From NCBI GenBank assembly GCA_964583485.1, contig CAZOVC010000002.1, forward strand, positions 2,959-66,958: DNA of 64,000 bases. Direction: 5' to 3'. This document shows positions 1 through 64,000 of the stretch, piece by piece. Each line of letters starts with the position of its first letter. Positions within the stretch are counted from its first letter, which is position 1. Both the position numbers and the translations under genes were made by a program. Under the pieces are notes generated by a model that was not told where the DNA came from, did not search any database, and saw only the letters and a program-made list of their open reading frames with translations. The stretch is from an uncultured Candidatus Saccharibacteria bacterium. GTDB lineage: Bacteria; Patescibacteriota; Minisyncoccia; Minisyncoccales; GWA2-38-27.

Positions 1-224
<224 letters not shown>

Positions 225-731
225 TTATTTAGCTATTTTTACTCTAGCAGGTCTGATAACCTTGCTGTTTAAAATATAGCCCTTTTTAAATTCTTTAATA
301 ATAGTTCCAGATTTAGAATCGCTTTCAGCCATCTCCACTGATTCATGAAAATTAGGATCAAAATCTTTTTTTAAACAATCTATTTGTTCTACTCTTTGAT
401 TCTTTAAAAACTCTAATATCTGGTTTTTAATATTTAATATTCCCTTAACCCATTCATTTTTTTCTAAATCTTTGGGAAGTTTCTTCTCGGCAATATATAT
501 ATTATCTAAAATATCTAAAATATCCAATATTAATCCCTGATTAGCGAATTTCATCAGCTCGCTTACTCTTTCTGCTTCCTGTTTTTTGTAATTCAAAAAA
601 GAAGCTCTTTCTCTTTTCCAGTTTTCTAAATATTCCTGCTCTTTGTTTTTTTTATCTTGTTCTTTATCTTTTTCTTTATCTTTTTTATCATTCATACATC
701 TCATTATAAACAAGTCAAAAACAAAAGTCAA
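225..731 (-). CDS. grpE: Nucleotide exchange factor GrpE (true start probably an internal Met near 695)
   Basis: K/E-rich N-terminal tail and a GrpE-like C-terminal region (LKKDFDPNFHESVEMAE...KGYILNSKVIRPARVKI). Classic grpE-dnaK order. Confidence 0.75.
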   Translation of the reverse strand: MTFVFDLFIMRCMNDKKDKEKDKEQDKKNKEQEYLENWKRERASFLNYKKQEAERVSELMKFANQGLILDILDILDNIYIAEKKLPKDLEKNEWVKGILNIKNQILEFLKNQRVEQIDCLKKDFDPNFHESVEMAESDSKSGTIIKEFKKGYILNSKVIRPARVKIAK

Positions 732-770
732 TCTGCGGTTGATATCTGCGGTTGATATCGGATATCAACC
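731..770. promoter_or_regulatory. Tandem 13-nt direct repeat (atctgcggttgat x2) followed by a perfect inverted repeat ggttgatatc-g-gatatcaacc, immediately upstream of grpE
   Basis: Read directly from the sequence. It is not a CIRCE or CtsR consensus. Its position makes it a candidate operator for the grpE-dnaK operon. Confidence 0.3.
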
Positions 771-781
771 AGCAATACTTT

Positions 782-1072
782 TTAAATTTTTTTAACTTTC
801 TTTCCTTTAAATTGCTTAATTTCTTGAAGCATTCCTTCTGTGGGCTCGCCGTATATCCACATTTCATCACACATCTCTAATAATTTTCTTCCCATTTCCA
901 TTCCAATTTCTCTTTCTTTTGAATCATCGTCATTTAAAAATTGGGTAAAATAAATATGAGGTGTAATAGGTATATGCCCAGCTAATACTACTTCCCTTGA
1001 ATACTTTTTAGCTCTTTCTATATTTTCTTCTATATTCCCCCTCAACGGACTACAAATAAATATCTTTTTCAT
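782..1072 (-). CDS. Small hypothetical protein (DUF4406-like, nucleoside deoxyribosyltransferase-like fold suspected)
   Basis: 96-aa ORF MKKIFICSPLRGN...HIPITPHIYF...CDEMWIYGEPTEGM, recalled as DUF4406-like from memory only. Confidence 0.4.
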   Translation of the reverse strand: MKKIFICSPLRGNIEENIERAKKYSREVVLAGHIPITPHIYFTQFLNDDDSKEREIGMEMGRKLLEMCDEMWIYGEPTEGMLQEIKQFKGKKVKKI

Positions 1073-1110
1073 AATTTTTTGATTTTTTATTATATTCTTG
1101 CGTTAAGCTC

Positions 1111-1135
1111 TTGCGTTAAGCTTAGCTTAACGCAA
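1111..1135. repeat. Perfect 25-nt palindrome ttgcgttaagct-t-agcttaacgcaa, with a partial direct copy at 1098-1110; member of a 3-copy palindrome family
   Basis: The identical 25-mer recurs at 2716-2740. A related palindrome, aagtaagct-t-agcttactt, is at 2093-2111. All three are intergenic, at the ends of minus-strand genes. Confidence 0.5.
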
Positions 1136-1148
1136 TCTATTTTCTACT

Positions 1149-2063
1149 TTATTTTTTAATTGAGATAGTTTCTGATTGAAAAAGATTTATTAAATCTTGT
1201 TTAAACTGCTCTAAATCCACTAAACCTCCGTAATAATCCAATGGAACCTGGACAGAATACTGTTCAAATTTCTGCCAGGCCTCTTCTTCTTGACCAGCCA
1301 GCAGATAATTGACTGTAATGCAAACCAATAAAGGAGAATAATTCTCAAACTCTTCTGTTTCCTGTTCTGCTAATTGTTCTTTCAAATGATTTTCACAAAT
1401 AAAAGCTTCTTCAAGATAATCTTTTTCAAAATCAACATTATTGATTATAAACTGATCGTCTTCTACTTCTAAATATTGAGCAAAGAAATAGGAATTAACA
1501 TAAGGGGTATAAAAATAGGCAAACCTATCATCAAAAATCTTTATATAAAGATTTTTACCTTTCATAACTAAGCCTTCCTCTAAAATATGGGTCTCTCCCA
1601 AATCTAAAGTTCCTATAAATTTTAATTCATTATTTTCATCCAAGCAAAAGATATATTCGCTGAAACAACAGTGGGCGCCTCCCGAATAATCGCTAACAAT
1701 AATATATTTATTCCATTGATATTTAAAAGCTAAAATATCTAAAACCATATATAAAGGAGTGCTGGCAAAAACTTTTTCTCCTTTATTATAAACTTCAAAA
1801 TATCCGAATTCAAAACTTTCTAAATCTGGGGGATATATAACAAACTCAGCTGTACCAATCTCATACCTGTATTCTTCATCATATGGAACCTCTCCTGTTT
1901 TTAGAATTGAGAAATCCTTCCAGTCCAAAGTTCCTTCTTCGTCTTCAGATTTCTCTTGATCGGGCTGATAAAAAAAGAGATAAAAAACCACTGCTCCAAT
2001 TATAAAGGTAAATATAATAATTGTTATTACTATAGTTATTAAAACTAATATTTTTTTATCCAT
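1149..2063 (-). CDS. Hypothetical membrane-anchored protein (N-terminal TM helix, acidic extracytoplasmic domain)
   Basis: 304-aa ORF with hydrophobic N-terminus LVLITIVITIIIFTFIIGAVVFYLFF. No recognisable family. Confidence 0.55.
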   Translation of the reverse strand: MDKKILVLITIVITIIIFTFIIGAVVFYLFFYQPDQEKSEDEEGTLDWKDFSILKTGEVPYDEEYRYEIGTAEFVIYPPDLESFEFGYFEVYNKGEKVFASTPLYMVLDILAFKYQWNKYIIVSDYSGGAHCCFSEYIFCLDENNELKFIGTLDLGETHILEEGLVMKGKNLYIKIFDDRFAYFYTPYVNSYFFAQYLEVEDDQFIINNVDFEKDYLEEAFICENHLKEQLAEQETEEFENYSPLLVCITVNYLLAGQEEEAWQKFEQYSVQVPLDYYGGLVDLEQFKQDLINLFQSETISIKK

Positions 2064-2092
2064 AGATTTAACTTAATCAATTCTTTAATTTA

Positions 2093-2111
2093 AAGTAAGC
2101 TTAGCTTACTT
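2093..2111. repeat. Palindrome aagtaagct-t-agcttactt, related to the 1111/2716 palindromes through the shared aagcttagctt core
   Basis: Read from the sequence. Lies about 30 nt upstream of the start of the 1149..2063 gene. Confidence 0.4.
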
Positions 2112-2282
2112 AAGTATTATTAAAGAAAATATTTAAAGATGGTAAATAACATCTTTTCTTTCAACAATAATTTTCCAACCAACGCGTTTCGCGTATTGAT
2201 AAAGTTTTTTATATATGACCTTTCATTTTCATTCTACCCCTTCGCTTCGTTCAGGGCAAGTAGAAAATCGCCCAAAAAGCGA

Positions 2283-2312
2283 TAAAAAAAGGAAGGTTTA
2301 ATCCTTCCTTAA
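2283..2312 (-). terminator. Rho-independent terminator on the minus strand (stem aaggaagg/ccttcctt followed by a T7 run)
   Basis: The minus strand reads aaggaaggattaaaccttcctttttttatcgc, directly downstream of the 2339..2551 gene. Confidence 0.5.
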
Positions 2313-2338
2313 TTAGTTGAAACCCTTAAAAACCTAAT

Positions 2339-2551
2339 TTATGTAGCAAAGCAAGAAGATGAAATTGCAGCAGTTTTACAATCAGGATCACCACATAATC
2401 GAATTTGGTTGGATTTAAAAGTTTTCTCCCTTTTTTCCTCTGCGCCTAGGTTCCTTGGCACAAATCCTCCAGGGGTTTCAAGAAAGTCTTCGTCTAAAAA
2501 AGGGGCGTGCCTTTTCCCACATATTGGACAAATCATCTTCTTTCCCTTCAA
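2339..2551 (-). CDS. Small zinc-ribbon protein (CPICG ... CGDPDC)
   Basis: 70-aa ORF with two Cys pairs. Has its own AT-rich upstream region (2552-2700) and a downstream terminator. Confidence 0.4.
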   Translation of the reverse strand: MKGKKMICPICGKRHAPFLDEDFLETPGGFVPRNLGAEEKREKTFKSNQIRLCGDPDCKTAAISSSCFAT

Positions 2552-2715
2552 AAATTATTCAAAAACTTGTATTCCATTGAAACTACTATTTATATTATAC
2601 ACCCGTTTTTTAATATTGTCAATGTTTTTGGGGTGGGTTAATCAATTTCTTCGCCCTTCCGTAGTTTTAACGAAGGAGGGTTTGATTTTTATTTAAAACT
2701 AGGCCCGGTCTACTT

Positions 2716-2740
2716 TTGCGTTAAGCTTAGCTTAACGCAA
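2716..2740. repeat. Second perfect copy of the palindrome ttgcgttaagcttagcttaacgcaa
   Basis: Identical to 1111-1135. Lies 25 nt downstream of the stop of the SWIM-domain gene. Confidence 0.5.
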
Positions 2741-2764
2741 ATCGAGCTTCAACCTTAATAGACC

Positions 2765-3631
2765 TCAATAATCGTCCCGATGCTCATTAAATTTTTGAAG
2801 TCTTTGATTGAAAATAGCTTTCTCTTTGTTTAAAACATCAAATTTCTTAAGGGATTGATAAACATCTTCCAAATGAGCTTCAGTAAACTCATGTAAACCT
2901 TCGCTGTCATCTATCAGTTCCATAATAAACTTGTAATGAAATTTTTGGGCTTCTCGTAGGATTTCTATACCAACAAAGGGAGAAGTAGCAACCAAACGTT
3001 TCTTTATTATCCTCATTACTTCACAAAAAGCTGCCACCATCTCATCAGCACAGAAATAAATATCATACATTCTATAATTAGTCCATCCCTCAATCTCGCG
3101 AAATGCTTTTTGAACCTCTTTAAGAGAAAGAGGTCTATTCTTATCAGTATTAAAATGAGGCATCTTTGGCAAGCGACTATGCGGCCTCGGCTTTCCTCCT
3201 AATGCGGTTTCATCAGCAAGAACACGAAGTATTTCTAAATCAGCCTTAAGAGGATTTCTATAAAGTGCATTTATTTGGGCCCGAGAAATAAGCGGAGGAG
3301 CAATAGCATAAGATTTAATCTCTTCTTTTACTGGCCTGGCAATACTTCTCATTTCATCCCAAACAATTGCCACTGCCACCATATGTTTGCATATAGGACT
3401 ATACGATGAAGATCTATCGGCGTAAGGACAATTACACTCCCTACTTATTCCTCCACTAGTAAATTTAAGATTAACAACATATCGCTTTGCGCCCCTTACT
3501 GCAGCTTTAACTTCTTTTTCGCCGCTTTTGATAATATTAACTCTCCCACTATCTACGTAATCTTCTCCTCGATACCAAACCTCCTCATTAGTTTTATTTA
3601 GCAATAATTCAGTTGCTGATCTCATTTGCAT
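2765..3631 (-). CDS. SWIM zinc-finger domain protein
   Basis: Motif CNCPYADRSSSYSPICKHMVAV fits the SWIM pattern CxCx(n)CxH. 288 aa. Confidence 0.55.
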   Translation of the reverse strand: MQMRSATELLLNKTNEEVWYRGEDYVDSGRVNIIKSGEKEVKAAVRGAKRYVVNLKFTSGGISRECNCPYADRSSSYSPICKHMVAVAIVWDEMRSIARPVKEEIKSYAIAPPLISRAQINALYRNPLKADLEILRVLADETALGGKPRPHSRLPKMPHFNTDKNRPLSLKEVQKAFREIEGWTNYRMYDIYFCADEMVAAFCEVMRIIKKRLVATSPFVGIEILREAQKFHYKFIMELIDDSEGLHEFTEAHLEDVYQSLKKFDVLNKEKAIFNQRLQKFNEHRDDY

Positions 3632-3802
3632 AATTTATTTTTCTTTTTTCATAATTTTAATCAATTCTTTGATTTTTTATTTCAATTATCGAGGTTCGAT
3701 CTCGATAGAAATATAATCTCATATATTCAATTTAACTCTTTTCTAACTTAAATTCAAGGACGACGACGGGGGCCTTGAGGCCAAGCCGCCTAAGGGAGAC
3801 CC

Positions 3803-3852
3803 AAAGTGTGCAAAACCGAGTTTTGCACACTCATTACGACGAATATGATTGT
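3803..3852. other. Copy 1 of a conserved 50-nt element carrying a perfect 10-bp inverted repeat (gtgtgcaaaa-ccgag-ttttgcacac); candidate operator or small RNA module
   Basis: 49 of 50 nt identical to 50778-50827. Intergenic, between the GT2-GtrA gene and the SWIM gene. Confidence 0.45.
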
Positions 3853-3951
3853 GAGGATTTTGGGGACGGTATCCCCTGCGAAGCATTGCGATAATAAAAA
3901 AGCCCAAATATAATTTTGTTCATAAATGGGCTTTAAAGAATAGAATCGAAT

Positions 3952-5364
3952 TTATTTCTTAAAAACAATGAATTTATAACCCAGAAAGTTCCAAACCATA
4001 GAAAACATAGTAGCAATTAACGCTCCAACAGTTGCCCAAATCTTGGGAGAAATTCCAGCTTGAGGACCAATTAAATTTACCGCCAAAGAAGCAATTCCCA
4101 CATTTATTACCAGCCCAATCGCGCTTATTATTAAAAATTGCAAAAACTCTGTTCCAGTTTTTTCAACCTTTATCTTTTTAAAGGTCCAGAATTTATTCCA
4201 AAGAAAACTGTTAATTATGGCTATTAAGAAAGAAACTCCTTTAAAAACTGGATAAAAAAGACCAGCAGTAATTCCGGTTAAAAGAATCTGTAAATTAAGC
4301 GCTCCCCAATCAATCAAAGTATTGGAAATTCCTACGGTTGCAAATTTTCCAGCCTGAAAAATAACTGGAACCTTTTTTCCTAAAACATAGGTAATATAAA
4401 GAGAAATTGCAGCTGCAATTGGAACAATAACTGCTAAAAATAAACCCCCACACCAAAAATTTGGTAGTGGGGGTAAACCCAGATAAAGTCCCCAGGTCCA
4501 AAAATCAAGTTCTAAGGTTTTTAAAATTGTAAAAGCCAGCCAGGCAACCATCTCGCCGATAATTAAAGCAGAAATCAAATCAGTTTTTCTCCAAGTAGCT
4601 GATTCTGCTTTTTCTTCTTTTTTCTCATACTTTCCCAAAATCAGATTCTGTTTGATTTTGAATGTCTCAAAAAGCATTTTAACCATACTTTTAAATTTTA
4701 CTTTGCTTTGCGCGTCATTTACCCAGGTTATGGGAATTTCTTTAATTTTATAGCCCAGTTTTTTTGCTATAACCAGAACTTCTGGATCAAATCCAAAATG
4801 GCGAATAAAGATTCTGGAAAAAATATCTTGAGCCGCTTTTTCTTTAAAACCTTTGAAACCGCATTGAGTATCTTTAATTTCCCAAAGGCCAATAATTATT
4901 TTTCTAACTAATTTAAAACCTCCTCCCAAAATTACTTTTCTTATCCAGGGTTGAGGCACAGACAGAACCGCTCCCTTAATATCTCTTGAGCCAATAACAA
5001 TATCATATCCTGCTTCAAATTCCGGCCACATTTTCTCAACCTGATCAATTGAAGTTGAATTATCAGCATCAGTAAAAATTCTATATTCTCCCTTGGCTTC
5101 AAATATCCCCTGTTTTACTCCAAAGCCCTTGCCCAGACGTTCTTTGAACTCAAGGACTTTTAAGTTTTCTATCTCCGGCATCAAATTCTTTACCTTCTCA
5201 ACCGTTCTGTCGCTTGAACCATCGCTTACTACAATAATTTCAGAAGTATATATTTGCTTTTTCAAATAATTATTGATTTCTCGCAAAGTTTTGGGCAATC
5301 TTTTTTCTTCATTATAAGCCGGAATAATGACTGAAAGATAGGTTTTTTGATTTTGATTATCCAT
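3952..5364 (-). CDS. Polyprenyl-phosphate glycosyltransferase: GT2 catalytic domain fused to a C-terminal GtrA-like membrane domain
   Basis: N-terminus IIPAYNEE...VVSDGSSD is a GT2 signature. C-terminus has several TM helices ending NSFLWNKFWTFKK, a GtrA motif. Carries an in-frame palindromic insert at 4441-4477. Confidence 0.7.
   Translation of the reverse strand: MDNQNQKTYLSVIIPAYNEEKRLPKTLREINNYLKKQIYTSEIIVVSDGSSDRTVEKVKNLMPEIENLKVLEFKERLGKGFGVKQGIFEAKGEYRIFTDADNSTSIDQVEKMWPEFEAGYDIVIGSRDIKGAVLSVPQPWIRKVILGGGFKLVRKIIIGLWEIKDTQCGFKGFKEKAAQDIFSRIFIRHFGFDPEVLVIAKKLGYKIKEIPITWVNDAQSKVKFKSMVKMLFETFKIKQNLILGKYEKKEEKAESATWRKTDLISALIIGEMVAWLAFTILKTLELDFWTWGLYLGLPPLPNFWCGGLFLAVIVPIAAAISLYITYVLGKKVPVIFQAGKFATVGISNTLIDWGALNLQILLTGITAGLFYPVFKGVSFLIAIINSFLWNKFWTFKKIKVEKTGTEFLQFLIISAIGLVINVGIASLAVNLIGPQAGISPKIWATVGALIATMFSMVWNFLGYKFIVFKK
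4441..4477. repeat. Copy A of a bulged palindromic element (taaacccccacaccaaaaatttggtagtgggggtaaa), inserted in frame inside the GT2-GtrA coding sequence; encodes LPPLPNFWCGGL
   Basis: Nearly identical to 14700-14736 and degenerately to 42911-42946. All copies keep the same single-base bulge asymmetry (CACACC versus GGTAGTG). Confidence 0.6.
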
Positions 5365-5415
5365 TGCTTTTATTTTAACATTAAAGATGTTAAAATACTA
5401 TTAAGAGAATATACT

Positions 5416-7173
5416 ATGTCTAATCGTCTCACAAATTTAATCGCCGGGCTCCTGCTTATTATGGTATTCTTGGTTTGCTTTTTCGGTATGAAGAATGATT
5501 CAGCCACAATGGATGAAATGTCTCATATCCCGGCTGGCTATTCTTATTTAACACAGAAAGATTTTCGGATTAACCCGGAGCATCCGCCATTGGTAAAAGA
5601 CTTAGCCGCTGTTCCGCTTCTATTTTTAGACCTAAATTTCCCAGAAGACCATACTTCCTGGACTCAAGGAACTAATGAACAATGGAACTTCGGTTCTCAA
5701 TTCTTATATTATTCAGGAAATAATCCTGATCAAATTTTGTTTTGGGCCAGAATCCCAATGATTCTGCTTTTAATATTTTTAGGCTGGTTCATATTTCGCT
5801 GGGCAAAAGAATTAGGAGGAAACAAAGTTGCTCTTTTGGTCTTAACCCTATTTTCCTTCTCCCCTACTTTTTTAGCCCATGGAAGATTGGTAACTACTGA
5901 CGTGGCTGCGACCTTGGGAGTAGTTATGGCTTCTTATTTCTGGATAAAATTTCTAAAAAGTCCCACAAAAAAGAATATAATCTTAGCCGGCCTGATATTT
6001 GGAGTATCAATGCTTTTAAAGTTTTCTTTAGTTCTGGTTGTTCCCCTCTTTGCTGTAATTACTATTGTTTATACTCTCTTAAGGAAAAAACCTCTCCTAA
6101 AATATATTGGTTTGGCTTTTTTAGCAGGGATAATTGGAATGGTTCTTATCTGGCCGGTTTATCAGTTTCATCTTTTAAATTATCCAGCTGAACGCCAATT
6201 GCAGGATTCTAAGATTATTTTATCTTCGGGGGGTATAAATACTATAGAAAGTATTTGCGTCTGGATGGCTGATAAACCCGGATTAAGACCTTATGCTCAT
6301 TACTTTTTAGGGCTTCTAATGGCCAGTCAAAGAGTATCCGGCGGCAACACTGTGTATTTTTTTAATGAAATTTCAAATAGGGGCTGGTGGTATTATTTCC
6401 CTGTTGTTTACCTTTTAAAAATTCCTTTAGCTTTTCATATTTTAACCTTGATTGCTCTTTTATATGTATTCTGGCTAATTATAATTAAAAGGCCTTTCTG
6501 GCAAAATGTTTTTCATAGAATAAAAGAATGGATAAAAAATCATTTTCCCGAATTTTCAATGTTGGTATTTTTGGCAATTTATTGGTTCACTTCCATAACC
6601 GGAGCTCTTAATATTGGAATAAGGCATATTTTGCCTGTTTTTCCTTTCACATATATTTTAGTTGGTTTAGGAATATCAAAATGGATAAAAAGAATATCCA
6701 GCGCATCCTGGAAAAAAATGGGAATTTCTCTTGTCTCTGCGCTTCTGGGCTTTTACATAATTTCTTCTCTTTTGATTTGGCCCCACTATCTAACCTATTT
6801 TAATGAAATTGCCAAGGGTTCTAAAAATGGGTACAAATATGCAGTGGATTCAAACTATGATTGGGGCCAGGACTTGAAAAGACTAAAAAAATGGGTGGAT
6901 GAAAATGAGATTGAGAAAATTTATCTTAGTTATTTTGGCGGAGGCAACCCTGAATATTATCTAAAGGAAAAATATGCTCCCTGGTGGGGTGACCGTAATA
7001 AAAAAGAACTTCCTCAAGGAAGTTATTTAGCAGTCTCTTTAACATTGCTTCAGGGAGGTAAGGGAAATCCTGCTCCCGGTTTTGACCAGCCAACCGGCTA
7101 TTATCGCTGGCTTGACGATTATGAGCCAATAACTAGAATTGGCAATTCAATATTTATTTATTATATTAATTAA
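5416..7173 (+). CDS. GT-C fold glycosyltransferase (ArnT/PMT/GT39-like, uses a polyprenyl-phosphate-sugar donor); integral membrane
   Basis: Many TM helices and an N-terminal DE motif (MDEMSHIPAGYSY). Divergent from the GT2-GtrA gene, so the pair looks like a donor-synthesis and transfer unit. Start chosen at the Met at 5416 to avoid overlapping the divergent gene. Confidence 0.6.
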   Translation: MSNRLTNLIAGLLLIMVFLVCFFGMKNDSATMDEMSHIPAGYSYLTQKDFRINPEHPPLVKDLAAVPLLFLDLNFPEDHTSWTQGTNEQWNFGSQFLYYSGNNPDQILFWARIPMILLLIFLGWFIFRWAKELGGNKVALLVLTLFSFSPTFLAHGRLVTTDVAATLGVVMASYFWIKFLKSPTKKNIILAGLIFGVSMLLKFSLVLVVPLFAVITIVYTLLRKKPLLKYIGLAFLAGIIGMVLIWPVYQFHLLNYPAERQLQDSKIILSSGGINTIESICVWMADKPGLRPYAHYFLGLLMASQRVSGGNTVYFFNEISNRGWWYYFPVVYLLKIPLAFHILTLIALLYVFWLIIIKRPFWQNVFHRIKEWIKNHFPEFSMLVFLAIYWFTSITGALNIGIRHILPVFPFTYILVGLGISKWIKRISSASWKKMGISLVSALLGFYIISSLLIWPHYLTYFNEIAKGSKNGYKYAVDSNYDWGQDLKRLKKWVDENEIEKIYLSYFGGGNPEYYLKEKYAPWWGDRNKKELPQGSYLAVSLTLLQGGKGNPAPGFDQPTGYYRWLDDYEPITRIGNSIFIYYIN

Positions 7174-7254
7174 CCCCGGTTAAATACTGCTTCGCAGTAA
7201 TTTCACCAAAGGTGAAATTATTTAACTGGGTTAACGATTTTCAGGGTAAACCCT

Positions 7255-8007
7255 TCAACGATTTTCAGGATAAATATAGATTTTTTTAAATCGCAAGTCA
7301 ACATATTCAAGATTCTCTCTATTTTCAAGAGAGATTTTTTCTTTCAGCAAAATACCAAACTCTTCTAATTGCCAGTCCAGGTCTTTTTCAGGATTAAAAT
7401 AGATACTCCAACCTTCCATAGTTTTAACATCTATTCTTTTTTCAGATTTTATCAGGATTTCCTCAATAGGAATCTTTAAATCACTTTTTAACACAGAATT
7501 TATTTTTAAAATCTGGTTTAACTGTTCTTTTTGAACAATGTCTTGCTCGCTTTTAATAATTAACATTTCAGAAGGTATCTCCGAAATCTTTTCAAAAATC
7601 ACTGCTTCTTTGTCAATAAAGAAATATTCTTCATTTTTAGAAAAAACAACAACTGGTTTTCTTTCTTCAATTTGAACTAATAAAACATCGGGAAGATCTC
7701 TTTTTATATCTATATTTGCAATTTGAGGATATTTTTCTAAAAGCATCCTATCTATTTCTTGCAAATCAGCCAGAAAAATATTCTTAGCATTATCGGAAAT
7801 GATAATTCTAATTTCTTCAGCAGAGGTTTTCTCGGCTCCCAAAACTGCTATATTTTTTATTTGAAAGACAGAAGAAAAAATAAAAAAATAAAATAAACCT
7901 GATAAAATAATAAAAAACAAAAGACCCAGCCCAAAAAACTTATTCTTAAAGATATTAAAAATGGACTTTTTCTTTTTTGTCCTGAATGATTTTTTATATT
8001 TCCTCAT
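7255..8007 (-). CDS. ftsQ: Cell division protein FtsQ/DivIB-like (TM helix plus POTRA domain)
   Basis: Basic N-terminus, a single TM helix, then FQIKNIAVLGAEKTSAEEI. Overlaps femAB by 4 nt. Confidence 0.5.
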   Translation of the reverse strand: MRKYKKSFRTKKKKSIFNIFKNKFFGLGLLFFIILSGLFYFFIFSSVFQIKNIAVLGAEKTSAEEIRIIISDNAKNIFLADLQEIDRMLLEKYPQIANIDIKRDLPDVLLVQIEERKPVVVFSKNEEYFFIDKEAVIFEKISEIPSEMLIIKSEQDIVQKEQLNQILKINSVLKSDLKIPIEEILIKSEKRIDVKTMEGWSIYFNPEKDLDWQLEEFGILLKEKISLENRENLEYVDLRFKKIYIYPENR

Positions 8008-9035
8008 AGACCTCTTTTGATTTTCCTTATTTTTTCAAATGGACGCGTTATTAAAATATACACCCTTGAAAGAGGCAGATCCTGAGTTTGAACATAATCC
8101 TTTCTATAGCCCCCAAAACCCTTTTTAAACAGGCTTAAACCGGCCCAGGCATGGTTTTTATTGCTATCAGGAGCAATACCCCAGAAATTATATCTTTGAC
8201 ATCCCCGCTTTTTAGCTTCTTTTATTGCCTCCCATTGCAAAAGATATGAAACTGGAATTTTGTTGTACTTTGATAAAGAAGCTCCATGATGATAAAACCC
8301 GATATTTTGCCAAAAAACAATAATAGCTGAAGAAACAATTTCATTCTTATATTTTCCTAAAAAGATCAAGATCTCATCATCCGGCAAAAAAGAGGAAAAT
8401 TGATTCTGAATATATTTTAAGGAAAAAGGCGTAAACTTATGGTGTTTTGCTGTAAAGCAATAAATTTCATTAAATTTTTTCAAGTCCTCAATGTTTTGGG
8501 TCTTTACTATTTCAATATCTATATTCTTTTCTGCCTGACGAATTAAATAACGAGCGGTCTTCCTCATATTCATCAAAAGTTCTTGTTCTGACCCTTTAAC
8601 ATCTAATTCCCATGTTGCTTCAGGATGAATATGAATAGGAGCATTTCTAAAACCCAGCTCTTCAAAAATCTTAATATTCTCTTCATTTCTTTCATAAATC
8701 GGCGCAATTCTAATAAAATGCGCCTTTTCCTGTTTAGCAATTTCTTTTAGTTTATTTGTAAGGTGACCGAGTGCCTTTTTGCTAAAAGTGACTCGGTCAC
8801 TTTTCGTAATTGGCCCATGAGGAACAAACAAAAAAGTTCCACGCTTTGCTTTTACTTTTATAACTAAAGCAACACTAATCAATTGTTCATTGTCATATAT
8901 TCCAAATCTCCAAATCTTCTCTCCTTCTCTTTTCTGAAATTCTCCCCAATTCCAAGAATCCAAAAACGTTTTCTCATCACATTTCAATAAAAACCCTTCC
9001 CAAACATCCTTATTATTTATTTCCTTTATTTCCAT
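8004..9035 (-). CDS. FemAB-family peptidoglycan-branch aminoacyltransferase (tRNA-dependent)
   Basis: 343-aa ORF recalled as matching the FemAB family. Sits in an overlapping operon with the DegT and ftsQ-like genes. Confidence 0.6.
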   Translation of the reverse strand: MEIKEINNKDVWEGFLLKCDEKTFLDSWNWGEFQKREGEKIWRFGIYDNEQLISVALVIKVKAKRGTFLFVPHGPITKSDRVTFSKKALGHLTNKLKEIAKQEKAHFIRIAPIYERNEENIKIFEELGFRNAPIHIHPEATWELDVKGSEQELLMNMRKTARYLIRQAEKNIDIEIVKTQNIEDLKKFNEIYCFTAKHHKFTPFSLKYIQNQFSSFLPDDEILIFLGKYKNEIVSSAIIVFWQNIGFYHHGASLSKYNKIPVSYLLQWEAIKEAKKRGCQRYNFWGIAPDSNKNHAWAGLSLFKKGFGGYRKDYVQTQDLPLSRVYILITRPFEKIRKIKRGL

Positions 9036-10270
9036 ATTTTAAGAAAATCTACTATTTTTTTAGCCTGTTTTTTTGATATATTTATATGAGTAGGAAGATT
9101 TAATGTTTGCTTTGACAATTTTTCTGCCTTTGGGCAGGTGCCAAGCTTATAACCTACTCTATCTAAATTTGTATCATCTGGAGCAATCGGGCTTGTGTAC
9201 CAATCCCCTATTAAGATATTTTTTCTCCACATCTTTTTAATTATTTTATGAGCTTTGCTATGTTTTATTGTAAATCTTAAAAATATAGAATTATCTTTTG
9301 GAGGAAGTTTAAAAGAAGTATTTTTTAGATTTTCAAAAAAGAAATCAGCAATTTCCTGTCTGTGTTTATTAAACCTCTCTAATTTCTTAAATTGATTTAA
9401 GGCAAGAATTGCCAAGGCATTAGGCATTCTTTTTGGAAAATATGACGGCTTTCTGCCCTGTTTTTCCTTCCAATGGACTGCTTTAGACATAAAATGAAGC
9501 CATTGGAATATAACTAAGACATACTTCCCATTTATTCTATAACTGGGCAGAATAAAGCTCATAAATATGGGATGTAATAACTGTTGTTTAATCCAAAAAT
9601 ATGATGGATAACTAAACTTGTCCTGAGCTTGCTGAAGTTTTTCAGCAAGCGAAGGGTCATTAGTAACAACCATTCCTCCATATACAGAAGAAATTACCTT
9701 ATCTCTGGAAAAACTAAAGAAAGCAGCTTTACCAAAACTACCTACTTTTTGATTGTAGTATTCAGCTCCTAACGCATGAGCGCAGTCCTCAATTAATATT
9801 AAATTATTCTCTTGGGCAGTTTTTCTAATTTCATTCATATTAGCAGGAATTCCAAATGTATGTTGAACCATTATAGCTCTACTTTTATCACTTACCTTAT
9901 TTCTTAAATCTTCTATATCAATATTAAAAGTATTTTCATCGCAATCAACATAAACTGGCTTTAAGCCATTCCATAAAATAGGATTTACAGCAGCATTGCA
10001 AGTAAATGCCTGAAGCAAAACTTCGCTTCCAGGTTCTAAATTAAGTCCTCTCAAAATAGCCATTAAGCAAGCTCTCCCGCTATTAAAAGCAAAAGCATAT
10101 TTTACACCTAAATATTTTTTAAACTCGTTTTCCAATTCTTCAATTGCCTCGCCGCGTCTCCACTTCCATAGACAAAAAACCAATTTCAAAGCTAGCCAAA
10201 TATCATCTTTTTCTACATTTGGCGATAATGATATTGTAATTGGTTTAAGGTATTGACAAATTTTAAGCAT
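9026..10270 (-). CDS. DegT/DnrJ/EryC1/StrS-family PLP-dependent sugar aminotransferase
   Basis: FNSGRACLMA...SFSRDKVISS (PLP lysine), then YGGMVVTND. Confidence 0.7.
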   Translation of the reverse strand: MLKICQYLKPITISLSPNVEKDDIWLALKLVFCLWKWRRGEAIEELENEFKKYLGVKYAFAFNSGRACLMAILRGLNLEPGSEVLLQAFTCNAAVNPILWNGLKPVYVDCDENTFNIDIEDLRNKVSDKSRAIMVQHTFGIPANMNEIRKTAQENNLILIEDCAHALGAEYYNQKVGSFGKAAFFSFSRDKVISSVYGGMVVTNDPSLAEKLQQAQDKFSYPSYFWIKQQLLHPIFMSFILPSYRINGKYVLVIFQWLHFMSKAVHWKEKQGRKPSYFPKRMPNALAILALNQFKKLERFNKHRQEIADFFFENLKNTSFKLPPKDNSIFLRFTIKHSKAHKIIKKMWRKNILIGDWYTSPIAPDDTNLDRVGYKLGTCPKAEKLSKQTLNLPTHINISKKQAKKIVDFLKIWK

Positions 10271-10354
10271 TATGATATAATGTAGTTAGTAGAAAATAAG
10301 TTAATTGTAAAGTTATAAATTTGTTCACTAACAATTTGGAAAGGATAGATAACC

Positions 10355-10753
10355 ATGGAAAAATACAAAAAATTAGATTTTAGAATGACTCCAGCGCCGA
10401 ATGCTCAAATACAAAATGCTCATGAGGAATTAGAAAAAGCTTCTAAAGATGTAGACGAAAGATTCAATGCCTACGAGGAAACCTGTAAAAAAGTGGCTGA
10501 AACAGATTGGAATTTCTTACACCTTGGTGGACTTAAGGATAGACAAAAAGGACTGGAACTTCACAATTCTGTTGAAAAAACCCGCGAGGAAAGTCTTAAA
10601 GACGAAGAAAAAGCCCTTCAGGTCTACTTAGATGCTTGCAAGGTAAAAGCTGAAAAAATTAAGCTCCTTCATGGCACGATTTGTTTTTGTCAAGAAGCGA
10701 AAAAGGCCGGGTGGTTTAAGGGAAAATCTTGGTCCCCCTCTACAAAAGTGTGA
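10355..10753 (+). CDS. Hypothetical protein
   Basis: 132-aa ORF preceded by aaaggatag as RBS and followed by a terminator. Confidence 0.45.
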   Translation: MEKYKKLDFRMTPAPNAQIQNAHEELEKASKDVDERFNAYEETCKKVAETDWNFLHLGGLKDRQKGLELHNSVEKTREESLKDEEKALQVYLDACKVKAEKIKLLHGTICFCQEAKKAGWFKGKSWSPSTKV

Positions 10754-10777
10754 TCTTTCCATTTTATTCGGGTCATA

Positions 10778-10815
10778 AGGCGTCAAATTCTGTCAAAAGG
10801 ATTTGACGCCCTTTT
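10778..10815 (+). terminator. Rho-independent terminator (stem ggcgtcaaat/atttgacgcc then cttttatttt)
   Basis: Read from the sequence, directly downstream of the 10355..10753 gene. Confidence 0.5.
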
Positions 10816-10818
10816 ATT

Positions 10819-12150
10819 TTATTTTGAAGAACTAAAGAAATTAACTAAATCTTTCGGTACCCTACCTTCTAAAAGAACTACATCTCCATCTTTACAAAAT
10901 TCCTTTATTTTAGCAATAATATCTTCTGGATTTTCAATTAACAAAATGTTTTTGCTCTCTCCCTTTATTTCTTCAAAGTAATCTTTTGTTGTGATTATTG
11001 CTAAATCGCAAGTTTCTGCGATTTTTTTACCAATTCTTTTATGAATTTGCTTTGATACTTTTCCTAATTCTATTAAGCAAGGCATAACAATAACTCTTTT
11101 TCCTTGATAAAGTTTGAAATACTCTAAATCAGCAATTACTCCATCTGGATTTGCAGAATAAGAAGCGTCAAGAATAGTTAATCCATTGCTTTTCAAAAGC
11201 TTCATTCCTCCTTGTTCTGGTTTAATTTTCAAACAGGCCCTTGAAATTTCTACTAAACTCATTCCTAATTTTTTAGCACAGGATGCAGCCAGTAAAATAT
11301 TATTTATGTTGTGTTTCCCTAATAAATTAATCTTGAAATCTACTCCATCAACTTTGAAAGAAACAAACTCTTTTTCAACAACAATGTCTGTAGCAGTTAA
11401 ATCTAAATTATTATAATCTATTTTGACTTCTGAACACTCTAAAATCTCATTTTTGGCTTTTTTAATATTCTCTAAAGAGCCAAAAGTAGATAAATGTTGT
11501 TCATTTATGCCAGTTAATATGCCTATTTTTGGCTGAAGCATTTTGCAAACCTGTTTGATTTTTCCTCTTTCATAAGCTCCTATTTCAGCGATAAAAATCT
11601 GGTGAAAGAAACCGAGCTCCTTTAAAATTGTTTTAGCAATTCCTATTTCAGCATTTATATTCCTTTCAGTTTTTAAAACATTATACTTTTCAGAAAGAAT
11701 TATTGCTAAAAACTCTTTAGTTGAGCTCTTGCCGTAGCTTCCAGTAATGCCAATAACTATAAGATTTTTGAATTGTTCTCTTTTTTTCTTGGCTTTGTTT
11801 AAACTAATTTTTATCCAAATATTTGCAGGGATTTGAAACAATGAAATTAAAACTGAAATAAATATTGGCGCGAAAATAATTAAAAATACAAGTAAAAGTA
11901 AAGAGTAAAAATAAAATAAAATAAAAATTTCAAGCAATACTCCAAAAATTAAAATAACAATAACTTTTAAGGTTAATTTGGGATATCTAATACCATGAAA
12001 ACTAAAAAGAAACTTCCTTATTTTTTGCGTCTCAAAATGCGCTTTAAATCTTCCTAAATGATATTCTTTTAATTGCCAAAGCCAAACCCAAAAAACGAGC
12101 AGCTTTGTAAAAACCAAAAACCAAACAATGCTAATTAATATTTTTATCAT
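10819..12150 (-). CDS. murF: Mur ligase family protein, MurF-like, with an unusual N-terminal TM region of about 120 aa
   Basis: VIGITGSYGKSSTKEF P-loop of Mur ligases and a C-terminal DGDVVLLEGRV segment. Confidence 0.5.
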   Translation of the reverse strand: MIKILISIVWFLVFTKLLVFWVWLWQLKEYHLGRFKAHFETQKIRKFLFSFHGIRYPKLTLKVIVILIFGVLLEIFILFYFYSLLLLVFLIIFAPIFISVLISLFQIPANIWIKISLNKAKKKREQFKNLIVIGITGSYGKSSTKEFLAIILSEKYNVLKTERNINAEIGIAKTILKELGFFHQIFIAEIGAYERGKIKQVCKMLQPKIGILTGINEQHLSTFGSLENIKKAKNEILECSEVKIDYNNLDLTATDIVVEKEFVSFKVDGVDFKINLLGKHNINNILLAASCAKKLGMSLVEISRACLKIKPEQGGMKLLKSNGLTILDASYSANPDGVIADLEYFKLYQGKRVIVMPCLIELGKVSKQIHKRIGKKIAETCDLAIITTKDYFEEIKGESKNILLIENPEDIIAKIKEFCKDGDVVLLEGRVPKDLVNFFSSSK

Positions 12151-12878
12151 AAATTCTTGCTTATTACTTCAGCTAATTCATCCGGGGCTTTTATATTAAT
12201 ATCATGGCCCACGTTGAGAATAATCTCTAATTTTGAATCTTTTATTTTTTGATTAATAATTTTTGCATCATTTAATGAAGTGATATTGTCTTTTTCGCCC
12301 CAAATAATAACTGCTGGAATTTGAATCTGGGAAAGAACATCTGAAAGATCTTGTTTAATTACTTTCAAATAAATTTCTTTTATTACACCGTTAACAGAGG
12401 GATAATCGCTTTTTGTAATGAATCTATAAAACGCTCGTCTTAATAAAGAAGAAGATAAAAAACGAGATGGGAAAATTTTAGAAAGGATATAGAAAAATCT
12501 TTTTTTAGGCGTCTTTCTCCTAAAACAAGCAGCGCTTATTAAAAACAGCTTATCTATTTTCTCTGGGAATTTCAAACCGCATTTAACTGCTAAAGCGCCG
12601 CCAAAAGAATGCCCCAAAAGATAAAATTTGTCCAAATTCAAAAAATTAACAAAATCTTCAACAAAATCGCAATAATTATCAAGATTCCAAGCCCTTTGTG
12701 GTTTATCACTTTGTCCAAAACCAGGTAAATCTGGAATAATTACCTTTATTCCATTTTGAGATAATAACTCCCCTACCCTCCGCCACCTTTCAGAATTAGA
12801 CCCCCAGCCATGCAAAATCAGGAGAGGTCTACCCTCTCCTAAAGTTTTGTAATTAATTTTTAATCCTTTAATAATCAT
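12147..12878 (-). CDS. Alpha/beta-fold hydrolase
   Basis: LLILHGWGSN ... GHSFGGALA nucleophile elbow. Confidence 0.65.
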   Translation of the reverse strand: MIIKGLKINYKTLGEGRPLLILHGWGSNSERWRRVGELLSQNGIKVIIPDLPGFGQSDKPQRAWNLDNYCDFVEDFVNFLNLDKFYLLGHSFGGALAVKCGLKFPEKIDKLFLISAACFRRKTPKKRFFYILSKIFPSRFLSSSLLRRAFYRFITKSDYPSVNGVIKEIYLKVIKQDLSDVLSQIQIPAVIIWGEKDNITSLNDAKIINQKIKDSKLEIILNVGHDINIKAPDELAEVISKNL

Positions 12879-14137
12879 TTTATCTCTTTAAAGCCAGTGT
12901 ATTTCTGAAGAACTTCCGGCACCTTAACGCTTCCGTCTTTTTGCTGATAATTCTCAATAATAGCAATTATTGTTCTTCCTATGGCAAAAGCAGTGCCATT
13001 TAAAGTATGAACAAACTTTAATTTATTATTTTTATCCCGATATCTAATACTTAATCTCCTGGCCTGAAAATCAGCGCAATTAGAAGTAGAATGAGTTTCT
13101 CGATAACGATTTTCAGAAGGAATCCAAGATTCAATATCATAAGTAGCGGCTGACGGTCTTGCTAAATCTCCTGTGCAAATTTGTACAACTTGATAAGCTA
13201 TTTTTAAAAGCTTCATCAGTTTTTCTTGGCAAGACAGAATGAATTGATGTTCTTGCGCAGATTTATCTGGATGACAAAAACTAAACATCTCAATTTTATC
13301 AAATTGATGAACTCTTAAAATCCCTTTGGTATCTTTTCCATAAGAACCAGCTTCTCGACGAAAACAAGTTGAAAAACCAAGATATCTTTTTGTAAGATTC
13401 CTTTGTTCAAAAATCTCATCTGCATGCATAGTCCCAATTGGTTGTTCAGCAGTGCCTGCTAAAAATAAATCGTCTTTGGGAAGATAATACGCTTCTTCTA
13501 CATCTGATTGTTCTAAATATCCCATTCCTCTTATTTTGTCTGATTTTATCATTACCGGAGGAATAATTGGTATAAATTCTTCTTTTACTAAAGTATCAAA
13601 AGCTAAGTTTATTAAACCAAATTCAAGCAAGACAGCTTGATTTTTTAAATAACCAAAACGAGTTCCTGAAACTTTTGCCGCTCTTTTTACATCAATCAAA
13701 TCAAGTTTTTCAGCAATTTCCATATAACCTTTTGGTTTGAAATCAAACTTTGTCTTTTCTCCAACTTTCCGCATAACAACATTATCGTTTTCATCTTTAC
13801 CAACCGGCACATCATCTAAAGGCGTATTTGGGACTTGATACGTCAATATCTCAAACTTTTTATCAATCTTTTTCAAACTCTCTTTTAATTTATCGCCCTT
13901 TTTATCTATTTTCTGCATCTTTGAAATAATCTTTTTCTTTTCTTTTTTATCTTTTGCTTTACTAATTTCTTTGCCCGCTTTATTCTTCTGGGCAAAGATT
14001 TTTTCTAATTCTGTTTGAATTCTTCTCTTTTTCTCATCTGTTTTCAAAAGCTGGTCAATATCAATCTTGATTTGCTTGTTCTGGCAAGCTTGTTTAACTT
14101 TTTTTGGATTTTCTCTAATGAATTTTATATCTAACAT
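12875..14137 (-). CDS. serS: Seryl-tRNA synthetase
   Basis: N-terminal coiled-coil arm followed by a class II core. 420 aa. Confidence 0.85.
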   Translation of the reverse strand: MLDIKFIRENPKKVKQACQNKQIKIDIDQLLKTDEKKRRIQTELEKIFAQKNKAGKEISKAKDKKEKKKIISKMQKIDKKGDKLKESLKKIDKKFEILTYQVPNTPLDDVPVGKDENDNVVMRKVGEKTKFDFKPKGYMEIAEKLDLIDVKRAAKVSGTRFGYLKNQAVLLEFGLINLAFDTLVKEEFIPIIPPVMIKSDKIRGMGYLEQSDVEEAYYLPKDDLFLAGTAEQPIGTMHADEIFEQRNLTKRYLGFSTCFRREAGSYGKDTKGILRVHQFDKIEMFSFCHPDKSAQEHQFILSCQEKLMKLLKIAYQVVQICTGDLARPSAATYDIESWIPSENRYRETHSTSNCADFQARRLSIRYRDKNNKLKFVHTLNGTAFAIGRTIIAIIENYQQKDGSVKVPEVLQKYTGFKEIK

Positions 14138-14138
14138 A

Positions 14139-15629
14139 TTACTTTGGACGCATTGTAGGAAATAGAATTACTTCTTTTAACGAGTGCGAATCAGTTAATA
14201 AAGCTGTTAATCTGTCGATTCCCATTCCAAAGCCAGCAGCCGGAGGCATTCCATACTCCAGGGCCTCAATAAAGTCCTTGTCCATTCTCTGAGCTTGTTC
14301 AAAACCTTTTTTAAATATCTTTTCCTGCTCTTTAAATCTTTGCTCTTGAACAAGAGGATTATTTAATTCAGAAAAAGCTTTGACTAACTCAATTCCCATA
14401 GCAATAAATTGAAAGCTCGCTGATTTAGAAGGATTTTTATCTAATGGCTTTGCCAAAGGAAAAGTTTCTGCAGGATAATGGATAACAAATGTTGGCTGTT
14501 CTATTTTAGGCCTAATAACTTTTTTAAATATCTCATCAGTTATTTCAAACTTTCCTCCTTTGCTCTCTATGCCTAACTTTTTTGCTTCTTTTCTAAGAGC
14601 GTTCTCATTTATTTCCTCTAAATCAATTTTAGTGTGTTTTCTAAATATCTCATTAAATTCAACCCTTTTATACGGAGCCTTAAAGTCTAATCTCTTTCCT
14701 TTACCCCCACTACCAAAATTTTGGTGTGGGGGTTTATATTCAATAATTGTTTTATTAAATAAGTTTTTAATCACAAAAGCAAGCATTTTTTCTGTAAACT
14801 TCATCAGCTCTTTATAATCAGCATAAGCCCAATAAAACTCAAGCATTGTAAAATCAGGGTTATGAGCCCTATCTATTCCTTCATTTCTAAAGCATCTTCC
14901 TATTTCATATATTTTTTCAAACCCGCCTACTAAAAGACGTTTTAAATATAGTTCTAAAGATATTCTTAGATATAAGTCAATGTCTAAAGCATTTAAATGA
15001 GTTTTAAACGGCTTTGCCGTAGCTCCTCCATAAATTGGCTGTAAAATCGGCGTTTCTACTTCTAAAAACCCTTCTTTATCTAAAAATGACCTGATTTCTT
15101 TAATAATTCTTGAACGTAATTCAAACCTTTCTTTAACTTCAGGATTAAAAATCAAATCCAAGTATCTTTTGCGATAACGCTCTTCAACATCTTTTAATCC
15201 ATGCCATTTTTCAGGCAAAGGCAAAAGCGATTTGACCAGAATCTTGTAATCAGCAGCTTCTAAGGTTTTCTCTCCTTTTTTGGTTTTGAATAAAATCCCT
15301 CTTATTTCAATAAAATCGCCGATGTCAAAATTGTCCAGAAAAAACTGAAAACTCTTTTCTCCCAACCGGTCTTTTTTGAATAAAGTTTGGATTTGGGCTG
15401 CGCCGTCTTTAATGTGGGAGAAAACCAATCCGCCGTGCTGTCTCAAAGATATTATCCTGCCTGCTAAAATTATTTCTTTTTTCAGCCGAGCCAGTTTGCT
15501 AAAATCCTCAAGAGCTTGTTGGCAAGTATGGGTTCTTTTTGTCTGGCCTGGATAAGCCGAAAACCCGACATTCTCAATTGCCTTAAGTTTCTTTATTCTA
15601 TTTTTCCGAATTTCATCAATAGTCGCCAT
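14139..15629 (-). CDS. lysS: Lysyl-tRNA synthetase, class II; carries an in-frame palindromic insert
   Basis: CFRNEGIDRAHNPDFTMLEFYWAYADY motif 2 region and a GFGMGIDRL motif 3. Segment KPPHQNFGSGGKG is encoded by the palindromic element at 14700-14736. Confidence 0.88.
   Translation of the reverse strand: MATIDEIRKNRIKKLKAIENVGFSAYPGQTKRTHTCQQALEDFSKLARLKKEIILAGRIISLRQHGGLVFSHIKDGAAQIQTLFKKDRLGEKSFQFFLDNFDIGDFIEIRGILFKTKKGEKTLEAADYKILVKSLLPLPEKWHGLKDVEERYRKRYLDLIFNPEVKERFELRSRIIKEIRSFLDKEGFLEVETPILQPIYGGATAKPFKTHLNALDIDLYLRISLELYLKRLLVGGFEKIYEIGRCFRNEGIDRAHNPDFTMLEFYWAYADYKELMKFTEKMLAFVIKNLFNKTIIEYKPPHQNFGSGGKGKRLDFKAPYKRVEFNEIFRKHTKIDLEEINENALRKEAKKLGIESKGGKFEITDEIFKKVIRPKIEQPTFVIHYPAETFPLAKPLDKNPSKSASFQFIAMGIELVKAFSELNNPLVQEQRFKEQEKIFKKGFEQAQRMDKDFIEALEYGMPPAAGFGMGIDRLTALLTDSHSLKEVILFPTMRPK
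14700..14736. repeat. Copy B of the bulged palindromic element (tttacccccactaccaaaattttggtgtgggggttta), in frame inside lysS
   Basis: Its reverse complement matches copy A at 36 of 37 positions. Also explains the antisense ORF 14560..14817 containing PLPPLPKFWCGG. Confidence 0.6.
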
Positions 15630-15738
15630 TAACTAATTTTACCAAATAGCTAAAATAAAAACAAGGAACTAAGCTCGTTAAACTATAAAAACACCTTAAC
15701 TTTGCCATCACAATATTAAAGTGTTTCTTTTTCTTTAT

Positions 15739-15770
15739 GCCAAAAATTGTCCAATCGGACAATTTTTGGC
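15739..15770. promoter_or_regulatory. Palindrome gccaaaaattgtcc-aatc-ggacaatttttggc, immediately upstream of the cassette 1 promoter
   Basis: A paralogous palindrome, gccaaaaatccgacgatcgtcggatttttggc, sits upstream of cassette 2 at about 17264-17297. Confidence 0.45.
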
Positions 15771-15775
15771 ACACC

Positions 15776-15804
15776 TTGACAGGTTTGAATTAATATGATA
15801 TGCT
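15776..15804 (+). promoter_or_regulatory. Sigma-70-type promoter: TTGACA, 17-nt spacer, extended -10 TG-a-TATGCT (cassette 1)
   Basis: The promoter core is almost identical to the cassette 2 promoter at 17378-17406. Confidence 0.5.
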
Positions 15805-15896
15805 GTAAATAGTAAACCTCGTTAAAAAATGAGATTTTCTAACGGGGTAAAAAGAATAAATTCTTTGTTTAAAATTTTATTTGGAAAGGAAATAAA

Positions 15897-16292
15897 ATGA
15901 AATTGGCAAATGTTTATCCAGTAATAGCAGTAATAGTAATTTCTGTCTGTGCGGCTACATTCATTCATTTCATTTTTGTCCCCGAATTCAAGCAGCCCAA
16001 GTTACCGGACATACGCGTAAGCGTATCAAGAGGAAATCCTGAAGAGGACAAACTCGGAGAGATGACAGTCACTACTCACAACCGATGGGGAAAAAATAGA
16101 GTAGTTGTTTTCCACGATTATGGTTTTAATGGAAAGAACTATTGTTTTGACGGAATATTAGACGCGGTTGATGACCCTGAAGGATTAAAATACGGTCATA
16201 CAGATCGGAAAACATGGGAAGAAAGATTTTCTGAAGTTCTAAAAGAATACATAACCGGCAAAAGACCAAAATTCACAGAACCATCTCAATAG
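15897..16292 (+). CDS. Small secreted or membrane-anchored hypothetical protein (cassette 1 cargo)
   Basis: N-terminal TM helix VYPVIAVIVISVCAATFIHFIF. Flanked by the shared promoter and terminator modules. Confidence 0.5.
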   Translation: MKLANVYPVIAVIVISVCAATFIHFIFVPEFKQPKLPDIRVSVSRGNPEEDKLGEMTVTTHNRWGKNRVVVFHDYGFNGKNYCFDGILDAVDDPEGLKYGHTDRKTWEERFSEVLKEYITGKRPKFTEPSQ

Positions 16293-16351
16293 CACAAAAG
16301 CACAAAAAAAGACCCCTTATGAGTTTTACCCTCAAAAAAGGGTCGCAACAA

Positions 16352-16385
16352 AACGTCAAGTTCTACAAAGCTTGGCGTTTTTTTA
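16352..16385 (+). terminator. Rho-independent terminator aacgtcaagttctacaaagcttggcgttttttt (shared cassette 3' module, copy 1)
   Basis: A near-identical copy lies at 17826-17859. Confidence 0.5.
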
Positions 16386-16772
16386 TTAGCTTATTTTATT
16401 AATAATAAACTGGTTTGCTTTTTGGGTTGCTTCCAATGCTTTTTTGCATTCGTCTTTAGAATAAATCGCAACTTCAGAAGGATATCTTGTCTCAACATAA
16501 TATCTATTCAAAAAAGATACTTCTCTTGTTAATTCTTCGAAATCCTTATTTATTTCTTTGCAGAGATTTAAAAGCCGAATTAAATCATGAATTTTCGGAA
16601 ATTTATTCTTCTTAGAAATTAAAAATGCTTTAAGAGTTTTTTCTACTGTTTGATGACAATGAAAACATATAGAATCAGTAGGACCATTTTCTTTGAGAAG
16701 AATTTCTGCTGTTTTTAAATCATTTTGTGCTTTGAAAATCCATTCTTCAGGTTTTAAATTATTTTGCGGCAT
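16386..16772 (-). CDS. HEPN-domain toxin component (HepT-like)
   Basis: 128-aa ORF ending NRYYVETRYP, HEPN-like. Overlaps the upstream nucleotidyltransferase gene by 14 nt. Confidence 0.65.
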   Translation of the reverse strand: MPQNNLKPEEWIFKAQNDLKTAEILLKENGPTDSICFHCHQTVEKTLKAFLISKKNKFPKIHDLIRLLNLCKEINKDFEELTREVSFLNRYYVETRYPSEVAIYSKDECKKALEATQKANQFIINKIS

Positions 16773-17082
16773 AAATAGTTTTGCCTTGATTAATAATATC
16801 TTTGATAAAAAAGTCGCCTAAAGATAATCGTTTTTTTATCTCTTGAGGAGTATAGACCAAAATATCCAAAGCCATCTTTCTATCTAAAAGCATTCTATCT
16901 AATTCTAAATGACGTTTTGTTCTTGGTTTTTTGCTTTTTTTAATTACAAATAAATCTACATCACTATCTTCGTGAGGTTTTCCATAAACAAAACTGCCGT
17001 AGAGGATTATCTTCTCTGGTTTATACTTTTCTACAATCTGCTTAGCAATATTCTCAATCTCTTTTTGATGCAATTTGCTCAT
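16759..17082 (-). CDS. Nucleotidyltransferase antitoxin component (MntA-like)
   Basis: LYGSFVYGKPHEDSDVDLFV nucleotidyltransferase motif. Standard MNT-then-HEPN order. Confidence 0.7.
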   Translation of the reverse strand: MSKLHQKEIENIAKQIVEKYKPEKIILYGSFVYGKPHEDSDVDLFVIKKSKKPRTKRHLELDRMLLDRKMALDILVYTPQEIKKRLSLGDFFIKDIINQGKTIYAAK

Positions 17083-17377
17083 TATTTAATTCTACCAAAT
17101 AATATATTTTAGGTCAAAACCCTGTAGAGAAAATTTGATTTGCCCTGCAAGAAAAGATTTTCTAAAAGAAAATCTTTATCAAATTTCTTCTACGGGATCA
17201 AAAGAAAAAAAACAAGGAACTAATTATAAACTATTTTTTCATAAACCATCTTTATCTTTGTATGCCAAAAATCCGACGATCGTCGGATTTTTGGCACCGT
17301 CTCTTAAATTTCTTAATTTTTTGACTCTTAATCTCGACTCCTAATATAGACGGCCGTCTGTTTTGAGAGTCAAACTA

Positions 17378-17406
17378 TTGACAGGTTTGAACTAATATGA
17401 TATACT
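17378..17406 (+). promoter_or_regulatory. Sigma-70-type promoter: TTGACA, 17-nt spacer, TATACT (cassette 2)
   Basis: Paralogous to 15776-15804. Preceded by nested palindromes at 17264-17375. Confidence 0.5.
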
Positions 17407-17461
17407 GTAAGTAGTAAAAAAGAACTAAAAATCTTTATTCATAATTTGGAAGGGAATTGAA

Positions 17462-17758
17462 ATGAATGAAAAAAAGAGAATAATAATAGCAGGAGCAGCA
17501 AAAACAATAGGACTAATAGTAGTTATTCTTGCTATAACTATGTCTATAGCTATGTATTGCGACATTGATCCATTTGGACATAAATGTTTTTCTGCCGGTG
17601 ACCAATGGGGAAAACAAAATATCAACTTCTTCCATGATCCTAATGGCGAATTAGAAAAAGTTACTTATACTATTTATGTTGAACCGAACTCGCCGGATTG
17701 GGGAACATGGCAAAGAAGATTTTTGGAATTTCAACAAGAAAAAACTATAAACTGGTAG
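17462..17758 (+). CDS. Small secreted or membrane-anchored hypothetical protein (cassette 2 cargo, not recognisably related to cassette 1 cargo)
   Basis: 98-aa ORF with an N-terminal TM helix. RBS ggaaggg. Confidence 0.5.
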   Translation: MNEKKRIIIAGAAKTIGLIVVILAITMSIAMYCDIDPFGHKCFSAGDQWGKQNINFFHDPNGELEKVTYTIYVEPNSPDWGTWQRRFLEFQQEKTINW

Positions 17759-17825
17759 AAAAATGGAACCGGTTCGATAGCACAAAAAAGGCCCCTTGTG
17801 AGATACCCTCATAAGGGACTAAAAC

Positions 17826-17859
17826 AGAACGTCAGGTTCTACCAAGCTTGGCGTTTTTT
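17826..17859 (+). terminator. Rho-independent terminator aacgtcaggttctaccaagcttggcgttttttt (shared cassette 3' module, copy 2)
   Basis: Matches 16352-16385 at 32 of 34 positions. Confidence 0.5.
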
Positions 17860-18974
17860 TACTGGCTTAAATAAGTTACCATATAATCAGCGATTATTCT
17901 GGCAGCGTTAGGCCGGGAAAATTCTTTTGCTCTTTCTGTCATTTGTTTTAACCTTTCTGGCTGAGAAAATAAATTTTTAATTCTTTCTAAAACAAAATGC
18001 GGTCTTAAGTTTGCTTCTTCTATTACTAAACTAGCCCCATTTTCAGCATAAGCATAAGCATTTTTAACTTGATGATTTTGAGCTGATTCCGGCAAAGGAA
18101 CTAATATGCTTGGTTTTCCTATCAGCGCAATTTCAAAAATAGTTCCTGCTCCGGCCCTGCTAATAATCAAATCAGCTGCTGAATAAGCATTAGCTATTTC
18201 AATTTCATTTAAAAACGGGGAAGGATGATAATACCTTCTAAAGTCTTCTGTTATTACAACTTCCGCCTCTTTTCTTATCTGTTCAAAATTACTCTTGCCT
18301 GTTTGATGAATTATTTCATAATCTTTTAAAATATTGGGCAGAATTGACAATATTTTATCATTTATTCTTTGAGCGCCTTGAGAACCGCCTAAAATTAGAA
18401 TTACTGGTTTTTCTCCTGTTAAATTAAATAATTTCTTTGCTTCTTGTTTAGAGCCTTCTAAAATCTCTTTTCTCGCGGGATTGCCAATTGAAAGCATTTT
18501 TTTTGCTGGAAAGTATTCTGTCTTTTTAATAGAAAAAGAGATAAAAATCTCTAAAGCAAATCTGCCTGCTATTCTGTTAGCTAAACCAGGAGAAATATCT
18601 GATTCATGCAAAAAGATTGGAACCATTAAAATCCAACCAGAAATAGAAGCGGCTATTGATCCATATCCTCCTTTGCTGAAAATAACATCTGGGGAAATGA
18701 TAAAAATGTGATAAAAGGCCTGAAGAATTCCAATAGGAAGCTTAAATATATCAATAACATTCTTAAAAGAAAAATATCTTCTAATTTTGCCGGCTAAAAT
18801 TGTTTTTACCTCAACCCCCTCTTTCAAAAGAAGCTCTTTAGAAAATTTATCCTTAGGTCCTAAGTAAAAAAACTCAAAACCTGCATTAGGATAATTCTTC
18901 TTCATTTCTCTGATAACAGCGACTATTGGAAAAATATGACCAGCGGTTCCTCCGCCAGTAAATAGTATTTTCAT
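17859..18974 (-). CDS. murG: UDP-N-acetylglucosamine--N-acetylmuramyl-(pentapeptide) pyrophosphoryl-undecaprenol GlcNAc transferase
   Basis: MKILFTGGGTAGHIFPIVAV N-terminus. 371 aa. Confidence 0.88.
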   Translation of the reverse strand: MKILFTGGGTAGHIFPIVAVIREMKKNYPNAGFEFFYLGPKDKFSKELLLKEGVEVKTILAGKIRRYFSFKNVIDIFKLPIGILQAFYHIFIISPDVIFSKGGYGSIAASISGWILMVPIFLHESDISPGLANRIAGRFALEIFISFSIKKTEYFPAKKMLSIGNPARKEILEGSKQEAKKLFNLTGEKPVILILGGSQGAQRINDKILSILPNILKDYEIIHQTGKSNFEQIRKEAEVVITEDFRRYYHPSPFLNEIEIANAYSAADLIISRAGAGTIFEIALIGKPSILVPLPESAQNHQVKNAYAYAENGASLVIEEANLRPHFVLERIKNLFSQPERLKQMTERAKEFSRPNAARIIADYMVTYLSQ

Positions 18975-18988
18975 ATTAATTTATTATA

Positions 18989-20077
18989 TCACTTTTTACT
19001 TGATTTTGAAATATTTAAAAGAATTCCTATTCCAATCAGTTCTGCGACTATATGCGAGCCCCCATAACTAATAAACGGCAAAGGAATACCGGTTAATGGT
19101 AAAATGCCAATCATTGCCCCCATGTTAATAAAGGCCTGAATGCAAATCCAGCAGCTTATGCCTATTGCCAGAAGTTGAGAAAATTTATTCTGAGACATTT
19201 TGGCAATTCTAAATCCTTTCCAAAGCAAAAGCAAAAAAAGAGAAATTAGAACAATAGAACCGACAAATCCAGTTTCTTCGGCAAATATGGCAAAGATTGA
19301 ATCTGACATTGTTTGAGGAATCCAGCCAAACTTTTGCGCAGACATACCAAGACCTAACCCAAAAATTCCTCCAGAACCAATAGTAATCAGAATTTGTTTT
19401 ATTTGATAACCCATTCCCATCGGATCAATTCCTGGATTTAAAAAAACTAAAATCCTTTTCATTCTATATGGAGCGATTTTTATTAATCCAAATATTCCTC
19501 CCGCGCATATTAAAATTGCTAAAGCAGTATGCCAAAAAGGAAAACCCGACGAGAAATACATTAAAATGCCAACCGAAATAATTACTGCTAAAGTACTAAC
19601 ATCTGATTGCAGGGTCAAAAGAAAAGCAAGAACTCCTAATATTATTAAAAAAGGAATCAAAGTAAAAGCCTTCTTATTTTTCAGAAAACTAGTTAACAAG
19701 GCGGAAAGATAAATAATAAAAGTAAGTTTTAAAAATTCAGACGGCTGAAAAGTAAAAAATCCCAAATTCATCCAACGAGGCGCTCCTCCAGCAATAATAC
19801 CTATTTTGGGGATAAAAACTAAAGCCATAAAGGCCAGATTTATTAAAATAAATATCAGGGCATATTTTTTTAAAAATGACAAGCTTATTTTAAACGCAAT
19901 AAAACCCAATGCGAGACCGACAGATAATCGAATAATCTGATGCAAAAGATAATAAGTTGTTTTGCCAAACTTTTCTTGGGAAAAATTTGCTGATACGTTA
20001 GCTAAAACTAAAATTCCTATGATTAATAAAATACATGTTACGATAGCTAAAAAATAATCAAACTTATGCTTTTTCAT
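18989..20077 (-). CDS. ftsW: SEDS-family peptidoglycan polymerase FtsW/RodA
   Basis: Ten TM helices. C-terminal LPLTGIPLPFISYGGS motif. Confidence 0.85.
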   Translation of the reverse strand: MKKHKFDYFLAIVTCILLIIGILVLANVSANFSQEKFGKTTYYLLHQIIRLSVGLALGFIAFKISLSFLKKYALIFILINLAFMALVFIPKIGIIAGGAPRWMNLGFFTFQPSEFLKLTFIIYLSALLTSFLKNKKAFTLIPFLIILGVLAFLLTLQSDVSTLAVIISVGILMYFSSGFPFWHTALAILICAGGIFGLIKIAPYRMKRILVFLNPGIDPMGMGYQIKQILITIGSGGIFGLGLGMSAQKFGWIPQTMSDSIFAIFAEETGFVGSIVLISLFLLLLWKGFRIAKMSQNKFSQLLAIGISCWICIQAFINMGAMIGILPLTGIPLPFISYGGSHIVAELIGIGILLNISKSSKK

Positions 20078-20083
20078 AAATAG

Positions 20084-20131
20084 AATACGAGAACTGTTCT
20101 CGTAGAGCTCTACGAGAACAGTTCTCGTATT
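20084..20131. promoter_or_regulatory. 48-nt perfect nested palindrome (aatacgagaactgttctcgtagag|ctctacgagaacagttctcgtatt) spanning the murD stop codon and the murD-ftsW junction
   Basis: Read from the sequence. Half of it encodes the murD C-terminus IRELFS. Confidence 0.5.
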
Positions 20132-21363
20132 GCTTTAACAAATTGTTCTCCTCTGTCAAATTCGTTCTCAAATAAATTAAAACTTGCTGCTCCGGGAGAA
20201 AGCAAAATAATATCTCCTTTTTGAGCCAAGCTCCTTGCCCTTTTAACTGCTTCTTTCATAGACCTTGCAGAAAAAGCAGGGACCCGGGTCTCTGTCAGCT
20301 CCCTTTTCAATTTATCAGAAGCTGTTCCCGGCAATAAAATAAGATGTTCTACGTTCTTTTTTATCTCTTTAGCTAATTGTTTGTAGTTTAATTTCTTGTC
20401 TTGACCACCGGCAATAAGGATAATTCTTGAAGTGGAAAACCTCTTTATTGCCAATATAGCTGATTGGGGCGTGGTAGCGGTAGTATCGTTAATATACTTT
20501 ACTTCATTTTTTATCGCAACCAGTTCTTGCCTATTGGGAACACCTCTAAAATTAGAAAGAACTTTTTTAATGTTCTTTTTGGGAATTTTGAAAATTTTAG
20601 CAACAGAAACAGCGGCGGAAATGTTGGAATCCCTGAAAAAATAAACTTTTGACAGCGCTTCTTTGGCCAGATTTCTTGTTTCAGGATTATTATAATTTAG
20701 AATTAAAATATCGTTTTTCTTCTGATATTTAAAAATCGACTTCTTTGCTTCAATATAGTCATTAAAGTTTTTATATCTATTTAAATGGTCTGGAAAAAGA
20801 GTGGTGATAACGGCTATATGAGGACTTTTCTTTAAATCCTCTAACTCAAAACTGGAAAGTTCCAAGACAACTTTTGTTTTTTTATTTACCCTGCCTAAAA
20901 CCTCCAGGGGCGAGATTCCGATGTTTCCGGCCAAAACAGTATTTGGAAACTTAGTTTCCAAAAATAAATAAATAAGAGTGGCGGTGGTTGATTTGCCTTT
21001 AGTGCCGGTAATTCCAATAATTGACGCCGGGCATAAATCAAAAAATATATCTATGTCTGTTTTTACAGAAATATTATTATCTTTGGCGATTTTTAAATAT
21101 TTAGATTCTCTAAAAACACCAGGGTTCTTGATAATTAAATCAGCATTAATAAAATCTTCTTTTCTGTGTTTACCTAATACAAATTTAACCCGGTTAAGTT
21201 TTTTAAGTTTTTTAATTGACTCTTTCAGTTCCTTTCTGGTTTTCAAATCAGTAACTAAAACTTTAGCTCCTTGTTTATGGAAAAACTTAGCAGCGCCAAC
21301 TCCCCCGCCGAGCAAACCCAACCCCATAATCACAATCTTTTTGTTTTTAAATAATTTTTTCAT
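20110..21363 (-). CDS. murD: UDP-N-acetylmuramoylalanine--D-glutamate ligase
   Basis: IVIMGLGLLGGGVGAAKFF Rossmann N-terminus and a GITGTKGKSTT P-loop. Confidence 0.88.
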   Translation of the reverse strand: MKKLFKNKKIVIMGLGLLGGGVGAAKFFHKQGAKVLVTDLKTRKELKESIKKLKKLNRVKFVLGKHRKEDFINADLIIKNPGVFRESKYLKIAKDNNISVKTDIDIFFDLCPASIIGITGTKGKSTTATLIYLFLETKFPNTVLAGNIGISPLEVLGRVNKKTKVVLELSSFELEDLKKSPHIAVITTLFPDHLNRYKNFNDYIEAKKSIFKYQKKNDILILNYNNPETRNLAKEALSKVYFFRDSNISAAVSVAKIFKIPKKNIKKVLSNFRGVPNRQELVAIKNEVKYINDTTATTPQSAILAIKRFSTSRIILIAGGQDKKLNYKQLAKEIKKNVEHLILLPGTASDKLKRELTETRVPAFSARSMKEAVKRARSLAQKGDIILLSPGAASFNLFENEFDRGEQFVKAIRELFS

Positions 21364-21364
21364 A

Positions 21365-22153
21365 TTAAAACGGGTCCCTTATTATTGGTTTAATTTCTTG
21401 GTTTAAACAAAATTTGCTTATCTTTTTTAAATTATAGGGCTGGTCGCTGAAGAAAAATTGGTGCTTGCCGACGGCCGAAGATTCAACGAATGCGGGATTA
21501 TTTTTCAAAAATAATTTAAGCTCTTTTGCCAAGCTTTTTGCCGGATTGACAATTCTGATTTTTTCTCCGATTTCTTTTCTTATCGCTTTTTCCAACATCG
21601 GATAATGAGTGCAAGCTAAAATTAAAGTGTCCACTTCCCTATTTTTGAATTCCTTCAAATATTTTTTAACTATCTCTTTGATTATTTCCCCATCAATCCA
21701 GCCCTCTTCAACCAAAGGAACAAACAAAGGACAAGGTTTTGAATAAATTTTCAGATTTGGCTCTAATGCTAAAAGTTTCTTTTCCCAAGCGCCGCTTTTT
21801 ATTGTCCCTGGCGTGCCGATAATCCCAATTTTTTTATTTCTGGTTGTTAAAATGGCTTCTTTTGCCCCTGGGCTTATCATCTCAAAAATCGGCACTCTTT
21901 TAAATTCTTTTTTCAGTAAATCGGTTGCCCAGGCCGAAGAAGTATGGCAGGCAACAACAATAATTTTAGCTCCTTTTGCTAAAAGCCATTCCGTTATTTT
22001 TACTGAATATCTCCGGACAAAATCAGCCCCTTTAGTGCCGTAAGGCAAACGGGCTGTGTCGCCGAAATAAATTATCTGGCAATCGGACAGTTCTTTAAAA
22101 ATCTCTTTGACAACCGACAACCCCCCAACCCCAGAATCAAAAATTCCAATCAT
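21365..22153 (-). CDS. murI: Glutamate racemase
   Basis: MIGIFDSGVGGLSV ... VVACHTSS ... ILACTHYP. Confidence 0.85.
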   Translation of the reverse strand: MIGIFDSGVGGLSVVKEIFKELSDCQIIYFGDTARLPYGTKGADFVRRYSVKITEWLLAKGAKIIVVACHTSSAWATDLLKKEFKRVPIFEMISPGAKEAILTTRNKKIGIIGTPGTIKSGAWEKKLLALEPNLKIYSKPCPLFVPLVEEGWIDGEIIKEIVKKYLKEFKNREVDTLILACTHYPMLEKAIRKEIGEKIRIVNPAKSLAKELKLFLKNNPAFVESSAVGKHQFFFSDQPYNLKKISKFCLNQEIKPIIRDPF

Positions 22154-22265
22154 TATTTCAGTATATTAAAAAAACATTCATTTGACAAATTTTGGCAAAA
22201 AAGATAAACTCTTTAAGTAGACGTTAACAAGTTAAAATTTGTTCTTTAAAATAGAAAGGTTAAAT

Positions 22266-22952
22266 ATGGTGAATAGAATAAGAAGAATAATAAGAAGAAA
22301 GAAAAGAAACGCCCGCTATAGACTAAATATATTTTGGTTTAAAAAAAAGAAAGAATTCAGTATAGATAATTTAATTATTATTACCAATCCTGTGTACACT
22401 GATGATTTTAGAATAAGAAAAAGAGCGCTTAGAGAATTCTTAGCAAGAACGGATAAGGTGTTTGAAGAATTTTCTCGCATGCTTAACGCGGCTCGGGACA
22501 TCTTGGAGAAAGACGAACCGCTAAAACAAGGGTTCTGGGATCAATTTTTAGGCATACGCACTGTTGATAATTTTGCCGAATTGATTTACGCGGGCGAAGC
22601 TATGGCGGCCGAAAGATTCACTCAAGACATCAAGAGCGGAGTTATAATTCCTAAACAGGCTAAAAAGGTATGGATATCCCTTTTTATAAAATTTACGGAT
22701 GAAAATTCGAGAAAGAATATATGGAATAAAATTAAGCGGTTTAATCCGGAGGATAGAGAAATAAAAAGCCTATTTGATATGGATGGAAATCAAGAAATTA
22801 TGCGCTCGCTTCCCAAAATAGCCGCCGAAGTAAGAAAGATTCTTAAACAGAATAAAAAAATAGAAGATAAAAGAAAAGGACTTCTTAGCGATCTAAGAAA
22901 ATTTATTGACGCCGCAATAAAAGAAAAAGAGGCAAAACAAAAGCAGGAATAA
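22266..22952 (+). CDS. Hypothetical basic protein (alternative start at 22239)
   Basis: Arg/Lys-rich N-terminus. No family recognised. Confidence 0.4.
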   Translation: MVNRIRRIIRRKKRNARYRLNIFWFKKKKEFSIDNLIIITNPVYTDDFRIRKRALREFLARTDKVFEEFSRMLNAARDILEKDEPLKQGFWDQFLGIRTVDNFAELIYAGEAMAAERFTQDIKSGVIIPKQAKKVWISLFIKFTDENSRKNIWNKIKRFNPEDREIKSLFDMDGNQEIMRSLPKIAAEVRKILKQNKKIEDKRKGLLSDLRKFIDAAIKEKEAKQKQE

Positions 22953-22977
22953 AGGAATACCCTGCTTTTTTTATTTT

Positions 22978-24036
22978 TTAGCCGAGGAGACGAATGGCGA
23001 CGCCGATGATTGCCATTACAACTCCAATTACCCAAAAGCGCATTGTGATTTTAGAATAAGGCCAGCCCCTGGCTTCAAAATGATGATGAATCGGAGCTGC
23101 TAAGAAAACTTTTTTCTTTCTGAATTTTTTTGACAAAAGTTGAATAATTACAGAACCAGACTCAATAACAAGCAAAAAACCGATTATTGGCAAAACTAAA
23201 ATAGAATCAGTTAAAAAAGCAACTACTGTTAAAGCGCAGCAAAGGCCCAGCATTCCGGTCTCTCCCATATAAAATCTGGCCGGCGGGATATTAAACCATA
23301 AGAAAGCTAAAATTGCTCCGGCGATTACAGCGCAAAAAGCAGCTAAATCAATCTGGCCGTTAAACAAAGCAATACCTCCAAAAGCAGCAAAGATTACAGC
23401 AAAAGCTCCTCCAGCCAAACCGTCTAAACCATCAATTACTCCTCCGCTGTAGGTTGCCAGCATTATTAAAACAAAAAGAGGAACATACCAGAGACCTATA
23501 AAGAAATCTCCATTCCCGGGAATATGAATAGTGCTGTATCCTAATTTGTAATAAAACCAATAAGCTCCGATTAACCCGATTAAAGTAACTAAGATTAATC
23601 TGTATTTTAACATTAAGCCGCCTCCGATATATTTACCCATTTTTAACACTTGCAAAACGTCATCTAAAAGCCCTACTAAAGAAGCTGCAATTAAGGCAAA
23701 AAGGGGCAGCCAGGTTTGAGACCTGCTTAAAAAGTTTAGCTTTTTAAACCACCAAATATCTGTTTTAGACAATAAGAAAAAAAGAACAGCTAAGATTAAA
23801 ACACTTGTCCAAATAAGAAGTCCTCCAAATCTTGGAACATGGACTTCTTTTTCAGAATGAAATTTCTTAAAGAAAAAAAGCTCTTTATTATCTATTGATT
23901 TAGTTCTAATTTCTTTTCTCCAAAGCTTGTACTTATACAAGAAATGAGTAAGAATCGGGGTCAACCAAAAAGCTAAAATAAAGCTCATTGCTCCAAGCAT
24001 AAAAATTTTAATAACATTTATCGTAATCTCGTTCAT
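22978..24036 (-). CDS. mraY: Phospho-N-acetylmuramoyl-pentapeptide transferase
   Basis: 352-aa polytopic protein with C-terminal LAAPIHHHFE motif. Confidence 0.88.
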   Translation of the reverse strand: MNEITINVIKIFMLGAMSFILAFWLTPILTHFLYKYKLWRKEIRTKSIDNKELFFFKKFHSEKEVHVPRFGGLLIWTSVLILAVLFFLLSKTDIWWFKKLNFLSRSQTWLPLFALIAASLVGLLDDVLQVLKMGKYIGGGLMLKYRLILVTLIGLIGAYWFYYKLGYSTIHIPGNGDFFIGLWYVPLFVLIMLATYSGGVIDGLDGLAGGAFAVIFAAFGGIALFNGQIDLAAFCAVIAGAILAFLWFNIPPARFYMGETGMLGLCCALTVVAFLTDSILVLPIIGFLLVIESGSVIIQLLSKKFRKKKVFLAAPIHHHFEARGWPYSKITMRFWVIGVVMAIIGVAIRLLG

Positions 24037-24075
24037 TGTCTTATTATAGTATTTTAATAAAAACCATGCAAACTA

Positions 24076-24104
24076 TTGACAAATTTAAACAATGGGTGTA
24101 TAAT
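24076..24104 (+). promoter_or_regulatory. Consensus sigma-70 promoter: TTGACA, 17-nt spacer, TATAAT
   Basis: Perfect hexamers, about 65 nt upstream of the 24171 start. Confidence 0.55.
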
Positions 24105-24170
24105 GTAGGTAGTTATTTCCACCATAATTAAGAAACTGGAAAGAAAAACTCTTTTTTAGGAGACATAACA

Positions 24171-24545
24171 ATGGTAGAAGAAAAAGCTCTTTCAATGAAG
24201 GAAGCGAAAGAAAAGTTGGCTGAACTGAAAAAACATATGCCTAAAGCCAGCGGTGAAATTGTCTACAAATTCGGACGTTTTCTCGCAGAACGCCTTAATC
24301 CTCAATTAGTCCCGCAGGGCTTTGTAATGGCTTGTGAACTCGCTCTTTACGATTTGCAAGAGGGAATAGATGGCTACAGTAATCAACCCATTCAAAGCAG
24401 CCTTGTTGGCTATCCACCAATGATTTATGGTCTTCTCCGTATGGAGATTCCGAGAATCGCCGAGGCAATCTTCCCAGAGGACTTTGCAACAAGCGTAAAG
24501 ACTATATTTGAGGAAATCAAGGCAACAATGCGAGAAAAAAAGTAG
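24171..24545 (+). CDS. Hypothetical protein
   Basis: 124-aa ORF with RBS aggagac. Followed by two hairpin terminators at 24571-24607 and 24631-24660. Confidence 0.45.
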   Translation: MVEEKALSMKEAKEKLAELKKHMPKASGEIVYKFGRFLAERLNPQLVPQGFVMACELALYDLQEGIDGYSNQPIQSSLVGYPPMIYGLLRMEIPRIAEAIFPEDFATSVKTIFEEIKATMREKK

Positions 24546-24570
24546 TCTTCAACAATGCACTAAAAGGCTT

Positions 24571-24607
24571 TGCCAGTTGTCCCAAACAACTGGCTTTTTT
24601 TATACAA
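24571..24607 (+). terminator. Rho-independent terminator (gccagttgt/caactggc then T7)
   Basis: Read from the sequence. Confidence 0.5.
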
Positions 24608-24872
24608 GAACTTTCTCATTCCGCCATTTTAATAAAAAACAAGCTTTTGGCTTGTTATATTTTAACCTCTATCTGAAATGGAATAATAGTCGTAAAGTGT
24701 TGGCTAAAAACCACATATCGTAATATCCGGCATATTTTAATTATAATATTTTGACAGGTTTTGACAATGGTATTGGTTTTTGATAAAATTAAAATAGAAT
24801 CATTATGAAAAAGCATGCTCTATTTAGAGGTGCTTTTTCTTTATAAACTGTTCGACACCGAGTGTCTAACAT

Positions 24873-25823
24873 CTATCTAATTGCGTTGATGAATTTGCGT
24901 GTTTCTGCGAAGCGGTCTTCGGCGCCTAAAACAATACTAACAAAATAACTTCCTTCTTCTTCTGGATTATCTAAAACCAAAAGCAAACAACCGCCAGCTT
25001 CAATACCCCAACCGGTCTTTCCTCCAATTATCTCTGGAATTTCTCTTAAAAGTTCATTAGTATTTTCAGGAATAAAGTGATGAAACGTATTATCTAAGTT
25101 TAAAACTTCATAAGATTGATTGGTTGTGATTTCAAAAATTTGAGGATAATTTACCAATATATATTTTGCAAGTTTCACAATATCTCTAACAGTTGAAACA
25201 TTTTTTAATTCTTCGGGATTATCCGGCTCAAGGCCAGTAGGATTAACAAAATAAGTGTTTTCAAGCCCTATTTTTTTAGAATAAAGATTCATTAACTCAA
25301 CAAATCCTTGCCTGCCAATCGGTTCAGTTAAAGCAAAAGCGGCATCATTGCTTGACTCAATCAATGCGATATACAAAAGGTTTTTAACTGACAAGCTCTC
25401 ACCTATTTTTAATTCTCCATATTTAGATTTGCCTTCCTGCTCTACTGCTTCTTTCGTTATTTTAACTGGTTGAGATTCAGTATAAACTTCATCAAGATCA
25501 AAAACTACCAAAGCTGTCATTAGTTTAGTTAAAGAAGCAATGGCCAATGATTCTTGAGGGTCTTTTTCAAATAAAATCTTCTCCTGACCATTTTCATTAA
25601 TCTTAACTAAAATTGCGGCTTTGGCATTAATTTCTAAAGATTTAAAGCGTTGCTGAAGCTCTTTTTCTAATTTTAATTCTTCGGTCTGCCTATTTGAAAT
25701 TCTTAAACTTCTGTTTAATTCTTCTTCAAACCAAGAATCTTGTAGATTTTCTGCCAAAACATTCATTCCCCACCAAAAAGGCAGGCTCAAAACAAGAGAA
25801 ATTAATAAAATTTTTAATCTCAT
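24873..25823 (-). CDS. D-alanyl-D-alanine carboxypeptidase (S11, PBP5/6-like)
   Basis: SxxK (ASLTK), SxN (SSND) and KTG (GGKTGWG) motifs, with an N-terminal signal sequence. Confidence 0.7.
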   Translation of the reverse strand: MRLKILLISLVLSLPFWWGMNVLAENLQDSWFEEELNRSLRISNRQTEELKLEKELQQRFKSLEINAKAAILVKINENGQEKILFEKDPQESLAIASLTKLMTALVVFDLDEVYTESQPVKITKEAVEQEGKSKYGELKIGESLSVKNLLYIALIESSNDAAFALTEPIGRQGFVELMNLYSKKIGLENTYFVNPTGLEPDNPEELKNVSTVRDIVKLAKYILVNYPQIFEITTNQSYEVLNLDNTFHHFIPENTNELLREIPEIIGGKTGWGIEAGGCLLLVLDNPEEEGSYFVSIVLGAEDRFAETRKFINAIR

Positions 25824-27226
25824 TTTATTTTTATTTTCAATTCTTTTAATTGTTCTTCTGAAATCTCTGAAGGAGCATCCATCATTAAATCCCTGCTATC
25901 CCCTGTTTTTGGAAAAGCAATAACCTCTCTAATATTTGGTTCTTTAAACAAAATAGCTAAAAACCTATCCAGCCCGGGAGCAATTCCGCCATGAGGCGGT
26001 ACGCCATATTGAAAAGCTCTTAATATATGACCGAATTTATCTTTAATATCCTTTTTCTTGTATCCGATTATCTCAAATACTGCTCCCAGAGCTTCGGATT
26101 TATGGTTTCTTATACTCCCCCCTCCTATTTCTGAACCATTTAATACAATGTCATATTGAGTAGTTAAAATGTTTTTAATATTCTTTTTCTTTAGCAAATC
26201 ATGCCTAAACTCTGGTTTTGGAGCTGAAAAGGGATTATGAGTAAAAGTCCATTTATTCTTATCATCTTTTTCAAAAAATGGAAAATCAACTACCCAGCAA
26301 AAGGCCAGCAAATCAGGATTATCTTTGTCCTTGCGTAAATCGGGCCTATCGCTCTTATGCTTTTTCATTGCTTTTTCATAAGTGAGTCGCGGAAAAGGAA
26401 TTTCTTGAATTTTCTTTTCAGGATATAGTTTTTTAACTAAAGTAATAAACAAATTTTCAGTTAAGCGCATTACATCTTTTTGTTCTACAAAAGACATTTC
26501 TATATCTAATTGAGTATGCTCGGGCTGTCGGTCGCCTCTTGGATCTTCATCGCGAAGACAATGAGCAATTTGAAAATATCTTTCAAAGCCAGCAATTTGC
26601 AATAATTGCTTATACTGCTGGGGCGACTGCGGCAAGGCAAAAAACTTGCCTGGCTGCAATCTGGAAGGAACTACAAAATCGCGAGCTCCTTCTGGGGTTG
26701 ACTTGGTTAAAATAGGTGTTTCAATCTCAATAAATTTCTCTTTTTGCAAAAAATCACGCATAAACTGAATAACTCTCTGTCTTTCTATCATATTCTTTCT
26801 TAATCTTTCCCTTCTTAAATCCAAATAGCGGTATTTCATTCTCTTTTCCTCATTTATCTCATATCCATTTCCGTCAATAGAAAAAGGCAGGGTTTTTGCT
26901 TTAGATAAAACTTTCAAATTTTCAATTGAAACTTCTATTTTTCCAGTTTCAATTTTCGGATTCACCATTTTAGGAGGCCGATTAGAAACCCTTCCTACTG
27001 CCTCAATAACCCATTCGGGCCGAATTTCTTTAGCAATATCTGAAGTATCTACCAATTGAACAATCCCGCTCATATCGCGAAGGTCAATAAAAATAATCTT
27101 GCCGTGCGACCTTATAGAATTAACCCATCCGCAAACTTTCACGCTTTTACCAAGATATTTAGTTGTTTCTTTATTAACAATTCTTTCCATTAAATTCATT
27201 ATATACAAATTTCTTAAACTTGACAA
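25820..27226 (-). CDS. aspS: Aspartyl-tRNA synthetase, short form lacking the GAD insertion
   Basis: CLRDEDPRGDRQPEHTQLDIEMSF and NGSEIGGGSIRNH motifs. 468 aa. Confidence 0.8.
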   Translation of the reverse strand: MSSLRNLYIMNLMERIVNKETTKYLGKSVKVCGWVNSIRSHGKIIFIDLRDMSGIVQLVDTSDIAKEIRPEWVIEAVGRVSNRPPKMVNPKIETGKIEVSIENLKVLSKAKTLPFSIDGNGYEINEEKRMKYRYLDLRRERLRKNMIERQRVIQFMRDFLQKEKFIEIETPILTKSTPEGARDFVVPSRLQPGKFFALPQSPQQYKQLLQIAGFERYFQIAHCLRDEDPRGDRQPEHTQLDIEMSFVEQKDVMRLTENLFITLVKKLYPEKKIQEIPFPRLTYEKAMKKHKSDRPDLRKDKDNPDLLAFCWVVDFPFFEKDDKNKWTFTHNPFSAPKPEFRHDLLKKKNIKNILTTQYDIVLNGSEIGGGSIRNHKSEALGAVFEIIGYKKKDIKDKFGHILRAFQYGVPPHGGIAPGLDRFLAILFKEPNIREVIAFPKTGDSRDLMMDAPSEISEEQLKELKIKIK

Positions 27227-27312
27227 ACGTTATTGCTTTGCTAACATTAAAATAGCTGTTTTAAACAATTTAACCGGGTAAATAAGGATTTTGTTTTGAA
27301 AGGAATCAAGAA

Positions 27313-27498
27313 ATGTTAATACTAAGCAGACAAAGAGATGAGTCAATTATGATCGGTGATGATGTAGAGATCATTATCGTGGATGTCAGAGGCGGCAAAG
27401 TGCGTCTTGGAATTACAGCCCCAAGGGCAGTTCCTGTGCACCGAAGAGAGATTTATGACGCGATTCAACTAGAGAAAAAAGAAAAGTGCGATAGTTAA
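27313..27498 (+). CDS. csrA: Carbon storage regulator CsrA (RNA-binding translational regulator)
   Basis: MLILSRQRDESIMIGDDVEIIIVDVRGGKVRLGITAPRAVPVHRREIY is near-canonical CsrA. Confidence 0.8.
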   Translation: MLILSRQRDESIMIGDDVEIIIVDVRGGKVRLGITAPRAVPVHRREIYDAIQLEKKEKCDS

Positions 27499-27527
27499 AC
27501 TATCGCACTCTTTTTTTTATCTTAATT
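27490..27527 (+). terminator. Rho-independent terminator (gtgcgatag/ctatcgcac then T8)
   Basis: Read from the sequence. Confidence 0.5.
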
Positions 27528-27528
27528 T

Positions 27529-27681
27529 ACATTGCTGGTCCGCCTGGCGGCGTTGTTGGCGGCGTCATAGGCGGTCCGCCTCCTTCTTTTTTCTTGAAAA
27601 TCTTATCCTTAAAGATATAAAGCAATATTGCTACTATCACCACAGCGGCTACGATTATTCCAATAGTTGTGGAACTCATAA
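27529..27681 (-). CDS. Unlisted small membrane protein of about 50 aa (MSSTTIGIIVAAVVIVAILLYIF...GGGPPMTPPTTPPGGPAM)
   Basis: Translated by hand from the minus strand. One TM helix and a Pro/Gly-rich tail. Below the ORF-track size cut-off. Confidence 0.3.
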
Positions 27682-27737
27682 TTTTTAAAAATTAATATCT
27701 TTGTTAAGACCTTTCTTTTTTAATTTTCTCTTTTTTA

Positions 27738-28925
27738 TCAAACCTTGTCAAGTAATTTATACACATCTCCTGCGCCCATAATTATTACTACTTCCCCGCC
27801 CTTTAAATTTCTTTTCAAATAATCCTTTATTTTTTCTTTTGGCAAATATAATTTTTCAGCTTTTTTAATCTTTTTAACTAATTCTTTTGAACTTATTTTT
27901 TCTTTTATTTCCTTTTTTTCTCTGCCAGCCACATCATAAATATCAGTAATTATTAATTTATCTATTAAAGCATTAGAAAAAACTCTGACAAAATCATTAA
28001 ATAAATAAAAGGTTCTTTGGTATTGATGGGGCTGAAAAATACACCAGATTTCTTTATCTGGGAATTTCTCTCTGGCTGCTTGCAGCGTTGCTTTTACCTC
28101 TGTTGGGTGGTGGGCATAATCAGAAATAAACGTTGTCTTCCCCTTTTTTATAATCTCAAAACGTCGCCAAACTCCTTTATATTCTGACAATGCCTGAAAA
28201 GAAACTTTATCTGAAACTCCCAATGCCCTAGCTGTATTTAGAGCTGCTAATGCATTATAAATATTATGCTCTCCGGGAACCTGCAAAATTTCTTTTAATT
28301 TTTCTGCTTCTTTTTGTTTTAAACTATATTTTCTGGCATCTATCAAAACACCGTGTTTTGGCAAATGTGAAATAAACTTTTTATATGTCTTTAAAATATG
28401 GTCTAAATCTCTATAATAATCCAGATGTTCTCTTTCAATGTTAGTTAAAACAATAATTTTAGGCCAATAATTTAAAAAAGAGGCCTGCCATTCATCTGCT
28501 TCAATAACAAGATATTTGCTCTTCCCTATTCTAAAATTATTCCCATGAAATTCTTTTAATTTAGTGCCGATAATCACGGTTGGGTCAAGCTCTGCTTTCA
28601 TTAAAATTAAAGCAATCATTGCGCAGGTTGTGCTTTTGCCATGAGTGCCAGAAACAGCGACAGTAAAGTATTCTTTAGTAAGCTCTCCCAATGCTTGGGG
28701 GTAGGTCTGAATTTTAATTTTAAGCTTCTTTGCCTGTTTAATTTCAGGATTATCTGGTGTGATTGCTGGACTATGAATTACTAAATCAGCATCTTTAGGC
28801 ACATTCTTAGTTTTATGAGGCCCTAAAGCAAGATCAGAGCCGGTAATTTTATGGCCCTTTGCTAAATAATATCCTGCCAGAGCGCTAACTCCAATACCAC
28901 CTATACCAATAAAATGTATTTTCAT
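27738..28925 (-). CDS. murC: UDP-N-acetylmuramate--L-alanine ligase
   Basis: MKIHFIGIGGIGVSALA ... SGTHGKSTT. Confidence 0.88.
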   Translation of the reverse strand: MKIHFIGIGGIGVSALAGYYLAKGHKITGSDLALGPHKTKNVPKDADLVIHSPAITPDNPEIKQAKKLKIKIQTYPQALGELTKEYFTVAVSGTHGKSTTCAMIALILMKAELDPTVIIGTKLKEFHGNNFRIGKSKYLVIEADEWQASFLNYWPKIIVLTNIEREHLDYYRDLDHILKTYKKFISHLPKHGVLIDARKYSLKQKEAEKLKEILQVPGEHNIYNALAALNTARALGVSDKVSFQALSEYKGVWRRFEIIKKGKTTFISDYAHHPTEVKATLQAAREKFPDKEIWCIFQPHQYQRTFYLFNDFVRVFSNALIDKLIITDIYDVAGREKKEIKEKISSKELVKKIKKAEKLYLPKEKIKDYLKRNLKGGEVVIIMGAGDVYKLLDKV

Positions 28926-29479
28926 AATAAGTTTGCTGATTCAAGTATGATATATTCCGGTCCTCCCCTCTTTAACACGCTTTCCATTATTTCAATTGAA
29001 TCAACTGGAAAACTCAAACCTATTTCTTCATCAACGCTGGGCGCCTCTTCCGGCTCAATCCTCTGCCATTCCCATTTTCTAATCCTTCCTAAAGTAATGT
29101 GAGGAGAAAACTGTCTTTTTTCTGAGATAGTTAAAGATTTATCCAAATCATCTTTAAGAGAAGCAAATTCTTCTGATTTCTCCCCCATTGCCCAAACCAT
29201 GCGAGGAACTTGCCCGGAACGAAGCCGAAGAGGGCCATAGCATATTTTAATTAAATTAACAGAAAATGATGAATGCCTGGAACCAGCTTCTTTTACAGCT
29301 TTACAAACTTCTACAAGTTCTTCATCTGTAATATATCCTAAAAAAGCCAAAGTAATATGAATATTATTTAACTTTGTCCATTTGATTGGAAGTTCCGGCC
29401 ATTTCTCTTTATATCCTGCTAACTTCTTCTTAACATCTTCTGGTAAATTTATAGCAATAAATATTCTCCGCCTTTTCAT
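28922..29479 (-). CDS. thpR: RNA 2',3'-cyclic phosphodiesterase (2H family, ThpR/LigT)
   Basis: Two H-x-T-x motifs, HITLAFLG and HITLGRI. Confidence 0.7.
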   Translation of the reverse strand: MKRRRIFIAINLPEDVKKKLAGYKEKWPELPIKWTKLNNIHITLAFLGYITDEELVEVCKAVKEAGSRHSSFSVNLIKICYGPLRLRSGQVPRMVWAMGEKSEEFASLKDDLDKSLTISEKRQFSPHITLGRIRKWEWQRIEPEEAPSVDEEIGLSFPVDSIEIMESVLKRGGPEYIILESANLL

Positions 29480-29577
29480 TACTTAATCTTGACACAACTC
29501 TAATAAAATGTAAAATACGATATTAGCTCATTTGTCTAAATTAACCAGAACTTTAACATTTTTGAAAGGACAAGAAA

Positions 29578-29847
29578 ATGGAAAAAGGAATATTGTTTTT
29601 ACTTCCAAAAAGAAGGGGATTAGAACGCTTGGCCATATCAGAAGGTTCTGATGCTAAAAACGCAACTAAATTTAAAGTCCGCACTTTAGCATTTCCTAAG
29701 AATGTAGTTTCTGTCAACTCCCTTGAACCAGCAGAGCCGTTGATACATACCAATAGAAAAAAGGTTGGAAAGGATATAAAAAAGGCTTTAAAGGTTCATG
29801 GTCCAACCATAATCCGTTACCTTCTAGAAAGGATAGAAAGGACATAA
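29578..29847 (+). CDS. Hypothetical small protein
   Basis: 89-aa ORF with RBS aaaggacaag. Terminator-like hairpin (gctcaag...cttgagc plus T-run) at about 29890-29920. Confidence 0.35.
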   Translation: MEKGILFLLPKRRGLERLAISEGSDAKNATKFKVRTLAFPKNVVSVNSLEPAEPLIHTNRKKVGKDIKKALKVHGPTIIRYLLERIERT

Positions 29848-30033
29848 AAAAACCAAGGCAGAAATCTTATTTTTTGAATAAATCACAAAAAGCTCAAGTC
29901 AAACGATTTGAGCTTTTTCTTTTTTATATTTCTTATATTTTTTATATTTCTTTTCTATCTATATTCAATATATAATATATTCATATTCACTATATTAATA
30001 TTCACTATATTCAATTATTCAATTAAATTCTAC

Positions 30034-30063
30034 AAACTACTACACTACGTAGTGTTGTAGTTT
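30034..30063. promoter_or_regulatory. Near-perfect 30-nt palindrome aaactactacactacg|cgtagtgttgtagttt, upstream of the yerC-like gene
   Basis: A paralogous palindrome lies at 30662-30695, just downstream of the same gene. Confidence 0.45.
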
Positions 30064-30123
30064 ATGGAATTGTGTTACAATTAAATTATAATTAAATAAT
30101 TAATAAACAAAAATAAAAATAAT

Positions 30124-30630
30124 ATGAAAAAATACTCACAAATTTCAAACAAAGAAAAGAGTAATTTATTGCAAGAATTCTGCGAAGCAATTTCTGTTTT
30201 AAATAACCCAAAAGAAATAATGGACTTTATAACTGACCTATTAACAAAACAAGAAACTATAATGGTAGCTAAAAGAATTAAAATTGCAAAAATGCTAATT
30301 ATTGGAAAAGATTATCAAGAAATTCGGAATTCCTTAAAAACAAGCCCTGGTACAATATCTAAAATAAATCAATGGTTATTAGAATCAGGAGAGGGTTTTA
30401 GAATAATTGCGCAAAGAACCAAAAGAAAAGAATCTAAAAAGATAAAATCGGAATATAGTGAATTAAAAAAACTCAAAAGACGATACCCTATTATGTTTTG
30501 GCCAGAACTTTTAATCAAAGATATAATAAAAACAATGAACGCAAAGCAAAAAGATAGAATTAAAAAATCTATAAAAAATTTAGATCGTAAATCTGAAATA
30601 TACAAACAAATAGATAAAGCTTTAAAATAA
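30124..30630 (+). CDS. Trp-repressor-like DNA-binding protein (YerC/YecD family)
   Basis: LLTKQETIMVAKRIKIAKMLIIGKDYQEIRNSLKTSPGTISKINQWL resembles the YerC/TrpR HTH. Confidence 0.55.
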   Translation: MKKYSQISNKEKSNLLQEFCEAISVLNNPKEIMDFITDLLTKQETIMVAKRIKIAKMLIIGKDYQEIRNSLKTSPGTISKINQWLLESGEGFRIIAQRTKRKESKKIKSEYSELKKLKRRYPIMFWPELLIKDIIKTMNAKQKDRIKKSIKNLDRKSEIYKQIDKALK

Positions 30631-30661
30631 CAAGTCTCAAAAAAGTAAACATAAAAGTTCC

Positions 30662-30695
30662 ACAAACTACTGCACTACGTAGTATAGTAGTTTGT
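30662..30695. promoter_or_regulatory. Second copy of the caaactact..cactacgtagt..agtagtttg palindrome
   Basis: Read from the sequence. Together with 30034-30063 it flanks the yerC-like gene. Confidence 0.45.
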
Positions 30696-30775
30696 TACAT
30701 TTTCTTATAATTGTAAAAAAATGTGGAAAGATGAAACATAGAAAAAATAAGAGATTATATAAAAAAATAAGAAAT

Positions 30776-30895
30776 ATGGTAAAATTAAAGTATGAAAATT
30801 AGTATTAAAAATACTATGGTAAAATTAAAGTATGAAAATTAGTATTAAAAATACTATGGTAAAATTAAAGTATGAAAATTAGTATTAAAAATACT
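30776..30895. repeat. Three perfect tandem copies of a 40-bp unit (atggtaaaattaaagtatgaaaattagtattaaaaatact), the last one overlapping the start codon of the 30872 gene
   Basis: Units start at 30776, 30816 and 30856. Each carries the ATG and first 8 codons (MKISIKNT) of the downstream ORF. Confidence 0.9.
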
Positions 30896-31150
30896 GGAGA
30901 AAATACAGTAAACTTAATGAGAAAGATTGGTTATCTTTTTCATAAAGAAAATCAATTTGTTAGACCTTTGGAAAGAAGCGGTTATCCAAGATTTCATTTA
31001 TATATCAAAGAAAACAAAGAAGAAATAATTTTTAACTTACATCTTGACCAAAAAAAACCACTATATAAAACAGCTCATGATCACGCAGCGGAATATGAAG
31101 GAGAAGTCGTTGAAGCCGAAGCCCAAAGAATAAAACAAATATTAAGATGA
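30872..31150 (+). CDS. Hypothetical small protein
   Basis: 92-aa ORF. Overlaps the next gene by 4 nt (ATGA). Confidence 0.45.
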   Translation: MKISIKNTGENTVNLMRKIGYLFHKENQFVRPLERSGYPRFHLYIKENKEEIIFNLHLDQKKPLYKTAHDHAAEYEGEVVEAEAQRIKQILR

Positions 31151-31815
31151 CCAATAAGAAAATCGCTCAAATATTATATAAAATAGAAGAACTTTTGAAT
31201 ATAAAAGGAGTGGCTTTTAAGCCGCAAGCTTACCATAAAGCAGCTCATGTTTTAGAAAACTTAAAACAAGACGTTTCCGAGATATATAAAAAGAAGGGAA
31301 GAAAAGGATTTGAAGAAATTCAAGGCATAGGCAAAAGCATTGCTAAAAAGATTGAAGAATATATTAAAAAAGGACAAATCAAATATTATACAGAACTAAC
31401 AGAAGAAACAGCTATTCGCCAGATTGTCACTTTTTATTTCAAAACCAAGGGATTGAGTTTGGATGAAATTAAAAGAGATGCTAAAAAAAGAAAAATAGTT
31501 TACTCAAGATTCACCAAACCAGCTAAACAACTTTTAGAATTAGCAGGTTCTGTAAAAAAAGCCAAGCAGGCAATTGATAAAGTAGCTAAATGGGCAAAAT
31601 CAAGGAATTTGGATTATGCAATAGAGACAGTTTTCAAAAAATGGCTGGAATTAGACCGTTTAAAGCCAAAAGAAATAGTTAAAAAGCCGTTCTTCCAGGG
31701 GAAGCCAATGATTTGGAGCCAAACAAAAAGAAAATGGTATGTAATTAGCGATGATGGTGAATGGTTGGAATTCGCTGGAAAAGAATCTGAGATTATATGG
31801 CGAATTGTGAAATGA
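31147..31815 (+). CDS. Pol X (DNA polymerase beta)-like N-terminal 8-kDa/HhH protein without a polymerase palm domain
   Basis: IAQILYKIEELLNIKGVAFKPQAYHKAAHVLENL ... IQGIGKSIAKKIEEYIKKGQI fits the Pol beta lyase and HhH fingers pattern. Only 222 aa. Confidence 0.45.
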   Translation: MTNKKIAQILYKIEELLNIKGVAFKPQAYHKAAHVLENLKQDVSEIYKKKGRKGFEEIQGIGKSIAKKIEEYIKKGQIKYYTELTEETAIRQIVTFYFKTKGLSLDEIKRDAKKRKIVYSRFTKPAKQLLELAGSVKKAKQAIDKVAKWAKSRNLDYAIETVFKKWLELDRLKPKEIVKKPFFQGKPMIWSQTKRKWYVISDDGEWLEFAGKESEIIWRIVK

Positions 31816-31819
31816 ATTT

Positions 31820-32635
31820 ATGAAAACTATATTTTTAGGTAAAGGAGAATTTGGAGAAATTGTCCTAAAAGGGCTTATTGAAAACGGATATAAGAACCAT
31901 GTTTCGCTTCGCTCAACAGAACCTTGTAATTCTTTGAATTATAAGCCTGTTTTAGTTAATGACTTTAAGAAAATAAAAGAATTAAAGCCAGATTTAGTTA
32001 TTATTGCTTCTTATGGCAAAATTATTCCTAAAGAAATTTTAGAAATTCCTCAATACGGCTGTCTTAATCTTCATGGTTCTCTTTTGCCAAAATATCGCGG
32101 CCCCTCCCCTATTCAAACAACCATTCTTAATGGAGATAAAAAAACTGGAGTGACAATAATTTTAATGGATGAGAAAATAGATCATGGTGAGATAATTTCT
32201 AATTCCAAATTCCTAATTTCTAATAAAAAGATTACCTATCAAGAACTTAATAAAAAATTAGCTGGGTTGGGAGTAGAATTATTAATAGAAACTATTCCAA
32301 AATGGATAAAAGGGGAAATTAAGGCAAAACCGCAGAATCATTCAAAAGCAACTTATACAAAGATTTTGAAAAGAGAAGATGGAAAAATTGACTCGTCAAA
32401 ATCACCTGAAGAAATTGAAAGAAAAATCAGGGCTTTTAATCCCTGGCCTGGCACTTTCTTTTTTATTAAACATAAAGATAAAGTTTTAAGAGTTAAAATT
32501 TTAAAAGCTGATATTTCAAAAAATAATAAATTAATAATTAAAAAACTCCAGCCCGAAGGCAAAAAACCAATGACCTTTGAAGAATTTAAAAGAGGATATC
32601 ATTTTAATACAAGTAAGAATTTTTTGAAAGAATAA
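31820..32635 (+). CDS. fmt: Methionyl-tRNA formyltransferase (short)
   Basis: LVIIASYGKIIP ... NLHGSLLPKYRGPSPIQ (SLLP motif). Confidence 0.75.
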   Translation: MKTIFLGKGEFGEIVLKGLIENGYKNHVSLRSTEPCNSLNYKPVLVNDFKKIKELKPDLVIIASYGKIIPKEILEIPQYGCLNLHGSLLPKYRGPSPIQTTILNGDKKTGVTIILMDEKIDHGEIISNSKFLISNKKITYQELNKKLAGLGVELLIETIPKWIKGEIKAKPQNHSKATYTKILKREDGKIDSSKSPEEIERKIRAFNPWPGTFFFIKHKDKVLRVKILKADISKNNKLIIKKLQPEGKKPMTFEEFKRGYHFNTSKNFLKE

Positions 32636-33186
32636 CTAACATAAAACAGAGCAGCAAGCAATCCGCAAGTTCCAAACAAGATATCTTCCCAAAAATCAAC
32701 TTTTATTTCCTGCTTTGTGTCAAAAAACAGTTTTGTGCCAAACGCTTGATCAATATTATACTGCAATATCTCCCAAAGAAAAAGACAAACAAATAAAATA
32801 GCGAAAAGATAAAACAATAGTTTTCTCTTTTTAATTTCTTCTCCATTTATCCTCATAACAGGCAGCCAAAGCAATAAAAAGATTATTAAAGAAAAGAAAG
32901 CCACGGCAAAATGAAGAAATCTATCATATTCAAAACCAAGCTGATGAAGAATTAAACTGCCGGGAGCATTTGAAATAACTATAAAAAAAGCAAAATATTC
33001 AATTTTTTTAACCCATTCATTTTTAACAGTTTTCTTAATGTTTGCATCAAACTTATAAAAAAAACGAGGCAGAAGAATTAACAATATTACAATAAAGCCG
33101 TAGGAAATAAGAACAATGCCTCTGCTTTTTGTAAAAAGTTCAATTAAAACAGTCGCGATTGAAACGGTTAAAGAAGCGATAATCAT
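32599..33186 (-). CDS. Hypothetical polytopic membrane protein (VanZ-like?)
   Basis: 195 aa, 5-6 TM helices. Confidence 0.45.
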   Translation of the reverse strand: MIIASLTVSIATVLIELFTKSRGIVLISYGFIVILLILLPRFFYKFDANIKKTVKNEWVKKIEYFAFFIVISNAPGSLILHQLGFEYDRFLHFAVAFFSLIIFLLLWLPVMRINGEEIKKRKLLFYLFAILFVCLFLWEILQYNIDQAFGTKLFFDTKQEIKVDFWEDILFGTCGLLAALFYVSYSFKKFLLVLK

Positions 33187-33361
33187 AAAATATGTTTAAA
33201 CTAATTTTACTGCATATTTTTATTATAACATACTTTTTCTCATGGCTTTAATCTTCTACCCTGAAATAAAAAAGCAAGGAAAGAAGTCGGGAGCCACGCA
33301 ATTCCTGCTTTCTTACATTTGTAACTTTCTTACATTTGTAAGTCTCCCAAAATACTTCCTT

Positions 33362-33433
33362 CCTTGCTTATTGGAGGGAGATGGAATCGAACCATCGACC
33401 TGTCGTCTAAGACGACCTGCTCTCCCAACTGAG
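33362..33433 (-). tRNA. tRNA gene, 72 nt; anticodon loop reads UCUUAGA, so anticodon UUA (candidate ochre-suppressor tRNA); identity needs confirmation
   Basis: The minus strand reads GGGGGGA-TA-GCTC-AGTTGGGA-GAGC-A-GGTCG-TCTTAGA-CGACA-GGTC-GATGG-TTCGATT-CCATC-TCCCTCC-A. The acceptor stem pairs 7/7 with one G-U, the D stem is GCTC/GAGC, and the T arm is GATGG/CCATC with a TTCGATT loop. Position 33 is C and 27:43 is G:A, both unusual, so the anticodon register is uncertain. Confidence 0.7.
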
Positions 33434-33468
33434 CTATCCCCCCGATTTAAGGTACTACTACTATTATT

Positions 33469-33491
33469 ATTATAGCAATCTGATTATTCCT
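33469..33491 (-). promoter_or_regulatory. Consensus sigma-70 promoter on the minus strand (TTGACA, 16-nt spacer, TATAAT) about 25 nt upstream of the tRNA 5' end
   Basis: The minus strand reads TTGACAggaataatcagattgcTATAATaataatagtagtagtaccttaaatcGGGGGG. Confidence 0.55.
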
Positions 33492-33516
33492 GTCAACAAA
33501 TTTTTATTATAACACA

Positions 33517-33795
33517 TTATTTCTTTCTTATCTTAATTGCTTTTCCTTCAGTCAGGGCTTCAGCCACTTTCTTCCGAGCCGAAGTTAAAATTCGCTGAAG
33601 GGTGCTTTGGGAAACTTTCATTTTCTTTGCCGCTCCTTTTTGCTCTAAATCTTTCAAATCGCAAAGTCGCAACGCCTCCAGTTCGTCTATGGTTAAATCA
33701 ACCTCTTCCAATATAGATAAAGGCACTGCTCGGGGCTTAAAATAGACCACATCTGGATCAAATAATACTCTTCTTGGTTTTATTGGTCTGGCCAT
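33517..33795 (-). CDS. DUF134 (UPF0251) predicted DNA-binding protein
   Basis: MARPIKPRRV...EALRLCDLKDLEQKGAAKKMKVSQSTLQRILTSARKKVAEAL. Confidence 0.6.
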   Translation of the reverse strand: MARPIKPRRVLFDPDVVYFKPRAVPLSILEEVDLTIDELEALRLCDLKDLEQKGAAKKMKVSQSTLQRILTSARKKVAEALTEGKAIKIRKK

Positions 33796-34649
33796 AATTG
33801 ATTGAGATTTTTGAAAATCTCTTGAATTTCTTTTTTAACCCTTAAATTGGTTTTTAAGATTGGTTTTAAGTTGGCGATAGCTTTAAATATCTTTTGGTCA
33901 TAAGATATTTTACCCAAAAGGTTTTTGCCAGCCCATTTCTCTATTTTATCACTCAATTGAGAATTAATATCCCATTTATTTATTACCAAACCCCAAGATA
34001 TCTTGAAATGATTGACAACTTCCAAAACTCTTTTTAAATCAGTAAATCCAGAAGGCGTTGGCTCAGTAACTAAAATAACAAAGTTTGAGTCCTGCAAAGA
34101 AGCAATCACTGGACAACCAGTGCCGGGAGAAGAATCAATAAGCATTAAATTATATTTAAATTTCTCAGCTTCTTTTTTAATTTCGGTAACCACTTTACCA
34201 GAACCTGTTTCGCCTGGGTAAAGTTGACCTGAAACTAAAGGAAAACCATACTTTGTTCTCTTAATTCTAATTTCACCGTTCTGAACAGATTTAAGAGTTA
34301 TTGCTTTTTGGGGACATATAATCTCACAAGCTCCGCAACCCTCGCATAAAAATGGATTTACTTTAGGTTTGCCTTTTACCATTTTTATTGCCTCAAAACG
34401 ACACTTTTCAGCGCATAAACCACAACCGTTACATTTTTTAAAATTAACTTCTGCCTTAGCCGAGGTAACGACTGGCAAGGTCCTGTCCCATTTTTTTATC
34501 CCTCCTAACCAAATAGCCAAATTAGGAGCATCAACATCGCAATCAACTGCCACAATCTTTTTTTTGTCCTTAACAAAAAGCATTGCCAAAACCGAACACA
34601 ACATAGATTTTCCTACCCCTCCTTTTCCTGAAGCAATTACAAGTTTCAT
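33780..34649 (-). CDS. MinD/Mrp-superfamily P-loop ATPase with an inserted 2x[4Fe-4S] ferredoxin domain (COG1149-like), copy 1
   Basis: SGKGGVGKS Walker A plus CNGCGLCAEKC and CEGCGACEIICP cluster motifs. Confidence 0.65.
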   Translation of the reverse strand: MKLVIASGKGGVGKSMLCSVLAMLFVKDKKKIVAVDCDVDAPNLAIWLGGIKKWDRTLPVVTSAKAEVNFKKCNGCGLCAEKCRFEAIKMVKGKPKVNPFLCEGCGACEIICPQKAITLKSVQNGEIRIKRTKYGFPLVSGQLYPGETGSGKVVTEIKKEAEKFKYNLMLIDSSPGTGCPVIASLQDSNFVILVTEPTPSGFTDLKRVLEVVNHFKISWGLVINKWDINSQLSDKIEKWAGKNLLGKISYDQKIFKAIANLKPILKTNLRVKKEIQEIFKNLNQLWPDQ

Positions 34650-35413
34650 CTTTTTTTAAAAATTAAAGAAATTAAAAATATAAAAGTTGAAGATAAAATA
34701 ATCAAGGGACCAGCTGAAAAACCTGTGAGTTTAAACAACAACAATCCAAAAATGGCAGAAATTATTCCTATTGCTAAGGCTCCGAAAGAATAATAAGAAA
34801 GAGTCCTCCCAAAATTATTTGAAGCAGAGGCTGGAATTACTAACATTGCCACCGTTAAAAGACCCCCTACTATTTTTACTTCCAAAGCAACAATTAAGGC
34901 AATAGAAGCTAAATAAATTAGATTATATTTTTTAACATTAACTCCTTCTACTTTTGCTAAATCTTCTGAAATTCCAGATAAAATCATCTTTGAGTAAATC
35001 TTTTTAATAATCAAAAAAACAATTATTCCTAAAATTACAGCGAGAATTGTATCAATCAAACTTATTTTGCTAATATCTCCTATTAATGCCTCTTCGGCTT
35101 GAGAAACTGGCAAAATTAGAAAACTAAGAGCAACGCCAGCAGCAAAGACCAAGCCAGTTAAAGCTTCCATCGGCAATTTTGTCTTGATTTCCAAAAGCCA
35201 GATTATAACAGCCCCGATGACTATGGTTCCTAATGCTCCCCAAAAAATATTGAAATGGTAAAGCAAAGCCAGAGCTGCCCCAGGTAAAGCCAAGTGCCCC
35301 AGCGGTCCTCCTATCAAAGCCATTCTTTTGGTGAGCATTAAAGAGCCCAAGTATCCTGCCGCTCCTCCAATGAAAATTACTGTAATTAAACTTAAAATAA
35401 ATTGAGAAAACAT
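34646..35413 (-). CDS. ABC-3 family metal (Zn/Mn) ABC transporter permease
   Basis: 255-aa polytopic protein of ZnuB/TroCD type. Confidence 0.7.
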   Translation of the reverse strand: MFSQFILSLITVIFIGGAAGYLGSLMLTKRMALIGGPLGHLALPGAALALLYHFNIFWGALGTIVIGAVIIWLLEIKTKLPMEALTGLVFAAGVALSFLILPVSQAEEALIGDISKISLIDTILAVILGIIVFLIIKKIYSKMILSGISEDLAKVEGVNVKKYNLIYLASIALIVALEVKIVGGLLTVAMLVIPASASNNFGRTLSYYSFGALAIGIISAIFGLLLFKLTGFSAGPLIILSSTFIFLISLIFKKR

Positions 35414-35444
35414 ATTATTTGAAAATTAAAAATTGAAAATTATT

Positions 35445-36149
35445 TTAGTGGGTATGTTCGTAAAATTTAATTTCTGTTCCATATAGTTTCTCTAAATTTT
35501 CTGGAGTTAAAATTTCCTTAGGAAGCCCGGAACAAATTGCTTTTTTATTTAGACACAAAACATTAGTAGAATACTTATAAACAATATTTAAATCATGAGT
35601 AATTAGCAAGATGGTCAAATTTCTCTCTTCCCAAAATTTATGCAAAAGAGAATAAATAGTTTCTTCTCCTCCGATATCAATTCCGGCGGTTGGCTCATCA
35701 AAAAATAAAACTTGAGGATTCCCTATTAAACTCCAGCCAATCAACATTCGCTGGAATTGACCAGAAGATAAATTTCCCGGGTCTTTCTCCAAAATTTTTG
35801 GATTTTCTAATCCTACCAATTTTAACATTCTAAGAATTTTTTCATCGGAACTTTCTTTAAATTTAAAAAACTCCTTTACTGAAATTGGTATTTCTTTAAA
35901 TTTTGAACGAGACAAGCGTTCAGGCAGATAACCAATCTTTAGACTTTCTGGTGATGTCCAAGAAATTTCACCCTGATAAGATATTAACCCTAGTAAAGCT
36001 CTAAAAAGAGTAGTTTTGCCAGCTCCATTTGGCCCTAAAATAGTAAAAATTTCTCTTTCTTTAACTTTAAAAGACAAATTCTCAATGATTTTCTCGTCAT
36101 CTAATTCCACATTCAAATTTTTTACTTTTAAAATTGAATTTTCTGGCAT
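35445..36149 (-). CDS. Metal ABC transporter ATP-binding protein (ZnuC-like)
   Basis: GPNGAGKTT Walker A and an LSSGQ signature. Confidence 0.75.
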   Translation of the reverse strand: MPENSILKVKNLNVELDDEKIIENLSFKVKEREIFTILGPNGAGKTTLFRALLGLISYQGEISWTSPESLKIGYLPERLSRSKFKEIPISVKEFFKFKESSDEKILRMLKLVGLENPKILEKDPGNLSSGQFQRMLIGWSLIGNPQVLFFDEPTAGIDIGGEETIYSLLHKFWEERNLTILLITHDLNIVYKYSTNVLCLNKKAICSGLPKEILTPENLEKLYGTEIKFYEHTH

Positions 36150-36155
36150 AATTAC

Positions 36156-36791
36156 TTAAATTTTTTCTAAAATTTTAAAATCTTTTTTTAAGATTTCTTT
36201 CATATTTGAATTATAGGTTGCCACGGCCGGGTGATAAAAAGAAATAATTTTTACTTCTTTAATCTCTCTTCTTTTTTGTTCAAAAAGGGAACTCTGAACA
36301 TCTTCTGCAGTAACTTGAGGTTCAAATACTTTTCCGTGAATTTTACTAATTCCTTGAATTTGGTCTTTTAATCCAAACTTTTCCATTAAAAATTCCATTG
36401 CAAATCTCCCCAAAGGACAAATAATCTCTGGGTTAATAATTTCAATCTGTTTTTCCAAATAAGGAACGCAAGCTTCGATTTCCTCTTTTTGAGGATCGCG
36501 ATTACTTGGAGGTCTACATTTTAAAATATTGGCAATATAAACATCTTCTCTTTTTATACTAACAGATTCTAAAAGATCATCCAAAATTTTTCCTGCTGCA
36601 CCGCAAAAAGGATGACCGGTTTTATCTTCTTGAACTCCAGGCGATTCCCCAACAAACATTATTTTTGCCTGATGGCTCCCCTCTCCAATTACAGGATAAG
36701 TCCTTGTTTTATATAAAAAACATTTTCTACAACTTATAACCTCCTCTTTAATTTTTCTAAATTCTTGCCCTATATCCATAATTATGTTCAA
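36156..36791 (-). CDS. Family 4 uracil-DNA glycosylase (Fe-S)
   Basis: GEGSHQAKIMFVGESPG...HPFCGAAG motifs and an N-terminal Cys cluster. Confidence 0.7.
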   Translation of the reverse strand: MNIIMDIGQEFRKIKEEVISCRKCFLYKTRTYPVIGEGSHQAKIMFVGESPGVQEDKTGHPFCGAAGKILDDLLESVSIKREDVYIANILKCRPPSNRDPQKEEIEACVPYLEKQIEIINPEIICPLGRFAMEFLMEKFGLKDQIQGISKIHGKVFEPQVTAEDVQSSLFEQKRREIKEVKIISFYHPAVATYNSNMKEILKKDFKILEKI

Positions 36792-36819
36792 GGAGACCCG
36801 CTCTCCTTATTCTAAATTG

Positions 36820-36999
36820 CTAGAGATGACAGGTAGGACAGATATTGTCGGGCTTGGAATTTTTACCAATATTAGGGGCAGAAATTAATTTCTCCACCAT
36901 CTCGCTTTGGCATTTTGGGCATTTTATTTTCTCTTTTCCAAAAATTAATTTTTCAAACTTGTGGCCGCATTTTTGGCACTTGTATTCATAAGTAGGCAT
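36820..36999 (-). CDS. FmdB-family zinc-ribbon protein (unlisted 59-aa ORF)
   Basis: Hand translation gives MPTYEYKCQKCGHKFEKLIF...CPKCQSEM...CPTCHL, a classic FmdB N-terminus. Confidence 0.5.
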   Translation of the reverse strand: MPTYEYKCQKCGHKFEKLIFGKEKIKCPKCQSEMVEKLISAPNIGKNSKPDNICPTCHL

Positions 37000-37025
37000 A
37001 AATTTAAAGAAGTGAATTAAGTTTA

Positions 37026-37313
37026 TTAATTTCTTCCGCCGCGACCGCGACCTCTTCCTCTACCTGCGCCCATTCCTCTTCCTTCAAATCGCGAGGATCG
37101 ATAAGGAGATGGAGTTTCTGTTTCAGTTTTTCCTTCTTTGTCTATTTTTTCTATTGCTCCAATTGGGCAAACACCTTTTCCTCCGCACTGTTCAAGTTTT
37201 TCTTGATTAACAATTTCTGCCTTCCCATCAGCTCCTATTTTGGTTGCTCCGGGACAATTTACAATACAAATCTGGCAACTGGTACATTTTGATTTATTTA
37301 TTCTATATGACAT
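37026..37313 (-). CDS. 4Fe-4S ferredoxin-like protein with a Gly/Arg-rich C-terminal tail
   Basis: CTSCQICIVNCP ... CGGKGVCPIGAI followed by GRGMGAGRGRGRGRGGRN. Confidence 0.5.
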   Translation of the reverse strand: MSYRINKSKCTSCQICIVNCPGATKIGADGKAEIVNQEKLEQCGGKGVCPIGAIEKIDKEGKTETETPSPYRSSRFEGRGMGAGRGRGRGRGGRN

Positions 37314-37370
37314 AAATTTTAATTTGGACTATATTGTGTTATCCGATTTTTTCAAAAATCAAATCGACTT

Positions 37371-38639
37371 TTATTTAATGTTATTTGCTATTCTTGTTAA
37401 GGCTAAAGAAAAGGCTGCCTCTCCTGAAGAAATACCCTTCTCTTTTTTAAATTCCCAAACCCTATCAAAGGCTTGACCTATTTTCTTTGAAACTTCTCTT
37501 AATACTTCCTTTTTGTTCTTTAACTGCCTTTCCTTGCCTTGAACCCACTCAAGGTAAGAAGCAATAACTCCACCAGCATTAACTAAAATGTCAGGAACAA
37601 TAATTTTATTATTTTTCATTAGAATCGCTTCTCCTTTTTCAGTAAGGGGTCCGTTAGCTATAGAAAGTATGTATTTTGCTTTAATATTAGGAGCGTTTTC
37701 TTTGGTAATTACACTTTCAACCGCTGCCGGAACTAAAACATCAACATCCAGCTCAAGAAGTTCTTTATTAGAAATCTCTTTTCCTTCTTGAAAATCACAA
37801 ACTGAACCTCGGCAGTAACATCCAGCTATTTTATTGTTTATTTCTCTACACTCTGAAACCTTTTCTGGGTCAAGACCTTGTTTTAAATATATCCCTCCAT
37901 TTTTCTCTGAAAGAGCTACAATTTTATAGCCCTTTTCAAAAGCATATTTAGCAAAATGCTCACCGACATTGCCAAATCCCTGGATAGCAAGAGTAGTTTT
38001 TTTGGGGGAAAAATTATAAATTTCTTTCAATTTTTCTAAAACAACAAAAGCCCCATATCCCGTAGCTTCTTTTCTTCCTTTAAGACCCCGCAACTCAATC
38101 GGTTTTCCAGTAAAAGATTCTGGGGTGAATTTTCCCGCTAATTTAGAATATTCATCCACCATCCAAGCCATAATCTGAGGATTAGTATTAACGTCAGGAG
38201 CAGGGATATCAGTATCCGGTCCAATAAACGGAAAAACTTCTCTTACATACTGACGGGAAACTTCCTCTAATTCTCTCCGGCTCAAATTAAACGGGTTAAC
38301 TGTCACTCCTCCTTTTGCTCCTCCGAAAGGCAGCCCAACCAGAGAAGTCTTCAAAGACATTAGTATAGATAAAGCCACTACTTCTTTTTCAGAAACTCTT
38401 GGATGAAAACGAATGCCTCCTTTATAAGGCCCTAAAGTATTGTTATGTTGAGAACGATACCCTAAAAAAATCTCCTTCTTGCCATTGTCTTTAATAACAG
38501 GCACCTGAAACTTGACCACTCTTCGCGGGATTCTTATTTGCTTGGCAATTTGGCTGGAAAGTTCATTAAACTCAATTGTTCTTTCTATCTTTTTTTGAAT
38601 AGAATCTAAAAAAATTTCCTTTGGCATATTATGTTTCAT
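37371..38639 (-). CDS. gdhA: Glutamate dehydrogenase (Glu/Leu/Phe/Val dehydrogenase family)
   Basis: LGPYKGGIRFHP and GLPFGGAKGG motifs. Start trimmed to the Met that overlaps the ferredoxin stop codon. Confidence 0.8.
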   Translation of the reverse strand: MKHNMPKEIFLDSIQKKIERTIEFNELSSQIAKQIRIPRRVVKFQVPVIKDNGKKEIFLGYRSQHNNTLGPYKGGIRFHPRVSEKEVVALSILMSLKTSLVGLPFGGAKGGVTVNPFNLSRRELEEVSRQYVREVFPFIGPDTDIPAPDVNTNPQIMAWMVDEYSKLAGKFTPESFTGKPIELRGLKGRKEATGYGAFVVLEKLKEIYNFSPKKTTLAIQGFGNVGEHFAKYAFEKGYKIVALSEKNGGIYLKQGLDPEKVSECREINNKIAGCYCRGSVCDFQEGKEISNKELLELDVDVLVPAAVESVITKENAPNIKAKYILSIANGPLTEKGEAILMKNNKIIVPDILVNAGGVIASYLEWVQGKERQLKNKKEVLREVSKKIGQAFDRVWEFKKEKGISSGEAAFSLALTRIANNIK

Positions 38640-38817
38640 CTTCAATTTTTTGAATAGCGTCAAAAGGGCAAATTTCCTGACACGTTCCACACTTTTGGCA
38701 TTTGCTTTGGTCAATAAAAGCTTTTCCGTCTTCCCCTATTTTAATTGCTCCGTAAGGACAAGCTTGAAGACAAGCTCCACATCCGGCGCATTTTGACTTG
38801 TTAACTTTGAATTTCAT
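38629..38817 (-). CDS. 2x[4Fe-4S] ferredoxin
   Basis: CAGCGACLQACP and CQKCGTCQEICP. 62 aa. Confidence 0.75.
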   Translation of the reverse strand: MKFKVNKSKCAGCGACLQACPYGAIKIGEDGKAFIDQSKCQKCGTCQEICPFDAIQKIEDET

Positions 38818-38831
38818 ATTTTAATAATTTT

Positions 38832-39629
38832 CTAATTTTTTTCTTGTTTAATGAATAGACATTGTTCTTTTTTTGCTTTCCCATCTAAAACTGCTCTGAT
38901 AAACTCATTACAGGATTTAAATCCGCACTTTCCGCAATTCAAATTAGGAACTAAATTTTTCAACTCTTTGCCCTTTAAATATCTTTGTTGAACGGCAGTT
39001 TCATCAATAGTTTTATTTCCATAACAATAACCGCAAATTGCCGAAGGCATAGAATGCTTTAAAGTTAATTTTCCTGTTTTAATTTCCGGAGATGCTTTAA
39101 TAGCTTCAACAATATCAATCACTCCCTCGCCGGTTAACCCATTTACCTCTACTAACTTAGCTTGAGAATTAACACTTAAAATGTTATCTCTAAAAATTTC
39201 TCTCTCGGCTTGTGATATTAAATCTCCCTTGCTGACAGCCACAATATCCGCTTGAGTTAAAATAGGACCATAGCAATCAGGACTTCCAGAAATAACATCT
39301 AAAACGTTAATTCCTAATCCTTCTTTAATATAAGGGGAACAACGAAGACATAGGCCCGCTGTTTCCAAAATAATAATATCTTTATCTCGGTTTTCTTTAA
39401 TAATTTTGGGAATTTCTAAGGCAGTATAATGATCGGGGCAAAGTTCACCGGCTAATTTTTTAACAACCGGAATTTTGTATCTTTCAGAAATAAATTGGTC
39501 ATCTTTGGTATTCAGACAATCAAATTTAGCAAAAAATAATTTAAAGTCAGTTTTTAATTCCTGAATTGCATATTTGATAACACTGGTTTTTCCTGAACCG
39601 GGAGTTCCGGCAAAAATTACAAATTTCAT
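38832..39629 (-). CDS. G3E-family P-loop GTPase-like metallochaperone (HypB/UreG/CobW-like) with a Cys-rich C-terminal extension
   Basis: FAGTPGSGKTS P-loop, ETAGLCLRC, SKGD, and a C-terminal CGYC...CGKCGFKSC region. Confidence 0.45.
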   Translation of the reverse strand: MKFVIFAGTPGSGKTSVIKYAIQELKTDFKLFFAKFDCLNTKDDQFISERYKIPVVKKLAGELCPDHYTALEIPKIIKENRDKDIIILETAGLCLRCSPYIKEGLGINVLDVISGSPDCYGPILTQADIVAVSKGDLISQAEREIFRDNILSVNSQAKLVEVNGLTGEGVIDIVEAIKASPEIKTGKLTLKHSMPSAICGYCYGNKTIDETAVQQRYLKGKELKNLVPNLNCGKCGFKSCNEFIRAVLDGKAKKEQCLFIKQEKN

Positions 39630-39698
39630 ATTATTTCAAGATTATATAATTTTACCTCAGCGAATCAAGGTTCTGCCAAGCGTTAGCAAGGCAGGTTC

Positions 39699-40493
39699 TT
39701 ATTTCACTGGCTCACAAAATATTTCTACTTTTTCAACTTTTTCTCCTCCTCTTATTTTTTCTCTAATTTCTAAGCCATAATTTCCCACCCAATTAAAATA
39801 ATGACCAATACCTTTCTCTTTTAAAGTAGTTTTTAGAATTTTAACAATTCCTCCGTTTTTAACCACGATTCTTTTGTCGGTATTAAAAGCTAAAACAGGA
39901 TCGTGGGTAACAATTAAAACAATTTTCCCTTCCTCTGCTAAAATCTGCATTGCTTTTTCTTTATCAATTCCAGCATTCTCTATCTCATCAATTAAAATAA
40001 TCGGAGAAATACTAACATTAGCGACATCCGAAATCATTAAAGCCCGGCTTTGCCCTCCTGATAAATTCAGGAGATTCATCTCTGGTGAAATTGGTTCGCC
40101 GGTTATCTCGTTCGCTTCTTCAATAACTTCTTTTATTAATTTTGGATTAAATCTTTTCCCCCTGGCTTTCAAATGTAAACTCAAAAAATCTTTGACAGAA
40201 ATGTCTGTTAAAAAGTTCATAGATTGGGCCAAAGAGGCAATCAGTTTTCTTTTTGGGTCAAATCGTAATTTTTTATCCACCCTTTTATCATTTATTAAGA
40301 TCACTCTCTTACTTTTGGTATCGCCTTGAGCCAACCTTTCAATATCATAAAGAAGTTGGCTTTTTCCTGCTCCGGTTTGTCCTACAATAGCTACAATTTC
40401 TCCTTTTTTAATCTCAATTCTTTCAAATTTTTCTTTTTCCTCAAACTTATTTACTCCCGGTAAAATAGTAATTTTTTCGATTTCGGTTTTCAT
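39699..40493 (-). CDS. ABC-type ATPase (no cognate permease adjacent)
   Basis: GQTGAGKS Walker A, LSGGQ signature, ILIDE Walker B. Confidence 0.55.
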   Translation of the reverse strand: MKTEIEKITILPGVNKFEEKEKFERIEIKKGEIVAIVGQTGAGKSQLLYDIERLAQGDTKSKRVILINDKRVDKKLRFDPKRKLIASLAQSMNFLTDISVKDFLSLHLKARGKRFNPKLIKEVIEEANEITGEPISPEMNLLNLSGGQSRALMISDVANVSISPIILIDEIENAGIDKEKAMQILAEEGKIVLIVTHDPVLAFNTDKRIVVKNGGIVKILKTTLKEKGIGHYFNWVGNYGLEIREKIRGGEKVEKVEIFCEPVK

Positions 40494-41323
40494 AAATTAA
40501 AATTTAGTAATTTCCCTTTTGAATAAGCTTTAACAATTTTTTTTGAATAAGGAATTTCTTTTTCTATTTTTATTTTATATTTTCTAAGAATAGAAGAAAT
40601 TTTTCTTTTATCTCCCAGGTCAGCTTGATTTAAAATTACTTTAACTGGCACTCCAAGTTTTTGGCATAAATCCAAAATCAAATTTAAATCATAAACACCC
40701 ATTGGGGTAGGTTCAGTAACAGCATAAGCCAAATCACAATCCAAAAGAGCGGAAATTACCGGACAGTGAGTGCCAGCAGCCGTATCAAGCAAAACGTAAT
40801 CTGCCTTAATTTTTTCAGCAAAGTTCAAAGCAAATTTTTTGGTTTGAGTTACCACAGGACCCGTTTCCTCAAGACCTGGTTTGGCAACGCCAGTTACTAA
40901 CCAGTAATCTTTTTTAATTTTATTTAAAAAGACCTGCCCGACTTCCTCCTTTTTTGGCTGAATGGCTTTATGCGGACAGACTATCCAGCAAGCTCCACAG
41001 CCAGAACATAAATCTTTAATAAATATTGGATATTCCCCTGGAGCTTGAAAAACAGCATTACTTCGGCAGGTAGTAACACATAATCCGCATTTTTTACATT
41101 TTGTTTTATCTAATGTCGGAAATTCAGCGTATATTTTCTTTTCTGACTTTTGAATCTTAACTCCTATTAACAAATAATCATTGGGGCATTCAACGTCGCA
41201 GTCAACTAAAACAACTTTTTTGCCCTTTTTGACAAAATTATTTGCCATCAAAACAGCAACAGTTGACTTGCCAGTTCCTCCTTTTCCTCCCGTGATTGCT
41301 ATGGTTTTAATTCTTTTGGCCAT
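40490..41323 (-). CDS. MinD/Mrp-superfamily P-loop ATPase with an inserted ferredoxin domain, copy 2
   Basis: TGGKGGTGKST, plus CKKCGLCVTTC and CSGCGACWIVCP. Confidence 0.65.
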   Translation of the reverse strand: MAKRIKTIAITGGKGGTGKSTVAVLMANNFVKKGKKVVLVDCDVECPNDYLLIGVKIQKSEKKIYAEFPTLDKTKCKKCGLCVTTCRSNAVFQAPGEYPIFIKDLCSGCGACWIVCPHKAIQPKKEEVGQVFLNKIKKDYWLVTGVAKPGLEETGPVVTQTKKFALNFAEKIKADYVLLDTAAGTHCPVISALLDCDLAYAVTEPTPMGVYDLNLILDLCQKLGVPVKVILNQADLGDKRKISSILRKYKIKIEKEIPYSKKIVKAYSKGKLLNFNL

Positions 41324-42561
41324 TCTTTTATTATTTCTACCTCAATGCCAAAGTTTTCTAAATTTTGTTTAGCATTATCACCAATCTGTTGCGCTAAAAC
41401 TTTGTCCGCCCTCACTGCTTTGGTAAATCTTGCTCCATGAGGAGAACCTTGCTCAAAGTAGGGATTTTTAATCACTTTTTTTAATAAAATATTTCCATCT
41501 TTTTTATCTATAACTAAATACTGACCCGCGCCGAATTGTGAACTTAGTTCTTTATTTTCTAAAGGGATAATAATTCTTTCTCCCATTTTCTTAGGCCCGA
41601 TTTGCTCAAAGCCTTCCAGCGCTCCTATTCTCTTTCCCAGTTTAGGCAAAACAACGCTCCTGGCGAGCTCATAAGCCTCAATAGAAATAACTATTTGCTT
41701 TAATTCTGGAATATTTGTGAGCAATCTTTCCTCTAAAGTACTGATTATTTTTTGAACATCTTCAACTTTTAATTTTGGAGCCAGTTTAATTTTTATTTCA
41801 GCGAAATTAAAAGCTCCAATTTTTCTGGTTTTTAAATTAGAAATTTCTATTTTGTGGGAAGAACAAATCTTTTCAATTCTTCCTTCTACGTCTTTATTAG
41901 CTACATCCAGCAAAGAATCAGTAATCTCTCTTCCCACTCTAAATGCCTCATAGAGAATATAGCCGCCAATAAATAAAGCAATTATGGCATCCGCTGAATT
42001 GAAATATCTAACTAAACTAAGCCCCGCTAAAACACCAATTGAACTAAGAACGTCAGCTCTTGAATGCTCGGCATCAGCAACCAGGGCTAAACTTTGATGC
42101 TTTCTTCCGTAATGAAATTTTAATCTGGCTAAAACTTCTGTAATTAGAATGGAGATAACTACCACTGCTATTGCCCCAACACTAAGTTTGACTATTTTTT
42201 CTTCAAAAAATCCCGTAACTGCTTCATACAAAATCCAAATACCAGATACCGCCAGCAATAGAGCTACCAAAAAACCAGCCAAACTTTCTGCTTTCCAATG
42301 GCCGTAAGGGTGTTTTTCATCAACTGGCTTTCTGGCTATCTTCAATCCCAAAAAAGTAATAAAAGAAGAAAAAACATCCAAACCAGAATGTACTCCATCG
42401 GCAATTAAAGCCACACTGCCAATTAAAAAACCAAAAATTAGCTTAGATATTCCTAAACCTAAATTAACAAAAATGCTGATTATTGAAACAGATTGAGGGT
42501 TCATATTCTTCCTCGACCTCTCCTTCTCTGACCAGGTCCTGCTCCAAAACCAGGCCCGCAA
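41299..42561 (-). CDS. Cation diffusion facilitator (CDF) transporter fused to a C-terminal NifX/NafY-like domain
   Basis: CDF TM core with the HSGLDVFSS motif. The C-terminus (ERIIIPLENKELSSQFGAGQYLVIDK...VLAQQIGDNAKQNLENFGIEVEI) resembles the dinitrogenase FeMo-cofactor-binding fold. Confidence 0.55.
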   Translation of the reverse strand: MRAWFWSRTWSEKERSRKNMNPQSVSIISIFVNLGLGISKLIFGFLIGSVALIADGVHSGLDVFSSFITFLGLKIARKPVDEKHPYGHWKAESLAGFLVALLLAVSGIWILYEAVTGFFEEKIVKLSVGAIAVVVISILITEVLARLKFHYGRKHQSLALVADAEHSRADVLSSIGVLAGLSLVRYFNSADAIIALFIGGYILYEAFRVGREITDSLLDVANKDVEGRIEKICSSHKIEISNLKTRKIGAFNFAEIKIKLAPKLKVEDVQKIISTLEERLLTNIPELKQIVISIEAYELARSVVLPKLGKRIGALEGFEQIGPKKMGERIIIPLENKELSSQFGAGQYLVIDKKDGNILLKKVIKNPYFEQGSPHGARFTKAVRADKVLAQQIGDNAKQNLENFGIEVEIIKEWPKELKP

Positions 42562-42905
42562 GGCGCTGCTCCTTTCGCCTCTTGAAGCTTGCCTCTCTGA
42601 TATTCTTGAAGAACGTCTCGCACACTCATTGCTGGATTACCGAGAAAAATCTTTATTCCAGAAGTGCCTAAAACCATTGAAGCGTTAGGTCCAACATTTC
42701 CAGTAATCACTATCTCAACTTTCTCCTTAGCTACAATTTGGGCAGCCGAAATACCAGCGCCTCTCATCGCCTGCACCCCGGTATTTTTAATTGTTTTAAT
42801 TAGTTTTCCCTTATCACTAACAATCAAAAAATACATCGCTCTGCCAAAACGAGGGTCTAAAGCTGTATCTAAATTATTACCGGTAGCGCTAATACAAATT
42901 TTCAT
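42501..42905 (-). CDS. NifX/NafY-like (dinitrogenase iron-molybdenum cofactor family) protein with a Gly/Arg-rich tail
   Basis: MKICISATGNNLDTALDPRFGRAMYFLIV..., tail GPGFGAGPGQRRRGRGRI. Confidence 0.55.
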   Translation of the reverse strand: MKICISATGNNLDTALDPRFGRAMYFLIVSDKGKLIKTIKNTGVQAMRGAGISAAQIVAKEKVEIVITGNVGPNASMVLGTSGIKIFLGNPAMSVRDVLQEYQRGKLQEAKGAAPCGPGFGAGPGQRRRGRGRI

Positions 42906-42910
42906 AATAT

Positions 42911-42946
42911 TTTATCCCCACTACCAAAATTTGGTGTGGGGATTTA
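42911..42946. repeat. Copy C (degenerate) of the bulged palindromic element, filling the whole intercistronic gap and supplying the TAA stop of the upstream (minus-strand) gene
   Basis: The sequence tttatccccactaccaaaatttggtgtggggattta spans from the NifX-like start codon to the DUF5320-like gene stop. Confidence 0.5.
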
Positions 42947-43168
42947 TCTGGTTCTGGTCATTGCCCCGCCGCATTTAGGGCATTTGTGTTCATAGCAAGG
43001 CACTCCTCTTTGATGAGGCGTTTTTGTCCCACAACTTGGACAAACACATTCACCCCCAGGACCTAAACCGTAACCACCGGACTGACGACCACGACCGCCG
43101 CCCCTGCCTAAACCTTGTCCTGTTCCTGGCCCCTGACCAGCAGGACCTGTACCATTAAAATTTGGCAT
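42944..43168 (-). CDS. DUF5320-like N-terminal motif protein with a C-terminal zinc ribbon
   Basis: [28 protein letters not shown] ... CVCPSCG...CPKCGG. Confidence 0.45.
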
Positions 43169-43169
43169 A

Positions 43170-43427
43170 TTATTTTTTCTTTTTTAGTTCCTCAAGTCGG
43201 TCCTCAAAAACCTTCATCTGTTCTTTCAACGCATTCATATCTTCTTGAATCATTTCTTTTTCTTCTTTAGCAGTCGGCTGAGCTGCAGGATAATACCCCC
43301 AACGCCTCCAACCCCTTCCTCTGCCAAACCAACCTCGCCCAAAACCAATTCCGCCTCCGCAAGGGCCTAAACCTCTTCCCGTCATTGGACCTTGACTTAA
43401 AGGACCCGTTCCATCTCTAAATGGCAT
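43170..43427 (-). CDS. DUF5320-like protein (Gly/Arg-rich N-terminus plus C-terminal coiled coil)
   Basis: [42 protein letters not shown] ... [24 protein letters not shown]. Confidence 0.5.
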
Positions 43428-43515
43428 GATTTTTTTACTCTTAATTTTATTATATACAATAATCGACCTTTATCTCGTAGAAAAACGAAATTTCTCTTTC
43501 GGATTCTCTATTTTG

Positions 43516-43544
43516 ATTATAAACCCATAACCATACGGTGTCAA
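43516..43544 (-). promoter_or_regulatory. Consensus sigma-70 promoter on the minus strand (TTGACA, 17-nt spacer, TATAAT) heading the minus-strand gene run from 43427 down to 33517
   Basis: The minus strand reads TTGACAccgtatggttatgggttTATAAT. Confidence 0.5.
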
Positions 43545-43626
43545 CACTCTATTTATCCCCAACTTACTCCGCGGGATAAGGACTGTTAGAATCTGTTTAT
43601 TAAACCTATAAATAAAGCGCTTCTTG

Positions 43627-44046
43627 TTATTGCTGCGGTGGAGTTATTTCCGGTCTCAATTGAATTGATTGAGCAGCAATACTTCCATCTGAATTAACAG
43701 CGCCGTTTACAGTAATATTTTTGCCAATTTCAAGATCGCTCAAAGCGCCTTCTGCAGATTTTGTAATTTCCATAGAATCAGACAAGAATACGATTTTTGA
43801 TCCCCCGTCCTGAATCTTAAGCGTAATGCTTTTGTCGTCTTGGGAAATAATTTCTCCAACAATTAATCCGCCTCGAAAGCCACCGCCACCATTTACGCCA
43901 GGCTCTCTTAATCTTTGCGAATCTTGAAAATCCGCTTGAAGGAAACGACCTTGAGGGCTTTTACTATCAGCATATTTCATCCCACCATAAAATGAACCAC
44001 CTCCAACTACTACTAACGAAATTATAATAATAATTATTTTTTTCAT
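43627..44046 (-). CDS. Secreted hypothetical protein (signal/TM helix plus Gly-rich segment)
   Basis: 139-aa ORF. Related in layout to 47851..48288. Confidence 0.4.
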   Translation of the reverse strand: MKKIIIIIISLVVVGGGSFYGGMKYADSKSPQGRFLQADFQDSQRLREPGVNGGGGFRGGLIVGEIISQDDKSITLKIQDGGSKIVFLSDSMEITKSAEGALSDLEIGKNITVNGAVNSDGSIAAQSIQLRPEITPPQQ

Positions 44047-44081
44047 ATAATTTTTTAGTTATGATTAATTAATTGATTTAT

Positions 44082-45299
44082 TTATTCATATCTTAACGCT
44101 TCTATTGGATTCAATGACGCCGCTCGTCTTGCTGGATAATAGCCAAAGACGATCCCGATTGTGGCTGACACCCCGAACGCAAGAATAATTGCTTGAACAG
44201 AGACCTGAGTGGCAATGCCGGTAAATTGAGTAACAAGAATTGAGATAATCCATCCAAGGATTATGCCCATCGCGCCTCCCAAAAAAGTGAGCGTTACTGC
44301 TTCGGCGAGAAACTGTATTGAAATATCTTTTTTCTTCGCGCCTATGGATTTACGGAGTCCGATTTCGCGCGTACGTTCGGTTACGGTTGTAAGCATCATA
44401 TTCATAATGCCAATACCACCGACGATGAGTGAAATGCCAGCAATAGCAGCAAGTAGAATTGTAAAAGTATCAGTAACTTGTGTTGCTGCTCCAACAATAT
44501 CTGCCTGTGAGACAATAGAAAAATCCGGGCTTTGTGGATCAACACTATGCTTGTCAGCAAGCATAAGAGTTGCTTCCTGTTGAACTTGAGGCATAAGACC
44601 CTTGGTCTCAACACTTATTGCAATAGATGAAAGATAATCCCCGCCAGCTAAAATTTTCTGCATAGTAATAAGCGGCACAAATACAGTATCATCAGAATTA
44701 AAAAAACCCGCACCACCCTTTGGCTGAAGCACCCCGACAACTTTAAAGTTAAGCTTATTGATGCGTATAGTTTTACCAATTGGATCTTGATATTCAAATA
44801 GATCAGTGGCAACAGTAGAGCCTAATACTGCGACCCGGCCTACACTTCGCATATTGTTTTCAGTAATAAAAGAGCCATTTTCTACTGATACATTCCGCAC
44901 TTCGGCATATTCGGGAGACACGCCAATTACTGTTGAATTAGTATTGTTTCCTAAGGGTGAAATGATTTGATATCGTCCTTGCCGTTCCGGCGATATATAT
45001 GCTATTCCAGCGACTTGACGAAGCGTATCAACATCATCATTTATGAGTGTTTGCGCCGAACCACGACCTTGAGACACAAAACCTTTACCCTGTTGGGAAA
45101 ACCCAGGACTTACAGTAAGTAAATTTGAACCAAGACTTTCAATACTTGATTGAATTTGTCCCGATGCGCCTTGACCAATAGAAACCATAGCGATAACCGA
45201 ACCAATGCCGATGACAATACCAAGAACTGTAAGACCAGACCTCGCCTTATTTGCTGAAAGAGCGGTATATATTTCTTGAAAAATATCTTGAACTTTCAT
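44082..45299 (-). CDS. MacB/FtsX-family ABC efflux permease
   Basis: MacB periplasmic core followed by an FtsX 4-TM domain. 405 aa. Confidence 0.75.
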   Translation of the reverse strand: MKVQDIFQEIYTALSANKARSGLTVLGIVIGIGSVIAMVSIGQGASGQIQSSIESLGSNLLTVSPGFSQQGKGFVSQGRGSAQTLINDDVDTLRQVAGIAYISPERQGRYQIISPLGNNTNSTVIGVSPEYAEVRNVSVENGSFITENNMRSVGRVAVLGSTVATDLFEYQDPIGKTIRINKLNFKVVGVLQPKGGAGFFNSDDTVFVPLITMQKILAGGDYLSSIAISVETKGLMPQVQQEATLMLADKHSVDPQSPDFSIVSQADIVGAATQVTDTFTILLAAIAGISLIVGGIGIMNMMLTTVTERTREIGLRKSIGAKKKDISIQFLAEAVTLTFLGGAMGIILGWIISILVTQFTGIATQVSVQAIILAFGVSATIGIVFGYYPARRAASLNPIEALRYE

Positions 45300-45300
45300 T

Positions 45301-46020
45301 TTAGGTTGTGATGTTGTAATTATTAATAACGCGCCGATTTTTCACCCTTCCATCTTCCACGATGTTCCCATCACGAATATGAATAATACGTTCGGCATGC
45401 TCGGCAACATATTGTTCGTGAGTAATTAAAACAATCGTGCGACCTTGTTCTTGGTGAAGCCGTTGAAAAGTATCAAGCACCACTTCGCCGGTTTTGGTAT
45501 CAAGATTACCTGTCGGCTCATCGGCAAGCACGAGCGTCGGATTATTAACTAAAGCGCGGGCAATAGCGACTCTTTGCGCCATTCCACCAGAAAGTTGATT
45601 GGAATAATGATTCCAAAAGTTTTCTGGAAAGGCCGAACCACGCAAGGCCTCCTTTGCTTTATTTTCCCGTTCTTCTTTAGAGACGCCGGCGTATACTAAA
45701 GGAAGCATTACATTGCGAAGCACAGTGGTTCGTGGCAAAAGATTGAACGTCTGAAACACGAAGCCAATTTTTTGTACCCGAATATCTGCCAGTTCGTCAT
45801 CGGATAATTTTGACACGTCTTTGTTATTAAGTAAATATTGACCATTAGTAGGTGTATCTAAACATCCAATGATATGCATTAATGTTGACTTGCCAGAACC
45901 AGAAGGTCCCATAATAGCGACGAATTCGCCGTCATTGATTTTGAACGACGCGCTTTTGAGCGCGTGCGTTTCTATCTCTCCATTTTTGTAAATTTTGGCG
46001 ATATTTTTGCATTCAATCAT
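45301..46020 (-). CDS. ABC transporter ATP-binding protein (MacB/LolD type)
   Basis: GPSGSGKSTLMHIIGCLD, LSGGMAQR, LVLADEPTGNLD. Confidence 0.85.
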   Translation of the reverse strand: MIECKNIAKIYKNGEIETHALKSASFKINDGEFVAIMGPSGSGKSTLMHIIGCLDTPTNGQYLLNNKDVSKLSDDELADIRVQKIGFVFQTFNLLPRTTVLRNVMLPLVYAGVSKEERENKAKEALRGSAFPENFWNHYSNQLSGGMAQRVAIARALVNNPTLVLADEPTGNLDTKTGEVVLDTFQRLHQEQGRTIVLITHEQYVAEHAERIIHIRDGNIVEDGRVKNRRVINNYNITT

Positions 46021-46024
46021 AATA

Positions 46025-47848
46025 TTATCTCATCATACGAATTCCGCCAGTTCCGCCAGTGTTAAAACCAGGCGCTTGGACAGAAGAGGAGTTTTGTTGT
46101 ATCTGCGTGGACTGCGCAGAAGTTGGCTGAATAGTTCTTGTGACAATCACATCTCCCTCCTGAAGTCCTTTTAAAATCTCGGTGAATTCATCATTGGAAA
46201 GACCAATTTCTACTTGCTGCTGACGAGTAGGGTTTTCAAAAACCGCACCGCTTACATTAGCGGCCGCAACAGACATATCGAAATCATCGGGGATCTCCAC
46301 GTAACTTATCCCACCCTGTGACTTCACAGCAGAATTCGAAACAAGAAGAACATTTGGTTTTGCATCTGTAATAATCGCAGCTGTAACGCTCATACCTGGT
46401 TTAACTAATTCGTTCATCGTATCCAGAGTGACGATAATATCATAAGTAACCAGTCCTTGATTTGTTGAAGCAATGCTCGCAATGTCGGTTACTTTTCCTG
46501 TGAGCGTTAGTCCATCCATGATATCAAAAGTTAAAGTAACCGGCTGATTTAATTTTACTTTCGCAATGTCTATTTCATTAAGAGCCAAATTCGCTATATA
46601 TTGCTTGGTCATTAATGTTGCAAGAGTTGTGGAAGAAGAAACAGAATCGCCAACTTTAATATCAATTTCTTCAATAACGCCGTCAAATGGAGCGCGAATA
46701 AAATGGCCAGCAAGCTTTTCTTTAGCATCCAAAAGCGCTGATTCTTTTTGGGCTACAATATTTTCCTGAGACCTGATGTCTCTAGAATCAACTCCAGCCA
46801 TTAGTTCTTCAAGAGCCAGCTTTCTCTCATCAAATTTTTCCTGAGCAGATTGTAATGCCCACTCAGAATCTTCAATTTTCTCAGGAGTGTTTTCTATAGT
46901 ATCATCAATAGTATCTTTAATATCTTGAAGAGAACTTATATTAGAGGAAACAGAAGAAGCATCGCTTTCAATTTTGGGCTTCATTTTATCAATATGAGAA
47001 GATATATTAAGATGCTGATAATCTTTAAGTATAATCGCATCAAACATATGGCGAGCGCTGTCTAGGGTTTGAGAAATTGCTCGAGTCGTCTCAAGAGTAT
47101 CGTTTATCAGCTCATCAACGGTATCGCGGTCATCGTCTTGAAAAACAGTTATAAAAAATGCATAGTTTTTATTAAAAAGATTATTAGCTCTATAATAATC
47201 GCTCAAGAGTTTTTGCGTGAATAAAGATCCCTGGCCCAATATCAGTTCGTACCCAGAAATATGCTTTTCAGCGCTTGGTTCTGTTCCCAATACGTCTTTC
47301 AGGTCTTTCATATAATTAGATAACTTAAGAAAAACAGCGACAACAGTATTGTAGCCGTCTTCGTAAGCTGTTACCAACAAGCTTTCGGTATCTATTTCAA
47401 TATTTTCATAGCTTTCTTTCGCCTTATTCAAATCACGTTTTGCCTGAGCTAAAGCGACCTCGGCCTGACGTAGAGATTGAGCATCGGGTTGAGAAAGAAG
47501 ATCATCCAATTTTTCTTTGGCATCATCTAAGGCAATTTCAGCATCACTTACCGAACGCTCTGTGTCCCGTGGATCAGTAACGGCTAAAAGAGATCCTTTC
47601 TTCACCTCTTGCCCTTTTGTTACATATACAGCAATAATCTTGCCAGAAACTTCCGGCTTCAGGTCAATTTGATCGGAAACATCAATCTGACCATTTCCAG
47701 AGATTGAAATGATAAGTGTGCCTTTTTGAACTTGCGCAGTTGCATAGCGAACCATACCATCATTGCTAAAAATTTTTGTGTAGCCGAAATATCCACCAGT
47801 GATAATCAACATTAAAATTATTACTGTTATAAATTTATGTTTAAACAT
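46025..47848 (-). CDS. HlyD/MacA-family periplasmic adaptor with an unusually long coiled-coil insert
   Basis: N-terminal TM helix, a lipoyl-like GKVTDIA... region and beta-barrel segments. 607 aa. Confidence 0.55.
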   Translation of the reverse strand: MFKHKFITVIILMLIITGGYFGYTKIFSNDGMVRYATAQVQKGTLIISISGNGQIDVSDQIDLKPEVSGKIIAVYVTKGQEVKKGSLLAVTDPRDTERSVSDAEIALDDAKEKLDDLLSQPDAQSLRQAEVALAQAKRDLNKAKESYENIEIDTESLLVTAYEDGYNTVVAVFLKLSNYMKDLKDVLGTEPSAEKHISGYELILGQGSLFTQKLLSDYYRANNLFNKNYAFFITVFQDDDRDTVDELINDTLETTRAISQTLDSARHMFDAIILKDYQHLNISSHIDKMKPKIESDASSVSSNISSLQDIKDTIDDTIENTPEKIEDSEWALQSAQEKFDERKLALEELMAGVDSRDIRSQENIVAQKESALLDAKEKLAGHFIRAPFDGVIEEIDIKVGDSVSSSTTLATLMTKQYIANLALNEIDIAKVKLNQPVTLTFDIMDGLTLTGKVTDIASIASTNQGLVTYDIIVTLDTMNELVKPGMSVTAAIITDAKPNVLLVSNSAVKSQGGISYVEIPDDFDMSVAAANVSGAVFENPTRQQQVEIGLSNDEFTEILKGLQEGDVIVTRTIQPTSAQSTQIQQNSSSVQAPGFNTGGTGGIRMMR

Positions 47849-47850
47849 AT

Positions 47851-48288
47851 TTATTTAAAAATTCTTATAAGTTTGGCTTCAATTTGACCTTCTTCATTCG
47901 GCGATCCAATAATGACCACGCAATCGCCAACTTTCAAACCATCTTTTACGGTTTCCATCCCTTTTTTGATTACCGTATCTTGGGTGGTTATAACTATCTT
48001 TTCCATATCGCCGCGACCCTTAATAACAAAACCGTTATCTTTGAGTTCAATAATTTCTCCGAACGCGCCGTGACCTTCAATAAAATCTCCGGGCAAAGGC
48101 GGCATTTTTTGCCAATCGCCGAAAAATCCGCCTCGCGGTCCGGCAAAGTTTTTGTGATAACCTTCTGCCCATTGATAAGAAAACTTTACTTTCATTCCGC
48201 CAACAAACATACCGGCGCTAAATATTAAAACAACCACCGCAAAACCGGCAAGACCAATAATAATCCATTTAAGAACATCTTTATGCAT
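47851..48288 (-). CDS. Secreted hypothetical protein
   Basis: 145-aa ORF with an N-terminal TM helix. Confidence 0.4.
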   Translation of the reverse strand: MHKDVLKWIIIGLAGFAVVVLIFSAGMFVGGMKVKFSYQWAEGYHKNFAGPRGGFFGDWQKMPPLPGDFIEGHGAFGEIIELKDNGFVIKGRGDMEKIVITTQDTVIKKGMETVKDGLKVGDCVVIIGSPNEEGQIEAKLIRIFK

Positions 48289-48697
48289 AAATTTTTAGAT
48301 ATCTTAATAATAATCTTTTTTTGTATAAAAATAAGCGAAGGGTAAAAACAGATATTCCAAGACTTACTGTAAAAGCCATCATACCCATAAGCGGTAATGA
48401 TTCAAGTATGGCTAAGCTAAAATCTTGCCACATAGCTAAAAACATTCCAAAATCACTTACTGCGGTAGAGACAAAATAAAGAATTCCAGAATTATCTACT
48501 TGAGTTACAAGCATCGCTCCAGAAATAGGTGTGGCAATTAAAGAGATTAATAAAAGAGATAAAAATCCAAACAGCAATCTTTTGGTATGTCGCAGTTCCT
48601 GCTCTCGCTTAATTACAAGAATGATACGGTCAAAAAGACCTACAGGCGGTTCTTTGGGTTTAAGATTAGTAAAAAGTTTTTCAAAATCTTTACGCAT
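48281..48697 (-). CDS. Membrane protein, possible anti-sigma factor partner of the upstream ECF sigma
   Basis: 138 aa, 3 TM helices, directly downstream of the ECF sigma gene. Confidence 0.35.
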   Translation of the reverse strand: MRKDFEKLFTNLKPKEPPVGLFDRIILVIKREQELRHTKRLLFGFLSLLLISLIATPISGAMLVTQVDNSGILYFVSTAVSDFGMFLAMWQDFSLAILESLPLMGMMAFTVSLGISVFTLRLFLYKKRLLLRYLKIYA

Positions 48698-48741
48698 AGT
48701 TCGACAAGCTCACTACAAGCATCTCTACTTATTAATACGAT

Positions 48742-48775
48742 AAAAGGATGCATTTTGGTGCATCCTTTTGTTACT
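48742..48775. terminator. Palindromic terminator aaaaggatgca-ttttgg-tgcatcctttt (bidirectional stem)
   Basis: Read from the sequence. Lies between the ECF sigma gene and its downstream partner. Confidence 0.45.
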
Positions 48776-48796
48776 AAAAGTTTAAATATACTATTT

Positions 48797-49375
48797 TTAG
48801 GATTTGGATAATAGTCCTTTAAGCTGAATTAGAGCTCGTCTGTGCCTGCTTTTAACAGTATTCAAAGACTCTCCCAGGACCTCGGCAATTTCTCTAAAAG
48901 TAAAATGATCGTTATAACGAAGGAATAAAACCATGCGGTATTTCAGAGTTAATTGATTCATCGCCGCATTAAGCATTTCTGCGATACGAGCTTGTTCAAA
49001 GATTTCATTAGGCAGAAGCGTAGGATCTGCGAGCGTCTTAGTAAGTAAGTTTTCTCCTGCTTCGTTTTCAAAATTAGAAAATGGCACAGCTTTTTTCTTT
49101 CTTAAACAATCAATAGAGGTATTTTTGGCAATACTGAAAATCCAAGTTTTGAAACTTTTCTGTTTATCAAATTTCTTGAGGTTGCGCCAGACTTTTACAA
49201 AAACTTCCTGTGTTATATCCTCAACTTCCTGTCCGTTGCCGACATATCGATAGACAAAGCTATAAATCGGCTTAAGATAGCGTTTTATTAAAATCTCCAG
49301 CGATTTCTCATCGCCTGCGAGATAATCAGTTATAAGTTGTTCATCCGAACAATCCATACTTATACAAAATACCAC
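48797..49375 (-). CDS. ECF-type RNA polymerase sigma factor (sigma-70 family, regions 2 and 4)
   Basis: DITQEVFVKVWRNL (region 2) and TFREIAEVLGESLNTVKSRHRRALIQL (region 4). Confidence 0.8.
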   Translation of the reverse strand: MVFCISMDCSDEQLITDYLAGDEKSLEILIKRYLKPIYSFVYRYVGNGQEVEDITQEVFVKVWRNLKKFDKQKSFKTWIFSIAKNTSIDCLRKKKAVPFSNFENEAGENLLTKTLADPTLLPNEIFEQARIAEMLNAAMNQLTLKYRMVLFLRYNDHFTFREIAEVLGESLNTVKSRHRRALIQLKGLLSKS

Positions 49376-49514
49376 TTATCTCCTAAAAAGTCCAGATAAA
49401 AGCAGTGGATCAAAAACCGCCAATTAGGCGATTTTTGATGCGGCTCGGTCAGGAGTTGTTTTAAGTTAAAATGAGACACAGAAAGCGATATTTTGAACTG
49501 TCTCATTTGCTGTA

Positions 49515-50078
49515 CTATTTTCTAAGAACTGCCAGATAAGGATATTTCAATTCTAGGATTTGATAAACTTTTCTTAACTTACACTTACCTCCTGATTTTA
49601 TTAAATATTCTCCTCTCGTTGGTAGATTATCCTCTCTCCATCTACCATCCATACAAAGCCATTTAATCCCCTTAGACGCCTTAACTTTTTCTAGCTCATG
49701 GACAGCTTTTACTATAAATGCGGAAGCGCGATCCCCTCCCCCAAAAGGATGTGGAACTTTAATTGATTGGGGTATTTTTTTCCACTTATCGGAGTTCGCA
49801 AATTTAAATTGTTTAGAAAAGAATACTTTTCCTTTTGGGTCCTGTGCATTTTTACTATCGGAGCAAAAAACGAAAACATTTTTACCATGTTTTTTAATTT
49901 CCTTCGCCCATAGGTTTATTGTTTCCTCCGGCCTGTGCTGAAAAGACCATAAGGTCCAGCCATTTCTCTTAATTTCTTGCTTTTTGCGCGAGATTATACA
50001 ATCGCATGGCTCTCCAGCGGCAACGCCAAAAGGATGCCAAAAACCGATCTTAAATTTATTCTTATTTAGTTTGTCCAT
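49515..50078 (-). CDS. Hypothetical protein
   Basis: 187-aa ORF. No family recognised by eye. Confidence 0.4.
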   Translation of the reverse strand: MDKLNKNKFKIGFWHPFGVAAGEPCDCIISRKKQEIKRNGWTLWSFQHRPEETINLWAKEIKKHGKNVFVFCSDSKNAQDPKGKVFFSKQFKFANSDKWKKIPQSIKVPHPFGGGDRASAFIVKAVHELEKVKASKGIKWLCMDGRWREDNLPTRGEYLIKSGGKCKLRKVYQILELKYPYLAVLRK

Positions 50079-50174
50079 AACATTCCTTAGTGATGACTCT
50101 CGACGGAGTCTTATATTTCAAATTCTAACACAAAACGAGACAAATGAGACACTATAAAAGAGGTATTTTGTGTT

Positions 50175-50744
50175 TCAATCCTTTGGGCCAATCTTTCTTA
50201 AAATTTCAAGAACCGCATCAAAAAATATCCTTATTATGACTTCCCACCATTTTTTCTCTGAATAAAGAGGTTTGCCATTCTGAAAATATCTTTTCTGTAA
50301 TTCAAAACCGATATTATTCAAATCAATCATCAATCCCATATAATCTCGGAATTCAGCATACTCAATTGTCGCTATGTCTATATCCGTATATCTAGAACTA
50401 TAATTGATTTGATTATATTTGCCATGCCAAATCTCTCCAATTCTTAAGAATAATTGATGTGCGTTTCGACCTATTTCCTGTAATGATTTAGCAAATAATA
50501 ATGGTGGCTTGCCTCTTTTGAGTTTTTTTAAATTCTCATTCGATAATTCTATCAACCTTTCCGCAAACAAAGTTATTTCATTAAAAATTCCATCTAAATC
50601 CATTGGGATATTTTCTCTTCTTGAATGCCTTTTTCTCCTACGGAGAATCTTTTTAGTATATTTTACCAATTTTATGAAATCTTCGATTATCTCTTTATTG
50701 GACTGATTACTATAATCTGTTGTTCCTGTAAATATATTTTGCAT
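50175..50744 (-). CDS. Hypothetical protein
   Basis: 189-aa ORF. Confidence 0.4.
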   Translation of the reverse strand: MQNIFTGTTDYSNQSNKEIIEDFIKLVKYTKKILRRRKRHSRRENIPMDLDGIFNEITLFAERLIELSNENLKKLKRGKPPLLFAKSLQEIGRNAHQLFLRIGEIWHGKYNQINYSSRYTDIDIATIEYAEFRDYMGLMIDLNNIGFELQKRYFQNGKPLYSEKKWWEVIIRIFFDAVLEILRKIGPKD

Positions 50745-50777
50745 ATTTGTATTAAATTAATATTGGATTAGTAAATG

Positions 50778-50827
50778 AAAGTGTGCAAAACCGAGTTTTG
50801 CACACTCATTACGACGAATATAATTGT
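50778..50827. other. Copy 2 of the conserved 50-nt element with the 10-bp perfect inverted repeat; here it is followed 65 nt downstream by a plus-strand rho-independent terminator (50892-50923), so it may be the 5' part of a plus-strand sRNA of about 150 nt
   Basis: 49 of 50 nt identical to 3803-3852. Terminator is gccaagtcgcc-taaa-ggcgactcggc plus T5. Confidence 0.45.
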
Positions 50828-51018
50828 AGAAAGAGGACGCTTCTCTCTTAAACAGGGTTTTAGGCTTTTTTGACGGCGACTGGGCGACAAAGCCAAGTCG
50901 CCTAAAGGCGACTCGGCTTTTTACTAATTTTACCTGAGTCTTGTGAACGGCTGGAAATCCTAGGAACTTGGACGCGAACGTCAAAATGCTCCGCAAACAA
51001 TCGTCTTAATATAATTGA

Positions 51019-51261
51019 TTAATTCTTCGCCTTCAACTTCCTAACAATATCAATGACGGCCAGAACTACGCCGACTCCCATCAGACCATAACCGACTAAA
51101 CGGCTTTCGCCGAAAATTAAGCCGGCGACAACAAAAGCAAAAGCCAATCCCGCCAAAGGCGTAAGCGGCTTTTGCATCTTTTTCCTGGTCAAAACAAGAG
51201 CGACCATAGTGCCAGCTATCGCGATGATTGATATTAAGATGTAGGTTTGGGATGAATTCAT
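51019..51261 (-). CDS. Small 2-TM membrane protein
   Basis: 80-aa ORF. Confidence 0.45.
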   Translation of the reverse strand: MNSSQTYILISIIAIAGTMVALVLTRKKMQKPLTPLAGLAFAFVVAGLIFGESRLVGYGLMGVGVVLAVIDIVRKLKAKN

Positions 51262-51611
51262 AGGGCTTTATTTTTTCTTTTTTGCAGATAACTCAAAAGA
51301 AAAAGGATTCCGACAACGGCAGCTGGACCGGATATGCCCACATACCAACTCCAGGGACGATCAAAACCGACCATAAAGACGTAAAACACGGCGGAACCGA
51401 AGAAAGCGATTGCTCCAACCAAGTTGTATTTCCAGGCAATCAAGATGACTGCAAGTAAAACAAATGATGGCAAGAGATGTATTAAAAATCCTAAAAAAGC
51501 CTGCCAGCCGCTATATTCCCCGAAAACGTCAAGCGCGAACAGGGACAAGAACAAAACGAAGGCGATACTTAAAATTCTTGGGAGCCAATGAATGATATTT
51601 ATGCTTTTCAT
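51258..51611 (-). CDS. Small polytopic membrane protein
   Basis: 117-aa ORF with 3-4 TM helices. Confidence 0.5.
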   Translation of the reverse strand: MKSINIIHWLPRILSIAFVLFLSLFALDVFGEYSGWQAFLGFLIHLLPSFVLLAVILIAWKYNLVGAIAFFGSAVFYVFMVGFDRPWSWYVGISGPAAVVGILFLLSYLQKRKNKAL

Positions 51612-51682
51612 ATTTTTATTATATCAAAAAAGCGTCGAAATGGCGATTCTTTGTGGCCGATCGACCCCGAACAAAGTTCGAT

Positions 51683-51712
51683 GTCCTGGACGGGTACGGG
51701 TTTAGGACGCCA
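51683..51712. repeat. Direct repeat aaagttcgatgtcctggacgggtacggg (copy 1), recurring at 53822-53851; together with aggcctctcggtcg (51728 and 53749) it brackets the high-GC island
   Basis: 28 of 30 nt identical between the two copies. Both lie in GC-rich non-coding DNA. Confidence 0.45.
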
Positions 51713-51922
51713 TAGGCCTCTCGGTCGGTCTCGATACTGCGCTGACTCGTGCTGTCTGTCCTGAACAAAATCCGAACCTTTTTTCAAGAAAATCCCGACG
51801 CTGATTTTTGATAATTTTCGCTCGGGCGGGCAAAAAGGAAGGGGGTTGGGGGGAAGGAATTTTTGCCCGCCCTCGCTTTTCCGTTGCCGCCGAATTTCGT
51901 GCCAGCGAAGCTGGCGCGCCGC

Positions 51923-52159
51923 CTAAATATCAAAATAACTGTCAATTTCTTCTCTCACTTCTTTAATCAGTTTTTTCTTTTCATCTTTCAATTCAAATGC
52001 TTCTTTTACCAATTTTGTAATTTTATCAATAGAATTTTTGTCTAAAATTGGTATTTTAAAATCAAGAAGACGATTTGAAATTGTTGGTATTGTTGATTGA
52101 ATTACAGTGTACTTTTCGCTTTGGCATCCGGCGACTTCTTTTATTGTTGGACTAAAAGG
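51923..52159 (-). pseudogene. Start-less C-terminal gene fragment (about 78 codons, ...IKEVAGCQSEKYTVIQSTIPTISNRLLDFKIPILDKNSIDKITKLVKEAFELKDEKKKLIKEVREEIDSYFDI*); probable remnant of a gene truncated by the GC-rich insertion
   Basis: Hand-translated from the minus strand. Host-like AT-rich codon usage. The open frame runs into the 52154-52241 hairpin with no start codon. Confidence 0.3.
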
Positions 52160-52241
52160 GGTCAGGTACCTTTTTTACCTTTTTTAGGTCTTCCCCTAGG
52201 ATTTAATGTTGAGTTAAAATAAAAGGTACCTGACCCCTTTT
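52154..52241. other. Large perfect hairpin: 21-bp arms aaaaggggtcaggtacctttt / aaaaggtacctgacccctttt around a 46-nt loop
   Basis: Read from the sequence. Lies at the junction between host-like DNA and the GC-rich segment. Confidence 0.5.
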
Positions 52242-52598
52242 ATTTTACACATCGTTGAAGTTGAAGTAGGGCGCGTTCGAGAAATCGCCATCAGCGTCAG
52301 GTTAATTGCCTCCACTCATCCATGTCACCAGACCGCGAAGTTTACTGCCTTAAGGATTATATCTTTTTGGTCTTGTATTTTATTCGGCAGCATCCCGCTA
52401 AAAGCGGGAACCTGCGCTAAGCAGAGGCAAGCAGTATCTCCTCAGCACAACACGCTCTTAGAAACCGTAGTCGCTAAGACTCTGGTTGCTTTTCTCCTAA
52501 AGAGAGAGTTCGGCGACAGCAATCCGTAAACTACTATGCATTAGCCTAAGCTCATTTATAAGTATATTGAATTCTAAAAAAGAAGCAAGTTTTTGAGA

Positions 52599-52636
52599 TA
52601 AAAAAAGAGGGTTATCCGTGTTAGTATGGATAACCC
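52599..52636 (-). terminator. Rho-independent terminator on the minus strand (gggttatcc/ggataaccc then tcttttttta)
   Basis: Downstream of the 52709..53578 gene and its octamer repeats. Confidence 0.55.
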
Positions 52637-52652
52637 TTAAAATTTGTCGCGA

Positions 52653-52716
52653 ATTCAAGGATCAAGATACAAGAAGTCAAAAGACTCAAGAACTCAAGAC
52701 TTCGAGATTCAAGACT
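52653..52716. repeat. Eight tandem degenerate octamers (minus strand: agtcttga atctcgaa gtcttgag ttcttgag tcttttga cttcttgt atcttgat ccttgaat) starting at the stop codon of the 52709..53578 gene
   Basis: 8-nt periodicity with a conserved tcttga core. Lies in the 3'UTR before the terminator. Confidence 0.45.
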
Positions 52717-53578
52717 GCGGGACAAACCCAGAGACAGAACCGCAGAGGCCGTGCGGGCCGTCAATCCTGCGCGTGTCGAACCCGACCCTGCCGCCGTAGA
52801 AGCCGAAGGACGGAACGTGAGAAAAGTCGTCGAAAGCGCCAGGAGCATACTCATCTCCAGCACAGTCGATCCAAAGATCGTCATAGTGTTGGAGACGCTC
52901 GGGATGGGTTAGTAACATGCACCCGATCTCGAATGCGCCAAGTCCGAACTCATTGGCCGTAAAAACCTCACGAGCTCGACGGACACTGCGACCCCGATGA
53001 CGGAGACCGAACTGAGCTGCCACGACCAGAATGTCGTAGCCCTTCTGCTGGTCAGCCAGTACTTCAAGCTTTTTCGCCGTGCGTTCGTGCTGTCGGAGAT
53101 GTTTCGCTCCAAGCTGGCCTTCACGGTAGTTGCAGAACTTGCCCTTGCGCTGTTGCTTAATCAGCTCCAGCACCTTCTCGACCGCCTCATTGTAAGTCTT
53201 GGCGACCGACTGCCAGCGAGGAATGGCAAACCATCCTTCAGCATTGACTGGAAGCGGCTGGGAAGCCAAGTTCTCGTCAGCGTAACCGATGCCAGGGAAA
53301 AGTTCGCGCAAGCGGTTCGTCTGTTCGGTAATACCCTTAGGCTTGTAGCCTGACAGATAGCCGTAGCTTGACTCTACCTCTTCATCGGCGAATTGGTTGG
53401 ACACAACCAGCTCCTGTATCAGTTTCATAATCTCTCTCTTGAGTTCGTCGCCACGCTCATTTAGTCGTTGAGCGTAGTCTTCGTCCAGCCCCGAATCATT
53501 ATACGCGGCTTCAAAAATACTCGTTGCTTGCCGACCCTTTGGGTCTCTTGACGTGATCAATGTCGTAGACATCGTCAT
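52709..53578 (-). CDS. Hypothetical protein encoded on a high-GC (about 55%) island; likely horizontally acquired
   Basis: 289-aa ORF with RBS AGGAGGcg-ATG. Its GC-rich codon usage is sharply different from the rest of the window. Confidence 0.5.
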   Translation of the reverse strand: MTMSTTLITSRDPKGRQATSIFEAAYNDSGLDEDYAQRLNERGDELKREIMKLIQELVVSNQFADEEVESSYGYLSGYKPKGITEQTNRLRELFPGIGYADENLASQPLPVNAEGWFAIPRWQSVAKTYNEAVEKVLELIKQQRKGKFCNYREGQLGAKHLRQHERTAKKLEVLADQQKGYDILVVAAQFGLRHRGRSVRRAREVFTANEFGLGAFEIGCMLLTHPERLQHYDDLWIDCAGDEYAPGAFDDFSHVPSFGFYGGRVGFDTRRIDGPHGLCGSVSGFVPQS

Positions 53579-53969
53579 CGCCTCCTTTCTACCCTATAAT
53601 GTAGGGCTCTAAAGTAAACCTTATTTTCAAAGAACTTCACTATGTTATAATTATAGCAAACTGTCAAGAAAAGTCAAGGGTTTAGTAAAAAATTGGGATT
53701 TGAAATTCGATTAATAAAAAACTCGTAATTCGTTATTTCGTGTTTTTTTGAGGCCTCTCGGTCGCAAGAACCGAGCACCAGCCTGCTCTGGTGCTGCGAT
53801 TCGAACTGTCTCAAATTCGAATAAAGTTCGATGTCCTAGACGGGTATGGGGACATTTTTCTCGAACTTTTTCCAAAATATGAGGCGGATCGGTCTCTCGA
53901 ACCGCGCTCAAGGTAGCTGCGGGAACTGGAAAACGTTAGAAATTGTTTAATAGCAGATTCGCTGGCATT

Positions 53970-54446
53970 CTAAGAATGTTTACTTAGAATAAACCCTTTA
54001 AGCCATTCCCCATCAGCAACCATAAGCTCTAAACTGCCAGCCGGCTTATGGATTGTTTCTTTCCGATAAACCTTAATCTGTTCAGGAGAAGACGTCCAAA
54101 TGCTAACCTTAGAAAGGCCAAATAATCGAGCCGATACTCCCCTAACATTTTCAACATTCTGAACCTTATCAAAGGAAATTGAATTAGAGCGTTTAATTAT
54201 TACCCCAGAATTTATCGTTATTTTGTCATTCTCTACAACAAAGGTTAAAAATTTAAAATAAAGGAGAAAATACACAAACACTGGTAAACCAATAAAGATT
54301 AGCAATGAAATAAAAACACCATACCAAACACCCTTATTAAAGACTAAAAATGGCAGAGATATTGTGAAAAACAAAAGAATGATTTTCGTTAAAACATACC
54401 ACTTAACTACGGATGGCAATTTAGTAGGAGTATTTTGATTTATCAT
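53970..54446 (-). CDS. Membrane protein with bacterial PH domain (YdbS/DUF304-like)
   Basis: Two TM helices followed by a PH-like region. Confidence 0.45.
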   Translation of the reverse strand: MINQNTPTKLPSVVKWYVLTKIILLFFTISLPFLVFNKGVWYGVFISLLIFIGLPVFVYFLLYFKFLTFVVENDKITINSGVIIKRSNSISFDKVQNVENVRGVSARLFGLSKVSIWTSSPEQIKVYRKETIHKPAGSLELMVADGEWLKGFILSKHS

Positions 54447-54470
54447 ATTATTTATTTTACTAAAAAATTG

Positions 54471-54680
54471 TTATTTTGGCGACTTACGACTTTTGTTTGT
54501 CGCCTTTTTTATTGATTCTTTTTTAAAAGCTTCACGCTCGATTAGGTCTGGCGCATAAACAGCCCTATAAAGATTAACTAATCTCGTGGCCTTATCCAGC
54601 GCCACTTGGTCAGAAAGTTCCTCGCCAAATCTCTTCTTATAAAGTTCCTTAAATTTTTCTAACGATTCTTTAGATATCAT
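54471..54680 (-). CDS. Hypothetical small protein
   Basis: 69-aa ORF. Confidence 0.3.
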   Translation of the reverse strand: MISKESLEKFKELYKKRFGEELSDQVALDKATRLVNLYRAVYAPDLIEREAFKKESIKKATNKSRKSPK

Positions 54681-54685
54681 CTTGA

Positions 54686-55216
54686 TTATTTTATTATTCC
54701 ATATCCCTCAGAAATCGGATCCTGAAAAAGAAAAAAGTGGGGAGGATAGAAAGTGAAAACCACAAAGGCCAATAGCAGTATTATCAACGATAAAAGAGAA
54801 ACGGTATTAAACCTTTGGGAGAACTCCGGCAACATCATAATCTTATAACTCACTATTTGGCCAATAACTACTGCCAAGATGAAAATCGAAATATCAATTG
54901 CCAAAAGGTTATAACCCAGCAGGGCCGTATAGGAATAAAAGAAAACAACTATCAATATGGGCATCAAATATATTCCCGAGGCCTTGGCGCAGAGAAAGTT
55001 ATTCGCCTTGCCCTTAAAAATTCGGCTCTCCAGCAGGGCCCAGATAAGAGCTGGGATTACGGCCAGCTTCAAATGCTCCCAGGTGCTTTCATTAACCGCT
55101 GAAAACGCTCCCGCGAGCCAAAACCTATTCAGCAAGTTAAAAGTGAAATGAAGCAAGCTCCCAGTCAAAGAAATGAAAACTATTCCCAATATCTCAAATT
55201 TAAAAACTCTGTTCAT
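54686..55216 (-). CDS. Hypothetical polytopic membrane protein
   Basis: 176 aa, 5 TM helices. Confidence 0.45.
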   Translation of the reverse strand: MNRVFKFEILGIVFISLTGSLLHFTFNLLNRFWLAGAFSAVNESTWEHLKLAVIPALIWALLESRIFKGKANNFLCAKASGIYLMPILIVVFFYSYTALLGYNLLAIDISIFILAVVIGQIVSYKIMMLPEFSQRFNTVSLLSLIILLLAFVVFTFYPPHFFLFQDPISEGYGIIK

Positions 55217-55233
55217 ATTTTTTTGTTACAATA

Positions 55234-55443
55234 CTATTTCTTTTCTTCTGGAGAAGATTTAATGATTTCTTCTATCTCCATCTCAGCTTTTTTGATTCTT
55301 CCCTCGCAAATAGTAATAAGCTCACGGGCACGTTTCACTTTGGCTGCCAGTTTGTCCACATCAACATTTCTCTCCTTTATATCTTCAAGAATACTTTGAA
55401 GCTCCTCGTAAGCTTCATCATAAGAGATTTGTTTTTCGTTCAT
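55234..55443 (-). CDS. xseB: Exodeoxyribonuclease VII small subunit
   Basis: 69-aa coiled-coil protein directly downstream of xseA. Confidence 0.7.
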   Translation of the reverse strand: MNEKQISYDEAYEELQSILEDIKERNVDVDKLAAKVKRARELITICEGRIKKAEMEIEEIIKSSPEEKK

Positions 55444-55450
55444 ATTTTTG

Positions 55451-56698
55451 TTAGTTAATAATGCTTTTTATTTCACCGTCTGATACGGTGGTTATCATAT
55501 TTTGGCCGGCCTTAACTTCTTTTATGCTTTTAATTGTTTTACCGCTGACTTTACTGACGCTAAATCCTAAACGAATGATATTAATGGGATCTGATAAATC
55601 TATCCTTAAGGAATATTGTTTTATGGTTTCTCTGATATTTTTAAAAAACTCCTTGCAGTAAAACGATAAATTCTTGCGATTTTCTTTTAATTCCTCTTTA
55701 TCTCCTTCTAAATAAAGAGTGCTTTCTCGATTGATTTGTTTTCTAATTTCTATTAAGTTCTGCAATTCTACTTTGGTAAGATTTCGGGAGGTATGAGCAA
55801 TTTCAACAGACAAAGCATCAATTTTTTCTAAAAACTCATTTACGCGCTCTACAAAGAAAGTTGCCGCAGTACTTGGAGTCTGCTGATAGGAAAATGCCAC
55901 CATGTCTGTAATCGTAAAATCTGTTTTATGCCCTATGCCGGTGATAACTGGGATTTGTAGGAAAGCTATCTTTTCTGCGATTTTTTTATTATCAAACCAA
56001 CTTAAATCAGTTTTTGAACCACCCCCTCGAACGATGACTACCGCGTCTACATTTCTTTGCTGATTGAAATAATCCAAGGCCTCGCAAACTTCTGGCTCAA
56101 CCTTTTCTCCCTGAACCGATGCGTTATGAAATCTTATCTTAAAGTAAATCCCACTCTTTTTGAGTTCGCTTATAAAATCAGTATATCCTTCTCTGCCTTT
56201 TTGAGTTATCAGTCCAATGTGTTGCGGTACTAACGGCAAAACTAATTTTTTGTTCTTATCCAATAAACCCCTCTTTTCTAAATCTTTGATAATCATTACC
56301 CGCGTTTGTGCAAGCTTACCTAAAGTGAATTCTGGGTCGATGTCTTTTATGACCACCTTATATTCGCCCCACGGAGGATAAACATCTATTCTGCACAACG
56401 CTCTAATTTCCAAACCGTCTCTTAACTCAGCATTACTTATCTGACTAAATTTCTGTAATATTTTATTGATATCGCTATTAAAAATAGAGGCGGAAATCTT
56501 GGAGATAATTTGATCTTTGTCTGGATTCTTTTCTTGCAACTGGAAAAAGATATTTTTTGAGCCCTTTTGTTTATCAAAACCAGTTACCTCACCACGAACC
56601 CAAATTAATTCAGCAAACGAACCCTCTAAAATTTGCTCTATTTCAGAATTGAGTTCTAAAATCGTATATGTTTTTTGCTGAGGGTTATTAATTTCCAT
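55451..56698 (-). CDS. xseA: Exodeoxyribonuclease VII large subunit
   Basis: N-terminal OB fold (IWVRGEVTGF) and catalytic core. 415 aa. Confidence 0.8.
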   Translation of the reverse strand: MEINNPQQKTYTILELNSEIEQILEGSFAELIWVRGEVTGFDKQKGSKNIFFQLQEKNPDKDQIISKISASIFNSDINKILQKFSQISNAELRDGLEIRALCRIDVYPPWGEYKVVIKDIDPEFTLGKLAQTRVMIIKDLEKRGLLDKNKKLVLPLVPQHIGLITQKGREGYTDFISELKKSGIYFKIRFHNASVQGEKVEPEVCEALDYFNQQRNVDAVVIVRGGGSKTDLSWFDNKKIAEKIAFLQIPVITGIGHKTDFTITDMVAFSYQQTPSTAATFFVERVNEFLEKIDALSVEIAHTSRNLTKVELQNLIEIRKQINRESTLYLEGDKEELKENRKNLSFYCKEFFKNIRETIKQYSLRIDLSDPINIIRLGFSVSKVSGKTIKSIKEVKAGQNMITTVSDGEIKSIIN

Positions 56699-56717
56699 AT
56701 TATTATTTCAAATCGAA

Positions 56718-58871
56718 TTAATCCCAATCGACTTTTTCAATCTTTGGGTTAAGTTTTTTCATCGAATTATACCACTTTTGAAATTGTGCTTTAGTATCCT
56801 CTTTTTCTTTTTGATCTAGTATCAACTCATAGCTCGTAAATAATTCTGGAGGATTCCCTATATATACTCCTTTCTTCCAAAATTTTACCAAGGCCTCCAT
56901 AATTTCTAACAGGCTTCTAGTATCGCATTTAGCTATTACTTGTATCATTCTTTCTGCCGACATCAACCATATACCATTATAACCTTGTATTTTTTTCTTT
57001 CCTTTCAAAAAATCAGAAATTCTTAATAACATTATTTTATACCAATGAATACAAATAAGTGGTTCCTCTTCTACCAAATCTTCTATAATCATCTCGAGGT
57101 GGCTATAAATATCTCTTTGATATGGACACTCTAGAAATAAATCAATATAGGGTTTTATTGTCTTAAACTCAATTTTGTTGTCTTTTAAAATTTTCCAGAA
57201 ATGCCAACTAATACTTCCGCGCAGTTCATTATAATTCCTATCTGTATTTTTAATCATCTCTATTAATTTTTTTTCTAATTTTTTGCCATCAAATTTAATA
57301 GTTGGTTGATCTTTATAATGTCTTTGGCGAAAAATACCGAAATAAACAAAAAGTGGAGCAGACTCATCTGTGATTTTTAGAGCATCTAAGACCCTTTCCG
57401 CTTCTTTTGTTGATAAATCTTTATAATACGCAAAAACATGGCATAGCCATTTTGCAATAGCTTTATAGTTCGGATTTTTAGCAACAAGTCCGACTAAATC
57501 AAAAGTTAATTTATTAAACTTTTTATATACTCTTCGATACGGTCTCTTGCCATAACCGTCGAGTAATTGTCTCCTTGCGGTAATTTCGGTTAGAGAAACA
57601 ATGGCTTGCTGTTTAATGTAAAGGTTTCTATGCTTTAGTAATTTTTCAGTATAATTTAAAGCTTTATTTATATATTTTTTATTTTTCTCCTCTCTTTGAA
57701 ACGCAAGTCTCTGGATTACCCAAGCAAGATGACCCAACACGGTAGTAATAATATGCGGATCTTCGCCATTGATAATTTGTTGATGGTAGTTAAATTTCGG
57801 ATCGCCTTTATAATTTTCTGGCTCAGCTGGATCTGGATCGTCTATAAATTTATCAATAATCCAGATAGCGTCATTAAATCTTTCTTTTTCGGCTAACCAA
57901 ATACCAAGTCGCACCATTTCTTCACGAGTAAATTTATCTATGAAAAGTTGATAGGGTTTTTTATCTTTTAGAAATTTTCTAAGGGCGGAAAATAGTTTTT
58001 CTTTATGTTCATCTCCTAATTTTTCTAACAAATAAAACCATTTTTCAAATAGTTGTTTTTGTTGTTTATTTGAAGGTTTAATTTTTTTCTTATCAAAAGA
58101 AGTCAAAAAATCTCGACTATAAAGAATTTCATGGAAAAATTGTCCATCTCTACTTTCAAATTGAAGCCAAATTTCTTCAATATTTTCGTAATTTAAAAGT
58201 TCTTTATAAGAGAAAGTTAGAGCCTCGATGAAATCGTTTGTTCTGTCGCCAAAAAAATACTTATTAACTAATAATAAAATTTTTCTATCTGCCGTTAACG
58301 CGCCTAGTTGTTTATTTGCGGTGGTGATTTTAGGGCCAATGTTTTGATGGATAGTTCCGGCGGGGTTGATTGACCTAACAGGGCCCATTGAAGCTGCCAA
58401 TGCTACCTTGTTCTCTTTTCCTTCGGATTTGCTTATTACTTCAAAATCTCCTATTCCCTCAACGAAGATATCTTTTTGATTGTTCCGAAGAGCATTGATA
58501 ATAATATCGGCTATTATTTTTTCCTGTCCAGCTTTAACTTTTAAATGCCAAGGAAAATTAAGAAAATAAATACCTCTCGGAAATTTTGAATCTTTTATAC
58601 GTTTGTCTAATTCTTCTTGTAATCTTTTTGTGTTATACCCTCTTGACATCGATTGCTCTAACTCCTCTCTCTCATGCACTTCTTTTATTTCGATCGCAAT
58701 CTTTGGTTGCACTAAAAAATAATCCGGAGCTTTGTATTGATTATTTTTATCGGGACAATCAATATCAACCTTTTTTATTTTTGGAAAATAGCTAGATAAA
58801 TAAAACTCAACAAGCGGCTTAATATATTTATCTTCCCTTTTAGGTTGTTTGTAGATAAAATCAATTTTCAT
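56718..58871 (-). CDS. Large hypothetical protein with an N-terminal PD-(D/E)xK-like nuclease motif and a long helical C-terminal region
   Basis: APDYFLVQPKIAIEIKEV fits the D...E-x-K pattern. No known family for the remaining 600 aa. Co-directional with the R-M gene. Confidence 0.45.
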   Translation of the reverse strand: MKIDFIYKQPKREDKYIKPLVEFYLSSYFPKIKKVDIDCPDKNNQYKAPDYFLVQPKIAIEIKEVHEREELEQSMSRGYNTKRLQEELDKRIKDSKFPRGIYFLNFPWHLKVKAGQEKIIADIIINALRNNQKDIFVEGIGDFEVISKSEGKENKVALAASMGPVRSINPAGTIHQNIGPKITTANKQLGALTADRKILLLVNKYFFGDRTNDFIEALTFSYKELLNYENIEEIWLQFESRDGQFFHEILYSRDFLTSFDKKKIKPSNKQQKQLFEKWFYLLEKLGDEHKEKLFSALRKFLKDKKPYQLFIDKFTREEMVRLGIWLAEKERFNDAIWIIDKFIDDPDPAEPENYKGDPKFNYHQQIINGEDPHIITTVLGHLAWVIQRLAFQREEKNKKYINKALNYTEKLLKHRNLYIKQQAIVSLTEITARRQLLDGYGKRPYRRVYKKFNKLTFDLVGLVAKNPNYKAIAKWLCHVFAYYKDLSTKEAERVLDALKITDESAPLFVYFGIFRQRHYKDQPTIKFDGKKLEKKLIEMIKNTDRNYNELRGSISWHFWKILKDNKIEFKTIKPYIDLFLECPYQRDIYSHLEMIIEDLVEEEPLICIHWYKIMLLRISDFLKGKKKIQGYNGIWLMSAERMIQVIAKCDTRSLLEIMEALVKFWKKGVYIGNPPELFTSYELILDQKEKEDTKAQFQKWYNSMKKLNPKIEKVDWD

Positions 58872-58873
58872 AT

Positions 58874-59335
58874 TTAAGTTTCCTTAAATTGATTTACAGA
58901 AGATTGGAATTTTGCCCTAAATTCATCTAACGATTGTCGGTCGATAAAATGAAGGTTGCGAATACCAATACAAGCTGATCTTATGTAATCTTCGGTATTG
59001 CCCTGAAATTCACCATCCGTTACTAAGTAAAATCCATCTATTTTATAATCTTTCCCATCTACATTTGTAAATTTCCCAAAAGCAATAGAGAGCTGTCCGA
59101 TTATTTCTTTTATTTTTTGTGTTGGCTTCCCGGTACATTTTATGTTGCCGGTTTTTATTTGCATACCATATGCCCTCAGCAGTCCGAAGACATCAAGTTT
59201 GAGAATCACTAAATCTAATCCGAATTCTCTTGAGCCGTGTTTATCTAAAATTCTCTCTTCGGGCTGTTTTATAGCTTCTAGAATAGATTTAATTTCCTTT
59301 CTTAGTTTGTCTTCTTTATTCATTTTTAATTCCAA
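58874..59335 (-). CDS. Small hypothetical protein, possible Mrr-like restriction endonuclease fold
   Basis: GLDLVILKLDVFG...YGMQIK segment. Overlaps the R-M gene start. Confidence 0.35.
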   Translation of the reverse strand: MELKMNKEDKLRKEIKSILEAIKQPEERILDKHGSREFGLDLVILKLDVFGLLRAYGMQIKTGNIKCTGKPTQKIKEIIGQLSIAFGKFTNVDGKDYKIDGFYLVTDGEFQGNTEDYIRSACIGIRNLHFIDRQSLDEFRAKFQSSVNQFKET

Positions 59336-61151
59336 ATAGCTTTTTAACTAATTCATCATTCTCCCCCTCCAGCTTTCCAATCTCGTTTTCTTTGCCTTCG
59401 GATTTGAGTTGGTGGCAGTTTTTGGAGACCTCGGCGAGTTTTTGGTGAAGTTCATTTTTTGAATCAAATTTTGGAATACCGATGTGCTCCATTACTGAAG
59501 GCGTACCAAAGCCCCGACCAGCAGAAGAAAAAGATTTAATAAAATCACGAACTGGTTTTGAATTGATAATGGCACAAAGATAGTGAGCTTCGGTTTCGTT
59601 CTCAACGGGGAAAATAACAGTTGTATCAAGAGAAATTATAGATTTATAACCGAAGGGAGTTTTAATCTCTGAAATAACTGTCGCCACAATATCCGTGGTC
59701 ATTCTTTTCCAAACCACTTTATAACGACTAAAAGTATAATTTCCGATGTTATACTGACTATAAAAAGGTGCGCCTGATTTCAAATGGAATTTTTTATACG
59801 ATGTTCTTGATAATAATTCTTCTCTAAATTTAGTTAAATAACTAAAAGTAAGTGGCCAATCAGATTTCATTCTAGATTCATCGTATCCCTTCATAGGATT
59901 ATCTTTATCGTTCACAAGGAGAACAAAGAAGTTTGAATCAAGTCCCCATCGTTTTATATTCGGTCCCTGAATCGCTGGATAAACTAAATTGGGTTCTATT
60001 TTTTCTTCTATCTTCTTAATTTTTGTTCTACCTCTTTCGGACAAGTTAGAAATAAGTAAATTACCATCTGATAGGACTTGTTTTACTTCAAGCCAAAATA
60101 TGCCATAGGGATCAGCCCAAGCGCCGGCTCGATCCTTATAAAAATTTTGCCCTTCAATGGCGAGTAAACCTTCCTCGCCAGTCTCAATCGTTTGCCAGGC
60201 GCCAACGTTTGTTCTAATTGGTTTGGCTATTAACTTTTTTCTGTTTAATAAAGTTAGAACCTCATTTAACAACTTATCCGTGGCGATTTTCCCTATGCCT
60301 TTTTTCTTATTCCAAACAATATAAGAAACTGGATATTCTGTTCTCTCTCCTTTTTTAAGGATTATTGCGGCAGTTTTATTTGTTGCTCCTTCAAATGGTT
60401 GAATAGAAACTAAATCGTGGGCTTTCAATATTTTTAGATAACTTCTGTCGCCTAATTGAAATCGTCTAAAACCTTCACCTGCTCCTTTAGCTTTAAAAAC
60501 TTCTTGGGTTATTAAGAACCCTAATTTTGCTCCATCTTTTAGATAATAATCAGACGAGGCATAAACAAAAAGCATTGAAAAATCTGGTTTTGCGCCGCCA
60601 AGCATTTGTGCATATCCTTTAAGCGAAAATAATCCATATTCTTTCCAGAGATGTCTTGTCGCTTCTCTATATTCTTCAGCAAGGAAATCCCATCTAATCC
60701 ATGGCGGATTACCAACAACAAAATCAAATTTACCGGCGACCATTGGAGCGAAGGCGTTTTTGAGGAAGCGGGCCCAAATGCCGTTTTTATTTTGTTTTTC
60801 AAGTTCCAAAATCTGATTGTAGAAATTTTTAACCACCTCTTGATTGATTGGGAAAAGTAGACCTTCCTTTTTAAATCTACTCATTGCTTCATTAACCGAG
60901 TACTGATTTTTTGTCATTTCTTCAACAAGTGGCGCAGCGTCAGCCAGCAAAAATCCGCCGTCTCGAACCCACTCGGCTGGCACTTGAAATTTTCCAACAG
61001 AAGTTGAAACTTCCAAAAACTCGCCAAAAAGATTTCCCGTTGTTCTCGTGGGAGTTAAAACCGAATCAGTAAGATAAATCGGAATTTCTACTCGTGGGAG
61101 TTCATTTGCTAAATCACCCAGAGCAAACAAATAATTGGTGCGGGGCGACAA
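59316..61151 (-). CDS. C-terminal part of an MmeI-like type IIL/IIG restriction-modification enzyme (N6-adenine methyltransferase motif IV plus target-recognition region)
   Basis: DFVVGNPPWIRWD (NPPW). TTG start. It continues the upstream ORF in a different frame. Confidence 0.6.
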   Translation of the reverse strand: MSPRTNYLFALGDLANELPRVEIPIYLTDSVLTPTRTTGNLFGEFLEVSTSVGKFQVPAEWVRDGGFLLADAAPLVEEMTKNQYSVNEAMSRFKKEGLLFPINQEVVKNFYNQILELEKQNKNGIWARFLKNAFAPMVAGKFDFVVGNPPWIRWDFLAEEYREATRHLWKEYGLFSLKGYAQMLGGAKPDFSMLFVYASSDYYLKDGAKLGFLITQEVFKAKGAGEGFRRFQLGDRSYLKILKAHDLVSIQPFEGATNKTAAIILKKGERTEYPVSYIVWNKKKGIGKIATDKLLNEVLTLLNRKKLIAKPIRTNVGAWQTIETGEEGLLAIEGQNFYKDRAGAWADPYGIFWLEVKQVLSDGNLLISNLSERGRTKIKKIEEKIEPNLVYPAIQGPNIKRWGLDSNFFVLLVNDKDNPMKGYDESRMKSDWPLTFSYLTKFREELLSRTSYKKFHLKSGAPFYSQYNIGNYTFSRYKVVWKRMTTDIVATVISEIKTPFGYKSIISLDTTVIFPVENETEAHYLCAIINSKPVRDFIKSFSSAGRGFGTPSVMEHIGIPKFDSKNELHQKLAEVSKNCHQLKSEGKENEIGKLEGENDELVKKLFGIKNE

Positions 61152-62505
61152 TAACCGCCAAAGGATTCAAGTCAAAACCCCAGATATTGGCGACAATTCT
61201 TTTAGCTATTTCAAGTGACGGCCATTTTTCTTTTTGTCCATGTTCTTTAGCTCGTTGAATGGCCAAAACAAGAAAAGTACCCGAGCCACAAGCGGGATCC
61301 AAAAATCTTTTAAGCGTATTACCGTCATAGCCAACCTCATTAAGTAGTAATTCCGCCAGCCAATCGGGCGTGTAATACTCGCCAAGGCGATGACGAACTT
61401 CCTGCGGGACTAAATACTGATAAAGTTTTTTAAGTAGGTCGCGGGTCGAAACAGGATCTAAAGTGCTTGTTGCTGGTTCGAATTCGGAAAGGGCTCGGCC
61501 AATTTCTCTAATCGCTTCTTTTAACTCCGGTGATTCAAAAGTATCAAGATACCAACGGAAGAAATCGCCTTCCAAAAAATTAGTAATTCCTTTTCGGGTG
61601 TAAACTCCGCCGTTTTCTATATCTTCAAGTTGTCTTTTAAGTTCGTCGTCAGAAATATGAGCAAACTGAGAAGCGAGAGATGAACTAAAAGACGTTTCTC
61701 TTAATGTTAAAAGTTCGGCAGCGATAAGTTTCATTAAAAAAGCAAAGTAGGTATGGACAGAAAATAAAAGCTCTTGAAAATCTGTTTCTTTGCCAACTCT
61801 ATAAAGTTTTGAAAGTGTGTCCGCTTCTTTTTCTTGCTGGCCACCCGTAAATTGTTCGCCATAAACAATGCCAAATAATCTTTTCCACTCATTAAAAAAT
61901 GTGCGGATGTGTATTTGATTACCCCAGTATTCCAAAGCGTTGGCAAGGGCCGAAACCATTTTGGGGGCGAGTTCGCTTTGAGGACCAAATTTTTGAGCTA
62001 AATTTTCAGCTGTGAGAGGAAGACGAGATAAAGCTCGTAGATAAATTAAAAAAGTTCTCGCACTTTCTGGATTAAAATCATAAGGCCCACGGATAGAAAG
62101 AAGAGGATATTGAACAAAGAAAATCTGTTCGCCGTCAAATCCTACTCCGACTAACTGCTTTAACTTTGTTTCTTTCGCCTCATCGGATAAATAATTCACT
62201 AACTGATCATAGGCGTGATCTATATTTTTCTTTGAAGAAAATGATTTTGGCGATTCGTATTCGATAATTACCTGTCCGTGCATTGCGTCTGAACGACCGC
62301 TATAAACAGACTTCTCATATTTTGGAGTTGACTTAAGATTTAATTCGGTCTTAAGCGGATCTAAAAGTTTTTCAAAACCAATTCGTAAATCTTCTTCTGT
62401 TTTGGCTTCGCGAAGTATATTTTTTGTTCCAGAAACCAAATCATCCGCTAATTTCGGGAGTGACTTTTGACTTTCATTTTTATTTGGTAAATCTTTAATT
62501 TTCAT
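61114..62505 (-). CDS. N-terminal part of the same MmeI-like enzyme (PD-(D/E)xK nuclease, helical spacer, SAM-binding motif I)
   Basis: RSDAMHGQVIIEYESPK (nuclease D...EYK) and LDPACGSGTFL (motif I). Ends 38 nt inside the next ORF, a frameshift at a GGGG run (61142-61145). Confidence 0.6.
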   Translation of the reverse strand: MKIKDLPNKNESQKSLPKLADDLVSGTKNILREAKTEEDLRIGFEKLLDPLKTELNLKSTPKYEKSVYSGRSDAMHGQVIIEYESPKSFSSKKNIDHAYDQLVNYLSDEAKETKLKQLVGVGFDGEQIFFVQYPLLSIRGPYDFNPESARTFLIYLRALSRLPLTAENLAQKFGPQSELAPKMVSALANALEYWGNQIHIRTFFNEWKRLFGIVYGEQFTGGQQEKEADTLSKLYRVGKETDFQELLFSVHTYFAFLMKLIAAELLTLRETSFSSSLASQFAHISDDELKRQLEDIENGGVYTRKGITNFLEGDFFRWYLDTFESPELKEAIREIGRALSEFEPATSTLDPVSTRDLLKKLYQYLVPQEVRHRLGEYYTPDWLAELLLNEVGYDGNTLKRFLDPACGSGTFLVLAIQRAKEHGQKEKWPSLEIAKRIVANIWGFDLNPLAVIVAPHQLFVCSG

Positions 62506-62506
62506 A

Positions 62507-63568
62507 TTAACCTCGGTTAAACTTATAACTTATCAATTCGTCGTAGGATTTATCTTTAAAAGCGCTTTTGTTCTTTTCAATAACATCTAATTCTCCCACT
62601 CCGTTTTTATTTCTTGCTCTGATATAACCATTACGTTCACCGCCTTCATCGGTCTTTATGTCTACCCGAATAGTATTTTCGTTTTTACGCTCAACTTTGA
62701 TAATTTTTGTTTTCTTTAAATCGTATATCAATTTTTCTGCGCCAGAAAAAGCACCTCCAGGCATTTTGGTAAAATCTAAATTATCGCTACCTCTAATTGC
62801 GAACTCCTCTCTTGAAAAAAGTTGCTTGAGCAATAATGTTTTAAGATGAATTACTAAATTTCTATCATATGCAGGAAGGAATTTTTGTAGATCGTCTTTT
62901 ATCTTTTTATCATCAAACTTACCAACCTTTTCATAGACATCTTGAAAAGATGCGGTCTTTTTATAAAACTCTAATTTTTTATTAACCATCTCCCAATCAA
63001 CATCAATTCCTTTTGATAATAAATACCAAAGGTCATAAACATCTCTTCCCTTAGCTCTAATTATAAAAGCTCTGATTTTTTCGGCTAAAACCTCCTGCCA
63101 CCCAAGATGTCGAATAATGGGCTGAGGACTAATAGGAAGATCAGTCTCTAATACCTTTTCTTCTTCTGTGAAAGGTTTCTCTCTAGTGGAGAATTCGATA
63201 TGGATATTTAAAGGAAATTTCATCTCTTCGGTTTGATAACTTAAAATACCCGAAAGAGATTTATTCCCCACATTAACCTTTTTTAAAGTCGTGTCAGGAA
63301 TAACTAAATTAACTTTTTTCAATACATCTTCTAAACAATCTTTCAATTCAGTAATTGTTAACTTGGCTGTGAAATCCAAGTCTTCCGAAAAACGAGAGGA
63401 TTTCAAAAGCAAGTGGATTGCCGTGCCACCTTTAAAATAAATATCTTGACTCTCTTTTCTACTATAGAGAACTCCCAAAAAGACAATCTGAATATATTCA
63501 CGAAGAATGGTAAATTCATCTATAGAAAATCTTTGAGATAGTTCTTTTATCTGTTCTTTTGAAATCAT
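62507..63568 (-). CDS. AbiEii/AbiGii-family nucleotidyltransferase toxin (type IV toxin-antitoxin, abortive infection)
   Basis: YFKGGTAIHLLLKSSRFSEDLDF is the diagnostic AbiEii motif. Confidence 0.7.
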   Translation of the reverse strand: MISKEQIKELSQRFSIDEFTILREYIQIVFLGVLYSRKESQDIYFKGGTAIHLLLKSSRFSEDLDFTAKLTITELKDCLEDVLKKVNLVIPDTTLKKVNVGNKSLSGILSYQTEEMKFPLNIHIEFSTREKPFTEEEKVLETDLPISPQPIIRHLGWQEVLAEKIRAFIIRAKGRDVYDLWYLLSKGIDVDWEMVNKKLEFYKKTASFQDVYEKVGKFDDKKIKDDLQKFLPAYDRNLVIHLKTLLLKQLFSREEFAIRGSDNLDFTKMPGGAFSGAEKLIYDLKKTKIIKVERKNENTIRVDIKTDEGGERNGYIRARNKNGVGELDVIEKNKSAFKDKSYDELISYKFNRG

Positions 63569-64000
63569 AATTTTAGTGATTTAAAATATTTTTTAAATGC
63601 ACGATTGTCTATTTTTGTGGCTAAGTCCTTTAACTTATTTTTATCAATAGAATCTAAGATAAGTTCTTCTACGCTTAAAGAACCTCTCCCCAAGGCAACG
63701 AAAAACAAAGCATCAATAAGCGCCTTTTCGGGGGTAGCAATAAGAAAACCATCTACCTGTTGATAATCTGAATAATATTTTTGATTGAGGTGCATATAGA
63801 CAAAATCCCTACCACCTGCTTCTATCTTTTTTGTGAGATTGGGAGTAATTGAAATAATCTGCTGAGGAGACTGAATTAAAATACCATAATAATTAAGCGC
63901 CGAATCCAAAGACACATAAGAAGGTTTGTATAAAAAATTAGCCAACTCAAAATCGGTAGGTTTATTTGAGATTAAATAATATACGCCCTTTGAGGCTCTT
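63565..64000 (-). CDS. AbiEi-family antitoxin/transcriptional regulator, partial (N-terminus lies beyond the window's right edge)
   Basis: C-terminal region ...ATPEKALIDALFF... . The reading frame stays open to the window edge. Overlaps AbiEii by 4 nt. Confidence 0.55.
   Translation of the reverse strand, partial: RASKGVYYLISNKPTDFELANFLYKPSYVSLDSALNYYGILIQSPQQIISITPNLTKKIEAGGRDFVYMHLNQKYYSDYQQVDGFLIATPEKALIDALFFVALGRGSLSVEELILDSIDKNKLKDLATKIDNRAFKKYFKSLKL

Follow-up and report, generated by a model that had tools for sequence, protein, structure and literature searches.

A predicted two-nuclease module recurring at the 3' end of restriction-modification operons in uncultured microbes

Related systems

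Many subtypes of BREX and related loci include extra nucleases, which are regarded as a second effector layer, and the auxiliary or back-up PD-(D/E)xK nucleases and type IV enzymes that such methylation-based loci contain are a precedent for the arrangement described here (PMC12839542). The locus reported here contains a pair of genes coding for one large and one small predicted nuclease, and resembles the BREX-type auxiliary nucleases and BrxU/GmrSD in that extra nuclease genes lie in or beside methyltransferase-based defence operons. The BREX-type auxiliary nucleases belong to other families, however (NERD, Shedu/DUF4263, HNH-GmrSD, and OLD-Toprim), none joins a nuclease to an ARM/HEAT solenoid and pairs it with a separately encoded mini-nuclease, and the hosts of the present module are classical restriction-modification (R-M) systems (types I, II, IIG, and III). 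PrrC, from the EcoprrI type Ic locus, and RloC are similar in being encoded by accessory nuclease genes in R-M operons that are dispensable for restriction, but PrrC is an ABC-ATPase-regulated tRNA anticodon nuclease accompanying one R-M type only, whereas the module lacks an NTPase domain, carries DNA-type PD-(D/E)xK sites, accompanies many R-M types, and also occurs alone.

The small protein shares with Mrr and type IV enzymes the motif I glutamate, the double-aspartate motif II, and the Q-x-K motif III, and it adjoins R-M genes as in immigration-control regions, but it has a weak Mrr_cat score and is interchangeable with Cap4-type nucleases; it also lacks the N-terminal DNA-binding domain of Mrr, and any specificity would come from the large protein. 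The large protein is like DSR2 (Sir2 plus HEAT) and Avs (nuclease, STAND, and TPR) in having an N-terminal effector followed by a long alpha-solenoid, but it has no NTPase switch, its effector is of the PD-(D/E)xK type, a second nuclease gene lies alongside, and conservation is highest, not lowest, in its solenoid. R.BspD6I is a heterodimeric restriction endonuclease with a large nicking subunit and a small catalytic subunit, and the likeness lies in the combination of a large recognition-plus-nuclease protein with a small nuclease-only one, each presumed to cut one strand. The likeness is one of layout, however, and the present pair has no dedicated cognate methyltransferase and would be a heteromer by inference.

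The defence island and its split type IIG gene

The window is a 64,000-nucleotide stretch of DNA from an uncultured Candidatus Saccharibacteria bacterium, and the genes of the island all lie on its minus strand. A coordinate check found all six ORFs to be real and placed as in the original prediction. Much of its interpretation also stands, including AbiE, a split type IIG gene, a Mrr-like protein, and a PD-(D/E)xK protein, whereas the MmeI assignment and the reading of the pair as accessory to the IIG enzyme do not. The AbiEi antitoxin/regulator is represented by its C-terminal part (63565..64000), which runs off the window (PADLOC AbiEi E = 2.4e-24; Pfam AbiEi_1 25.1 bits against a cut-off of 22.2 bits); the full protein is 193 aa in L080 and begins 146 nt past the window edge, and this full-length copy (L080:164-745) has AbiEi_4 and AbiEi_1 domains. 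The 353-aa AbiEii nucleotidyltransferase toxin (62507..63568) matches Pfam AbiEii at residues 37-234 (E = 6.4e-29) and PADLOC AbiEii (E = 5e-36), and has a C-terminal extension of ~110 aa past the Pfam domain.

The R-M gene is, as proposed, a single gene divided by a frameshift. The PADLOC profile REase_MTase_IIG (PDLC03630) matches the 463-aa N-terminal fragment (61114..62505) over profile positions 15-462 (E = 5e-119), and the C-terminal fragment (59316..61151) over positions 462-1085 (E = 2e-153). The N-terminal half, also matched by Pfam N6_Mtase, contains a nuclease motif (D73-x8-E82-x-E84), a helical region, and methyltransferase (MTase) motif I, and the C-terminal half (Pfam Eco57I E = 2.8e-10) contains MTase motif IV (NPPW) and a TaqI_C-like target-recognition region. 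The lesion (61142..61145) is a +1-nt insertion, one extra C within GTCGCCCCGCACC, giving C4 in the coding strand (GGGG in the plus strand) where homologues imply C3. Deletion of one C restores NPLAVIVARTNYLFALGDL, which is common to six intact homologues, and results in a 1062-aa ORF (roughly 1070 aa had been estimated) in which the motifs initially quoted are present (GRSDAMHGQVIIEYESPK at aa 70-87, LDPACGSGTFL at 402-412, and NPPW at 599-602). The same frameshift junction is seen in contigs from JGI 3300031586, SRR9707467, and SRR9705735 that are 99.99-100% identical to the window, and its recurrence across three independent assemblies marks it as a genuine recent inactivation and not a one-off assembly error. 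As judged from its sequence, the IIG gene here is inactivated by the +1 C frameshift, with the two-nuclease module and AbiE intact.

The enzyme had been called MmeI-like (type IIL), and neither the domain scan, the PDB sequence search, nor the motif alignment bears this out. In the repaired protein the domain scan detected none of MmeI_N, MmeI_hel, MmeI_TRD, and MmeI_C, and MmeI_Mtase scored 25.7 bits, below its 27-bit cut-off; no MmeI structure is among the PDB sequence matches; and the nuclease motif kept in seven homologues is D-x8-E-x-E, not D-x8-E-x-K. The split gene matches the profile of the Eco57I/PglX-like gamma-MTase IIG group end to end and shares with that group an N-terminal nuclease, gamma-class N6A MTase motifs I and IV, and a C-terminal TaqI_C-like target-recognition domain, differing in its frameshift. 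By these comparisons it encodes an Eco57I-type single-chain type IIG enzyme, and membership of the MmeI family is not supported.

The two predicted nucleases

The small gene was listed as a 153-aa ORF (58874-59335) overlapping the IIG gene by 20 nt. The 27 homologues of its product all have a length of about 149 aa, however, so that the real start is the ATG at 59323, giving a 149-aa product (58874..59323) and an overlap of 8 nt at the IIG stop (ATGAATAA). The gap to the 717-aa ORF (56718-58871) is likewise corrected, from 3 nt to 2 nt. In the 28-member alignment E33, D37, D44, Q55, and K57 are invariant and Mrr_cat matches 12 of the 28 members weakly; the published Mrr motifs fit E33/D37/D44/Q55-x-K57 (PMC2790908), in keeping with the Mrr-like signature first recognized. 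The AF2 model (pLDDT 91.7) has an alpha-beta-beta-beta-alpha core, and the top of the Foldseek list is rich in PD-(D/E)xK nucleases, with E values of only 0.03-0.1 and Nt.BspD6I among the weak matches. Alignment and model indicate that the small protein is a bare Mrr-type PD-(D/E)xK catalytic domain.

The first 265 residues of the large protein (58077..58871) form a PD-(D/E)xK nuclease domain extended by a second alpha/beta subdomain. The N-terminal motif originally pointed out (APDYFLVQPKIAIEIKEV) is present, and an alignment of 55 homologues shows no variation at E13, D50, or E61 and at least 90% conservation of K63. The AF2 model (pLDDT 92) runs in the order H14-28, E34-38, E51-53, E58-65, and H68-94, with D50 opening beta-2 and E61-x-K63 in beta-3, and the models of both proteins are confident, with a predicted canonical nuclease core topology. 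The domain matches no known nuclease family by sequence, and the large-protein family, which comprises 484 representative clusters that are almost all metagenomic, has no match in Pfam, NCBIfam, PADLOC, or the PDB.

The remaining ~450 aa (residues 266-717; 56718..58076) are predicted to form an ARM/HEAT-like alpha-solenoid, and Foldseek matches this part to importin-alpha and designed armadillo proteins with E about 3e-4, a probability of 1.0, and a low TM-score. It is the most conserved part of the family, with a mean pairwise identity of 0.465 compared with 0.354 for the nuclease domain, and it contains a signature block at aa 337-392 (57696..57863) with the pattern W-x5-F-I-D-D-P-D-P ... 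N-Y-H-Q-Q-I-x2-G-E-D-P-x-I-I-T-T-V-L-G-H-L-A-W. The block's region is the most conserved of A2 (majority fraction 0.70 over aa 341-440) and the block is kept in the distant relatives P0242, P0189, and P0228. The domains are only mildly basic (pI about 8.9).

Association with R-M genes and possible roles

The conserved pair occurs across dozens of uncultured microbes, and among 185,579 species-representative genomes it was found in only seven, always in variable R-M or defence contexts; the housekeeping homologues that had been raised as a counterargument were not seen. About 44 of 55 informative loci (about 80%) have a partner gene adjoining the large one, which is Mrr-like in 33, of class B in eight, and of class C in three. 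Class B matches LmuA weakly (E = 1.9e-6), and hhalign links it both to class C, with 92% probability, and to the N-terminal end of ~1200-aa relatives, with 94% probability. The small partner is elsewhere swapped for an unrelated Cap4/LmuA-type nuclease, or is absent. Neighbourhoods are typical of defence islands, with Mrr, resolvases (in two loci), AbiE, and, in several loci, HEPN, ApeA, and toxin-antitoxin genes, and the cassette of R-M genes and pair is flanked by housekeeping genes that differ from genome to genome, with no integrases.

Because the genome is compact, tight spacing is weak evidence for co-function (the large gene is only 19 nt from xseA), and the argument for a module rests on conservation across genomes and not on spacing in the window. 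In a census of R-M genes within 5 kb, 26 of 47 informative loci had them upstream and two of 42 had them downstream (Fisher p = 1.5e-7). The query set was drawn mostly from upstream genes, a bias that is partly controlled by Pfam scans of both sides. The upstream genes are co-directional, and both downstream cases are on the opposite strand. Pfam or PADLOC places an R-M gene directly upstream in 14 of 17 scanned loci (four IIG families, DpnII, AlwI, type III Res, HsdS, and an SNF2 helicase with an MTase), and no R-M protein is among ten scanned downstream neighbours. The pair follows at least eight unrelated R-M types, with start and stop codons overlapping those of the R-M gene in several unrelated families, and a distant 1187-aa relative has the same order of R-M gene, Cap4-like partner, and solenoid protein. 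About 45% of the informative loci lack R-M within 5 kb upstream, and L005, L007, L009, and L012 are R-M-free. Sequence comparison also shows that partner class and R-M type reassort freely: the L077 IIG enzyme is 79% identical to that in the window, yet its large protein is only ~34% identical, and the sister loci L022 and L013 differ in both respects (DpnII with a Mrr-like partner in L022, IIG with a Cap4-like partner in L013).

The many R-M types, the free reassortment, and the R-M-free loci, together with an intact module beside a dead IIG gene, argue that the module is autonomous, a recurrent passenger at the 3' end of R-M operons and not a set of subunits of the neighbouring IIG enzyme. 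Its place directly behind so many unrelated R-M kinds makes it probable that the module is a helper or back-up layer of anti-virus defence not described before. We tentatively favour, while stopping short of calling it probable, a self-contained two-nuclease module acting as a second-layer DNA endonuclease that would complement whichever R-M system precedes it. The small nuclease would dock on the large protein to give a complex with two active sites, one for each DNA strand, and the solenoid would be a platform recognizing a conserved feature of the target. The complex could act on DNA escaping ordinary restriction, by a type IV-like logic, or on the ends and fragments left by restriction, and we rate these options about equal. 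The greater conservation of the solenoid relative to the nuclease domain fits a conserved ligand and not fast-evolving phage proteins. Weighing against this explanation are the weak structural resemblance of the small protein to known nucleases, an N-terminal domain in the large protein that falls in no known nuclease family by sequence, the only mildly basic charge of the domains, and the share of loci with no R-M gene upstream.

The main rival, which we consider rather unlikely, is an R-M guardian or abortive-infection module with the logic of PrrC or PARIS, in which the solenoid would sense a phage anti-restriction factor or a failure of restriction and the two nucleases would kill or arrest the infected cell by cutting its DNA along with that of the phage. 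ARM/HEAT solenoids bind proteins more often than DNA, which favours a sensor of phage proteins and speaks against our preferred explanation. Like prrC in ecoprrI (PMC12707154), the module is found within R-M operons or at their end, its effector and helical-repeat-sensor layout resembles DSR2 (PMC11263360), its Cap4/LmuA-type partners are typical abortive-infection effectors, and HEPN, ApeA, and toxin-antitoxin genes are nearby in several loci. However, R-M types I, IIP, IIS, IIG, and III differ too much to share one physical contact with a guard, no part of the protein is better conserved than the presumed sensor although phage triggers usually drive sensor diversification, and the module has no NTPase or other switch domain. 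It also persists without any R-M system and beside a frameshifted one, so that R-M loss alone is not lethal through it.

The pair might also be an independent defence system that has no functional link to R-M genes and merely accumulates beside them, as R-M systems dominate defence islands in CPR and other uncultured lineages, but we consider this unlikely. The sizeable fraction of loci with no R-M gene upstream, the island-like neighbourhoods, and a genome that packs genes tightly whatever their function are as this would predict, but random clustering in islands should be symmetric, and the upstream excess, the gene order kept in the 1187-aa relative, and the start/stop overlaps with several unrelated R-M families argue against it. 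Close to the original prediction, and very unlikely in our estimation, is that the pair supplies missing IIG subunits, such as the real cleavage subunits of a three-protein R-M system. The three-gene unit of IIG, small, and large genes with overlapping start and stop codons is present in at least 13 loci, and the D-x8-E-x-E motif of the IIG family is atypical, with no conserved lysine; that N-terminal motif is strictly conserved, however, which argues that it is functional, and the pair reassorts independently of IIG, occurs alone, and follows complete R-M systems with their own endonucleases (DpnII, AlwI, type III Res, and MmeI-type IIG). Least probable of all is a role in mobility or maintenance of R-M cassettes, such as a nuclease promoting insertion or post-segregational killing, as no terminal repeats were found around the unit within the window, there are no transposase or integrase domains, and the family was not found in plasmid, phage, and viral collections, notwithstanding the resolvases near two loci and the differing housekeeping genes that flank the cassette in each genome.

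The two proteins of the module

The two genes considered here encode a large protein of 717 residues and a small one of 149, and comparison of their homologues and models has shown the pair to be a conserved module that comprises two nucleases, predicted to be active, and a solenoid that is itself conserved. The module is also shown to have a fixed 3' position behind diverse restriction-modification (R-M) operons, among which it reassorts, and it can stand alone. The original suggestion that these genes form a novel accessory component of defence holds to a large extent, in that this is an undescribed two-nuclease module, but the scope envisaged was narrower than that found, which is R-M systems in general.

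Among 55 homologues of the large protein (34-75% identity) E13, D50 and E61 never vary and K63 hardly does, and in the AF2 model (pLDDT 92, pTM 0.81) these predicted catalytic residues map to helix 14-28, strand 51-53 and strand 58-65, a modelled layout of the N-terminal domain that is canonical for PD-(D/E)xK nucleases. Both residue conservation and the core topology of the model thus bear out the N-terminal PD-(D/E)xK motif first read from the sequence; no sequence-level match of this domain to a named nuclease family was found. Residues 266-717 are all-helical in the model, and Foldseek comparison with the PDB relates this part to importin-alpha and to designed armadillo proteins with probability 1.0, at E about 3e-4 and a TM-score of 0.2-0.46, so that the modelled C-terminal domain is an ARM/HEAT solenoid by fold class only; no Pfam repeat domain matches it. 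With a mean pairwise identity of 0.465, against 0.354 for the nuclease domain, the solenoid is the better conserved of the two, and conservation of the large protein peaks at residues 341-440, around FIDDPDP...NYHQQI..GEDP.IITTVLGHLAW, a block that is retained in very distant relatives.

The family representative P0228 (832 residues) has an N-terminal winged helix of the LexA type (Pfam LexA_DNA_bind, E = 5e-18) and the solenoid in its C-terminal half, which hints that the solenoid may work in a DNA context. Distant relatives of ~1200 residues (P0242 and about 15 similar representatives) have a Cap4-like N-terminal nuclease, about 450 unassigned helical residues and the same solenoid. When ten distant relatives, the ~1200-residue forms among them, were scanned with Pfam, the winged helix of P0228 was the sole informative domain.

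The small gene starts at the ATG at 59323, which overlaps the stop codon of the upstream R-M gene in ATGAATAA; we take this as the true start because the homologues are 149 residues long. The motifs of the Mrr family have been defined for LlaGI and Mrr as a Glu in motif I, a double-Asp motif II and Q-x-K in motif III (PMC2790908). The residues invariant in a 28-sequence alignment of the small-protein family (E33, G35, D37, D44, Q55 and K57) correspond to motifs I, II and III, in keeping with the Mrr-like signature reported at first reading, although the Asp-Asp spacing is six residues in the small protein and three in LlaGI. Weak Pfam Mrr_cat matches are found in 12 of the 28 family members (best E = 2.3e-4), with none for the window protein itself at E <= 1. 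The AF2 model (pLDDT 91.7) has an alpha-beta-beta-beta-alpha core, and its Foldseek matches in the PDB are weak (E = 0.03-0.1), the top eight being mostly PD-(D/E)xK nucleases, among them MspJI, the SPARDA nuclease, Card1, EndoMS and Cap4. Whereas the Mrr type IV enzyme proper joins Mrr_N to Mrr_cat, alignment and model of the small protein contain no N-terminal winged-helix Mrr_N, and its 149 residues appear to make up the catalytic fold only, a bare catalytic domain lacking a DNA-binding module. In hhalign comparisons the Mrr-like family and the N-domain of the large protein are separate lineages, and we rejected the idea that the two are duplicates of each other or of the Cap4-like partners found in other loci (probabilities <2%).

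Neither protein matches PADLOC-DB v2.0.0 at E <= 0.1, this being the 2023 version, so that a more recent catalogue might already include the family, and neither matches Pfam 2025 or NCBIfam 2026. Profile searches of PDB sequences with both families, the small-protein family included, gave no match, a BFVD viral fold search gave nothing significant, and we found no description of the family in the literature. An NTPase or HEPN-like domain was not found in either protein with Pfam, PADLOC, NCBIfam or the AF2 models, unlike PrrC and RloC, in which an ABC-type NTPase is combined with a C-terminal RNase domain. An exhaustive profile search yielded 484 family representatives at E <= 1e-3 (clusters at 50% identity), 240 of them at E <= 1e-30, and the family is present in only 7 of 185,579 species-representative genomes. 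Its carriers are Saccharibacteria, Berkelbacteria, WOR-3, a Pseudomonadota MAG and an Asgard archaeon. Plasmid and phage collections searched by tblastn with the large protein contained no match, and neither did IMG/VR when scanned. The family is thus a sporadic accessory gene of uncultured lineages. A housekeeping role for both genes is rejected on the basis of this sporadic distribution and of the variable R-M and defence contexts.

The Asgard homologue, encoded on the chromosome of Candidatus Atabeyarchaeum deiterrae, CP147780.1 (locus L019, 7386-9551), matches only from residue 182 onwards (39% identity), and therefore its nuclease N-domain is divergent or replaced; neither a partner nor an R-M gene was recognised upstream. 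We also note that the large gene is broken into two or three open reading frames in several copies (loci L035, L036, L056, L063, L069 and L070), as is the small gene in L035, and the module is therefore often pseudogenised. Pseudogenisation is common for costly defence genes.

The split type IIG gene

All six minus-strand open reading frames reported at first reading are present at the positions given there, and two of them are indeed one R-M gene cut in two. Together these two span one PADLOC type IIG profile, PDLC03630, over its length and in succession, the N-terminal half (61114-62505) at profile positions 15-462 (E = 5e-119) and the C-terminal half (59316-61151) at positions 462-1085 (E = 2e-153), and they are therefore one gene in two pieces. 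The junction on the coding strand reads GTCGCCCCGCACC, and removal of one C gives a 1062-residue open reading frame with the junction NPLAVIVARTNYLFALGDL, which agrees with six intact homologues (71-79% identity overall). The lesion is thus a +1 C insertion, lying on the plus strand in the GGGG run at 61142-61145. The same junction occurs in contigs of JGI 3300031586, SRR9707467 and SRR9705735 that are 99.99-100% identical to the window; since three independent assemblies carry the identical lesion, we reject sequencing error as its source, and the frameshift genuinely exists in the population. Since further stops are absent, it looks recent. Phase variation was also considered and rejected, as the C4 tract is probably too short for the classical kind. 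The insertion destroys the intact reading frame and parts methyltransferase motif I from motif IV, and because of this separation the window enzyme is most likely dead.

The class first proposed for the enzyme needs revision. The methyltransferase motifs are of the gamma-class N6-adenine type (LDPACGSGTFL at residues 402-412 and NPPW at 599-602, conserved in seven sequences), and the repaired protein scores above the Pfam cut-offs for N6_Mtase and Eco57I, which places the gene, as judged from its sequence, among the Eco57I/PglX-like type IIG enzymes. The MmeI-like, type IIL assignment finds no support, since MmeI_Mtase, at 25.7 bits, stays below its 27-bit cut-off and MmeI_N, MmeI_hel, MmeI_TRD and MmeI_C are absent from the repaired protein in Pfam; nor is an MmeI chain among its PDB sequence hits at E <= 1. 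By contrast, the type IIG enzymes of two other loci with the module (L015 and L031) do match MmeI_N and MmeI_Mtase. The N-terminal nuclease motif of MmeI is D-x8-E-x-K. This form is likewise not what the window family contains, seven homologues having D73-x8-E82-x-E84 instead, with the Lys at position 87 varying between K, R and G. We regard the motif (window 62287-62301, in the region of residues 69-73) as an atypical PD-(D/E)xK variant and the domain as a predicted nuclease that lacks the conserved Lys. The GRSDAxHGQVIIEYE block around it is strictly conserved between the window enzyme and its homologues.

Neighbourhoods of the module and a possible role

We surveyed about 66 non-redundant loci. 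In about 44 of the 55 that are informative, the small gene, or a gene replacing it, is the immediate neighbour of the large one. The partners comprise 33 Mrr-like genes, eight of a class B (~275 residues) and three of a related class C. The relationship of classes B and C to Cap4 and LmuA is tentative: the class B partner of locus L005 weakly matches PADLOC LmuA (a Lamassu LmuA/Cap4-type nuclease, E = 1.9e-6) and the partner in L082 has a faint precomputed PF14130 hit, whereas a direct Pfam scan of class B and C partners gave no Cap4_nuclease or LmuA match. In hhalign comparisons class B is related with 92% probability to class C and with 94% probability to the N-terminal part of the ~1200-residue relatives. 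There is therefore a recurring design, with one nuclease fused to the solenoid and one interchangeable free-standing nuclease. At L082 (385-10281) a type III-like Res and methyltransferase are followed by a separate 276-residue Cap4-like partner and then a ~1200-residue relative.

The R-M genes lie directly upstream of the pair, are co-directional with it and are of many kinds. The window type IIG family is found there in 13 loci, and the three-gene unit is thus conserved in other genomes. Other loci have an MmeI-type IIG (L015, L031), an Eco57I-type IIG (L029), an HSDR_N-type IIG (L053 and probably also L016), an SNF2 helicase with a DrmMI-like methyltransferase (L037, L051), type III Res (L027, L028, L082), HsdS (L038), or DpnII (L022) or AlwI (L056) R-M. 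In L037 (1-5549) and L051 (3-5437) an SNF2/DrmD-like helicase and a 1170-1240-residue IIG/DrmMI-like methyltransferase directly precede the nuclease pair, an order that resembles DISARM. Upstream R-M proteins were recognised by Pfam or PADLOC in 14 of 17 loci scanned, and none among ten downstream neighbours. A wider census found R-M genes upstream in 26 of 47 loci and downstream in 2 of 42 (Fisher p = 1.5e-7), the two downstream cases being encoded on the opposite strand, although its 21 R-M queries were mostly drawn from upstream genes and it is biased accordingly; the Pfam scans and nine fully annotated loci agree with it. R-M genes are absent from loci L005, L007, L009 and L012, and HEPN, ApeA, Mrr or toxin-antitoxin genes are often nearby. 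In a neighbour-joining tree of large proteins, partner classes and R-M types are interleaved, with L022 (DpnII, Mrr-like partner) sister to L013 (IIG, Cap4-like partner), and L077 combines a IIG 79% identical to that of the window with a large protein only ~34% identical. A fixed orientation behind at least eight unrelated R-M architectures, together with swapping of host and partner, is a hallmark of a functional add-on.

A conserved gene of ~220-240 codons overlaps the 3' end of the large gene in one clade (L010:10049-10768, L048:2863-3534, L051:8019-8738 and L053:8091-8762). The copy in L010 is weakly annotated as HEPN in precomputed data, and the gene may represent a third component that is confined to this clade.

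R-M is the commonest prokaryotic defence and almost the sole one in many CPR/Patescibacteria genomes, where back-up to it is poorly known. We propose that the small nuclease would dock onto the large protein in a complex with two active sites, that the solenoid would recognise a conserved ligand, and that the module would serve alongside R-M as a second layer that acts on DNA. Its target would be either DNA that escapes restriction, as in type IV systems, or the ends and fragments that restriction leaves. For the general idea there is published precedent in BREX-type loci, in which PD-(D/E)xK nucleases are embedded as auxiliary or back-up enzymes (PMC12839542). A stronger version, to which we give rather less than even credence, is that the pair is a generic R-M companion that reads a feature common to all restriction systems and turns partial restriction into complete invader destruction; candidate cues would be free DNA ends from cleavage, hypermodified DNA that escaped restriction, or collapse of both methylation and restriction after phage counter-attack.

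The main rival is a guardian similar to PrrC or PARIS (PMC12707154), which has to contend with the diversity of the R-M hosts, the conservation of the presumed sensor and the survival of the module beside a dead R-M gene in the window, where an intact module next to a frameshifted IIG indicates that it can outlive its R-M host. Pure hitch-hiking within defence islands is weakened by the upstream/downstream asymmetry of R-M genes. The pair also accompanies complete R-M systems of other types, which contradicts its reading as subunits of the IIG enzyme.

If the companion role is confirmed, the module would be a new accessory layer of R-M biology with a new nuclease-solenoid architecture, and if the alpha-solenoid, with its invariant W/R/D/Y residues and DPDP...NYH...GEDP loop, is the reader, it would represent a DNA or state sensor of a kind new to prokaryotic immunity. 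The idea of a generic R-M enhancer or guardian would then be directly testable, since the intact three-gene operons of loci L001 (6281-12145) and L003 (658-6457) are clonable.

The AbiE pair and other features of the window

The AbiE genes were correctly recognised at first reading, both proteins matching Pfam and PADLOC. AbiEii (62507-63568, minus strand; Pfam AbiEii E = 6.4e-29, PADLOC AbiEii E = 5e-36) lies downstream of AbiEi, with a 4-nt overlap between the genes, and AbiEi is partial, extending on the minus strand from 63565 to the window edge (PADLOC AbiEi E = 2e-24; AbiEi_1 25.1 bits against a 22.2-bit cut-off). An overlapping contig (L080) contains the full-length AbiEi of 193 residues. 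AbiEii has 353 residues, with the Pfam domain at 37-234 and a C-terminal extension of ~110 residues beyond it.

Scans for promoters and terminators gave counts equal to the shuffled expectation and are thus uninformative, tRNA and Rfam scans of window 48-64 kb found none, and direct or inverted repeats bounding the R-M and pair unit are absent. Gaps between genes prove little alone in compact genomes, as the large gene is only 19 nt from xseA. Two copies of a 33-nt direct repeat, 91% identical to each other (51668-51700 and 53818-53850), flank a 2.15-kb patch with a GC content of 0.44-0.51 against about 0.35, in which tRNA and Rfam matches are absent. The patch contains, on the minus strand, a 289-residue open reading frame that Pfam does not match (52709-53578), as well as a perfect inverted repeat of 22 nt (52153-52174 and 52221-52242) and about 1 kb devoid of long open reading frames, and it looks like a small foreign insertion.
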